A stretch of 63,723 nt of DNA, filler included, from Xylographa opegraphella (lineage: Eukaryota): assembly GCA_022813865.1 (NCBI GenBank). It is 5 parts of 5 records of this genome, joined end to end, with 100 filler letters (N's around TTAATTAATTAA, not from the genome) between each part and the next. Parts side by side here need not be neighbours in the genome. Positions count along the whole stretch, not along the records: positions 40,311 to 53,345 come from JALDZX010000163.1; 4 more parts are not named here. One strand, written 5' to 3'. The notes under the pieces are model-generated. The model was not told the origin of the DNA. It worked only from the letters and a program-made list of their open reading frames with translations, and did no database searches. Made by a program: the position numbers and the translations under genes. Of the stretch, positions 1 to 63,723 are shown one piece after another (position 1 is the stretch's first letter; every line of letters starts with the position of its first letter).

Positions 1-124
1 AAGTTAAAATAAACAGTGCTAACGCCAAGACTCTTAACCGCTTTCGAACTAGCCTGAGTCCCGGGTGCGCTTTAGTCCCGTTCCGTCTATCACTTGTTAA
101 GGTGCTATGTAACACGCCGTTACA
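1..124 (-). mobile_element. Short LTR family A, partial copy cut by window start
   Basis: Reverse complement of TGTAACGGCGTGTTACA...GGCGTTAGCACTGTTTATTTTAACTT, near-identical to copies at 8125, 14715 and 27989. Confidence 0.85.
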
Positions 125-1330
125 ATTGCCCTCGTATTTGTGGTAAAACGATGAATTTTTGCATTTTTTTCTTATATACCTATATTTAAAACAATTATAA
201 TACTGTAGCATTCTGCATCCTCTTTTAAAATACTCACATTCGTATTTCTAGTATAATTTTAAAAAGCCGTAGTCGAGTATGCGGTTAGCCATTGCCTCGC
301 TGGCTATTTTTATAAAAATTAATAAAAACATTTTATTGCTTTCAACTGCCTTCTTGAGCCACGCTACCCGAAGGATCTCCTGGTTCGAGTGAAGTCTTTC
401 GTTCTTTTTTTGCAGCGTTTTTATTAGGGTCTTCTGATCCTTTGTGTTTAATGTAGTTCGAACCTCGTGTATTAGCATCGAAAACTTACGACGTAACACC
501 TGTGTTACGGCTCATCAACTCACCACACAAGCACGCCTAGAACGTAAGCTTTAGGTGGACGATTTCAACCNNNNNNNNNNNNNNNNNNNNNNNNNNNNNN
601 NNNNNGGGCGAGACTATATACTAAAGGTGCTAGTCCTGATCCAGCCCGACCCCTATCACCTGTGACTGACGTCATAGCCGTCACAACCTGCGCAGAATTT
701 GCGATTTCTTTGATTCAGCTGAAATTATTTTTTAATTTGCTTCTCGCTTCCGCGTCCACCGTATAAATCGCTACGTTTTTATTAAAAAAACGCCTGGTGA
801 ACGTAATTAAGCCTTTTATTTCCGGCCTTTTTATTTTTAGGCCTTGGAGAAGTTATACCGAACTTTTGCTGTTCAATTGACCTTTATTTTCGGTCGTGTT
901 TACCCTTATTATGATTTCTCTCGCCTTCTTAATAGGCGGGGCGTTTAATAAGCGCCTGGATTTCGCTGTATTTATTACTACCTTTGCCAATGAGCGTGTT
1001 TCGGATCGTACCTGGCTTTGCTAAGTACTCGATGTTGTTGTTACTACGTTTTATTTTATCGTTTCTAGCAGATCAAAGACCTGCTTGTTTAAAAAAACGA
1101 CCTGCCTGATCAATTTCTCCCTCTCCCTCCTTAACTTCGCGATCTCGGCGTTTTCCTGGCGTTTCGTATAATTGTATTCGGCGAGTAGATTTCTAAAAAG
1201 ATTTTCCAGGGTTTTATAATTCTCCTTTTTTACTTCTTTAAGGGTGTATTAACTGTTTTTAAAATCTTCCTGGGTTTCGTACCCTTGACGCAGTTGACTT
1301 AACTGTAAAATGAACGTGTTTTCAAGAATT
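125..1330 (-). mobile_element. RIP-degraded LINE (Tad1-like) ORF1/gag relic
   Basis: Minus-strand translation LIHEVRT...EILRVAWLKKAVES...ANRILDYG then GCRMLQYYNCFKYRYIRKKC, which restores to a C-x2-C-x4-H-x4-C knuckle by reversing transitions; interrupted by a family B LTR. Confidence 0.7.
503..685 (-). mobile_element. Solo LTR family B (183 bp)
   Basis: TG...CA termini; 5-bp TSD ACCTG at 498-502 and 686-690; matches five other copies. Confidence 0.9.
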
Positions 1331-3700
1331 TACTTCACCTCTTATGTGGTTGTTTTATTTTTAATTATTAATATTAATTTAATATTTTTATTATTTATAA
1401 CGCGTTTAATTTTAACCGTAATTTTAAAATTAACAAATTTTACGAAAATATATTTTCAAAAATTAAACATATATAAAATTATCTTTTTTTATTTTAAAAC
1501 CTTGGTTTTTAATTATTTATTAATATAAAAAATTTTAAATAATAAAAACGATAATTTAATTCTTTGCGTTTACTTTAATATATTACGCGATGATAAATAA
1601 ATTAAATTTTTTATAATTATTTACTATATTTATTATGGCCCTATAATTAATACTTAAAATCAAATAGAAAAACGATATTATAATATTATAAAATAAAACT
1701 TCGTAAAATATAGTAATTTGATAATAAGGTAATTTTTTAACGTAGTTAAAACGTAGCCGGGTTTATAATTTATTGAATTGAAAAAATATATAATTAATTT
1801 TAGTAAAATAAAAAAAATTTAAAGTTTCGCCTTAAATATATTTTAAACTAACTACAATCAAAAGGTTCGAAAGAGAATCAAAAAAAATTAAGAAAATCGC
1901 AGGGCCTTCGTTTATTTTCTAGAAACTTTTATCGTCAAACGATTATATTCGCCTGAAGAGCCCCTTTCGAGGGCGCCTCTCGGGGACTCGAGTTTATAAA
2001 CTTCTATTTCAACAGTAATATTTTTTATTTAAAAATTTGACTATAAAATCGCGAACGCGATCGATATTCGATCTTAAATTGATTTATTAAATATTAATAT
2101 TTAAATTTAAATTTAAATATTTTTAAAAGTTTATTTATAAAAGTGTATTTTACTATATATTATTTTTTTAATATTATTTTAATATATATAATAAAGATTA
2201 TAAATACTCGAATATTATTATTTTTAATTATTATTAAATTTTTGTATTTATTAATTAAAGTTTATACGTTTTTATAAAATATATAATTTTTAATTATATA
2301 AATATTATTAATGTTTTTTACGTTGAGGTTAAAAGATTTAATATTGTTTATTTCAATCATATTAGTTAATTATTATAGAGCAGTTTAAAAGATTTATTAT
2401 TTTATCAAATTAAAAACTTTTTATACAATATTTTTGCGAATTGTATTATTTATTTTTAAATATAACATAATATTAAAAATCTTTAAATAAAGATTTAATA
2501 CTTTTAAAGTATTATAAAAAAATAAAATCAAAGTTAAAGTTATTTTTAAATATTTATTCGAACTCGAATTTTTCATCGAATATATTAAACTTAATGTTTT
2601 TAAAAGTTATGATATATTTTCGTATATTTTGAATACGTATATTTAAAATTCGAAAATTTGACTCGTTTAAAAGCCGAGAACTTTAATATTTAACGTGAAA
2701 AATAAGAGTAAAATAAGAATTAAAATTAAACGTATGAATTCTTTAATGAAAATTCATTATTATAATTAAAATAAAAATCTAATTAATTTAATAGCAAACT
2801 TAAATTGTTTAATCAATAGAAATGATAAAAATTAAATAAAAACGATAGCATAATTTTTTTTAAAAAATATTAAATAATACGAACGAAAATTTTCTCAATA
2901 ATTTATTTCGATTAAAATTAACGAAAAGTATTCTAATAAATCAATTATAAATTTTAAAATTAACGAAAGTAAAATTTAATAGAATTGATATTTTAAAACA
3001 TTATTATTATCTTGTAAATTTTCTTTCGTATCAATTTAATTAAATATTAATTCTATTGATATTTAAAGTTTATAAACGATTATAATAAATAAATTTAAAA
3101 ATTAATTTGTGTTGAAAATCAGGGCGTTAGCAGTCTGTGTTGTTGGTCCTTTACTATAGCCGATTAGGCCTAGCTTAGTNNNNNNNNNNNNNNNNNNNNN
3201 NNNNNNNNNNNNTCCAGAAGAACTCTTCACCTTCTTAGTGATTAAGCAATGCACTGTTACCTGCTGCCATTACCTGCGCCTAGTGACTAGTTTCAATAAT
3301 TTGTTAAATTCAAAAATTGCTACAATAATAATAATTTTTATAAAAATAATTAAAAAAATTCAGCGAAAAAGATTTCTAATTTATGTTTAAAAAATAAATA
3401 ATACGTTTAATCAAATACGACAAAGGGTAAAGAAATATAATAATATTTTAATAAATTAATAATTTATTGAAGAATTTTAATATTATTAAATTAATAATAA
3501 CATAATATTATTAATATATTACAAATAATATAAAACTTTTAAATAAATAAAAGAAATTATAAAATCGAGTTTTATTATATTAAGCCTTTTTCGCTATTTT
3601 TATAAAAACAGGCGGGATAAAATTATACAACGTGAGAGCCTCTGCAAGGAAATTACTCACAGGATGAATTTTAAAGAGAAAATCTCGTAAAAATTATTAA
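1330..3700. repeat. AT-rich degraded transposon block, unclassified
   Basis: Very low GC, residual C/G mostly in CpG, no credible ORF. Confidence 0.6.
3110..3298 (+). mobile_element. Solo LTR family C (about 189 bp, TGTTGAAA...TTTCAATA)
   Basis: 5-bp TSD ATTTG at 3105-3109 and 3299-3303; matches copies at 10060, 13731 and 53284. Confidence 0.85.
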
Positions 3701-3749
3701 TTACATGATTGAAAGTCACGTTTTATAAATCTTATCAAATATATTTATT

Positions 3750-4394
3750 CATTAGCAAAAAGGAAAAACGAAAATTCAACCAAAAAGTAGATTTTTTAAG
3801 CAAAAAATAAATATGCAGAAATAGTATAATATTTTAAAATTTTGTATATTTTTCAAATATTTTTTACGTAATTAACACGTTTAACACGTTTAATACGTTT
3901 AGCAATTTTTTTTATTAAATTAAAAATTTAAAAGAAATGTTTCAAAATAATTAAATCGTTTAAAAATTATATTTAAAAATTATTAAAAATAAATAAAAAT
4001 AAAATAAATAAAAAATGTTTTAAATCCCATTAAGCAGGCCTTTTACTAAATTTATATATTTAATATAAAAGCGTAAAAAATTAATTTACGTAACAAATTC
4101 ATATTCGTTAAATTTTTTAAATTACGTTGAACATTCGTTAAGTTATAACGTTAATAAATATTTACGAATATTATTTATTAATTTAAAACTTTATAATTTA
4201 TTTTATTTTTAATTATATTTTAAAAACGTAATTTAAACGTATTTTAAATATATAAAATATTTATGAAAAAAGTTAAAAATAAATTTTTTTGCTAAATATG
4301 CCAAACGTGCTGAATGTGTTAAATACGCAAAAAGCATACTTTTTGACCGATATGTAAAATTTTAAATTTTAAGCAAGAAGTCTTTTTGCTGATG
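3750..4394. mobile_element. Non-autonomous TIR element (about 650-700 bp), RIP-degraded
   Basis: Ends CATTAGCAAAAAG...CTTTTTGCTGATG; subterminal near-palindrome CAAAAAG-CATA-CTTTTTG; other copies at about 13490, 40025 and 55875-56567. Confidence 0.6.
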
Positions 4395-4633
4395 TTTTTA
4401 ATTTATTAATTGATAATAACTTAACTTAAAAGGGCTTAGCGACGAACGTTAATCTGTAAAAATTTAACGCCCCATACGTTTGAAACTTTGAGGCAAAGAA
4501 ATTCTTCGTTTCGCTAACCTGCTTAGTCGGCAAATCACACATTGCCAAGGCTTAAGAGATCTTATAAGTTTAATATAACAGATTTTGCTAAACGCCCCAT
4601 TCATATTGCCAAAACTTATCGATTATTCGCTGA

Positions 4634-6140
4634 ATGGCTAATTCTCAGCGCTCTTGCATAGGCTTTGTTGGGCTAGGTGCTATGGGATTTGGAATGGCCA
4701 CGAACCTGGTCAAGCGGGGTTATTCAGTGAAGGGGTTTGACGTCTACCCACCCACTGTGCAAAAATTTGGTGACGCAGGTGGACTCATGGCTTCATCCCT
4801 GGCTGAAGCTGCAGAGATGTACTGTATTTGCATGGTAGCAACACCAGCACAAGTTCAGTCTGCCTTGTTTGATGTGGAAGGATCGCTGTCTAAATGTATG
4901 TTTGTTCTGTTATGAGAACAGTAATGTCATTCCTGAAGATATAGAACGTCGCCAGCGCACTGACACGATGAGGACAAGAAAGCTCTCCCCAAATATGCCA
5001 CGTTACTTCTCTGCTCGACTACTCCTTCGGTTTATGTCCAGTCTGTTCAGGCAGAGTTAATGCGTAAAGGGCGCGATGACATCTTCCTGGTTGACTGTCC
5101 CGTATCGGGCGGCGCCACGCGAGCCGATGAAGGCACGTTATCCATCATGGCTGCCGGTTCAGACAAGGCCATTCAAGCGGCAAAGTTTTTGCTCGAAGAG
5201 ATGTCTGGGACTTGCAGATTGGCAATCGTCCCCGGAGGTATCGGCGCAGGAAGCGATATGAAAATGGCACACCAAGTGCTAGCCGCCATACATATCCTTG
5301 CTGCAAATGAGGCGATGGGCCTAGCATCGAGACTGGGTCTGGATGTATCGCAAACTCGAAATTCGATTGTGAATTCTGAAGCTTGGAGTTTTATGCATGA
5401 AAACAGATCGCCACGGATGTTGGAACAAAAGTATATACCACCAACCAGTGCATTAACAATTATATTGAAGGACGCTGTACGTTGAGATTCCGTCAAAAGG
5501 GGCCTATGGTGAAATGTTGCGTGGCTAATCAATGTTCCATGCCTCGAAGGGGATAATTACCTCTATGGCTCGTCTCCGACGATTTCCTACTCCGCTCACG
5601 TCAACAGCCGAGCAAGTATACCTTTCAGGCCTCTCGCGTGGTATGGGCCCGGAAGATGATGCTGGATTAATCCGACTTTATCTCCAGGAGCCCGGTTTAC
5701 AACAGGTCTCGAGTCCTAAAGCAGCTAAGAGGAATTCTGCCTCCGATATGAAACTTGTCATCTCGCTCCTCAGGGGCATACATCTTTGTGCTGCTGCTGA
5801 GAGCATTGCTTTTGCCGACCACCTTGGGCTCAACCTATCGCAATTCTTCGATGTAGTGAATTCTGCGGCGGGTGGAAGCTGGATCTTTCGCGACCGCGCT
5901 CCAACAATGATCGCAAATCACGGAAAGCATCAAAAAACTGAATGGATCATGCATGATAGGCTGAGCAACATCAAAACTTCCGTAGATAGTATGTCAGCCG
6001 TTGTACAAGCAGCAAGAGACGTCAATTGTCCGCTATACCTCGGCAACGCGGCGCTCAACATTCTGCTGACCATGAAACATAGGGGCTGGGACGAGTGTAC
6101 GGATGAGAGCGTAGTAAAATTTTGGGGTAATCAAACGTAG
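4634..6140 (+). CDS. Beta-hydroxyacid dehydrogenase (3-hydroxyisobutyrate/6-phosphogluconate dehydrogenase family) with duplicated C-terminal NAD-binding domain; 2 introns
   Basis: GFVGLGAMGFGMA Rossmann motif, DCPVSGG, GAGSDMKMAHQ; GT-AG introns at about 4896-4982 and 5477-5549 restore one frame. Confidence 0.88.
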
Positions 6141-6471
6141 TGTTCTCAATTTGTCTTCTTTCGCAAAAAAAGTACTTATCGTAGCGACAATCGGCTGGAA
6201 GTCGAAGACAACTTAAGCAGCAATAAAGGTGCTTAGATCATTTCCTTTAGGGAGAGTTCACAATTTACAGTTTACACCTTTGCATTAACTTGATAAATTT
6301 GCAGCTTTTGAATCAGGGTCAATTCCTGATAAATTGAAATAATAATAAAACATGCCTTACCAAGCCTGTATAGTTCAGGTTGTGCATAGAAATACTCACA
6401 GTTGAATCACTTCGATCGATAAATTCAAACAAATTTATTGACTTGTGGGCTGTTATTATACATTTTAATCA

Positions 6472-7238
6472 TTATGGCTCCGCGGAGTCCCTTTGTCTAG
6501 GAAGCACCGATTCTCTCGCTAGTATATCAATCCCGTAGTTCCGTTTGATTCTCTCCAGTCTCCTCTCCTCGTACCCTGAACCATATACGCCTGGTTACTC
6601 GATCAGCTTCCATCAAAGCTTAATATTGTTTATTTAGAAGACTCACCTCTGCCTTCACCTAAGTCGTTAATTGTTTCTTGAATGGGCACACGTCTGTTCT
6701 TACGCAATTGCTGCTTCCGTTCATATTCATCCACGTCTGCTTCTTTCTCGTAGCCAGTTAGAACTCCCCCGGTGTAGTCGAAAGTTCCTAGGAATACTGC
6801 AAGTCCAGCTCCGTATCCGAGGACCGCTGGGATAGTACGAACTAGCTTTGTCAACATTGTATCCTTAGTGTGATCCTCAATTTCCACAAACATCTCATCC
6901 CCAGGACGGAGCCCGCAAGGAAACCCCCAATTGCCGTGTTCCAGCTATCATCTTTTTCTCTAAGGTTTGCCGAAGCAAGCTTCGTGAATTCGTAAGTTCC
7001 GCCCATTGCAGCTTGTATGCAACATCAGTTCTTGACACTTCAGGACACAATGGTGCATACCAAAAACAGCAATCGTTCCTCCTGTTCTTGTGAATATCCC
7101 CCACGCAGTAACATTCTGTTTCGTAAGAGTATTTTGGACCGAGGATACTAATGCGCCAGCTGCCCCAGTCACCAAACTTGATTTGATGCCTGCTGTTACG
7201 GCGTCCTTCGGTTGGTACACATTGTCCTGCGACGCCAT
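6472..7238 (-). CDS. NADH:ubiquinone oxidoreductase 21.3 kDa subunit (NDUFA11-like, Tim17 family); 3 introns
   Basis: YQPKDAV...GALVSSVQNTLTKQN...FTRTGGTIAVF; LGYGAGLAV...FDYTGG...RKNRRVPIQETINDLGEGRG; canonical splice sites. Confidence 0.88.
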
Positions 7239-7409
7239 CGTGTACCTATCACTTGGGCGGAGTGTTTGTGGCTTGAAGTTAGGACAAAAAACTCATCTAT
7301 GGTGGGATGTCACAAAGAACATCTAGTATGTGTCAGATAAGTTAAGTGATGTTACTGATGTACGATGTTTCCCTGGCGCATTGAATAAAATCAGGCTAAA
7401 GCTGTCAAA

Positions 7410-7826
7410 ATTATTGCAGCGGAGCTGCTATTAGGATGGGGGTCCAAATCGAAGTCCGGGCGCTAGTGATACAGTATTTCCGTGCCGAATCAGTACAATA
7501 TTTCTTTTTTAATTTTAATTTTAACGGGGCCTTGATTTTTTACAACGTTATATATTTAGCGAAATATTTTTTACGTTAAATTTTCGTATTGCAGCAAAAT
7601 TATTATTAAAATAAAATTTTTTTGAATTAAATTCAAGCGTTATTAATACAGTATTTTCGTATCGAATTAAAATAATATTTCTTTTTTAAATTTAATATTA
7701 ATGGGGACTTAGTATTTCAGAACGTTATATATTTAATGAAAAATTTCTTTACGCTAAATTTTTTATTATAACGAAATTGCTATTAAAATAAAAAAAATTA
7801 AATCGAAATTCGAACGTTAATAATAT
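7410..7826. repeat. Tandem repeat of about 177 bp, about 2.4 copies
   Basis: TACAGTATTT recurs at 7470 and 7647; flanks align with mostly transition differences. Confidence 0.75.
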
Positions 7827-8124
7827 TATCACGAGTAATATAAATCTTTTGTGTAAATGAAAAAAATAATGAAAATTTATGGAATATAGTTTTATTATAT
7901 TAAATTTGTTTACGTTGATTCTGCAAAAAACAAATAAAATAAAAGCTTTGCAAAATAAAAATTTTAATAAAAAAAATCACGCATAAAATAAATTTCAGCG
8001 AGAAAACGACGCAGTGGCTACAAGTCACGTGATTAAAAATCACGTTTTGGCAAATTGTATTAATATAATATTTTCGTTTTGAATTAATACAATATTTTTT
8101 GAATTTCATTTTAACGAGATTTTG

Positions 8125-8356
8125 TGTAACGGCGTGTTACATGGCACCTTAACAAGTGATAGACGGAACGGGACTAAAGTGCGTCCGGGACTCAGGCTAG
8201 TTCGAAAGCGGTTAGGAGTCTTGGCGTTAGCACTGTTNNNNNNNNNNNNNNNNNNNNNNNNNTAAACTTGCTTCCTTGTATTATTCTAGGTTGAAATCGC
8301 TCACCTATAGCTGTGGTTCTAGGCCTGCTTTTCTGGTGAGATAGCGAGCCGTAACA
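8125..8356 (+). mobile_element. Short LTR family A (about 231 bp)
   Basis: TGTAACGGC...GCCGTAACA termini; internal N gap; flanks TTTTG/GTTAA do not form a TSD. Confidence 0.85.
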
Positions 8357-10059
8357 GTTAAAATAAAAAACGTTTAACGCGTTAAAAGTAATTTTTTAAA
8401 TTAATGTAATATTCATATATTTCAATTTAAATAAAAAAGTATAAATTAAATCGATTTCGTTCGATTTCGTAATAATAGCAGTAATATCGCAAAAAAAAAA
8501 TTAAGGAGTATTAAAATCGATAATTTTTTATTGAAAAAAATAAACCTTTAAAAACATAATTACGATATTTACGATAAAGAACTACTGGCGGTTATACGCG
8601 CTTTTGAAAATTAAGATTTAAAATTATTTAAAATATCGATAGAAAATTTAATTCAAATGATAATAAATTATAAAAATTTAAAATAAATTTATAATATTTA
8701 AGCTGTTAAATCGTCGTTAAATAAAATAAGCGAAATTTCTTTCGAAGTTTAATTTTAAATTTTATATAAATTTAGAAAATAAAATACAAAACCAAATAGT
8801 TTAATTCAAAAGTTGAAAAATATTTTATTTATTTCGAGATTACGATAATAATCGAAATTAATATTAATATCAAATAATTATGAAAGATTAAAATTCAAAA
8901 TTCAAATGAAAATAAAAAAGGCAATAAAATTGTTTAATATATTTTTAAACGACTACGAGAAATTAATCGTTTAAATAATATTTATAATTTATAATTTAAC
9001 CGAAAAAAGTATAAAAAATAAAAAATAAATTTCGAAAGTAAAAATAAAATTATTTAAAAAAGAATTTAAAAGAATTATTATAAAATTTATCTGCGAATTT
9101 GAAAAACGATAAAATATAAAAAACTTATTTCCTTAAAGTAATATTACCGCGGAAATACTTAATAAAAAGTTTTTAAAGAAATTATTAAATAAATCGAAAA
9201 TTATTAAATATATAAAAAAAATCTATAAAAGCGATAAAGTAATTTAAAGAATTATTAATATAAAATAAAATATTATATTATAATTTAAAATGAAGAAATT
9301 ATATTAAAATAGAAATAAAACAGTGCCGCGTAAAAATAATTTATTTCACGTAAATAAAAAACTTTACGTATTAAAAAGGAAAATGATATACGAATAAAGC
9401 TTTAAAAAATATACGAATTTTCGTCGAAAGGCTACGCAGGCCGTCATTTAACGTATAATAAAATAAATTAATAACATCATTAATCGCGAATAATAAACTC
9501 GGTATTTTAATATATAAAAAACTGCAATATATATAAAAAATCGAAAAGTTATAAAGAAAAGATATAAGGCTTTTTAAAATTATTATCGATTTTTAAAAAT
9601 ATTAAATCGATATTTCTATTGATTTTTTAACCCTTTTTTGATATATAAAAAATATAAAGAAAGTTTTAATATATTATAATAATAATAAATCGACTTTTTA
9701 AAAAACGAAAAATCATAATATTAAACTTTATAACTATAAAAATAATAACACAGGCATTTTTAAATATATTTAAAAAAATATTTTAAAATAATCGTTTTCG
9801 ATAAAAAAACGTAATTCATATTATATTTTTAAAAAAAAATAATACTTGCGTATAGAAACAAAGTTGAAAATATTTATATGTTTTTATTCAAAAACGAACG
9901 AATAAAAGAAAAATATAAATATTAATTTAAAATACTATTTTCGAGCATACGTAAACTATATATAAAATAATTCAGTAAATTTCTTGTTTATTATAAAATT
10001 TAACGTAAATTCGAAGAAGATAACTTTATTAAAATAATATTATTCTTAATTATGAAAGG
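8357..10059 (+). mobile_element. RIP-degraded Ty3/Gypsy pol (RNase H to integrase)
   Basis: NYDIYDKELLAVIRAFEN readable at about 8559-8612; integrase-like remnants downstream; many stops. Confidence 0.8.
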
Positions 10060-10248
10060 TACTGAAACTAATCACTAGGCACAGGTAATGGCAGCAGGTA
10101 ACAGTGCATTGCTTAATCACTAAGAAGGTGAAGAGTTCTTCTGGAGACGGGGCTCCANNNNNNNNNNNNNNNNNNNNNACTAAGCTAGGCCTAATCGGCT
10201 ATAGTAAAGGACCAACAACACAGACTGCTAACGCCCTGATTTTCAACA
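10060..10248 (-). mobile_element. Short LTR family C
   Basis: Reverse complement of 3110-3298; N gap; flanks AAAGG/GAAAA are not identical. Confidence 0.85.
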
Positions 10249-10432
10249 GAAAATATATTTAACTTATTTTATAATTTTGCTTATAAAATAAGAACTTTTA
10301 ATATAAATAAAAATTGCACGAAAATTATTATATTTATCAAAATTATTAATTTATTACTATATTTTTTGTTTATTTATTAACGAATTCAACCCAGATTTTT
10401 AATTAAATTATATTAATAAAATTTAAAATCGT

Positions 10433-10522
10433 AATATTTTGAATATTTTGAATATTTTGAATATTTTGAATATTTTGAATATTTTGAATATTTTGAATAT
10501 TTTGAATATTTTGAATATTTTG
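10433..10522. repeat. 9-bp minisatellite (AATATTTTG) x10
   Basis: Perfect tandem array at the LTR/internal junction. Confidence 0.95.
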
Positions 10523-12309
10523 AAAATAAATATATTAAAAATACGATCAAATTCAATTTTAAGTATTGCAAAAAGTAATAAAAAGTATTTTTTAAAAAAT
10601 AATCGTATTAAAATTAAAAAATATCGATAAATACAAAGAAATAGGGACTATTTAAAAAATTAATTTATACAAATAAATATATTTTTAAATTATTAAAAAT
10701 ACCTCGTTTCGAAATTGAAAAAATAATTTTTCGTTGCTATTTATATACGAAAGTAAGTTTAAAAATACATTAATTTTTGTATTAAAAAATATTTTAGCAA
10801 TTCTGACAACGAAATTTTTAAATAAATGAAAAACTTTACAACGTTTAAAATCAAAATTAAAAGAATTTTTAAATTGTTAAACGAAATAAATATAATTATA
10901 CGAATTATATAGTATTTTAAATAAAAGAAATTGCGCAGAATATTTAACTTGATCTTAACAGTTTATAATTTAAATAAAATGGAATAATAATACCTTAATT
11001 ATAATATATCGCAGAGAACTTAAAAATTCGAAAAAAAATAAATTAATAAAAACGAGCATTGTAATTAAAATTATAAATTAAATAATCGAAATATATATAA
11101 AAATCGATAATAAATTATATGAAAAAACTATGAAACGTAAATACGAAATCGAAGGTATAGCAAAAGCTAATTATTGAATAAAAATTTTTCAAAAAAAATT
11201 AAATAAAACGTTAAACCTTTACGAATTATAATAATAAAAATAAAGACATTTCAGGAATAAAAATATAGTTTAAAAACTAATCATTACGGAATAAAAAATA
11301 AAAAATACTTATTACGTATATAAAAAATCGATTATATTATTAAAAATTATCGATCAAAAAATAAAGTACTTAAATTATAAATAAATATATATTTAAAATT
11401 TTCAGTAAAGTCGAAATTTGAAGGAAAAAGTATAGAACTATTTTGATGCAAAAGAAAATACGAAACTTATTTTAATTTTAAGTAATTAAATTAATATTAA
11501 TAAAATATACGAAAGAATTAATTTATAAAAAATATAATTAATATAAAATAAATAGCCTTTAAATAAAAATTAATAAAAACGAAAAAACGACTTAAACGTT
11601 AGTAATTTACAAATTAAAGAAAATTTCGAATATTAAAACGTTAAATTAAACAATTTTAATAATTAAACTTATAAAAAAATTAACAAGTTAATAGCGTCGA
11701 TAAAAATTAAAAAATATATATATAATCTTTAAATAAACTTAATATACTAAAAAAACCTAAATTTTATAAATTTTATAAAGATTTTATTTAAAGTGAATAA
11801 TTATTAAATATTAAAGTTAATTTAAATTATATATTTAATCCTTTCATGAAAAGCTGCGGTTTCGAATCCTGCATTTTAAATAAATTTAAATAATAATGAC
11901 CGACGAATTATTAAAAAAAACGATAAATAAAATTACTTTGTAATGTTGTTTATGAATATTATAAAAAATAATTTTTGATATAATTATTATAACCAGATAC
12001 CATATTATTTTAAACTTATTTTAATAAATTAAAGATAATATATTTTGAAATAAAAATAAAAAGTATTTACGAAAAAGTATATTAATCGCATTATAAATAT
12101 ATATTTTATATATCGATAAAGGATAATAGTAAATAAAAAAATCGGAAATCGATTAAAATTATAAAAATTTTATTTTTAAATAATAACGATTTTTTAAAGT
12201 TCGACTCGATATATACTAACAAAAGTTTACGGGGCGAATAAAATCAAAGTTTAAAAAAATTACGTACTTTTTAATATTTTTAAAAAATATAAAAAATAAA
12301 TATGATTTT

Positions 12310-12492
12310 TGTGACGATTATGACATCAGTCACAAGTAATAGGGGTCGGGCTGGATCAGGACTAGCACCTTNNNNNNNNNNNNNNNNNNATGGAGCAGCC
12401 TCATCGCTTCTCCATCTTAATCTGGGTTGAAATCGTCCACCTAAAGCTTACGTTCTAGGGGTGCTTATGTGGTGAGTTGATGAGCCGTAACA
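12310..12492 (+). mobile_element. Solo LTR family B
   Basis: TSD ATTTT on both sides; inserted in the Gypsy pol. Confidence 0.9.
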
Positions 12493-13572
12493 ATTTTATT
12501 GAAATATATATTGTAAAACTGCGAAATTAATTTCGAATTAAGGAAGAAATCAACGTTTAATATTTTTCATCAATTATCGGAAATGAAATGATAATATTAT
12601 TAAAAATTATTATTTATCACTAAAAATTAGCAAAATATAAAATAAATTTAACAAAGCAAGAATTTTTATTAAATTTAATTTTAAAGGCGTGTATAATTTA
12701 ATTAAAATAAAAGCTAAAAAAGAATAAAAAACTGTATGTCGAAGAAAATATAAATACTACAAATATTAAATTATGCCTTTTAAATTAAATAACATACCAG
12801 TTACTTATTAAGTATTAATTCATAACGTATTAAAAATATACTTAAATTTTACGATAGTGATTTGTTTAAACGATATACTCGTTTACTTAAACTTAGCAGA
12901 AAAATATAATATATATATAAAAGATACAAATATATTTAAAAAAGACAAAGTTAGTTTTTAAACCTAAAAAATATGAATTTAATAGGAACAAAATAATGTT
13001 CCTAAAGTTTATAATGAATAGAAACGAAATAAAAAAATTATACTTAAATGACCTAAATTAATAACGATTAAATAAATATTAAAATTTTTAAGGTTTATAA
13101 ATTTTAATAGAATTTTTATCAAAAGTTGTCTTAAAAGAGCGATATTTCTAACGAATTTAATACATAAAAATATATATTTTAATAATATTTTAAACAGAAA
13201 AATTTAAAAAATTAAAATAAGCGTATTAAATTTGATTATAAAAGCATATTTATTATAAATATAAAACGAGAAATGGTATTCTATCGTATATTTTTGAAGC
13301 AAATATTATAAATAAAATAAAATAATAATATTTACGACAAAAAACTGCATACGAAAATAATATTAATATAGTATTAAAAAATATATACTAAAATTAAATC
13401 TTACGATATATATAAATTGTAAAAATTTATTAAATCTTATAACAAAAGTATTTAATAAAAAAAGGTTCGATAAGCTAGGTTTTTAAAATAATATTAGTAA
13501 AAAGGACAAACGAAAATTCGATCAAAAAGCATACTTTTTGCGTAAAAAGCAGATTTGCAGAAATAGCACAAG

Positions 13573-13630
13573 TGTTACGATCCTGCCTCTCACTAGTATA
13601 GTTCGATTAGGGATCTGGGTTGGATTCGTC
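13573..13630 (-). mobile_element. Unmutated LTR family D end, cut by scaffold end
   Basis: TGTTACGATCCTGCCTCTCA... is the reverse complement of the end of 45373-45725. Confidence 0.8.
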
Positions 13631-13730
13631 NNNNNNNNNNNNNNNNNNNNNNNNNNNNNNNNNNNNNNNNNNNNTTAATTAATTAANNNNNNNNNNNNNN
13701 NNNNNNNNNNNNNNNNNNNNNNNNNNNNNN
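13631..13730. other. Artificial scaffold linker N44-TTAATTAATTAA-N44
   Basis: Identical 100-bp structure occurs four times; the 12-mer gives stops in all six frames. Confidence 0.97.
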
Positions 13731-13791
13731 GGCCTAATCGGCTATAGTAAAGGACCAACAACACAGACTGCTAACGCCCTGATTTTCAACA
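13731..13791 (-). mobile_element. LTR family C, partial at scaffold start
   Basis: Matches 10188-10248. Confidence 0.85.
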
Positions 13792-14714
13792 GCTATTAAA
13801 AATAATTTCTGCAAAAAGTATTTTTTTTCATAAAAAAATGCTGTAAATAGGATTTTTTATACGTTAAAAGGATTTATTTAAAAATAACGTCGTTCATAAA
13901 AATAAAACCGATTAAATACAAGATTTAATAAGTTTTTATATTTAAAATATCTCGTGCTTCAAAACCAAAGGTGGTACGTATATTAAAAAAAGAATATTAA
14001 TCGAAACAATCGAATATTACGAAAATTTTTACATAATTTTATAATTTTTAGTAAAAAAATTCGAGCTTGAAAAACATCGATTTATCAACGTGATTATATA
14101 TATCAATAAAATAATTATTCGAGACGTAAATATATCGCTTAATATAAAATAATTTATTAAAAAGTTCGCGGGTATATAAATCGTAAATTTAATAAGTCTA
14201 CAGTTCGAGTACAATTAATTAAATTTAATAAAAATAATAAAATTTATCGAGTTTTAAATTTCGTTAAATTTATTGCGAAATTATATAATAATAATAATAA
14301 AAATTTAATCGCGTAGTTTTGTCAAACTATAAATATTATTTTAAATAATTTATTTTAAATCTGTTGAATGTTTATTGACGATATAATTATAAAGGGCCTA
14401 AAAAGTTAATATAACGAAAAGAAAGCCTTGTTTAAAATACGGCGATATATTTTAAAATTTATATAAAATTTCGATTGAATAATATATAATATAAAACTGG
14501 CTAAAAGTATATATATGCAAGGTAAAATTATAGTTTATAATTAAATAATTAAAAATAATAAAATATATTTATAGGCTAAAAAAGAAACTGCTTAAAATAA
14601 TCAAAATTTTAAAAATAATAAAATAATCGTTTTGCTGTTCGATCGAGAAAACGCGGATTTTTATAAAAAAAATATATGTTTTCGATTATAAATAAAAGCT
14701 TTCGCGGTGATAAT
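13792..14714 (+). mobile_element. RIP-degraded Gypsy RT fragment of a second lineage
   Basis: Colinear with about 49700-50620; relics of TIRDAN, SGYDQ and FVDD-type motifs. Confidence 0.7.
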
Positions 14715-14945
14715 TGTAACGGCGTGTTACATGGCACCTTAACAAGTGATAGACGGAACGGGACTAAAGCGCGTCCGGGACTCAGGCTAGTTCGAAAGCG
14801 GTTAAGAGTCTTGGCGTTAGCACTGTTTATTTTAACTTCTACGTGTATTACTAAACTTGCTTCCTTNTATTATTCTAGGTTGAAATCGCTCACCTATAGC
14901 TGTGGTTCTAGGCCTGCTTTTCTGGTGAGATAGCGAGCTGTAACA
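14715..14945 (+). mobile_element. Short LTR family A (231 bp)
   Basis: Nearly complete sequence; flanks ATAAT/ACGAG do not form a TSD. Confidence 0.88.
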
Positions 14946-15229
14946 ACGAGCTCTAAAAAAATCAAAAAATCAAAAATACGCTAAAATTATAAATTATAAA
15001 TTCGAAATTTATTTTAAATATTATTTTTTATCGCTTTTATCGTATTATATTATTTATCATTTAAACTTTGTATTTATTATAAATTCAAGATATATTATTA
15101 TTTACGATTATTTTTAATTTTTAATTATAAATTTTATCGCTATATGATTATAAAATTTAAAAAAATATATCGTTATATAAATTATGAATTTTGAATTTAT
15201 TATTATTAATAATTGAATATTTAAAGTAA

Positions 15230-15435
15230 TCGATCAAATATTATTTTAATCGAATATTATATTCGATTAAATAATATATACGTAATTATGTTAAATTTTA
15301 TATAACTTTCAAGTAATTTATATAATTAACGTTATTTACATAATTTTCACAATAATATAACGTTTTTTATATAATTTATATTATACTGATTAATCATCTG
15401 CATTATGACATATTATTACATAATTCAATACATTG
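15230..15435 (-). repeat. Island-border repeat, copy 1
   Basis: Reverse complement aligns with about 44860-45085 and 38392-38530. Confidence 0.75.
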
Positions 15436-15440
15436 ATATA

Positions 15441-15882
15441 CAGCGAATTCCTCGACTGACTTTAACGCACCCCTGTAATTCCCTTGTTGTACCCTTTGTC
15501 CCCTGCTTTGTCATTATTCTCGGCTGACCCTAGTCTGAAACCCTAAAACGCGTAATCCTTCATAAAAGTTACGCACGCAGTATCATTATTATCCGCAGTT
15601 TTCTTCTTCCTTTATAAAGCCCTATAATTCCGTCGCAATTTAAGCTTGACCCTTTCTATTTCGAGTTTTTAAAAGGACTTTTCTTTTATTAAAACAGCGC
15701 ATAACAAATACGTAATTAAGACAAAAATAACGATAAAAAACGTTATTGACTGGTAATCGTATAAATAAACCAATTAAAATACGAAAAGCAAAGGTCAGCC
15801 GAGGAATAGTAACAGAACAGGGAACACGGGGTACAACGGGGGAATTACAAGGGTGCGCGAGGGTCAGCCGAGGGATTCGCTG
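15441..15882. mobile_element. MITE with about 90-bp TIRs
   Basis: CAGCGAATTCCTCGACTGAC... and ...GTCAGCCGAGGGATTCGCTG; each TIR carries a CTCGGCTGACC-like motif twice; flanked by CATTGATATA / CATTGACACA. Confidence 0.85.
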
Positions 15883-16054
15883 CATTGACACACCAGGTTC
15901 AGCAGCTCCGCACTAAATTGGTCTAGCGTTCAGTTTCGTGTCCTCCACAAGTCCTGAATATTTTTTTGTAATTCTGATCACATAACAACTGGACTTCCAA
16001 ATCCCGCATTTCATCACCTTATACGTGTGGGACCTCTCGAAGATCGTTTACAAC

Positions 16055-16716
16055 ATGGTAAGCAACGCGGAGCAATCCGATTAGGGAATACTGTAATTAC
16101 AGTATTACCTCCAACTGTCTGCGTGTGACTAAATGATGTACTATCTAAATTGCAACTACTAACATCACAATGGTAGTCTTCTCCACGCCCCGGCTCCCCT
16201 GTCAATTCTCCGTCCCTCGGGTCCACAACAGCACGCCCTTCGTCACCAACACCGCCAGGAGGTCCGAAGACAGCGATACGCCGGAAAGCCGCGGCGGACC
16301 GAGCAGATCGAACTGCTAATGCTCGACCAGCAAGCACCCGCGCTGCTGGCGCTGGGGGCAGCAGCAACACCATGATGAGTATGTTTTCTGTTGCATTCGG
16401 GGCTTTCGGGGCTTTCGGGGCTTTCGGGGCTTTCGGGGCTTTCGGGGCTTTATGACAATGCCAGACTCAAGGAACGAACGATAATTCGACTGGTGGATGA
16501 AACCTCACGTTTTCTGATGTTTTTCAACTTTCGTAGGACTTTACACGGATGAGTCTCCAGGACTCAAAGTGGACCCGGTCATTGTTCTGGTGCTATCACT
16601 TGGTTTCATTTTCAGTGTGGTAGCTTTACACAGTAAGTTGTTTGTTAATGAACACTTGTCTTATGGCTGATGATATGCCAGTTATCGCAAAGATTGCTCG
16701 GCGCTTCTCGTCATAA
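16055..16716 (+). CDS. SBH1: Protein transport protein Sec61 subunit beta; 4 exons (16055-16057, 16177-16378, 16537-16632, 16682-16716)
   Basis: Spliced product MSSPRPGSP...AIRRKAAAD...[53 protein letters not shown]; not visible in the ORF track. Confidence 0.93.
16396..16450. repeat. Intronic 9-bp minisatellite (TTCGGGGCT) x6
   Basis: Perfect tandem array in Sec61beta intron 2. Confidence 0.95.
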
Positions 16717-17323
16717 GGAACATATATCATCGCGCAGCATGTGAAGGCTTTATCGGGCAGCTGTGATCACTTGCAACCTGTTATGTCGTGGTTCAGTTAT
16801 ATTGGAGGTTCAGTTATGTTGGAGGTTCAGTTATGTTGGAGATGAAAGTCAACCTATTGTGGCAAGTTCGATGAGCTCTTGACTCAACTTCCCTTCATCC
16901 AAGGACATTATGTATCACTAAGGATGAGAGGACGTTGCGGAACCTCGGATAAGCTGCTTGTATTTGTTCTCTGGCTCCAGCGAAAGTTCTCCATGCATTA
17001 CTCCATCAACACGTTTGTGATCCAAAATATACCAGTTTCTCAAGGAGCCAATATACCTCTCACACTTAGCTGGACTTATCAAGAAATTCAATGATACAAC
17101 ATGGTTGCGCAGAAATAGGGAATGGAACAGATATTCCGTTGCTTCTTACCAAGCTGCACTATTACCGGCCTGCAGCCGTTGGACGGAGTATGGCGCATTA
17201 CATCACCTACACCACGTCTTTGTCCTGGATAGCATCAGGCCTACTGCATCTTGCATCATCAAAGATTGCAAAGCACCGTTTTCTGTACGCAAAAGGCGCA
17301 CCAGTAAATCGGTTGACCTTGCA

Positions 17324-19825
17324 CTATCTCAATCTTCCGTTCTGTATATTGCTTTCATTTTCTTTCCGTGTGGATGGTTGTTCCTGGGTCGCGGTCTCAT
17401 CTCCGTTGATCCACGCATGACTCAGCTCTTCATCGATACGATTCCGCCTCTGCTTCCATTGCTCCACCTTGGCAAGCCTATCTCGAAGCTCTTGCAACTC
17501 TCGTTCCACTCCTATCTTCTCCTCTTCCGTGCCGACCCTCTCGAAATCCCAACCCGCCCCCTCAGTGCCCAAACCCAAGGTCAAGTTGAAAGTGTGATAC
17601 TTCTTCAATGAGACCCTCGTTGATATTGTGATTAGTGTTATCTCCTTCTCTTTGCAATGCTCGTACAGTAAACCTTCAACGTCGGACGATACAGCAGAAG
17701 TGCCTTCATCGATGATAGCATACCTAGGTCCATGGTACAGCAAGCGTGCCATCGCCATTCTCTGCTTCTCACCACCGCTAAATACGTTCTTCCATTCTTT
17801 TCGACAATCCCAGCCACCCTCCCGGTCTGGAAGATATCCTAGACGAACTTCTTCAAGTACTTGACTCAAATCGTGATCGCGCTTTCCAGAATCCCTCATA
17901 TCCATCTCGCTGTGCGGATAAATGACTTGGTCCCGAAGAGTGCCGATGCTGAGATATGGGCGTTGAGGTAGAAACATGATACCATCGGTACCGATCCCGC
18001 GAGGCATACTGACCAAGCCACGGTATACTGGCCACAGACCCGCCACTACCCTAGCGACAGCAGACTTCCCCACTCCATTAGACCCTGTTATGAGAAGATG
18101 TTCACCCGGGTGTACGATGAACGATAATGCTTCAGTGAGCTCATCTCCTCCACGAGGATAGAGAGAAGGTGTTACTATAGGTGCATTCTCTAGCCTCACT
18201 CCATCGAAGCCTTTATGTATAGTCCCTTGAACATCTGACAAAGAGTATAGCTCTGCATGTGTACCACGAGGCGGATAGTAAGCGGCAGTGTGAACCCGAT
18301 GTAACGTCGATATGAGTATGTAGATACGTGATGTATACCCTGCTAGCTCAGAGAGATCTTTGATGCTATACATGATGCGCCCACCCGCGTCCGCTAGAGA
18401 AAGCATGAGCCGCCTGTTCGTGATAAAATCTTTCATGCGGCCCCTTTCGCGGTTGTGGCTTTTGTCACCGTTTGAAAGCGCCAGAGCACCGCCGACCCCA
18501 CCCCAAGCAGGAATAAACACAGGTAACGAAGTGATCAGGTATCCGAACGCAGACCAGCAATATTTGAGCATGAAATCCTCGAGAATGTTATATCGGATTT
18601 TAAGTGCATAGATCCCTTCCATCCATGATCTCAGGGCTCTGAAACGTTCATCAAGGAAGACCTTCTCCATAGCAGCTCCTCCATAGAATGCAACTTCCTC
18701 AGCATTGGCGATCAAACGAGCATGCAAGCTGCGAAATTCGCCTTCTCGTCGACCTTCCACTGCTTTAAGCTTTCCGAACGGCGGAGAGAGTCTTCGCAAC
18801 AAGGTGGCCGTGGAGAGATAGTTTATCAGCAATCCTGTCAGCGCTAGCGGTCCCAATGACCTAGAAAGCTGGTAATTGAAGACACAAAGATCGACAAACG
18901 GCTTCCCTACCGAAGAGTACAACGAGGCCGCGGAAGCACAAAATAAAGTAAGGTCTTGAGTGATAAACTGGTCGGCGCCTTGCCCAATACCCCCATCAAG
19001 ATTCGAAAGCTTGTAGTAATTCAAATTGTCATTTAGGTAGAGGTCATGTATATACCGAATCAGTCTTGTACGGAAAGCAATAGAGACTTTGCTCTGCAAG
19101 AATTTGATAGCAGCATTGGTATAGGAGGCGAAACCTGTAAAAGTTAGGGCCATAAGACCGGGAGACTTTGTACCGGGAAGCATGCCTCCAATCCCACACC
19201 ACTTGAGGATTCCCCACAAGAAAGCCCTTCCATGGCCGGCTACCAGGTCTCGCACAATTTCACCGTCGAGTCTTGCCACCACTAAAGAAAGGTATGTTCT
19301 GAGCATCAGGAAAGCACCCTGACTGAGTAAGAGACCTAACTCCCTACTGTTCCAGTGTGGGACCATGATACTCAAGAGACTGAGAAACTGATGCAGGAAG
19401 GCAAGGTTCAGCCCTGGTTTTATCTGCGGAGGCCGGACCTGCCTATCCCCCAGACGCGCCGCTCGAGAGGGATTCAGGAAAAGTCTTCGGTGTGCATCAA
19501 ATGTGGTCGGTTTCGTCGGATGAATGGTCACCTTAGCTGTCCCTGTCCGATAGGGAACGAAAATAGTTCTCGATCCATCTGGGCCACGCAGGCCAGAGTT
19601 ACGCCGTAGAAGGCGGTTTTCCCTCGCCTTCTCCGCTACCCATTGAATGTGCCAGCTCTTCGCTCCATAACCCCCAGCCACAATAGACAACACGAGGAAG
19701 AGGGTCGCGAATAATCGGACAGTTGTATTAATGGCTTCAAAGCCGGTCTTCACTCTGCGGGAGTATCTTGTAAGTAGGATAGCCACCGGATGGTCACAAG
19801 AGCGTAATATAGAGAGTACAGTCAT
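17324..19825 (-). CDS. PXA1: Peroxisomal ABC half-transporter (ABCD family), with probable 51-nt GC-AG intron at 19135-19185
   Basis: EEVAFYGG EAA-like motif, Walker A GSNGVGKS, FLPQRPY, FSGGEKQR signature, IIDEGTSAV. Confidence 0.92.
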   Translation of the reverse strand: MTVLSILRSCDHPVAILLTRYSRRVKTGFEAINTTVRLFATLFLVLSIVAGGYGAKSWHIQWVAEKARENRLLRRNSGLRGPDGSRTIFVPYRTGTAKVTIHPTKPTTFDAHRRLFLNPSRAARLGDRQVRPPQIKPGLNLAFLHQFLSLLSIMVPHWNSRELGLLLSQGAFLMLRTYLSLVVARLDGEIVRDLVAGHGRAFLWGILKWCGIGGMLPGTKSPGLMALTFTGFASYTNAAIKFLQSKVSIAFRTRLIRYIHDLYLNDNLNYYKLSNLDGGIGQGADQFITQDLTLFCASAASLYSSVGKPFVDLCVFNYQLSRSLGPLALTGLLINYLSTATLLRRLSPPFGKLKAVEGRREGEFRSLHARLIANAEEVAFYGGAAMEKVFLDERFRALRSWMEGIYALKIRYNILEDFMLKYCWSAFGYLITSLPVFIPAWGGVGGALALSNGDKSHNRERGRMKDFITNRRLMLSLADAGGRIMYSIKDLSELAGYTSRIYILISTLHRVHTAAYYPPRGTHAELYSLSDVQGTIHKGFDGVRLENAPIVTPSLYPRGGDELTEALSFIVHPGEHLLITGSNGVGKSAVARVVAGLWPVYRGLVSMPRGIGTDGIMFLPQRPYLSIGTLRDQVIYPHSEMDMRDSGKRDHDLSQVLEEVRLGYLPDREGGWDCRKEWKNVFSGGEKQRMAMARLLYHGPRYAIIDEGTSAVSSDVEGLLYEHCKEKEITLITISTRVSLKKYHTFNLTLGLGTEGAGWDFERVGTEEEKIGVERELQELRDRLAKVEQWKQRRNRIDEELSHAWINGDETATQEQPSTRKENESNIQNGRLR

Positions 19826-20536
19826 GCCGAATGCTGCCAGTATGCTTAAATGTTAGATAGCAGATGAGAAATAGAACGCAGGGTTTTGCGTTCCTTGTGA
19901 GCGTTCCTTAGGCATCATGCATAGTAGAAGATCTCGGTACATTTAAGGTAGTACTCGACAAAGGCGTCAGTGGGTTGGCCTCTCGAGTCTACTGACTCAA
20001 AGTAATGCTCAATTCCGCAGAGGGTCTGACACTCACTTCTCGACATCGTCCGTCCCTAGGTTTCACTTGCGCTCGGCTGGCCATACTTCCCGAGGCAAGC
20101 TTATCCTAGTGTGTACGGAGGTACGGAGTACTACGATCCCGGGCTCGCCTAAGGAAGAACTGTCAGCACCTACTTGTACTGTGTAGAGTATAAAAAAGTG
20201 TACTGTGTTAAAGAGCACTTGCTAGGAACTATGACCAATCTGTAAAAATATTGTTTGTTCTTCAAAAATGGATATTGGAAAGACTAGATATAGGCTACAC
20301 TATTGGCATACAGTCGGGTAGGCCAATGTTATGCTTCGTCGGTCCTACCGGGAGCGATGCAAATACTATCACGAAATACACAAACATGGTGAGCAGTATT
20401 CTTTATAGTTTTTTGGTATGACTATCGTGTGCTGCAATACCTGAGCTCACAAGCTCACAAGCTCATGAGGCCAGAACCCAAAGAATGCTGATGGTCCCGT
20501 TTTGTCTTTAAGAGCCCCACACTCTACACTAAGAAC

Positions 20537-21484
20537 TCAGGCGAATGTCGACGGTCTATGAGGACTAAAGAGCTTCTTGCTGTTTGTCTTCGCAACACGA
20601 TGTGGTAGAGGAAATTTAAGGCCCTTGATAAGAAGCTGCTTGATGTAAGGACGCTTGATGTCATCCGTCTTCAGAACTTCGACGACTTTGAGAATCTGTA
20701 AAGCCGGTAAGTGAGGGACTATGAGGATAAATATCTGGACGCCTACATGAATAGATCTGAATCGGGCTCGATGGCGGGCCGCCATGTCTTGGTAAAGCGC
20801 TTCAACTGCATCTGTTCTTGACATTTCACGATATTCCTTGTACATATTGTGGGTGCCTGAGCGCGAATCGTATCGGATCCATATGCCAAAGTTCTTCACC
20901 TTCATGGGACGCTTTTCGTGTATCTGCGAGTGGTTACCCCTATAACTTTAAATACCAGAAGAACAACGGAGTATAATAATGTTACTATAAACCTACCTCG
21001 TTCAAACTGACTATCTCTCCATTTGCCTTCTTAACTTTCCGGAGTTTCATCAAAAAATACCAGAACCTCGACTTGGCAACCACAGTGTTTGTGGCAAAGA
21101 TGCGCATACGATACAGCTTTGGTGTTGGATTAGTCTCGTTCGGCAAATGCCGCCCGATGACCTGATATTCTGTGAGACGCCCTGCCAGAAGAAGTCATCA
21201 GCTTGAGATGATTCACGTAGAGCATATCTGTTTAAGATTCATGGCCGTTCCAGTTACTCTACCACGACATGAATGCAATCCGTGCATTTCCATGTCACCG
21301 CACCACTTAATTATGGATACATTTTCCTGAAGTCGCCTGAAACAGGTGGGCAGACCACAGCCCGATGCTCAAAGGTGTATAGTCAAACAGCTGATTGCAT
21401 CAATGCTTCTCAACGAATTGTTCTGCATTGGATTTTGCAAACTGCAATGGGGTGTGTAGCGAAAGAAAGAACTTGCTTACCCAT
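20537..21484 (-). CDS. RPL20: 60S ribosomal protein L20 (eL20/L18a); 3 introns, first exon ATGG
   Basis: [14 protein letters not shown]...[23 protein letters not shown]...KFPLPHR; ATGG|GTAAGC at 21484-21475. Confidence 0.95.
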
Positions 21485-21783
21485 CTACAGAGAGTTAGCT
21501 ACCAGATACAGCGGGAAGAGCGATGCTACAAACCTTTGAGGAGACTTCAATTGAGGAGTGATGTCGTTGAAATGATATGCAGAAAGTGTGGTAGGGGTTT
21601 CAGTGCGCCTGGTTTCAGTGCGCCCAGTCTCCCAGCTTAAGCGAAGCCTAGCTTGGCAACCAATCTCGCTCGGCTTGCTAGCCAATAACCTTCATCATTA
21701 GGTACCATATCCTAAGAGGACTGCCGCCAGGTGAACTTTCAATTGACGAACGCTGTTCAACTGTATGCCAGAAGCAGATATCC

Positions 21784-23472
21784 ATGGATATAATCTCCAG
21801 AGATTTCCGTGTGGCGCACATGAGTTGCTCAGGTCCGCTACTAGCAACTACAATTACCCCCATCGCGCCACTGGACGATCCTAACCGCTTGATACGATTC
21901 TTCGAAAGCTCAAGGAGCTTTGCGGTCACAACTGACATTCGCGCTTGTCTGTTGGCTCACCCTAATGCCGAACTACGAAGTATAAAGTCGGAAGCTAGTG
22001 CTTGGGTTGATGTCTACGTTGCCTATTGGAAAGCCACAGGAGAGATACTGGCAGTGAACAACGGTGAAATGGGATGCTGGTCTAGGGTTTACGAATCATG
22101 GAAAGGGGTTATGAATGCCCTCATTCGGGGTTATAGTAATTCTGGGTTTGAGGCGTGGACGATTCCTTGTCTTTACGTGACAGCGCGGTATCTTCGTACT
22201 TTCGCCATACGGGCAGACAAGGAGCAGAACGTCGGGAACGGCGTATCGTTTGGTGTCGATGTACAAGACGATATGGCTGGGGACCATGGAAAGAATGAAA
22301 ACTTGGAGGATGCAGCGCGTATTATCAACCGGATATTCACCCTGTGTATCAGCGATCGGTATGGTAGATTTGCTGAAAGCACAATCATCTGTAGATTCGA
22401 CGCTGAGAAAACGTGCTAGAGCACCGCTTGAGATCTCTCGGAAATGGGGCTTATACTACACAACAAATCTGTTGTTCAAAACCTACTTCAAGGTGAATAT
22501 TTTGTCTTCCGGGTTTAACCAATGGTCCTAATGTTCTCATAGCTAAACTCTATTGGTCTTTCTAAGAACATCATCCGTGCTCTACAGGCTTCCCGGATTG
22601 ATATGCCTCCCATGGAATCATTTCCCAAGTCTCATATCGTGACATTTAAGTACTATGTTGGGGTCATTCTATTCTTGGAAGAAGACTATGTCCAGGTAGT
22701 ATTGAATTTCTTATTCAGATGTATTATTTTAGCTAATAATAGCCCGCTTCCTAAAAGGCAGAAGAGTATCTTACAGACGCTTGGAACATGTGCCACAGAG
22801 GTGCGCACCGAAATCAAGAGTGGGCAGCATTTTCTCACAAAAACATTAGATCACTGACAGTTGCGTAGACTGATTCTCACATATCTTATCCCGTGCCACC
22901 TTCTTACCACCCATACCTTACCCGCCGCCGACCTTTTAGCCCCGTATCCACGACTACAGCGGATTTTTGGCGATTTGGGCCAGTCTGTTAGGCGCGGTGA
23001 TCTTGCAGGCTTTGATGAAGCGCTGGCTAATGGTGAAGACGAGTTTGTTAGACGTCGTATCTATCTAACGCTAGAGCGAGGGCGTGACATAGCTTTACGG
23101 AACTTACTTCGTAAAGTCTACCTTGTCGGTGGGTTCGAAGAGCCGAAACATGATGCAACTCCCCTCCGAAGAACGAGGGTCCCAGTAGCCGAATTTGGTG
23201 CGGCTCTCCGTCTAGGCAGCAAGACAACGGATCATCTACTGGAAAATGATGAAGTTGAATGCTTGCTCGCGAACATGATCTACAAGGTGCGAGGCCCCGC
23301 TTCATGTGCTAACATTGCCTGAGGGAACCTTGCCTTGTAGTAGTCGCAATGGATGCTGAAACTGACGGACTTGTGATGACTTCAGAATCTGATAAAGGGC
23401 TACATATCGCGAGAAAGGGGAATTGTGGTACTGAGCAAGGGTGGCGCAGCCTTCCCTGGAACCGGTGTGTGA
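21784..23472 (+). CDS. CSN12: PCI-domain protein CSN12/PCID2-like; multiple introns
   Basis: [65 protein letters not shown]...GAAFPGTGV. Confidence 0.9.
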
Positions 23473-24061
23473 CAAACGTTGTCTTGAGTGTGCGCCGAAT
23501 TTGGGGGCCGGGCCTCTTCTCCGTAACATGCCAACTAAGGTATACTCCTGCTGGTCATCGCCTGTTACTCGCCTCATCACTAACCCTGTCAGGGCTTGCT
23601 TACGATGCTACAGAGGCGGTCGCAAGAAGTTACTGACAGAGGCCAGCCAATAATTTGGCCATCATGAGTCACAACGCTACTACACCCCGCATTCATCGAC
23701 AAATCTAGTTAGGTATGCTTGCGGATACAAGATTGGAAGACAATAGCAAACCTGATCACATGGATTGCATAGATGACTGAAGCATTGTTAATTTTGAGGA
23801 GCTGGCCTAGCAAAGAATAGGGACAAAGCGAAGATTCTTAGAACACGCTGAAGACAAGTCCGTCGTGCGAAAGAGAGAGCAAGAACTCATACGAATATTC
23901 CCAACTCCGACTGTACCCAATCTGAAATGTTTTAGTAGTATACATTCTTTTCAACCCTAGGCACCAAATATTTCCGGTTGTAGTACAAAATGGAATTGCG
24001 AATCATGAAGAGGAACAGCAGCGCAAGAAGGAACAACGTATGCTACCTGCGTAGAAGGGAC

Positions 24062-24972
24062 TCAACGTGGCGACCTGGTGATTGTTGAGATATCATCCAT
24101 ATGATTACACCTAAGTGTCATAATCAGTGTGACCGTATGGGTACGAGAGAGAGGACTTACATCGCAACATATAAATCGAAGAACATCTTGCCGCCTCTTT
24201 CCATCTCCGTCTGCATGGTACCACTTCTCTTGAAGGTGTTACGGCTCCGAATGATGAGCGCCAGATAGTGTGCCCGTAATTCCGAGTCGCTGTCGGGTGT
24301 ATTCTCATAAGCGTATCTAGAGCTTGCAAGAATAGTAGAACATTGAATCCCAGATTGTAGACCCTGCTTACGGAGGGCAAGCCTCTTCAGCTCTTCTAAG
24401 CCGTATCGATCCGCCGTGCAGTAAAGCAAGGTATCTTTGAGCAGTTCTTGTTGCGTACCTGAATCATATACCGTTGAGTTGACAGCTCCGCGGCCGCCGT
24501 TGTCAGTCTCCGTATTTTCCAATGCCCATGTATTTCGACGTTTATTATGAAGGAGACGAGGGTAGTAGTCGCCTTTGTATAGGTATTCAAGGACAGAGGA
24601 AAAGACCTCGGGGATTTCTTCTGGGAGATCTACCCTCTTCGATGTCGACTCAAGGAACTGGCCACGGATGATCGCCGAGAAAAAAGGGCTGCTGGCGAGC
24701 ACGTTCTCATGGGCGGCGAAGAGCCTCTGCTCCGGACCGACACAAAGAGTGATGATGGGAGACGTCAAATTACTTGGAGTGTTAGAGTAGATAGCAAGCC
24801 AGAGGACTTCAACTCACCTTCCGACAGGAAGGCTCCTGTCTAAGGCTGTTGCTCGCTCCACTCTACTACTGGAGGCAGCCTGTTCTCGGAAAGATCTCTT
24901 AGTCTTGCTGGTACTCTTTCCAGCACGATATTTCGAGAAGCTATCAGATTGAAGATTACGTCTGGCAAACAT
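24062..24972 (-). CDS. BTB/POZ domain protein; 2 introns
   Basis: SPIITLCVGPEQRLFAAHENVLASSPFF...VDLPEEIPEVFSSVLEYLYKGDY...YCTADRYGLEELKRLAL; ends inferred from splice sites. Confidence 0.85.
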
Positions 24973-25838
24973 TGCGGTAACTTGTGATCAAAAAAGCTTT
25001 GGGGATAATGGGCATGTCAGTAAGCCAGCCTCAATCAGAACGAAGGATGGAAGGCCTCGTGATAGAACTTGGTTGCGTGGAGACGAAAGAGACCTTTTCA
25101 AAGGAGTGAGACGAGAAAGTGTGTCCGAGCAACATGAGCGGTAGTGCACTTCCTTAAGTACACGACAACAGGTTGCTATCAGTAGGCGTAGTAGTCCCAC
25201 TAGTCACGCAAAGTGGTTGCAGGAGAATCCGCGCTAAGGACGCGATATCACGTGCCGGCAGCTTTGACTCAACTCCCGAGGAAAGGGGGTTGTTGCTCGA
25301 GAATCAAAGATTAGTAGTGGTCTGTTTGTAATAGAACTTGCTCTGTGACCATGGTTTCCATGATTTCCGGGAGCAGGGGGCGAGGATCTTCCACTTAGCC
25401 ACTGTTATGTACCATCTGCGGGGCAGAGACGGAGGCGTTCCGGCAAGTCTTCCCCTATCGCAAGAGCCCATGATGGATTATGACTGGGCTCCATGCTTGA
25501 CGCGTTCGGCCCCATGCGGCGCACGTCAAGGCAGCAGCAGCAGCAGTAGCAAACGTAACCACGAACAAGACATCCCTGCCATCTACGAGACTTCCATCGA
25601 GCCGGAGGGGTCGTGCTGGTTTCCGAAGAACTGGAGTTCAGGCTCGGGTATGACTGGTCGGAGTGTGCTGACTGCCTCGAAGTCACACCATCCCTGCAGC
25701 CAAAGGGTGGCCTTTACATAAAGTTGCCTTAGCTCGGGAAGTCAGGAACCGCTAACCTGAAGCCCAGGGCAGTAAAGCTCTGTTCCGCTGCGCATATCAT
25801 GCCTCAATTCGCATAATAAAAAGGTTTAGCAGTGGGTA

Positions 25839-26431
25839 CAGGGTGAGGACACAGCGGGTGGTTAGCGCGGGTAGTGGCAAGCTATAATATTATCGGCTAG
25901 ATCACCCTGATCAGGTTAAATATCACGCTGCTGTAAATGCAAGTTTTTAATTGGTTAACGAATAATTTAAGTAATTTATTTTATTTTACAGATATTTTAA
26001 TATCCTAAATTCTAAATCGATAAAAAAGCGATTATAGCGTTTAATAATAACGTTAATTATTTTGAATCAAGGGCCGATTAAATAATAAGCGAGATTTTTA
26101 CCGAACTCGAATGCTATAATGCAGCGGGGACGAGGCGCAACTTTCTCGACTTTTTTATAGCAGCATTGTATACAACCGGGCGAAGGTCCTTGTTTTTTTC
26201 CCTGTGTGACGGCTATGACATCAGTCACAAGTAATAGGGGTCGGGCTGGATCAGGACTAGCACCTTTAGTATATAGTCTCGCCCATGGAGCAGCCTCATC
26301 GCTTCTCCATCTTAATCTGGGTTGAAATCGTCCACCTAAAGCTTACGTTCTAGGCGTGCTTGTGTGGTGAGTTGATGAGCCATAACACCCTGTCGCTGAC
26401 CGCGCTAACCACCCGCTGTGTCCTCGCCCTG
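25839..26431. mobile_element. Tc1/mariner-type MITE carrying a family B solo LTR
   Basis: TIR CAGGGTGAGGACACAGCGGGTGGTTAGCGCGG with 1 mismatch over 32 bp; TA on both sides (25837-25838, 26432-26433). Confidence 0.88.
26205..26387 (+). mobile_element. Solo LTR family B (complete, no gaps)
   Basis: TSD CCCTG on both sides. Confidence 0.92.
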
Positions 26432-26943
26432 TAAATATCGTCACAATATTCCGTACAGGGTGATAAAATATGTGACATTAATAATAAATTACCTCAACCT
26501 TTACGAGTATATAACAAATATATTTATATTAATATATAATATTAAATTTGTAATATTAAATCGTTAACATTACGTTTTGATTCAATGATCACAATGTTTC
26601 TTTATTTTTTATTCGTTTTTTATTCTTTTAATTTTATAATTATACAATAAATATATTAAATATGAAATAATTAATTCTTTTTAAATTAAGTTTATTCGTA
26701 AAATAACAATAAAATTTTGTTTAATTTGTATATTTAAAAATTAATCGAGATAATATCGAGATTTGTTAATATATTAAATAATTCTTATTATATTCATCAA
26801 CTCATAAATTTGAATCTCGAGTTAACTATTAATATTAAATTTAAAATTATTAAAAATTAAAAAATTAATATTACTCTTGAAAAAATCGTTAAAAATCAAT
26901 TTATTTCTTATTTTACAGTTAAAAATACTAAATTAAAACGTTT

Positions 26944-27000
26944 TGTTGAAAGGTACGATGGGTACTGAAGCGCAGTGGTCATTCTAGCAGAATATATGGG
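26944..27000 (-). mobile_element. LTR family E, partial at scaffold end
   Basis: Reverse complement of 54245-54301. Confidence 0.85.
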
Positions 27001-27100
27001 NNNNNNNNNNNNNNNNNNNNNNNNNNNNNNNNNNNNNNNNNNNNTTAATTAATTAANNNNNNNNNNNNNNNNNNNNNNNNNNNNNNNNNNNNNNNNNNNN
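27001..27100. other. Artificial scaffold linker
   Basis: N44-TTAATTAATTAA-N44. Confidence 0.97.
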
Positions 27101-27164
27101 AAACAAAAAACAAAAAACAAAAAACAAAAAACAAAAAACAAAAAACAAAAAACAAAAAACAAAA
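27101..27164. repeat. Microsatellite (CAAAAAA)n at scaffold start
   Basis: Mostly 7-bp tandem array. Confidence 0.9.
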
Positions 27165-27988
27165 GTATTAAATTTTTGTTTTAATTTTTTATCGTAACTA
27201 TATCGCAATAATCGATATATAATTTCCTCCCTTCGACCTTTTTAAAACGCTTTTTTATTCGAATAAAAAATTTATTAAAGAGTCGAAATTAATTAATTAT
27301 ATAAAGAAATACATTAAAATCTGCTATTTAAATAAATTTAAAAACTTTATTAACGATATTTTTTAAATAAAATGATTATTTTTTAGGCTCGCTTTTTAAC
27401 TCGAAGCTAAATATTAATTTTAAATTATTATTAAAGTTATGAATATTCTACGCGCGATAATTCTTTTAACGTTCGTTAAAACGATTTTTTTATATATAAT
27501 TTATTTTAGTTTAATTTAATTTGCTGTTAAAGCGACGCTTTTTAATGAATTTTCGAATTTCAGAAAAAGTATCACATTCGCTGAATCAATAGTGATCGTT
27601 ATCAAAAAGTATTTAAACGTTTTGCGACGTAAACTTTAATCGCTTTTCAAATTAAAAAAATATTTATAAGGATAAAAAGAGCTAGGCTTTATTTTTTGCG
27701 ATTTCGATTTTAATTTAATTTAATTTATAAAATCGCTTTCGTTTTAATCAAAAGTTTTAACTATATGTTTTTAATTTTTAAATATTTATAAAATAATCGA
27801 CTTTTTTAATCGCGTTAAATTTATCGCGAATGCCTAAATACTCCTTTGGTAAAAATTAAAAAAAAGGCCGAAAATTTATTTCATAATAAAAACGAAGGTT
27901 AAATTTATATTTTTACTAATAATTTTATTCCTTAGCTATTAAAATTTATTTTAATTTTTTTGGTATTATTATTTCGTTGCCTACTTTA

Positions 27989-28219
27989 TGTAACGGCGTG
28001 TTACATGGCACCTTAACAAGTGATAGACGGAACGGGACTAAAGCGCGTCCGGNNNNNNNNNNNNNNNNNNNNNNNNNNNNNNNNNTGGCGTTAGCACTGT
28101 TTATTTTAACTTCTACGTGTATTACTAAACTTGCTTCCTTATATTATTCTATGTTGAAATCGCTCACCTATAGCTGAGGTTCTAGGCCTGCTTTTCTGGT
28201 GAGATAGCGAGCCGTAACA
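27989..28219 (+). mobile_element. Short LTR family A
   Basis: TG...CA termini, N gap; flanks CTTTA/TATTT do not form a TSD. Confidence 0.85.
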
Positions 28220-28603
28220 TATTTAATAATGATATATTTTATATTTAAATATTATTAATATTTTAATTAATTTATAATTGATCAATTGAATATATATTAT
28301 CATAGAAAAGTTTACAATTGATGTAAAAAACGATAATTCAGGTGTAAATATTGTTAAATCAATGGCCTGTTTCTAGGTTATAGCGCGTTACCAGGTAACG
28401 CAGTTTACCAAGACTCAACCAATTCCTTCAATTTAACAGAACAGATTTTGGTCACCCCCTCTTAGTGTCCCAATGCCTTCTAGCCGTGTTTATAAGAGCT
28501 ACACATATGAGGCCTACTGTAGTTTCAAAACCTCTCCGAGGCATGGAGTTTGATCTTTCCAATTGCATAAAATTGTGAAGGTTAGCGCCACCTTGCTTGT
28601 AAT

Positions 28604-30326
28604 ATGGGCCAACACCAGTCATCGGAGGAAAAACCTGGCAGTGGAGGGGATCCGCTTGGGGATGTCAAGACATGCTATTACGAGCTTCTTAACATTCAGC
28701 CTCAGTCTTCTGACGAAGAGTATATTGTTAATATTCCCACCATAGCAGGGCAGTTGACTGATCGGCAACAGGATCAAGAAAGCCTACCGCAAAAAGGCCC
28801 TCGAGTTACATCCAGACCGGAATTATAGCAATGTGGAGGAGACCACGAAGCTCTTCGCAGAGGTTCAAGTTGCTTACGATATCCTGTCGGATTCTCAAGA
28901 ACGAGCTTGGTACGATTCGCATCGAGAGGCAATTTTGGGCACCGAGGATCCTAAAGTCGAAGATCACTATGAGCATAATGTACGGGTAACCACGGCAGGA
29001 GATATAATGAAAATGTTCATGAATTTTGATGGGCAGCTGGATTACTCTGACACTTCATTGGGGTTTTACTCGTCACTTCGAAGTGTTTTCGCTACGCTCG
29101 CAAGAGAAGAATCAACAGCCTGTGAATGCGAAGGTTATGTAGAGGTCGAGTATCCGTCTTTCGGGTCCTCTAAAGATACATATGAATGTACGGTAAAGGC
29201 GTTCTATTCTGCTTGGAGTAGCTTCGCGACAAGGAAGACCTTCTCTTGGAAGAACGTGTACCGATATAGTGAAGCCCCAGATCGCAAAGTACGACGTACG
29301 ATGGAAAAGGAAAACAAGCGCTATCGTGACGAGGCTATCAAAGAGTTCAACGAGGCGGTAAGAGCTTTAGTGGCTTTTGTAAAGAAACGTGACCCTCGAT
29401 ATATGCCAAATAGACAAACCGAAGCGGAGAGGCAACAGATTCTACGCGAGAAAGCCGTTGCACAGGCTACTCGATCCAGAGCTGCAAACCAGGCGAAATT
29501 AAAGCAGGACAACCTTCCAGACTGGGCAAAATTCACAACTCCCGAAGAGGTTGATTTTGGCGCGGACGAATCAGCGGAGGAATTTGAACCAGAAGAACAT
29601 TTCGAATGTGTGATCTGTAAGAAAAGCTTCAAGAGCGAAAAACAATGGGAAGCACACGAAAAGAGCAAGAAGCACGTCAAAGCTGTCCAGCATTTGTGTC
29701 GGACAATGCAGAAAGAGGACGAAGCTATCAGTCTGGATAATCCGAAGCATGAGCCTCGAGTCACGGCAGGATCATCAAGCGACAGAGAAGCAGCTGGAGC
29801 TGTGCTTGCATCATCCAGAGCTGATTTAATAGAGGCCGAGGATGTTCCGCTCGACGATTATAGCAAGACACCAGAAAGATTGTCAAAGAGCGTTCCACAA
29901 AATGTCAATGAGACCTCCCGTCCTACATTCTTCATGTCACCGTCAGAATTTAACGAAGCGTATGCTTCACGGGAAGAGGCAGAAAGTCGTATATCATGGA
30001 AAACTGTCACGAAGGACTCCTCTGTCACAAGTCCGCTGCCTCCCAAAACAAGTAGTGATGACCAACTTGATGCATTTGAAACGTTATCAGTAATTCAGAG
30101 CAAGGAATATTCTGATTCACCCAAGATGGGTAAAGCCAAAGAAAAGCGGGCGAAGAAAGCAGCTCAAAAGACATCGAATGCGGCTGAGGGGCAGTTGCGT
30201 TTCAAATGTGTCTCTTGCATGATTGGCTTTTCTTCGAAAACACAGCTTTTCAATCACATCAAGGACTTCGATCACGCGGCGCCTGTGGTCAAGGCTGCCG
30301 GGACGAAGAAAACTAAGAATCAGTGA
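28604..30326 (+). CDS. JJJ1: DnaJ-domain co-chaperone with C2H2 zinc fingers (Jjj1/DNAJC21); 1 intron at about 28720-28771
   Basis: KTCYYELL...IKKAYRKKALELHPDRN, ERAWYDSHRE, zuotin-homology region, CVICKKSFKSEKQWEAHEKSKKH and CVSC...HIKDFDH fingers. Confidence 0.92.
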
Positions 30327-30849
30327 ATCCTTGTGCAGTTTTGAAAGACGACCTGATTTTGTTCTTTACACAAACATTATCTATAGCATCACATTTGCAT
30401 AGCGCGGAGTTGTTGTATTTTGGAGTACGATACCCCAATGTATTTGAAGTAAATAGAATCCAGTAGTGCCAAGCCTGTTGTTGAATCCTGAGAATGACTT
30501 TGAATTGTAGAGATGACATTTCGACTTCGAGGTCGTCTGGCATCCAACAAGGCAGAGATATCAGTGCATGAGGCGAAAAGGTTGATGTTGAGACCACCCA
30601 ACCGACATGCATAATGTAAGAAAGAGTGGAACTGGATAGGATACTTCTCTTGTATATGTGCCCGGTGGTGAAGTACTTTGAGTCGTCTGTCATTGTATGC
30701 TTTCGCTGGCAGTAGCTTAACACCATTTGCTGATCAATACTTTCACACGCACAGCAGCATTTGATTGACCCAAAGTAATACTCAATAGCTATAGCGTGAC
30801 AACACACTGCTGCACTAGCGGCGGACTCATGCTTGGGTTTACGTCTGAT

Positions 30850-32874
30850 CTACCCCAGGAGCATCCGCCTCGGGTCTTCAATATACTCTTTGACCTATAA
30901 GTGTTCAGCAATCTGGACGTCGCGTCTAGGACAAATAGTGGCTTACTTTGACTAGGAACATTACTGCTTCCCTTCCGTCAAGAAGGCGGTGATCGTAAGT
31001 GAGAGCAAGGTACATCATCTAACCCGCATCAGCATCATCTCTCTTCCCGACACAATATACTGACAGGCCTGATCTCCACCTTGCCATTGATAGCAACCGG
31101 TCGGTCTTTGATCGCATGTAAACCCAGCACGGCTGTCACGTTATTAGTTGCAAAACTTGTTTCGTGTCGTGGCGGATCTTACCCGTTTGGGGAAGGTTGA
31201 TTATTGGCGTTCCCATCATAGAGCCGAAGACACCACCCTGATACCCGTGATTAAATGTTCCATTGCATAAGCTGCTCCAAATCCACTTACATTGCTGATG
31301 GTGAACGTTCCACCCGCCATATCTTCGATCGTAAGCTTCCCATCCCGAGCCTAAACACAGTGTCAGAAATCGCCAATCCGGATTTGAGTATTCAGGCTTT
31401 CTGACCTTCTTTCCTAACTCTGCTATGGCGCTCTCTATACCAACCAGGTCGAGAGACTCAATGTTACGCACTACCGGAGTCACAAGACCCTTTTCGGTTG
31501 CCACAGCCACACTAATATCGACATAATCGCGGTATACGATAGTGTCCCCACCGCCAGAGCCTTCGATGGAGGCATTGACAGCTGGGATATCCTTCATGGC
31601 CAAAATGCAGGCGCGGGAAAATGCACCCATGAAGCCTAATTTGACACCTGTAGTATTGAGTATCTCGTCTTTATAAAGCTTTCGAAATCCCATCATTGAC
31701 GACATATCAACCTCGTTGAAAGTCGTCAAAGATGCAGCAGTATTTTGCGATTGCTTTAAGCGTTCAGCAATCCTGAGGCGCATACGGTTCATCTTAACCT
31801 AAGTTCAAAGTCAGTCATTTATTGCAAAGGAGTGAATATGTTATCAGTACCCTTCGTTCTTCCCTATTGCCAAAAGAGGCACCGTCTAGGGTACCTTTTC
31901 CAACTTGAGACTTTGACAGCGGGAGTTTTGTAGAAGGATTGTCTTGTTTGGCAGGACCCAGTTTCACGTCTTGCTCGGGAGTGTCTTGTTTTGAGATTCC
32001 CTTCTTCGGAGCATCTTGCTTCGCTGTAGCTTCCTTCTTATCTGGTGTAGGAGAGGCTTGGCCATGTTTGGAATTTGGATTGTCGTCGGAAGGTTCTGGA
32101 TCCGAGGAGGTTTCTTGCGCGTCTGAGGCTGGAGACTTGGGCTCTGAGGTTGCCTTTTCTTGGTCTCCTGTTTGAGGCTCACCGCCAAGTTCCATCTTCA
32201 CCAGATCTTGTCCCACAGTTACAGTATCCTCCTCATTCACAAGGTACTCCTTGATAGTCCCTGCTTCCGGGGCATTCACAGCCACATCGATCTACAGGGA
32301 CGAAGCTTTAGTATGCAAGAATTCTATGCAATGGGTCGTTGATCAAATTTACCTTATCTGTCTCGATCGTCGCGATTTCCTCATCTTGTTCAACATAGTC
32401 TCCAATATCTGCAGAGATCTTAGCACGAGATCACCCAACTGCTATTTCAATTTGAGGTTTAGCATATCTTTTGACTTACGTTTTGACCATTGCTTTAAGG
32501 TTCCTTCAGAGATCGATTCGGCCATTGTCGGTACCTTGACTATCTTATCCGCTAAGAGAGGTCATGAGCTCCTTTAACCCATCGTAATATGATTAAAATA
32601 CCGTAAGATCTTCTTATGAGCAATGGTAACTGAAAACGAGTTGATACCGAGCCTTGTGACCTAAAAGATCGTGGTCAGAGAGATTCAGGACCTCATGTGA
32701 AATTTACCATAACTGCGCATGAGTTACTCCAGACAAGACGATACGTAGGTCAGTAGACGCTCTTCGAGGAGACCTTCGAGAAGAAAATACGCGTAGCTGA
32801 GAGATTGCAGAACAGCTTATGCAGCGGGTACGAAGTACAGAGCTTGTACGACCGGGTCCGGACCGTAAATGCAT
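30850..32874 (-). CDS. KGD2: Dihydrolipoamide succinyltransferase (E2 of 2-oxoglutarate dehydrogenase); many introns
   Basis: Arg/Ser-rich presequence, lipoyl domain ([23 protein letters not shown]), [44 protein letters not shown]. Confidence 0.95.
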
Positions 32875-33238
32875 TGCACTGAAGGGGTAATCTGGGGCAG
32901 CTTCGGGTAAGGAATGGGACCGCTGGGCTCGAATAATAACAAGAGCTGGAAAATTACAAGGAAACCAAAAGAGGCTTGGGTAGATTCATGGCTATGGCTG
33001 ATGTGTTCTTTAAGCAAAAGGAATTGAAGGTTGGAGCTCCATCAAAGCTCCCGCAATCTTTGGTGTGCCAAGCATTGTGAGTTTGAGTTTCTGCTGATTG
33101 CCGACACCCATCATGCTCTTGATTCAGCTCTTCACTTTATTACAGACAAAGCACCAATTACAAGTGCCTAGCAAAGAGCATATGGGCGAGCCGTTCTCCT
33201 GAATGTAACCGCTCAATCACTCGATACCAAGCCCCACA

Positions 33239-33761
33239 ATGGCTACTAAGCAAGCCGTCATGTGGGTAAATGCCCGGACCTTCTCGAGAGCTTGTGATAA
33301 TGTTGTATGAACAGATCCTTGTATCGACGCTCTCTAAAGCTTTCACTTGACTGGGCAGTTCATCGATATATTTGGCGCGGTCAGGCCATTTACATCCGGT
33401 CTTTGTTTGAGGCCAATAAAGACGTGAGAGAACCACGGCAGCAGAGGGTGAGCCACAGAGCACAGAGAACAGAGCACGGTTGTTGCGGAATCTGTGGGCT
33501 TCCGACTGACTCCTTGTAGGTGTTGTTCCAAGAGACTGAGGCTTTACTCGAGCAATGGAAACATCCTGATCCGTACCATGCGCCGACGGCTCCAGGAGGT
33601 CAGTGGATCTGGCACCCTTTGTGAAGTACCTAATAATTGTCAGGATCTAAATACGAGCGGAACATACCAGCACCCATTTTAGATCGTAAGCTGAAGCCAT
33701 ATTCCGTGTACAATTTGGAGAAGCTGATTTCCTCCCAGCTCCGCCCCACATGATTCTATAG
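33239..33761 (+). CDS. Complex I LYR-family subunit B22 (NDUFB9-like); 4 introns
   Basis: SLYRRSLKLSLDWAVHRYIWRGQAIYIRSLFEANK...WKHPDPYHAPTAPGGSKYERNIPAP. Confidence 0.9.
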
Positions 33762-34386
33762 GAGGACGGCGACGCATTGGGCCACAGACGTTACCTACCT
33801 TACGCTGGATACAGTGCTAGTAATACTTAGTCGGGATCTCTGCTAGTTTTCGGACTCGAAGCTTTGATGCAGCACTTGACACAGGACGCAACACTTCAGC
33901 GACACTGCATGCATTGTTTCTTGGTTAGAAATTACGCTCGTAGGTTAGGGATGTACGCATCATCCATGGTTTCGTCATCAGTGCTCTTCAAGTGATTGAT
34001 CAAACCTTTCGAAAAATCTATGTTTGGGGTTTGAATATCTGCAACCACCGCACCGACATTGGTCACCGGGTTGCACCTGTGTGTTTTGGACAGCCCGGTG
34101 AACAGCGTTGGTGTGGTGATTGCAGATATTACAGCAGAATACTCTATTCAGGGTGGCCGGAGGTCTTTCCAGAGGCGCCTAGTCAGCAAGATGTAAAGAT
34201 TAGAGAGCACGCTTTTCGTAATGTGATCAGATTCTTGGATATCTAGAACCAGGCCATCACCATAGCCACGGAAATACTATACATCCGAAGCGCAGAAAAC
34301 AAAGCCGTAAACCCGATGCCCGCCGAAACCCCATAGACACATGAAAAAGCTCACTAATCCATTCCCAATCCATACGTACAACCAGA

Positions 34387-35024
<638 letters not shown>

Positions 35025-35455
35025 TTTGATAAAACTCGTGGAGAAGCACGCAGCTGGTTTTAATCACGGAGTAATGATATGAGAAATACGGCGGTACTTG
35101 GCACAGTGGATATTTGATGGTATGAACAAAGATGGATGGAAGGAAGAGACACGGGCTGCTAGGCACTAAGTAGTCGTCGCTGCTGTGTCTGAATCACACG
35201 AAACATTACCTAAAACTACCCCACTAGTCTGGTTCTTTGAGCTAGATGTTGTGGTGTCGCTAAACCGTCACGACGCGCTAAGCCATCACTCGCTTGCGGC
35301 CCCGCGAGTATAATAGTCGTCTCTACTCATTATTTCTTTTCTTACCCTTACATCCAACCGTCCACAGTGAAAGTATCTCAGTCAGCTACAGTCACCGAAC
35401 CTCATTTCATCGAACCTTTCTTAGTGTCATTCTATAGTCGCAAACTTCATCAAAG

Positions 35456-36050
<595 letters not shown>

Positions 36051-36488
36051 GGTTTTTGATTATTGGACTATTTGGGTCTGACGAATTACATACCTCCGTT
36101 GATGATACGGGGAAGTTCGGGTGGGATCTGTACGGTGTTTTCGGGGGTTTAATGTGGTCAGCGGGATAGTTCATGTGTGCCACATGCCTTCATTGGATGC
36201 CTTTTCATGGCATGCTCTGTACATTAAGGAATTCGAGAAGCTTTACGAATCAAACGTTGGACTTGATTGCTTTGATATCTGGTATGACAGCTGTTACATA
36301 ACAACCAACATCAAGGTTGGAGAAGCACCGATTGTCCTATGATGTCTTAAATGCTTGTTGCTACATCTGTGAACGGCGTTTCTGACTGACTAAACTGGAT
36401 TGTCTTCGGAAGCATCCCTTTCGTCAAAATTCTTTACTGTGCATTTACCACACTCATACTCAATATTGAAAACCACCGTTTGTATCTC

Positions 36489-38022
36489 CTACAGAGGAAG
36501 ATCCACTAATTCGCCGTCACCATCATCGATGGCGCGAGCTTCATCCTCTTCATTCCCCTCCTCATTCCCCTCGTCATCGAAGCTTTGTACTTCCACTACA
36601 GCGTCAGCTCGCTCAGCTGGATGCCCCTGATATGCAGGCTCAGAGTCCGCAACATGAATGATCGGTTTTCCCTTCGTTTCCCCAACAGCCTGCCTCCATT
36701 TTTGCCAATCTGTTTGATCTCGTATTAAAAACGCCACAAGCATACTTGGATCCATATCCTTAGTATGCAGTCGTCGTAATCGTCGTGTGTGACATGAGTC
36801 AATTTCTTCAACCGTATATTCATCATGTATTTCATGCCAAAGCAAAGCAGGCCGAGTTTGATGTGGATCATGGTAAAAGAAATAGTCCCCTTGCACACCG
36901 GAGAAATAATGTGAAGACGATGGACGCCCGCTATACAATCCCGGTCAATCATCGTACTTTCAATTGAATTGTAACGTGACTAACCCTGCAATGCCAACAG
37001 CTTGCGGAAGCTGCAGTGACGATTTAAGGGCTTCCCAATAGACAGGAGTGACTCTATCGATCCCTAATCTGATACCGAGGAGAATGAGTACAGGGTGGAA
37101 GACTCCCTTTTCGGCTCGAGCGAGCTTCAAGAAGGTATCTTCGTAAACATCTGCCCCATCACCAGCAATGTAAACCTTGAGTCCGTCGTCCTGCTGACCT
37201 TCGGAAAGTGCCCTATACAGCTTCAGCTATTTCTTGAAATACTTGGGATTCGAGGGACAGACTGAATACATCTTGCCGTCGCAGACGGGCCGAACCATTC
37301 ACCCGGGTGTTTGTCACAGGCCGCTGCTCCATGTTCGACGAAATTGTGAATTGAATATGGAGCTTTTGGGTCGTCCGCAAACAACGCGAGTAGTTCCCGC
37401 TCGTCTTGCTGTCGAGCTCCACGTCTCCAAGCTACCAAGATGTTAAGTAATATGCTATCAAAACATCTAGAAGCAGCTTACCTCTTCCAAAACGGAGAAT
37501 TCCTAAAGCATTAGCCAACAAACATTGCCCAGACCGAATCATGCATCCCCAACCAGTGTCTGATGTGAAACCAGCTTGATCGATAAGCTGACCACGCAGT
37601 CTTACAGAGAGACTCATGGAATGATTTGCAGTGGTGTCTAATGATTTCTTAATGGGTTGAAAGTGTGATCGGTAAGTAAACCAAAACCTAGACTCGAAAT
37701 CGTCCAGAAAATCACAAGGCCAAATGCGGTCTCCGTCACTGCCGGGATGTGTCATTGTGCCTCCATTCGCGTCACAGCTTTGAGGCTTCCCATTGATCGT
37801 TACATCAGCAGAAATAATTACAGTCTCGTTGTCGCTCTTAGGTACCTCTGTGGGTGGTGTTCTATTCTCCTGCAAGTTTGAAGACTCGCATGAACCAGGG
37901 TTGCACATATACTCCTTCCCTAAACACCATATTGGTGAACGTAAAGGGTCATCGTTTTTGGGTTCGGGGTCCCAGAAGTACTGTACAATACGCTTGTATC
38001 TTCCAAAATCGACGCTGGCCAT
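36489..38022 (-). CDS. ATG4: Autophagy cysteine protease Atg4; 3 introns
   Basis: FTSDTGWGCMIRSGQCLLANAL (catalytic Cys), GEWFGPSATARC, GRPSSSHYF, YHDPH, MDPSMLV. Confidence 0.95.
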
Positions 38023-38391
38023 GACTTGCAAACCTAATGATGTAGATACAGGGTTGTGGGCTTCAAGATGAGAGTATTGCGGGAATACACGAGCTTGAAA
38101 CTTAAACGGATTTCCGTTTGTTTAGCAGGTATTAAAAGAATGAAGAATGAAAACTACATCCTGCAGCGCCAAGTATAACAATTGAGAAGTCTGCCAGGCT
38201 ATTAGTATGCATGAAAGTTAGTGGTTGTAGAGCTATGTCTTGATGACAGCAAGCAAACGCATGCTGGTCGTCAGATGATGGCTGTACTCCGTAATGGAGT
38301 TGGTTAAGGTCGTTCCAGGCATCACTCGCAAAAGGCTCCCGTCCCTAGCGCTATCCTATCCTATCGAACGTTCTTAAACTCACAATACATT

Positions 38392-38530
38392 AACATATAT
38401 TAAATTATGTAATAATATATTATAGTATAGGTGATTCATCAATATAATACAATAAATAAAAACGTAATCATTTGGTAAATATTACGTAAATAACGTTGAT
38501 TGTATAAATTATTTTAAAATTACGTAAAAT
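38392..38530 (+). repeat. Island-border repeat, copy 2
   Basis: AATTATGTAATAATATATTATAGTATAGGTGATTCATCAATATAATACA aligns with the 44860 and 15435 copies. Confidence 0.7.
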
Positions 38531-38893
38531 ATTACAATTACGATTAATTGATTAATTATTTTTATATCGATGTAAACTTTTAAAGGGAGTTATACAGAAT
38601 TCAATTATTAATATTTATATATATAAACGAAAATGTAAAATTATATATTTTTTTAATATTTTTCATGCGTTCGATTTACGTATAATGAATAAATATCGTA
38701 ATTATTGTAATTAATTTTTTTCTTTGAATTTTTTAATTTTTTTACATCGATCGCTTTTAATAACGTATTAATTTTATATTTATTATATTTTTATTAAAAA
38801 GAATCAAATTTTAATAGTCAATATTTGTTATTTTTAATAATTATTCGTGAAATATTTATAATCATAATAAAATATACACCGTAAAATTATATT

Positions 38894-39460
38894 TGATAAG
38901 ATTCTGGCCAATACTGCGTGGAACAGTGGTCGGGGGAATTTTATTCCGGTCGCTTCTTCCGCCTCCAATAAAGGCACAGGAGGTATAACCCCCTTTGCCT
39001 CGATGGCCTCTCGTAAAGGTATAAAAAATACTTTAAATAAAACTTTTATATAAAATAAAGAATTCCGTTTATTATAAAAAATATGTTTAATTTATATTAT
39101 AATTTAATTTATAAAATAAGAACTTTCAATATAAATAAATATTGTACGAAAAGTAGTATGTTTTTAAAATGATTAACTTATTATTATACCTTTTAATTTA
39201 TTTATTGACGAATTCAACCCAAATTTTTAATTAAACTATATGTTAATTGGTAGAAGCATCACTTGCTGGTAGGCATAAAGGAATACCTGAAGGCTAGTTC
39301 TATTTATGTATAGCGTAGTTCTGTACTAGCGTAGGAGGTATATGTCACGTTCTCGTGGCCTATACCGAACTTCACCGAATATACGATTACTGTTGCCCCC
39401 GCCCTGATCCAAATACACGTGCCTTTTAATACTATATTAATAAAATTCAGAATTGTAATA
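38894..39460 (+). mobile_element. Solo LTR family D, partly RIP-mutated, with nested family G LTR
   Basis: TGATAAGATTCTGGCCAATACTG...AATTGTAATA; TSD ATATT on both sides. Confidence 0.8.
39241..39431 (+). mobile_element. Solo LTR-like family G (191 bp, TGTTAA...TTAATA)
   Basis: GC-rich insert with TSD CTATA on both sides; strand is arbitrary. Confidence 0.8.
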
Positions 39461-40149
39461 ATATTCGAGTCGTAATAAATATATAATTAATTATTTCTTA
39501 ATTTTATTTTTAAGCCTTTTACGTTCGTATAAAATAAAATTTTGAAACTCGATATTCAAATAAAAAACGGGTTTTTCTTCGATTACGTTAAATAACTTTT
39601 AAAATAAACGACTGCGCACGTTTTAAATTAATATAAATTTTTATAATCGATCGTTTCGTAAAGTTTGCGCCTGCTACGCGCCCCAGGAAATTAAAAGTTT
39701 ATATTACACGTTTTTTAAAACTCGATATTAAAATAAAAATTACATTTCTTTTAAATTTATTACAATTCTGAATTTCACTGATATAATTCAATTTAAAATC
39801 TCAGAATTATTAAAAAGAAATCGAATATTTCGCTTAAAGAAATTTGATTTAAAATATTATATAATTTTTATCACTATATTTTTTTATTAGTAAATAAATT
39901 TAAAAAATTTTAATTTTAATTTTAAATATCGTAAAACTTTTAAATTATTTTATATTTACGTTATTTAAATTTAAAAATATTTTTTAAATAAAACGTTATT
40001 TACTTTACATTTATTATTACATATATTAACAAAAAGGAAAAAGGAAAATTCGATCAAAAAGTATACTTTTTGCGCAAAAAGTAAATCTGCAAAAATAGCA
40101 CAAGATTTTCAAAATTTGCATGCTTTTTGCATATTTTTTATGTATTCAA

Positions 40150-40210
40150 TGTGACGGCTATGACATCAGTCACGGGTAATAGGGGTCGGGCTGGATCAGG
40201 ACTAGCACCT
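40150..40210 (+). mobile_element. LTR family B, partial at scaffold end
   Basis: TGTGACGGCTATGACATCAGTCAC...; inserted in a copy of the TIR element. Confidence 0.85.
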
Positions 40211-40310
40211 NNNNNNNNNNNNNNNNNNNNNNNNNNNNNNNNNNNNNNNNNNNNTTAATTAATTAANNNNNNNNNNNNNNNNNNNNNNNNNNNNNNNNNN
40301 NNNNNNNNNN
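40211..40310. other. Artificial scaffold linker
   Basis: N44-TTAATTAATTAA-N44. Confidence 0.97.
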
Positions 40311-40787
40311 AATTAAAATAATTAAAATAATTAAAATAATTAAAATAATTAAAATAATTAAAATAATTAAAATATCTTTTTGTGAAAGCGATAAATTAAT
40401 TAATAAATAAATATAAATAAATAAAACAGCGTAATCGCAATAATAAATATACGTTTATAAATCGAAAGAGTATTTTTTAAAGAGTTTTATTTATATAATT
40501 ATCAAATAAATTCCTTAATAAATCGATTAAAATTGATGTTACAAAAGTGTATAAATACTATTTCTTATTTATTTAATTTTTAATTTATATAAAACTCGAA
40601 ACGAGGTTTTAAAACCCGGAATTTAAATAAAAACCCCGTTTTTCCTCGATTACGTTAAATCATTATTAAAATAAATAATTTTTATATTTTAAACCTTTAT
40701 AACCTTTTGAAATCAATTATTTTAAATGTTTTACGTTTATTATACGAGAACCGCGGGCTAAAGTAACGCAATTTTAATATTAAATAT

Positions 40788-41044
40788 TGTAAAGGAATTC
40801 GTAGGAAGTCCGCAGCAGCCTAGTTGAGTAGGCAAAGGGGTAGGCAAAAGGATTGGATCGGGGTCGCAGCTAGGTCAAGTCTTTTCTGAATAAGGTCACT
40901 TTCCGTCCGACAGAGAGTGAAAAGAAGAAAAAAANNNNNNNAACTGCCGTTGTGGCTCTGCTGCTCTATCGCTATATGCAGATGCGTGAGGAAGGAAGCT
41001 CCAAATCAAAAAGCGCCCAAAAGACCCGCCCCGAATCCACCACA
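40788..41044 (-). mobile_element. Solo LTR family H (about 257 bp), unmutated
   Basis: TGT...ACA with 4-bp TSD ATAT; reverse complement aligns to the mutated copy at 46024-46278. Confidence 0.82.
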
Positions 41045-42064
41045 ATATTACGTAAAATTTCATATTAAAATGAAAATCTCATTGTTTAATTAAATTTTGA
41101 AAGTAATAAAAACTAGCGATTTAATAAACACGAGTAAAAATATTAAAAATAACATTATTCAATAAAATACTGTTTATATTATTTAAAAATAATGTAAATA
41201 TTAATCTGCTTTAAAATTAACGTAATTATATATAAAAAAATTTCTAAGCAATTTTCTTACCCATGTTAATAGACGATTCAATAAAATATTAATTTTATTA
41301 TCTTAATTTCATTCATTCATTTCAATTAATGCTTTATTATAAAAACTCGAAAGCTTTTATATAAAAAAATTAAATTAGCTAAGTAATTATTGAACGAAGC
41401 GTATAAATAAACGGTTTATATTATATGTAACATTTATTTAAACGAGTATTTTATTATTTAATTATTTAAAATTTAAAAACATCATATTAAATATTAAATA
41501 ATGCGAAATATTTTTTGAAATAATATTATCTCGAATTTCATTATAAATATTTTACCTGTTTTAAACGCGGTTAAGATTTTATAATTATTATATAAATTCA
41601 ATTCGAGCTTAAAATTAATTATAAACGCAAATGAACGTTATTTATTAAAATAACTATTTCGAGTCGTCAAAGAATTGTTAATATTAATAATAAATATATT
41701 AAAATGAATTAACAATTTTATTACAAGAAATAAATAAATACTTTTCTATTGAAATTTAATTATAAAATAATTTAAATTCATAAAAATGATAAGGTTGATC
41801 TTTTACATTAAAAGTTAAAGAGTGAATTTTGAACGTTTTAATTTTTATTTTATAATATTATATTTTCTGTGAAATTGTTTATAATATAAAATTAATATTT
41901 TTAATATAATAATATTTGCTTTTTATGAATATTGAAAAATGTAGTAACGTACTCAATTTATCGTCGATGTAATGAGTTGCAAACGAGCGTGTTTGCTCAT
42001 TTTGCACTTAGTTTTGAATGCGTTTGCAATCATGATTTCAAACATTGTTGATGGTTGGTTGAAA

Positions 42065-43208
42065 ATGAACTCAAGGCGTATATGCTCAGTTATACAAAGC
42101 TCCGCCACTTGCGTCACGTTGAGAGTTAATCAATGCAGAACAAATGTTTCTCAGCATATCGTGAGAGCTCAGCAACGACGTCTTGCTCACAATCCCGCAG
42201 ATAGCCCCGACTTTCTATCGATTGTGGACCATCCACCAACTTTGGTCAAGAGTGGAAGGCGCCATGGATATGGCCTTATTGTATTAGGTTCAAGGTCGTC
42301 CCGTTTGATTCATTGGTGCCATTCGACTGATCAATCTCAAGCTATTATACCCACAACAGCTTTTGCCCTTGGTACATGGCAAGTATTCAGGCTCGGATGG
42401 AAGACCGAATTGATAGCAAGGTTTGAAGACCGATTAATCCGAGAGCCATTACCTCTGCCCCTCCATATCGATCCCGCGGCAGTTAAAGACTTCGACTACA
42501 GACGCGTATACGCTTCTGGGCATTTACGGCATGATCAAGAAATGCTTATTGGGCCTCGGATGCACGATGGGAACAATGGGTACCTGGTTGTTACGCCACT
42601 CGAGCGAGAAGGTTCTGGGACTACTGTACTTGTCAACCGAGGTTGGATACCGAAGAAGCTTCGAAGGCAGGTGGATCGTGAGGAGGGCTTACCAACCGGC
42701 CAAGTTGTTATCGAAGGGCTGCTGCGTGAGCCGTGGAAAAAGAACATGTTCACCCCAGACAACAAGCCAGAACACGGAGAATATTACTTTCCTGACGTCC
42801 AACAGATGGCTATGATTACAAGTAGCCAGCCGGTCTGGATAGAGGAGACCATGGGTAATGGACTCATACCAATATCATGGCCAAATGACGACTAACCTGT
42901 GATGCAGAGCCAAACTTGCTCAAGGCGTATGATCGAGAGGTTAGAGGAATTCCAATCGGCCGTGCAGCCGAAGTGAATCTGCGTAACAACCACACCCAGT
43001 ACATCTTCACATGGTATGTCCCTGAAATTGAAAGTTCTTCATTATGTCAGCATTTATCAAAGGAACACATCCATCGCTAGGGCGTTATACTGACCAATGT
43101 TTATGCAGGTACGCACTATCAGCTGCCACCACAATCATGCTGTGGATGGTGGTTCGAAAATCCCCGTCAAACATGGCCCGCAAAGTCAGGCAAAACAAGG
43201 AATGGTGA
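42065..43208 (+). CDS. SHY1: SURF1/Shy1 cytochrome c oxidase assembly protein; 3 introns
   Basis: AFALGTWQVFRLGWK, FDYRRV, EMLIGPR, VLVNRGWI, NLRNNHTQYIFTWYALS. Confidence 0.93.
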
Positions 43209-43246
43209 CGGAAACTATTGTTTTGGCACCCGTATTTCTTGTCTAT

Positions 43247-44786
43247 TTAAATTCCAGTGGCATGTTTCTGTCTTGAGTGAATGTTTCCGTACGGTGCCAT
43301 TCGGATGTCCTGGAGCGGTTCACTCGGAAGACACCATTGTGCCAAGAATAAGGGTGTGGTTTGAGCTGTCAGAAATCGCTGTCTGTTGTCATGTTAGTAT
43401 TGACCACATATGCCCATAACAACTCCAACAGGACGTGCCTCTTCATTAAAACTACGACATCTGTCTCATCAACAGTTCTTTTGTTTGCATGTTCCGCGTA
43501 AGCACCTAGATCAGCGCCAACTTGCTCAGAAAACCAATGAGTGCCCTCCTTTATTGCTGCAAGAGTGTCCTTCATTTTAGTGTTTTGCGTAGTAACGGGT
43601 GGGGCGAGCGAAGTGGAAAGCATGTTGACGACAGATTCCGGAACACATGGGTATATTATCCCATGACGTGACAGCTTCCTGAGCCTAGCCTTCCTGTTCC
43701 GAGCGAATGCGGGCTTCTTGTTTGGGGATAACAGCAAGTCTCGATCCATCTTAGGATTGGAATTCTCACCGGTCCTGGTTGAAAAGTTCCAATTGGATGT
43801 GGACATATGGCCACTATTATGTAATTTCACGGGAAGATTGAAAGCAAATTCGGTTTCAGCGTCTTCGCGGAGTATACTCGGAATTTCAACTCCATTTTGG
43901 AGGCCGAAATGGTCACTTGATATGTTACCAGTGATTCACATAAGATCCTCGGCGTTTGTGCTAAATATTGCTCACGACTTGAGGAAGGCATTCGGAAGGG
44001 TGAACATACCCCAGAACGATAGCCACTCCCAGGTCATCTACATCAAATCCATGCTCCACTCGGTTGATGATATCGTCACCAATGATATTTTGGTCATATG
44101 TTGCGTGGACATCAGATTCGCCTATATTGCTGATATAATCGTTGACAAGAATGCTCGGTAAAACTCCACTTGATCGCGTTGACAGAGGTTGTTCACCGAA
44201 TGCTCTCCTTGGCTTCGCTACAGATCTCTCGATATCCGGATATTCTTCCAAAGGGAAGGAAGACGTGCCCGTGGAGCTCGAAAGCAACTTTCATCTTCCT
44301 CTTCAAATTCATGAATTGGCATTGAGAGTCTGGGTCTAGGCTTGTCATCTCCGTCTACTGAGAAGGCTCGCTCAATAAGCGCCACAGCATGTCTTGAAAT
44401 TTGCGCCCCCTTTGAAGTCGTTACGATTGGCTCGGTGGATTTGGACAAAACTGTATATCAGAGCTGTTAGGTACTCGTTGGTTCACTATTGGGAAGACCA
44501 TACCAAACATACTCTTACTCAGATGCCGTAAAGTATCCCGAGGTGACTCGCGGTATTGGTAGCCACTACTTCGGCGAATTTGTGAAAGCGCCTGTGTCGC
44601 TGTACGACGGTGCTGTAATGCTCGGACAGTGTAAGGTGTGATCGGAGGAGCTCTAAGGGCTGGTGTTGAATAGGGAAGTCTGTCGAGTCTGGATGCTGGC
44701 AGTTGGCTGTCTGGTGTCGTGTCAACCACTTCGCGCGCTGGGAAGGCTTGAACGGGAGCCTAAGACCTTCGCGAGGTCAACGACAT
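43247..44786 (-). pseudogene. CENP-T (Cnp20/Cnn1-like) histone-fold kinetochore gene with two in-frame stops and a frameshift
   Basis: C-terminal SRHGIIYPCVP...WFSEQVGADLGAYAEHANKRTVDETDVVVLMKRQR is a CENP-T-type histone fold; N-terminal TPYTVRALQ...ESPRDTLRHLSK and PRPRLSMPI motifs; TAG at 44760-44762, frame change near 44258, TGA at 43936-43938. Confidence 0.75.
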
Positions 44787-44859
44787 TTGTGTGATTACTG
44801 AGTAATTCTGCCTGCGATCAACGGTTTTGTAAACTCAGACTATATGAGAAAGCTTGTTA

Positions 44860-45085
44860 CAATGTATTTTAATTATGTAATAATATGTTATAATGCAGAT
44901 GACTAATCAGTGTAATACAAATGCATAAAGAACGTGATATTATTGAAAAGGCTACGTAAATAACGCTGAATCATTAAACTATTTTAAAATTACATAAAAT
45001 TACGTAAAACTACGTATATAGTATTTAACTGAATATAATATTTGATTGAAATAATATTTAATCGATCGATTTAAATATTCGATTA
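44860..45085 (+). repeat. Island-border repeat, copy 3
   Basis: CAATGTATTTTAATTATGTAATAATATGTTATAATGCAGATGACTAATCAGTG, the least mutated copy. Confidence 0.75.
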
Positions 45086-45372
45086 TTTGTCATGAGCAAT
45101 GTGAGTTTTTTGTGTAAATAAAGAAAATGATAAATATTTATGGAAACGAGCTTTATTTTTTACACGAACTTTTATTCTTTATACTTTTTTTGCTCAAATT
45201 ATAAATTATAAATATTATTTAAATTATTAATTTTTTGTATTTGTTTAAAAATATATTAATTAAATTCATTTATTTTAATATTTTTTTCAGGTTTTAATTT
45301 ATTATAATCGTTTAATATTAATATTGATTTCGATTATTATCGTAATTTTTTAATATAGAAATATTCCCCGGT

Positions 45373-45725
45373 TGTTAAGGTTCTCACCTTCACAGGGTAG
45401 GGCTAAGACACTAGGGGACTAGCGCCCGGTCTAGAGACGGCCCGACCCCATGCCCCTTTCGCCCCTTGCGCCCCTCAGGGGGCATCGGGGGCACCAGGGG
45501 GCGCCTCAGGAACAGGACTTCTATATAGAGCGGAGGATNNNNNNNNNNNNNNNNNNNNNNNNNNNNNNNNNNNNNNNNNNNNNNNNNNNNNNNNNNNNNN
45601 NNNNNNNNNNNNNNNNNNNNNNNNNNNNNNNNNNNNNNNNTGCATCGTGACTTCCTATCTACTCATTGACGAATCCAACCCAGATCCCTAATCGAACTAT
45701 ACTACTGAGAGGCAGGATCGTAACA
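45373..45725 (+). mobile_element. Solo LTR family D, unmutated (about 350 bp including gap)
   Basis: TGTTAAGGTTCT...GGATCGTAACA; TSD CCGGT on both sides. Confidence 0.88.
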
Positions 45726-46023
45726 CCGGTTTTCGAGTTAAATTATTTGATTTTATACTTTATTTTTAAATTTATACGAGATTTTAAAAAATAAATTTCG
45801 AAAGAAAATTTTGCCTAATTCGCTTGGCGTCGATTTAACAATTTAACAATTATAAAAAGAATTTACATTTTTATAATTTATTATTATTTGAATCGAGTTT
45901 TTATCGAAATTTTAACTAATTTTGAATATTATTTCTCGAAAACGCGTATAATCGCTAATAATTTTTTATCGTAAATATTATAATTAAATTTTTATAAACT
46001 TATTTTCTTTAATAAAAAACTAT

Positions 46024-49000
46024 TGTGATGAATTCGAGGCGGGTCTTTTGAGCGCTCTTTGATTTCGAGTTTCCTTCCTCATGTATTTACACATAGCGAT
46101 AAAATAGCAAAGCCACAACGGCAACTAATTCGTTTTTTCTTCTTTTCATTTTCTATCGAACGAATAATGATTTTATTTAAAAAAGACTTGATTTAGCTGC
46201 GACCTCGATTCAATTTTTTAATTTATTATTTTATTTATTTAACTAAATTGCTGCGAACTTTCTACGAATTCATTTACAGTTGACGATCACGATGCGATTC
46301 GATTATATATTATTAAAATAATAAAGAAAAAAAGATTAAAGGCCGACAATTAACCCTGAAAAAAAATTTACAATAAAGAATAAAACGTTATATTGACTAT
46401 TCGCGGAAAAATCTCAAAAATAGTATCAAAAATTAAAAAAATTAGGAACAAGGCGTAAAAATCGCGCGATAACGATAAAAGCAAGGAAAGACTTGATAAA
46501 AAATAAACATAAAGAGAACAAAAAGAACGAGGAAAAGGCGATAAAAAAACAGGGTTTTCAAAAGAATAAATTTTTTAAAATCAACTCGATTATCGCAGCC
46601 AGCTATCAATTCAGCAGCAATTTCTATTAATTATTCTTTTTAATTTTCTTTAATATTTACAGAAATTAATAGAATCGTATTAATTAAATGTATCATTTTT
46701 ATTTTTCTTGTTTATTAACTTTAAAAAACATCGTTCGTTTATTTCGTTAATAATATCTCTGTCTACTGCTATACTACAAATTAATATGTCAAAAAGTATC
46801 GTTTAAAATATATGGTCGACGCAAATCGAAGTAAAATTGATATATTTTTTGAAATTCCCTTGCTCTTGCCCGAAACGCCAGATACGTTTTTATTTATAAA
46901 TTCGAATATTTTTTAAATTTTATATTTAAATTATAATCTATTGGTCGAGGAGTAAATACGTTGACTGCCATTTTATTATACAAAATTAGTTAACAATAAT
47001 ATTAAACCGCTTTAAAAATACGTAAATCGAGACTAAAAATCGTTCAAAAATAAAAATTTAAGCGAGTATTTTAATCAAAACAGGGGCTAAAAAATATACT
47101 TACGACTTTTTTCAAAAAAAAATATAAAAATAAAGCGAAAGTCAATAAGGTTTCGTTAAAGCAATATTGCCGTTAATTTCGCTCGATGGCGATGATTTTA
47201 ACAAAAAAAAGTTTGCAAAGTACGAGGAATATTTATGATTTTTACAAAAACTTAACGAAAATAAACGCGCGAAAGTGACTAGGTATTTAAAGTTTAAATT
47301 AAGAAATTCGAGCTTGTTTCGCATAATTAACGTTATTAAGAAAGCGAGTTTCATAAATAAAAAAAGAAGGGGTTTAAATTACTGCGAAAAAATACCAAAA
47401 ACGAGGAAAATCTGAATTAATAAATCAAAATCAAAATAGCGAATTAGCTGAAATCGTTCAAAGAATCGACTTTAAAGATTTAAAAATCCCTTATCGTTTC
47501 GATTATTTCGATAGTGGCTAAAAATCCATTAATTCGAGAGATTAACGATTTGACCAAGTTCTGTTAAGAATTTAATACTTTTAATTTAAATTAACGCCTA
47601 AAACAAAATATGCAAACGACTAGCAGATTAATTATTTAAAATTAATCGACTCAATCATATTTTAATAATAATTATTAGCGAGAATTCCTGTACGTTTATA
47701 ATAATTAATAAAATTACGAGCCGGAAGAATAAGTAAATATTGCTGCGCCCGAAAAAATACGTAAAACGTATAATTTCTATTTGAAATCGAGATATTTCGA
47801 GCGCGATTATTTATATTTATAGAAATTGATTAACTACGAAACGATAAATATAAACGAAATAAAAAGAATCGCTTACGAAAGAGAAAGGGAGAATAAAACA
47901 AAGTTACTCTTGAAGAATTCGACACGAAAATGAAATTAAACTAATTGTTTGCTAAAAAATAAATATAAACGAAAACAGTAATTAAGGAACAAAATACAAG
48001 TTAATTACTTTTATTTAGCGTTAAACTTTAATACGAACGAAAAAAAGAAAACGGTCATTTTAAATATTTAATATTATTTGCTGAACAGGAAATAAAAATT
48101 AATACGGTTTAAGCAGAACATTCGAATTATAAAACAAATCGACCTTTAAAAATAAAAGTATTAAACAAGAATGCCCGAATAATTAAAAATAAAATTAAAA
48201 AGGAAAAAAGGGTAAAAGCTTCGAAAACCATTCGCACGGAAAATTATATAAACTTTTACCTTTTCAAAGTATTCAATCGATTTAACGAACCACAAAACGT
48301 TAAAATAAAAAATAATCAAGAGGTCGTCCAGAATATGCGGCGAAATACGGAGGAAAAGAGGGTAAAAATAATAAATAAGGAGAAAGATATAGCGGCAGTC
48401 GATATTAAAAAAATATTAAATTAATTAATATCTTAAAACAAGTAGTTATAAATGATTCGAGTTCGATATTACAAAAAATATTTAAAGTCATCGTTTTTAA
48501 CGTTATAGTAAATAATATATTTTCTTTGGGTATTTTAACTTACAAAATAATATTTAAACCGATTAAACCTTCGATAATAAAGAAAATATACGTAAAAAAG
48601 CGTTTTATTAGGTATAAAACACGCGTATGGCATTATTATCGAATATTCTTTTTTTATTATTAAGCCCTCGAATTCAAATCAGTTTAAATTAAAGTTCAGA
48701 AATCTCGACCTTATTAAATATCGAAATTAAAGTTAATTTAATAAAAAAAAGTTGCTCGAAAACTGAATTTGTTTTATAATATCGATAAACGCCTAAGTTG
48801 ATAAATATTAACAATAACGAAACGATGTTAAAGGGAATTTATTAAAATATAAAAATAAGCCTTGATTTAATATTTATAGTTTAATTCCAATTAGTGGTCG
48901 AAAAAACGAATTAATTAATAAATTTAAAAATATCATACGTATTTATAATCAATATAAAAAGATCGATAAAAAGGGCTATATGTAAATAAAGATAACGAAT

Positions 49001-50754
49001 TCGAAATTCAACAAAATCGTTAAATTTCTTTAATACTTAAGTAAAAAAAGATTTACGCATCAAGAAGTTATTTTATTTATACCTTAATACGCAATTCGAA
49101 TCTTTAAACAATTAATAAACTTAAAAACCGGCGAAGAAGTTTATAAATATAAATTAAATAAGCCAGATAAATATCGTTAAAAAATAACAACTCGTATTTT
49201 AATTTACTATTCGTTCGAACGAAAAGTAAAAAATCGGCTATCGTATATAATTTAATGTATTAATTGAAACCTTTAAATTCGTCGCAGGTTAAAGCTACTC
49301 GTTTATTTCAATATTAAAATATAAAATTCGATTTGCAGTATAAATACAGCCTTTAAGCTATTTATAAATAAAAAATCGACAAAATGCAGCCCATGACTAA
49401 GCCAAATTTTAAAAAAGAGAATTTATTTTAATCTGCTAATTAAAAGAGGAAAATACTGGCGAAGCGAAATTTTATGTTTTATTAATTTAATTTATAGTCG
49501 TTCGAATAATTTATAGTCGTTCGAATAATTTATAATCGTTCGAATATTTTATAGTCGTTCGAATAATTTATAGTCGTTCGAATAATTTATAATCGTTCGA
49601 ATATTTTATTTTTATCGTGTAATAATTTATTGATAAAAAGCGTCAGATTGACCTCGAATCGTATAAGCAAGTTGAAAATAAATAAGCAGTTATTTGCCAT
49701 TGAAAAACACTTTCTGCAAAAAGTATTTTTCAACAGAGAAAGTGCTTTGGAATAAAACTTCTCGTATATTGAGAGAATTTACTTAAAAATAACGTCGTTT
49801 ATAAAAATAAAGACGATTAAGTACAAGGCTTGGTAAATTTCTGCATTCAAAATACCTCGTACCTTGAAATCAGAAATAATGCGCATGTTTAAGGAAAAAA
49901 TGTTAGTCGAAACAATCGAATATTGCGAAAAACTTTATAAAAATCATAGATTTTTAATAAAGAAATTCGAGCCCCGAAAATATTAATTTATTAACGCGGT
50001 TATATATATTAATAAAATAATTATTCAAGACGTAAATATACTATTTAATATAAAGTAATTTGCGTAAAAATTCGAGGACATATAAATCGTAAGTTTAATA
50101 AATATACAGTTCGAGTACGATCAGCTAAAATTTTATAAAAATAATAAAGATTTTATCCAGTTTTAAATTTCGTTAAACTTGTTACGAAATTATATAATAA
50201 TAATAAAAAACGAACTTAATCGCGCAGTTCTACTGAATTATAAATATTATTTTAAATAATTAATATTAAATTTATCAAGTATTTATAGATAATATAAATA
50301 TAAAAAGCCCAAAAAGTCGGTATAATAAAAAAATATTCCTTGGGGTACGACCATATGTTTTAAAATTTATATAAAACCTCGATCAAATAATATACAACGT
50401 AAAATTAGTTAAAAAATACATATTCGAGGCAAAGTAACAGTTTATGATCGAGTAGCTAAAAATAATAAAGTTTATTTATAAATCAGAAAGGAACCCGTTT
50501 AAAATAACGAAAATTTTAAAAATAGTAAAATAACTGCTTTACTATTCGATTTAAAAAGCGCGTATTTTTATAGAAATATATATATATTTCCGGTTGTAAA
50601 TAAAAGATTTCGCGGTGGTGGCAGCTTTTATTTATTAATTATTTAAAAAACGTTATATTCGAGTAAAAAACGATTAATAAACCGCTATAAATATTTTAAA
50701 GATAAATTTTTTTTATAATTTCAGCGATTCAAAATATAAATTATATTAAAGAAA
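46024..50754 (+). mobile_element. RIP-degraded Gypsy element of LTR family H (5' LTR 46024-46278, probable gag, protease, RT)
   Basis: Mutated H LTR followed by long decayed coding DNA; RT relic at about 49800-50310 (KAW*I..F.IP, KY.FINA, GYDQ-like, FIDNINIK). Continuity between LTR and RT is inferred. Confidence 0.65.
49490..49608. repeat. 19-bp minisatellite (TTTATAGTCGTTCGAATAA), about 6 copies
   Basis: Tandem array with a higher-order variant pattern. Confidence 0.9.
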
Positions 50755-52834
50755 TATTACGATCCTGCTTCTCACTAGTATAATTCGATTAAGGATCTGG
50801 GTTGAATTCGTTAATGAATAAATATAAAGGCACGATAACAGTTTAATCGTTCTTTAAGAATAACAGTCTTCATACAAGGGGTTTGTATTGAAGTTTACTA
50901 TTCTAAGATTATAACATGAGTTGAATACGCCTTTTACAGTAAGGAGATCCTTCGTTTTATATAGAAGTCCTGTTTTAAAATATTTTTTATGCCTTTCATG
51001 CCTCCGTGGACGAGGCTATAAAAACGACAGAGGCATCGGGTTATAGTTTCCCCGATCCCTGTTTTATACAGTATTAATCAGAACCTTATTACTAGCTCCC
51101 CCCGCCAGATTCTTGCTCCGAAAGAATTCCAGTTGCTTCTCTTTATTATGCTTAAATATAAATCTTTCAGTTTCTATCGTCGAAAGGTCCAATTCTTTAA
51201 TATTCTTGAAAAAAGGAAAATTCGCAATGCATCCCTGCGATCGCTGTGTTAAGGAGGGTGTTTTGTGCCAGATTTCTGCAGACTCTGATTTTTGCGCATA
51301 ATATGTTGAGGTGAAGGCTCGTTGTTCGTTAATCATTACTGATGCCGATAGAAAGGCATTGAAAGAAAAGAAACGTCGTTTTTGTAAGAAAATCGCCCAA
51401 CTCGAGGCCAGTATCAAGGCAACGAGGGTTAAGGCGGCTACACTAGTAGCTCGTAAGGTTGCGAAACTCGCAGCTAAAAAGAATCGGCTTCTGAACCTTA
51501 AGAACGAAGGTCGTGCGATGTTTCAGCGAGAAATATTTAATATCGAGGCCCTAAAAGAAGACGAAAGTCGAGAGGTTCTGTTTTTTATCAGCGGTCTTTT
51601 CGAGGTTTTTTCTTCTTCTTTTTTTCCTGGTTTTTTAAAGGTTTCTCTTTCTGAGATCCTTGTCCTGCTTGGTGAAATCGTTAAAGAAACTCCTGACAGT
51701 TCCCAAGGCTAGTAAATGGTTCCCAAGTATTGTCCGACTCTGGGTAATTTTTCTATTTAATTAAATAGCTCTGACCTTGTTTATCCAGGATTTTTTCCAC
51801 TTTAAATTCCTGTTCTTTTTCCTTTTTATATCGAAAGATTGTTTATACTAAAGTACTGGCGTCCGCAGGTTCCAATAAGAATATATAAAACACTGGGTGT
51901 ACTCTCGCATCTTTTGGCAGGTCGAGAAAATAATTAACTAATTCTCTGACTTGCTTGATTAAGAATAGTTCGACTTTGACGTAATCGAGCTTCTTGCTTC
52001 GATTCTTGCTGATTTTCAAATTCTTGTAAAAAGGTATATTTTATCCCCCTTCTTTAGTTAAGGTCCATTTTTGGCATTTTTATATCTTTTTGTAGCAATC
52101 TTGTCGTTGCTTTGCTCAATTTTCTTGAATAATGCCTTAGGCGTAATCTTTAAATCTTTGGTTAATATTATTGCTTTGTTTGCGTTAGGTCCCGACTTCT
52201 TTTTTCTGAACAATTAAAAATGATGTCCTGAATTTGCGAAGAAAGGCGATAGTCCTGTTATTGCAGATTGCTTGTCATTTAATACCAGTTGTCTCAAAGG
52301 CAATAATAATATTTAATTATTTTGTTTTGAATTTATAAAGTGTTGTAGATATATTTTCAAGTTCTGATGTATTCTTTTAGTTTGTCTATCTGTCTGTGAA
52401 TAATAAATTATTAATATTTTAGTTTAACTTCTAGTTCAAACATTAAAGTCTTTCAGAAATTGAATATAAATAATTTATTTTTATCGAAAGTAATTTCAGC
52501 TGGGAAACCATAGTCTTTTACAAGTTTATTTAATAAATGAAATGCCAACTGTTCTGCCGTAAACGTTTTTTAAAGGGAATCATAATTAAGTATTTCGTAA
52601 GTTTGTTTACAAGTATCATTATCGAGTTGTACTTTTGTCCTGTTATCGAATCCTCTGATTTTGGCAATTTTGTAATAAAATCGATTAAAATCTGTTCCCA
52701 TGGTTTGTTTGATACTTTTGAAAATTAAATATTTTTATACACTGCGTGTCTCGTTGATTTATTCTTTTGACACGGTATACACTTCTTGATATATTCTTTT
52801 ATATATTCTCTTATGTTTGGGAATTCATAGTTTT
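50755..52834 (-). mobile_element. 3' half of a chromoviral Ty3/Gypsy element (integrase, chromodomain, PPT, 3' LTR family D 50755-51091), moderately RIP-mutated
   Basis: Minus strand gives KEGDKIYL, LDLPKDARVHPVFYIFLLEPAD, chromodomain EFKVEKILDKQGQSYLIK*KNYPESDNTWEP; purine tract GGCGGGGGGAG next to the LTR. Confidence 0.88.
51113..51712 (+). pseudogene. Antisense accessory ORF of the chromovirus: Zn2Cys6-like cluster plus coiled coil, one RIP-type stop
   Basis: ORFs 51113-51301 and 51311-51712 share a frame: CDRC-x6-C-x8-CA*Y-x6-C followed by a Lys/Ala/Glu-rich helix. True start uncertain. Confidence 0.7.
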
Positions 52835-53018
52835 TGTGACGGCTATGACATCAGTCACAGGTAATAGGGGTCGGGCTGGATCAGGACTAGCACCTTTAGT
52901 ATATAGTCTCGCCCATGGAGNNNNNNNNNNNNNNNNNNNNNNNNNNNNNNNNNNNAAATCGTCCACCTAAAGCTTACGTTCTAGGCGTGCTTGTGTGGTG
53001 AGTTGATGAGCCGTAACA
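52835..53018 (+). mobile_element. Short LTR family B
   Basis: Flanks GTTTT/GTTAT match 4 of 5; N gap inside. Confidence 0.88.
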
Positions 53019-53283
53019 GTTATAAACGTAAAATAATCGTAGGTTAGCTAATTTAATATTAACGTACTTGTTGAAATTTAAAATTTAATTAACAATTAAG
53101 CCCGCAGATATAATTAAAAGTATAAAGTTTTTTATTAAATTAAAAGTTTTTAAATTCTTTTAAAAAATATATATCTATAATTAAAATATATTCAAAGTAT
53201 GAACATCGACGTTAAGCAATTATATTTCTTTTAATTAATAAAATATAATATAATATTTATTTTATTTTTTAAATGCTATATTA

Positions 53284-53345
53284 TGTTGAAAATCCAGGGG
53301 GTTAGCAGCCTGTGTTGTCGGCTTGTACTATAGCCAATTAGGACT
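53284..53345 (+). mobile_element. LTR family C variant, partial at scaffold end
   Basis: TGTTGAAAATCCAGGGGGTTAGCAGCCTGTGTTG, a diverged relative of the 3110 copy. Confidence 0.75.
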
Positions 53346-53445
53346 NNNNNNNNNNNNNNNNNNNNNNNNNNNNNNNNNNNNNNNNNNNNTTAATTAATTA
53401 ANNNNNNNNNNNNNNNNNNNNNNNNNNNNNNNNNNNNNNNNNNNN
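53346..53445. other. Artificial scaffold linker
   Basis: N44-TTAATTAATTAA-N44. Confidence 0.97.
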
Positions 53446-53781
53446 AAATCAAAAATCAAAAATCAAAAATCAAAAATCAAAAATCAAAAATCAAAAATCA
53501 AAAATTTAATGAATTCGAGACGAGCTTTTCTGGCGTTTTTAAATTTTAAATTTTTTATAATATTTATATAATAACGATAAAATAGAAGAAATTCGATAAT
53601 AATTAAATGATTTTATTTTATTTTATTTTTTATCGAACGAATAGTTTAAATGAATAAATGAAACTAAAATAATGAAATTAATACTTTATTAAATCATCTG
53701 CCAAAATGCGTAAAAAAATTGCTTTTTTGAAAAAGAATTTTTGTTATATACGATTAGGTTAATTTAACGATTATTTTAAAT

Positions 53782-53923
53782 TAATAATTACGTTAACTTA
53801 ATAATTACGTTAATTTAATAATTACGTTAAGTTAATAATTACGTTAATTTAATAATTACGTTAATTTAATAATTACGTTAAGTTCATAATTACGTTAATT
53901 TAATAATTACGTTAATTTAATAA
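53782..53923. repeat. 17-bp minisatellite (TAATAATTACGTTAATT), about 8 copies
   Basis: Tandem array. Confidence 0.9.
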
Positions 53924-54104
53924 CAAACTAGCATTTATATTACTTTTAAATAATATAAAAAATATTTGGTTAAATACCGTTATTTTTAATATTTTCTATT
54001 TAATATTTATTAAATCGCTAATTTTTATTATATTTAAAATTTAGTTAAATAATAAATCTTTTAAAATTAAAATTAAATAGAGATTAAAATAATTTATCTG
54101 CGAT

Positions 54105-54301
54105 TGTTAGAAATAGAGTCCCGGCCTGCCTGCAGGATAGCGAGAGCTGCTAAGCGAGAGCTCGGGCCGCNNNNNNNNNNNNNNNNNTAGTGCGCGAGCA
54201 TATAGTCTCGTAGTTGTTCATAGCTAATACAACACACTTGTTTACCCATATATTCTGCTAGAATGACCACTGCGCTTCAGTACCCATCGTACCTTTCAAC
54301 A
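54105..54301 (+). mobile_element. Solo LTR family E (about 197 bp)
   Basis: TGTTAGAAA...TTTCAACA; TSD GCGAT on both sides. Confidence 0.88.
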
Positions 54302-55392
54302 GCGATTATATTTTACGTAAATACGAAATTAATTTGAAATTAATTTCTTTAATAAAGGTTTTTAATAAAATAATAAATAATATTAATATTTTTCGATTTT
54401 TCGTGAATATAAACGTTTTTAACTTACGTTAATAATGTTTAATGATTTTTTTTAATTACATCGACGAGTTTTTTTAATATTAATTATTTTTTATAATATT
54501 AATATTATTTAATTCGATGTTTAAATATTTATCGTAATCGAGGTTTTTAAATAATTATATAATTTCGAGTTTTTTTCGCGTAATTAAAATTATATATTTA
54601 ACTTTAATAATTAAAATAAATATTAATTTTTATTTTTAATTTGTTTAAATAATTAACCTTTCGCTAAATATATATACGTATTTATAAATAAAATTTTGAT
54701 TTTATTTATTTATCGTGTGACTAAAATGGAAATAATTACTAAAATTAACATTTTTACTGCTTTCGTAAATTAATTTAAAAAATTTTATCGATTAAACGTA
54801 ACAAAATTAATTTTTTAATATGCGACCGTAACATTTTATAAAATTATTAAAATAATAATTTAATTCTTTTTAAAATAAAAATAATATTGAAACGCGTATA
54901 TATATTTATATATATTGATTTTTAAATTGCGTATTAATATTTACGTTAATTAATTCTTTTATTTTTAAAAACAATTGATCGAAAATAAGTCGTAATCGTT
55001 TATTAAAAATTTTATTATTTTAAATTTATCGATTTTTATATATAATTTTACGATTTTTTTAAATAAATTAAGCGATTTTTCCTGTCGCGCGTAATTTAAA
55101 TATTTAAGATTTTTTAGTTTTTTCAATTTTGACCTTGAATAATTTTGGGGATTTAATTTTAAATTAATTAGTTTTAATTCTATAAAATATTACAACTTCA
55201 ATATCTTTTACGTATAAAAATAATTAATTTTTTATTAAAATAAATTAACAAGCAAGAATTAACGTTATATTGCTTAAAATCAATTTATTTGAAAATTTAA
55301 ATATAACGTTTGTATTAATTATAAATTACTTGCTTAAAATCGTAAAAATCTCGCAGCATTTTGAAATAATATTTTATTTTAATTGTAATTTT

Positions 55393-55592
55393 TGTTGGAA
55401 ATAGCGTCGCCTGGCAGAATGCCCTCTATATTGCCTGCAGGCAATATAGACGCTAACCTGCTTCTAGACTAGCGTAGCCGTATATAAGGGAGCTTTCTTC
55501 CTTAAGAAGAAAGTAACCTTCTTACGCATCTTGACAGATAGTTCAATGAAGCACTGGTTCCACCATACTGATTCTACCCATTCATTTCAACT
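55393..55592 (+). mobile_element. Solo LTR-like family F (200 bp, TGTTGGAAAT...ATTTCAACT)
   Basis: GC-rich insert, internal TATATAAG, TSD ATTTT on both sides. Confidence 0.8.
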
Positions 55593-55874
55593 ATTTTTAA
55601 TAAAAACGATATATAAATTTCTTTTAAAAATTCGATAAAAGCGTTATTAAGGTTTATTTAATCGTATTTTGAATTTATTATAATTATTGATACGAAAATA
55701 AGGCGAAGGATATCGTATTTTAAAATTATTATAATTATTAATACGAAAATAAGGCGAAACGTATCGTATTTTATAGTTAAAATAAAAAATTTCGTAGTTT
55801 ACGTTGTATTTTTTTTTAAAAAAAAATACAACGATACGAACCTTGAATTTATTTAATAAATTTTTGGTGTAAAA

Positions 55875-56567
55875 TATCAACAAAAAGGAAAAACGAAGAT
55901 TCGATCAAAAAGTATACTTTTTACGCAAAAAGTAAATTTGCAGAAATAGTACAAGGTTTTGAATTTTTGTATATTGTTTATATACTTTTTGCGCATTTAA
56001 TGCGTTGAATACGTTTAGCAACTTTTTTACTACATTAAAAAATTAAAAAAATCTTTTAAAATAATTAATTCGTTTAAAAAATATATTTAAAAATTATTAA
56101 AAATAAATAAAAACTGAATAAGCAAAAAATATTTTTTCGAAAACTTTTTCAAATTTCTTTATATACGCCTTTTATTAAATTCATATAAATAATATAAATA
56201 CGTAATTAAATTAAATTTACGTAAAAAATCCAAACTCGTTAAAATTAAATTATAATCAATATTGGTAAAGTTATAGCGTTAACGAATATTTACGAATAAT
56301 ATTCGTTAATTTAAAAATTTAAAAAATAATTTATTTTTAATTATATTCTAAAAAGTATTTTAAACGTATTTTAAACGTATTTTAAACGTATTTTAAACGT
56401 ATTTTAAACGTATTTTAAACGTATTTTAAATATTTATTAGAAAAGTTAAAAGTATAATTTTTTATTAAACGTATTAAACGTATTGAATATATTGAATACG
56501 CAAAAAGAATACTTTTTAATCGATTTATAAAATCTTAAAATTTAAGCAAAAATTCTTTTTACTGATG
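55875..56567. mobile_element. Non-autonomous TIR element, same family as 3750-4394
   Basis: Colinear with 3750-4394; contains an expanded 11-bp array (TATTTTAAACG) at about 56356-56430. Confidence 0.65.
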
Positions 56568-56678
56568 ATTTTCGATTTAATTATTTAATTATTTATTTAT
56601 TTATAATAATATTGGCGTTTTTGATAAAAGTTTTTTTTATTTTTATTAAATACGAATACGACGATTTTTGCGTTTATA

Positions 56679-59600
56679 TATTAAAATTCTTATTTTCACA
56701 GGGTAAATTAAGAACGTTCAGGGGTTAACGCTCGATAAAAAAAATTACTTAATTTTAAATATTTCTTGTTGCTTTTTAATACTCCCGCAAGGGGCATCTA
56801 AGGGTATAAAAGAGTAACTCGAACAGAGTTTTTATATAAAATAAAAAAAATTATTATAAAAGGCGTGTTCAACTTATATTATAATTTTATTTATAAAATA
56901 AAATTTTTTAATATCAATTTGTACGAAAATTATTATTTCTTTAAGAATAATAAGTTTGCTATTATATTTTTTAATTTTTTTATTAACGAATTTAATTTGA
57001 ATTCTTTAATTAAAATGTATTAATAAAATTCAGAATCGTAATATTTTAAATACTTCTTAAATAAATACATTAAAAGTATAATAAAATTTACCCTTAAATG
57101 TTGTAAAAGGTAATAAAAGAAATATTATAAAAAAGAATAATCGCGTTAAAATAAAAAAATTAAAAAAATTTAAAAAACTAATTTATATAAATAAATATTT
57201 TTCGGGTTTTAAGGGAATAGCGTTTTAAAGTTAAAGCAGTCGTTTTTCACTATTACGTATATATAAAAATAAGTTTGAAAATAAATCGTTTTTTATTTTA
57301 AATTTTTTTTTTTAAATTTTTAACGACGAAAACTCTAAATAGCCAAAAACTTTTACGACGTTTAAAATTAAATTAAAAGAATTTTTGAATTATCGAGCGA
57401 AAAAAAATATGGCAAAACGAATTATATAATATTTTAAATAAAAAAGATTTTATATAAAAAATTTTACTCGATTTTAATAAGTCGCAATTTAAATTAAATA
57501 GAATAATAATGCTTTTATTATAATATATCGCAAAGGATTTCAAAATTTAATAAAAAATAAGTTAATCAAAATTAATATCGCAATTGAAATTATAGATTAA
57601 ATCATTAAAATATACATAAAAATCGATAGTAAATTATATAAAAAGACTATAAAAAGCGAATACGAAATTAAAGGCACAGTAAAAATTAATTACTAAAAAA
57701 AATTTATATAAAACGTCAAACTTTTATGAATTTATATTAATAAAAATAAGGCTTTAAAATGATACTTACGAAAAAAAAAATTTATTATATATATAAAAAA
57801 GTCGACTATATTACTAAAAATTGTCGATTGAAAAAATAAAATACTTAAATTATAAATAAATATATATCTAAAATTTTTAATAAAATCGAAATTCAAAAAT
57901 AGCTATTTTTATATAAAGGAAACATAAAATTTACCTTAATTTTAAACGACTAAATTAATATTAGCAAAATATACGAAGATTAATTTATAAAAAATTTATA
58001 TTTAATATAAAATAAATAGCTCTTGGGTAAAAATTAATAATAACGAAAAAAGCGATTTAAACGCTGATAATTTATAAATTAAAAAATTTTAAGGATTAAA
58101 ACGTCGAGTTAAATAATTTCGAAAATTAAATTTATAAAAAAACTAACGAGCCAACAACCCCGATAAAGATTAAAAAAGTAAATATATAAAATTATTAAGT
58201 AAATTTAAAATATTTATATTATAATATAATATATAGTAGTATTTATACAAGTATTTGCTGCAAAACTTATTAAAAAAAATTATAAGTACAATAACCACGC
58301 AAAAAGGACCTATTATAGTATTTAAATTTAAAATAAATGCTTTAAAAATAAATACCTTTGATATTTAAAAAAAATGAAAATATTTATAATTCCTAGGATA
58401 CGCACAAGAATTTTGCTATAAATTTATTATATATATAATTTGTTTTAAAAAAAGAATTACGAAAATTAATTATAATAATAGTATTTTTAAAAGAATGTAT
58501 AATATATATAGAAATTAAAGAAATTTACGGGTATCTCGAGCCAAAAAAAGTAACATTATGTATTATAAAAAACATATAAAAATTAATATAATATACTTTA
58601 AAATATACTGAAAGAATTAAATTATATAAATTTTATAAAAATTTTAATTAAAATAAACGATTATCGAACAATCGTATTATTAAATATTAAAGTTAATTTA
58701 AATCATATATTTAATATTTTCGCGAAAAACTGCGACTTTATATTTTTATTTTTAAAATAAATTTAAATAATAATGGCCGAGGAGTTATTAAAAAGGAAAG
58801 AAAAATAATATATAAAATTATTCTCTGTCGTTATTTATTAATATTATAAGAAAATAGTTTTAAATATAATTATTATAATTAAATATTATATTATTCTAGA
58901 TTTACTTTAATAAATTAAGTATAACGTATTTTTTAATCAAAAAAAAGAAATATATATAAAAAAGTATATCAATCGCGTTATTAATTTATATTTTATATAT
59001 TAATAAAGGACGGTAATAAATAAAAAAGAATTAAAAATCAATTAAAATTATAAAGATTTTATTTTTAAATAAAAATAACTTTATTTAAAGGTTTAACTCG
59101 ATACGTTTTAACAAAAGTTAATAAAATAAATAAAGTTAAAATTTAAAAAAACGTATTTTTTAATATCCTCGAGGAGTATAAAAATGAATAAAAAAAATTT
59201 AAACAAAAGAATTTAACGCTTTATTTAAATATTAATTTTATAATTACAAAATTAATCTTAAATTAAAGAAAGAATTAACATTTAAATTTATATATAATAG
59301 ATTAAAAAAAGAACTTCGAGAGCTTCGTAAATATATTAATAAAAATTTAAGAAAAGAATTTATACGATAATTAAAGTTTTTAATAAAATATTTCATAATA
59401 TTTATATTTAAAAAAATTAAAATCTTGCATCGATTATCGGAAATTAAACGATATTATTATTAAAAATCGATATTTACTATCGGAAATTAGCGAAATACGA
59501 ACTAAATTTAATACTTTTTTTTGTTTAAATTTAACCTTAAAAGCGTATATAATATTATTAAAATAAAAAAAAGCGAAAAATAAAAACTGCGTTTCCAAGT

Positions 59601-61585
59601 AAATAAGTTTTTTATAAATATTATATTATAATTTTTAAATTAATCAACCTACTAGCTATTTATTAAATATTAATTAATAACGTATTAAAAATTTATTTAA
59701 ACTTAACCATAGAAATTTATTTAAACGATATATTTATTTACTCGAAATTCATAAAAAATATATAAAACATACATAAAAAGCATTGATATATTTAGAAAAG
59801 GCAAAACTATTTTTTAAATTAAAAAAGTATAAATTTAGCAAAATCAAAGTAATTTTCATCAAATTTATGATTAATAAAAATAAGAATTAAATAAAGTTAA
59901 AGAATAAAAGCTATACTTCAATAGCTTTAATTAATAATAGCAAAGAAAGTTTTCAAATTTCTAAAATTTACAAATTTTAATCAAATTTTATTAAAAATTA
60001 CTTTAAAAAGCGATGTTTTTAACGAATCTAATATATAGAAATATAAAATTTAAATGCGATTCGAACCAACAACGAGTTTTTAATATTTAAAAAAAACTAT
60101 ATAAAATTTTCAATTTTAATAATATTTTGAACAGAAAAATCTGCTCGAATAAAAACTAACGTATTGAACTTGGCTATTAAAATATATTTATTGTAAATAA
60201 AAAATAAAAAATATTTTATTATACATAATTTAAACAAAATGTCGTAAGTAAAACAGAATTACGATATTTATAATAAAAATTACTTTCAATAGTAATATTT
60301 ATATAAAATTGAAAAATATATACAAAAAGCTATTTAAAATTTAGATAAATTATAAAGATTTATTCAAATTTATTACGATAAAAATATTCAATAAAAAATA
60401 AATACGATAGATTAAACTCTAAAAATAAAATTAATTTAAAATTATTTATACTTTAGGGGAAAAAATGGGAAAATAAACGCGTTTAATAAAAAAAGAATTT
60501 TATAAATAAAAAATTAATTAATAAAATACCGCCAAAATTAAACAATAAAGGCGTATTAACTTTAAATACGATAAATCGCAGCTTTTAATAAAAAATTGTA
60601 AAAGAAGATTTAAAAAATTGTAAAAGAAGATTTAAAAAATTGGTTAACAGAGAAACTAATTAAATATTATTATAATAAATCAATAAATCGCCATTCAGGA
60701 ATTATTAAAATGATAAAACTTATAAAAAGAAATTATAACTTTTTAAGTATAAAAGAATATGTAAGAGAATATATTGATAAATGTATATTATGCCAGAAAA
60801 ATAAATCAACCAGGCAAATAATATATAAAATGATCTAATTTATAAAAATAAATTTTAATAAATTTTAATATTAAATTATTAAAGTTCGAGGATTTTGTTA
60901 CAAAACAACTATATAATTTAATTATAATAATAATAAATAAATTTATAAAGTACTTTATTATAATATTTTTCAAACAATATATATAACAAAGTAATTAGCA
61001 TTTTTAATACTAAATTAATTAATACGAAATAATAAGTTCCCAAAAAAGATAATATTAAACAAAAACAAACTATTTATATTCAATTTCTAAAGAACTTTAA
61101 TATCAAAATTGAAAATTAAATTAAAAATGTTAATAGCTTATTACCCACAAACTGACGATTAAATTAAAAAGAATGAAAAATTGAAAATATACTTAAAATA
61201 CTATATTAATTTTAAATAAAATATTTAAATATTATTATTATCATGAAAATAATTGGCGTTAAACGATAAATAATTCGCAATAATTGGTTTTACGTTTTTT
61301 TTTGCAAATTTAAAATAATATTTAAATATATCTAAAGAATTAAAATTAAAGTTTAATATCGATAAAACAATAATATTAACGAAAGATTTAAAGAAAACGT
61401 ACATCCCTTTTAAAAAGAGAATTATTTTAAAAAATTAAAAAATTGAAATATTAAGATATAAATTATCGAAGAATGAACCTTAGTTAAAAAAAAGGATAAA
61501 GTATATTTCTTTATAAAGATTTATTAATTAATAAGAAACGAAATAAAAAATTGGTTATATCAAGATCGAACCATTTTTAACAAGG
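56679..61585 (+). mobile_element. Heavily RIP-degraded, near full-length Gypsy element of family D (5' LTR 56679-57043, gag, protease, RT, RNase H, integrase)
   Basis: Relics CIDYRKLNDIIIKNRY (about 59425), YLNDIFIYS (about 59720), QNYDIYNK (about 60255), AYYPQTDD (about 61135). Confidence 0.8.
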
Positions 61586-63659
61586 TGTTATAACTTTGAA
61601 TCTCATTAATACAGCTTGATCAAGAATTTGAATTGAATTCGTCAATGAATGAATAAAAAAATATGGTAACAAGTTTATTGTTTTTAAAGAAATAATCATT
61701 TTCGTACAAAATTATATTAAAATTTCTTATTCTATAAGCTAAATTATAATATAAGTTAAATACGTTTTTTATTTTATATAAAAACTTTATTTTATAATAT
61801 TTTTTATACTTTCGCCGAAAGCAATTAAGGCTAAAATGATACCTTTTATATTCTTATCGAAAGCAGAAAAGGCATTTAAAATAAAAGATTTTCGACTTTA
61901 TTTTATTATTAATTTCTTTCGCTAAACTTCTGCTTTAAAAGAATTTTAGTAGTTTCTTTATGTTATATTAGAATATAAAATATTTAGCGTTTATCGTTGA
62001 AAGATTTAATCGATTAGTATTTATAATAAAGGAAAATTTACGATATATCTTTCTTATTATTACATTAAAAAGTGTTTAATTTGCGAGATTTTTTCGAAAT
62101 CGAATTTCTACGTAAATTATATTGCTATTAAAACTCGTTATTTTTTGATTAATATAAATATCGATCGTCGTAATTTAAAGAAATAAAAAAAATAAAACGT
62201 TAAATTGTGACGGCTATGACATCAGTCACAGGTAATAGGGGTCGGGCTGGATCAGGACTAGCACCTTTAGTATATAGTCTCGCCCATGGAGGAGCCTCAC
62301 CGCTTCTCCATCTTAATCTGGGTTGAAATCGTCCACCTAAAGCTTACGTTCTAGGCGTGCTTGTGTGGTGAGTTGATGAGCCGTAACATAAATAATTAAA
62401 TTAAAAAAACTTTTAATCGTAAAAAACGTCGACTTTTAAACATTAAAAATAAAAGACGAAAAATACTTTAACATAAAATCTTTAATATCAAGGCTTTAAA
62501 AAATAATCAACATCGAAAGGCGAAAACTTTTAGTTACGATTTTTTCGAGGTTTTTTTTTTCTTTAAATTCTTTGTTTTTAAAACTTTAAAATTTTTTAAT
62601 AGAATTTCCAAAGAAAATCTCGACAGTTCTCATGATTGATAAATGATTTTTATATATTATTTGAGTTTAAGTATTTTTTTACTTAATTAAATAACTTTGA
62701 TTTTGTTTGTTTAAAAAATTTCTAATTCGAATTTTTGTTTTTTCTATTGTATTAAAAAATTATTTATAATGAAATACTGAGGTTCGCTGGTTTCAACGAA
62801 AAAATATAAAATATTAAATATATTTCTAGCTTTTTTAATAAAATAAAAAGATAATTAATTAATTTTTACCTTGATTTGATTAAAAATGATTTGATTTTAA
62901 TATAATTAAACTTTTTGCTTCGATTTTTGCTAATTGTTGAATTTTGTATAAAAAAATATACTTTATTTTCTTTTTTTAGCTAAATTTTTATTAATATTAT
63001 ATTTTATAATAGCAAGCTTGACGTTACTTTATCGAATTTTTTAAAATAGCGTTTTATTTATATATTTTTAAATTTTAGCGAATATTATTGCCCTGTTTAT
63101 ATTAAAAGTTAATTTTCATTCTTTAGATATATTCGAATGTTGTTCTGAATTCCCGAAAAAAATATTAAATTTATTATCGTACATTATTTTTTATTTAACG
63201 CTAATGATTTTAATAGTGGCAATAATATTTAATTGTTTTGCTTGAAATTAATATAATATTTTAAATATATTTTTAAATTTTGGTTTACTCGTTCAGTTTG
63301 TCTTTTAGTTTGTAAACAATAAATTATTATTATTTTTAGTTTAATTTTTAATTTAAACATTAAAGTTGTTTAGAAATTAAATATAAATAGCTTATTTCTA
63401 TTTAAAATTGTTTTTACTAAAAATTTATAATCTCGTATTAATTGATTTAATATTAAAAATGCTAACTATTTTACCGTAGATAGTTTTATAAATAATATAA
63501 TAGTAAAGTATTTAGTAAACTTATTTATTATTATTATAATTATATTATATAATTAACCCGTAACAGAATTCTCGAACTTTAATAATTTAATAATTTAATA
63601 ATAAAACTTATTTTTATAGTATGTTTAGTATTTTTATAAATTAAATATTCTTATATTCT
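61586..63659 (-). mobile_element. Nested second copy of the chromovirus 3' half (LTR about 61586-61908, antisense ORF relic, chromodomain, integrase), heavily mutated
   Basis: Colinear with 50755-52750. Confidence 0.75.
62206..62388 (+). mobile_element. Solo LTR family B (complete, no gaps)
   Basis: TSD TAAAT on both sides; inserted in the antisense ORF relic. Confidence 0.92.
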
Positions 63660-63723
63660 TGTTAAGGTTCTGACCAATACTGTGTGAAACACCGAGCGGA
63701 GGAACAATAATACGGCTGCCTCC
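63660..63723 (+). mobile_element. LTR family D start, cut by window end
   Basis: TGTTAAGGTTCTGACCAATACTG matches the start of the 38894 copy and the reverse complement of the 51091 end. Confidence 0.75.

Follow-up and report, generated by a model that had tools for sequence, protein, structure and literature searches.

A probable recent pseudogene of CENP-T at its ancestral position beside SURF1 in Xylographa opegraphella

Introduction

Does the gene that lies on the minus strand at positions 44786-43247 of the Xylographa opegraphella DNA analysed here (a stretch of 63.7 kb, hereafter the window) still encode the kinetochore protein CENP-T, or has it died? Two main bridges connect centromeric chromatin to the Ndc80 complex, which binds microtubules, and CENP-T is one of them. 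Vertebrates require it, yet it is dispensable or absent in some lineages. For fission yeast it is described as essential (PMC9252888), and an account of the Basidiomycota states that CENP-T and most CCAN proteins have been lost there recurrently (Sridhar et al., 2021; PMC7794384); loss of CENP-T as such is already known in other fungi. No report of its loss in Lecanoromycetes or other Pezizomycotina was found in the literature that was covered, outside which most subscription journals fall.

Results and discussion

Identity and structure of the gene

The first-pass annotation had taken the gene for an orthologue of CENP-T, and this was borne out by a C-terminal match to the Pfam family CENP-T_C that lies above the Pfam cut-off. 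Exon 3 matched positions 1-75 of the 108 positions of the PF15511 profile (63 bits against a cut-off of 28.1, E 3.2e-17), to which exon 4 added positions 76-106 (19.6 bits). In a word-based search among longer proteins, which gave two relatives out of 396 candidates, the proteins of Xylographa pallens and X. trunciseda were 56% and 50% identical to the gene, respectively. When 1.84 billion representatives were searched exhaustively with HMMER, 459 proteins came up at E <= 0.001. The nearest kin of the gene were Xylographa proteins, at 50-58% identity, and neither the word-based nor the exhaustive HMMER search turned up a protein whose identity to the C-terminal piece exceeded 58%. The organism's own SURF1 was also absent from the protein collection (best match 85%), which makes the protein searches uninformative on the existence of a CENP-T paralogue.

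The gene is read in four exons. Exon 1 (44513-44786) begins with an ATG at 44786-44784 and contains the conserved N-terminal motifs ITPYTVRALQHRR and ESPRDTLRHLSK. Intron 1 (44451-44512, 62 nt) has a GTATGT donor, a CTAAC branch and a CAG acceptor, and its splicing gives ..RHLSK|ILSKS.., an exact match with the relatives. Exon 2 (44010-44450) carries the PRPRLSMPIHEFEE motif and a conserved RLS..EEY.D.ERS..PRRA motif. It is followed by intron 2 (43961-44009, 49 nt), with a GTATGT donor and a TAG acceptor; a clear CTRAY branch was not found in this intron by eye, and the sequence P0005 reads through its position. Exon 3 (43439-43960) covers the middle of the protein and the initial three quarters of its histone fold. 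Intron 3 (43383-43438, 56 nt) has the GC donor GCACGT, a TACTAAC branch and a CAG acceptor, and exon 4 (43247-43382) encodes the last helices of the fold (QRFLTAQTTPLFLAQ..LQDIRM) and ends with a TAA stop at 43249-43247. The N-terminal motifs ..TPY..RALQ.RR.. and E[ST]PRDTLR.LSKIL align with those of seven relatives. The conserved N-terminal region of CENP-T reportedly recruits the outer kinetochore; for the present gene the binding itself is predicted.

The first-pass annotation had listed the GC donor of the last intron together with the lesions of the gene, and this part of it did not stand. In the distant metagenome loci described below, this intron has the same position and phase in 7/7 cases, all with GT donors, three of the seven loci carrying one same sequence. 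The spliced model of P0006 is left unspliced at intron 3 and continues as ..RRHVLP, and P0019 continues as ..KRHC. Because histidine is encoded by CAY, the second base of the intron in both read-throughs would be C. This suggests that the GC donor is common to intact relatives, or at least to one of them. As a separate observation, a GC-AG intron corresponding to 43383-43438 seems to be shared in the CENP-T fold by some relatives (P0006, P0019 and P0001), and it has apparently spoiled public gene models: that of P0006 ends at the ..RRHVLP just mentioned and the C-terminus of the X. pallens model is aberrant.

Position next to SURF1

A SURF1/Shy1 gene lies at 42173-43208 on the plus strand, its 5' end being the start of the homology match. 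It is intact and convergent with CENP-T, so that the two genes stand tail to tail with their stop codons 38 bp apart. Its best match was the SURF1 of Lignoscripta atroalba (85% identical), followed by those of other Ostropomycetidae. Together with the CENP-T matches, this places the source of the window near Xylographaceae, among lichen-type ascomycetes. A metagenome scan yielded seven loci (L001-L007) that encode CENP-T relatives, the best of them 48% identical over the fold; L003-L005 look near-identical, which leaves about five distinct loci among the seven. In all seven, which belong to distant Pezizomycotina, SURF1 was located just downstream of CENP-T on the opposite strand, as in the window, and no tblastx match between the window and these loci was found outside 41900-44900. 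The pairing of the two genes in 7/7 loci and in the window implies that the broken gene occupies the ancestral locus. The convergent CENP-T/SURF1 pair is also a handy synteny anchor for tracing divergent CENP-T genes.

Lesions in the reading frame

The lesions were mapped by tblastn with five relatives and by a MAFFT alignment with seven. All three fall where the sequences of X. pallens, X. trunciseda and P0006 (406 aa) are aligned and encode protein. The first is an in-frame TAG at codon 9 (44760-44762), which is aligned to G in X. pallens or to R in P0006. It falls in a poorly conserved stretch of the alignment, and the eight codons ahead of it still resemble the N-terminus of the relatives (LTS.R). 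The second is the loss of one base from a Ser codon (CTT|CC|TTC, 44258-44260), by which the frame is shifted: ..FRAPRARL ends with CTT at 44262-44260, CC follows at 44259-44258, and then comes TTC CCT TTG GAA GAA TAT, or FPLEEY. Beyond the shift the reading resumes as FPLEEYPDIERS in another frame, the two pieces overlapping by one base (44260). At this site the relatives have R-A/T-R-L-S-I/V (RARLS[IV]..EEY.DVERS), and since they keep the Ser, one base of its codon is missing from the window. The shift breaks the RLS..EEY.D.ERS..PRRA motif, whose conservation extends to distant Pezizomycotina (P0018, P0021, P0019 and P0023). The third lesion is an in-frame TGA after intron 2 (43936-43938), aligned to the Q/R of EDLR[QR]MTG, a site that is Q in three relatives and R in one. 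The ATG in its ACAAATG context, the TAG at codon 9, the one extra T near 44258 that mends the frame and the TGA past intron 2 had all been proposed from the DNA beforehand, and each was recovered here, the T by alignment to the Ser codon of the relatives.

With these interruptions (TAG, one-base deletion and TGA) no uninterrupted coding sequence joins both ends of the gene. In the spliced model exon 1 is devoid of any further ATG after the first, and the longest ATG-started frame is 167 codons long and encodes the histone fold only. A normally spliced mRNA cannot encode a protein in which the N-terminal part, for binding to the outer kinetochore, is united with the histone fold at the C-terminus. 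The gene resembles the CENP-T/Cnn1 (S. cerevisiae)/Cnp20 (S. pombe) family in its PF15511 fold, its fungal N-terminal motifs, the intron position in the fold and its SURF1 neighbour; it differs in that its frame is broken three times and its normal mRNA would give no full-length protein. Recoding mechanisms were considered and rejected. Selenocysteine insertion or reassignment of stop codons was ruled out by the other checked genes of the window, which are free of in-frame stops when read in the standard code, and programmed -1 frameshifting was ruled out by eye, CGU CUU CCU not being a slippery heptamer.

Sequencing runs and neighbouring genes

One of the three sequencing runs listed (X1) contains the CENP-T stretch. 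Its Logan contig of 4380 nt, with a word depth of 164.1, spans 43150-44900 without a single deviating letter or gap. A check of the lesions against raw reads had been called for earlier, and all of them are present, with 0 differences, in this independently built contig. Assembler error is thereby excluded as their source; a mutation private to the sample is compatible with the contig. Run X1 may be the sample behind the assembly of the window, in which case all DNA evidence would perhaps come from one sample. Run X2 contained one 35-base piece of less than 90% likeness and run X3 gave no match to the CENP-T stretch, so that neither run informs on relatives.

The neighbouring genes served as controls. 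Of the 111 G+C-rich open reading frames (ORFs) of at least 70 aa, 105 were compared with Pfam, the six that overlap CENP-T being left out. By Pfam and ORF reading, which is coarser than tblastn, ATG4, KGD2, an ABCD transporter, a JJJ1-like gene, H2A and RPL20 were found in collinear pieces. SURF1, studied by tblastn in the same way as CENP-T, was collinear and without stops. The statement in the first-pass annotation that other genes of the window are free of such lesions thus holds for those checked, SURF1 by tblastn and six more by Pfam and ORF reading.

Selection and age of the inactivation

The CENP-T gene of the window deviates at nine of the 31 columns that are conserved to at least 80%, compared with a mean of 2.4 among 149 relatives, one of which reaches nine. 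When 34 conserved histone-fold columns were considered, the window deviated at 11 and intact close relatives at 8-11. Private changes at positions where at least five of the other seven sequences agree numbered nine in the window and 2-7 in each of the others. Among individual sites, the TP ahead of RRSSG, invariant in 7/7 relatives, is AL in the window, and the ASDWF of the relatives is GTHWF. In relative-rate counts the private changes of the window were at least as numerous as those of the relative in 12/12 comparisons, with one tie, and p = 0.005 was reached in one of the six tested. These are weak signs that selection on the gene may have been slightly relaxed.

In the CENP-T coding sequence 4.1% of single substitutions create a stop. 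At this rate two stops and one indel fit a neutral divergence of a few per cent. The sequence between the lesions is as relative-like as that of an intact gene and the splice signals have been kept, from which the inactivation would be young. This suggests that the locus is a young pseudogene.

A recently inactivated CENP-T gene and its alternatives

Taken from the reading frame, the best explanation is that the gene is a recently pseudogenised orthologue of CENP-T (Cnn1/Cnp20), located where it was ancestrally, tail to tail with SURF1. We give this reading a probability of roughly 0.68. The stop at codon 9, the deletion in a motif conserved in Pezizomycotina and the second stop ahead of the histone fold would together leave no full-length frame. 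What counts against pseudogenisation is that CENP-T is essential in fission yeast, which makes its outright loss unexpected, that the signs of relaxed selection are weak, and that splicing could in principle circumvent two of the three lesions.

The latter point leads to the view that the gene still works and that its RNA avoids all three lesions, by splicing combined with read-through, editing or a near-cognate start. We consider this improbable. The TGA would be dropped by use of a candidate acceptor AG at 43916-43917 on the minus strand, which would skip exactly 15 codons in frame; it is the first AG past the TGA, a GGTAAC lies about 10 nt upstream of it and the 49-nt intron 2 is the one without a clear branch, but the 15 skipped codons are coding in four relatives. 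A cryptic intron over the deletion would have to restore the frame. There are 15 GT/GC..AG pairs capable of this, and one of them (44268-44213, 56 nt, donor GCACGT) equals the real last intron in donor hexamer and length. However, a CTRAY branch is present in 0/15 of these candidate introns and all of them remove conserved residues; moreover, the GCACGT at 44268 merely encodes the conserved A-R of RARLS, and removal of 44268-44213 would delete a motif conserved throughout Pezizomycotina. The TAG, finally, would have to be read through, edited from UAG to UGG or bypassed. Its U-A-G context suits the known preference of mRNA editing in fungi. Correction of UAG has been described in 71 pseudogenes (PMC10776026), and the window gene is like these Sordariomycetes genes, restored by sexual-stage A-to-I editing, in being a conserved gene with a premature TAG. 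It differs from them in that UAG stops should be the only lesions of an editing-restored pseudogene, whereas here a TGA and a frame shift are added, which are beyond editing. In fungi such editing has been reported from Sordariomycetes and Pezizomycetes alone, where it acts on UAG (PMC10776026); a frame shift is outside its reach. The sequence between the lesions is still well conserved, as a working gene would predict, but the rescue needs three independent unusual events.

It is more improbable still that the species as a whole is not fixed for the lesions, which would then be read-consensus errors or mutations private to the isolate, for instance from long-term culture. The stretch comes from a single run that is perhaps the source of the window, and contigs mask rare variants, which would accommodate this view. 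Against it, a different assembler produced the same letters at a word depth of 164, substitutions account for two of the lesions, and where the deletion occurred the T run is just two or three bases long. Besides, three hits in a 1.4-kb gene and none in SURF1 are unlikely as random error, and an isolate would tolerate them only if the gene were already dispensable.

The weakest alternative, to which we assign little credence, is that all the locus now produces is a short protein with the histone fold, translated from an internal ATG (the frame of 167 codons that begins with MSTSNW at about 43830), which would keep the chromatin role of CENP-T-W-S-X without the outer-kinetochore link: this frame is the longest ATG-started one, its fold scores well above the Pfam cut-off and the signals of the last intron are intact, but twelve ATGs lie upstream of it in the full mRNA, private changes occur at conserved sites of the fold and we know of no internal promoter for the CENP-T locus.

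Consequences of a CENP-T loss

Pseudogenisation of this gene is to be distinguished from loss of the protein. A second CENP-T copy was not found within the 63.7-kb window by tblastn with five relatives or by self-blastn. The gene is without a RIP signature while the repeats of the genome are RIP-like, which would speak against a recent duplicate. A second, intact copy elsewhere in the genome is rather unlikely, though it has to be reckoned with. That the present gene is the sole CENP-T gene of the genome and is being lost now is a tentative proposition, somewhat below an even chance, and the suggestion of the first-pass annotation that the lineage is losing CENP-T, with a rewired inner kinetochore, is a plausible hypothesis of about the same standing.

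Should the gene be the sole copy, we would have here a filamentous ascomycete, a Lecanoromycetes-like lichen fungus, that abandons the CENP-T linker, the first such case to come to our notice. Its kinetochore would rely on CENP-C/Mis12 or on a substitute, as happens in those basidiomycetes in which bridgin evolved; if no second copy exists, the link from centromere to Ndc80 must run through CENP-C/Mis12 alone. The loss described for Basidiomycota (PMC7794384) is alike in that a fungus possibly without the CENP-T linker relies on CENP-C. That account concerns genes absent from basidiomycete orders, whereas here an ascomycete retains, at the ancestral locus, a recognisable gene that was apparently broken only recently. 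An orthologue so newly disrupted at this position would date the loss event precisely, and it would be a natural experiment on how an ascomycete kinetochore that contains a CCAN functions without the CENP-T linker. With an intact paralogue or a rescue at the RNA level, the locus would be an ordinary pseudogene or an annotation curiosity.

RIP and the upstream repeat

Leakage of RIP from repeats into adjoining single-copy genes is known from the Neurospora and Leptosphaeria literature. RIP was scored with the generally used thresholds, i.e. TpA/ApT above 0.89, (CpA+TpG)/(ApC+GpT) below 1.03 and a composite index above 0. RIPped DNA had been placed about 75 bp from the start of the gene, and RIP-like DNA was indeed found close by: the edge of an AT-rich repeat (44855-45087) lies 69 bp upstream of the CENP-T ATG, and the AT-rich blocks, which are diverged repeats of each other (73-88% identity), have a positive composite index. 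Exon 1 alone is mildly RIP-like, with a composite of 0.30-0.45, and its windows at 0.38-0.45 rank in about the top 5% of 245 genic windows; an index of at least 0, a lower bar than the values of exon 1, was reached in 33/245. In the nearness of the RIP-like repeats and in this mild signal of exon 1 the gene is like known cases of leakage. It differs from them in that the indices of the whole gene are normal (0.63, 1.23 and a composite of -0.60, like other genes and outside the RIP thresholds), that exon 1 is 55% G+C and that a GC-to-AT bias is absent. The 43 private amino-acid changes relative to three relatives implied 12.3 GC-to-AT against 8.0 AT-to-GC transitions, in which no GC-to-AT excess was found, these counts being unpolarised and of low power. 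The earlier derivation of the TAG from CAG by RIP leakage was not confirmed, as the TAG aligns to G/R, the composite of the gene is negative and the GC-to-AT excess is missing. Leakage of RIP is neither needed nor supported for the gene; it may nevertheless have produced the TAG.

The repeat could have acted in another way. Its insertion 69 bp from the ATG may have crippled the promoter first, after which the coding lesions would have piled up without selection; this sequence of events is a weaker part of the proposed explanation.

Several further features of the window were noted. One repeat terminus (78-82% identity) flanks three gene islands, at 44855-45087, 15208-15442 and 38396-38530, and a small number of element families, present in copies, make up the AT-rich blocks. 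Some short repeat pieces are 97-98% identical (26205-26387/62206-62388, 14812-14945/28086-28219 and 1-127/14712-14838); they may be young copies, or conserved ends spared by RIP. Between AT-rich blocks a small island of 40% G+C at 51000-52000 is RIP-like, with a composite of up to 0.79, and contains two ORFs of 136-152 aa that have no Pfam matches, perhaps a gene that is being degraded by RIP. At 53753-53923, within an AT-rich block, shifted self-matches of 89-93% reveal a tandem repeat whose period is about 17 or 34 nt. Finally, the 3-hydroxyisobutyrate-dehydrogenase-like gene at 4634-6137 on the plus strand matches NAD_binding_11 twice, in successive ORFs of different frames (profile positions 1-77 and 4-120), which may reflect a domain duplication, a domain split by an intron or a broken gene.
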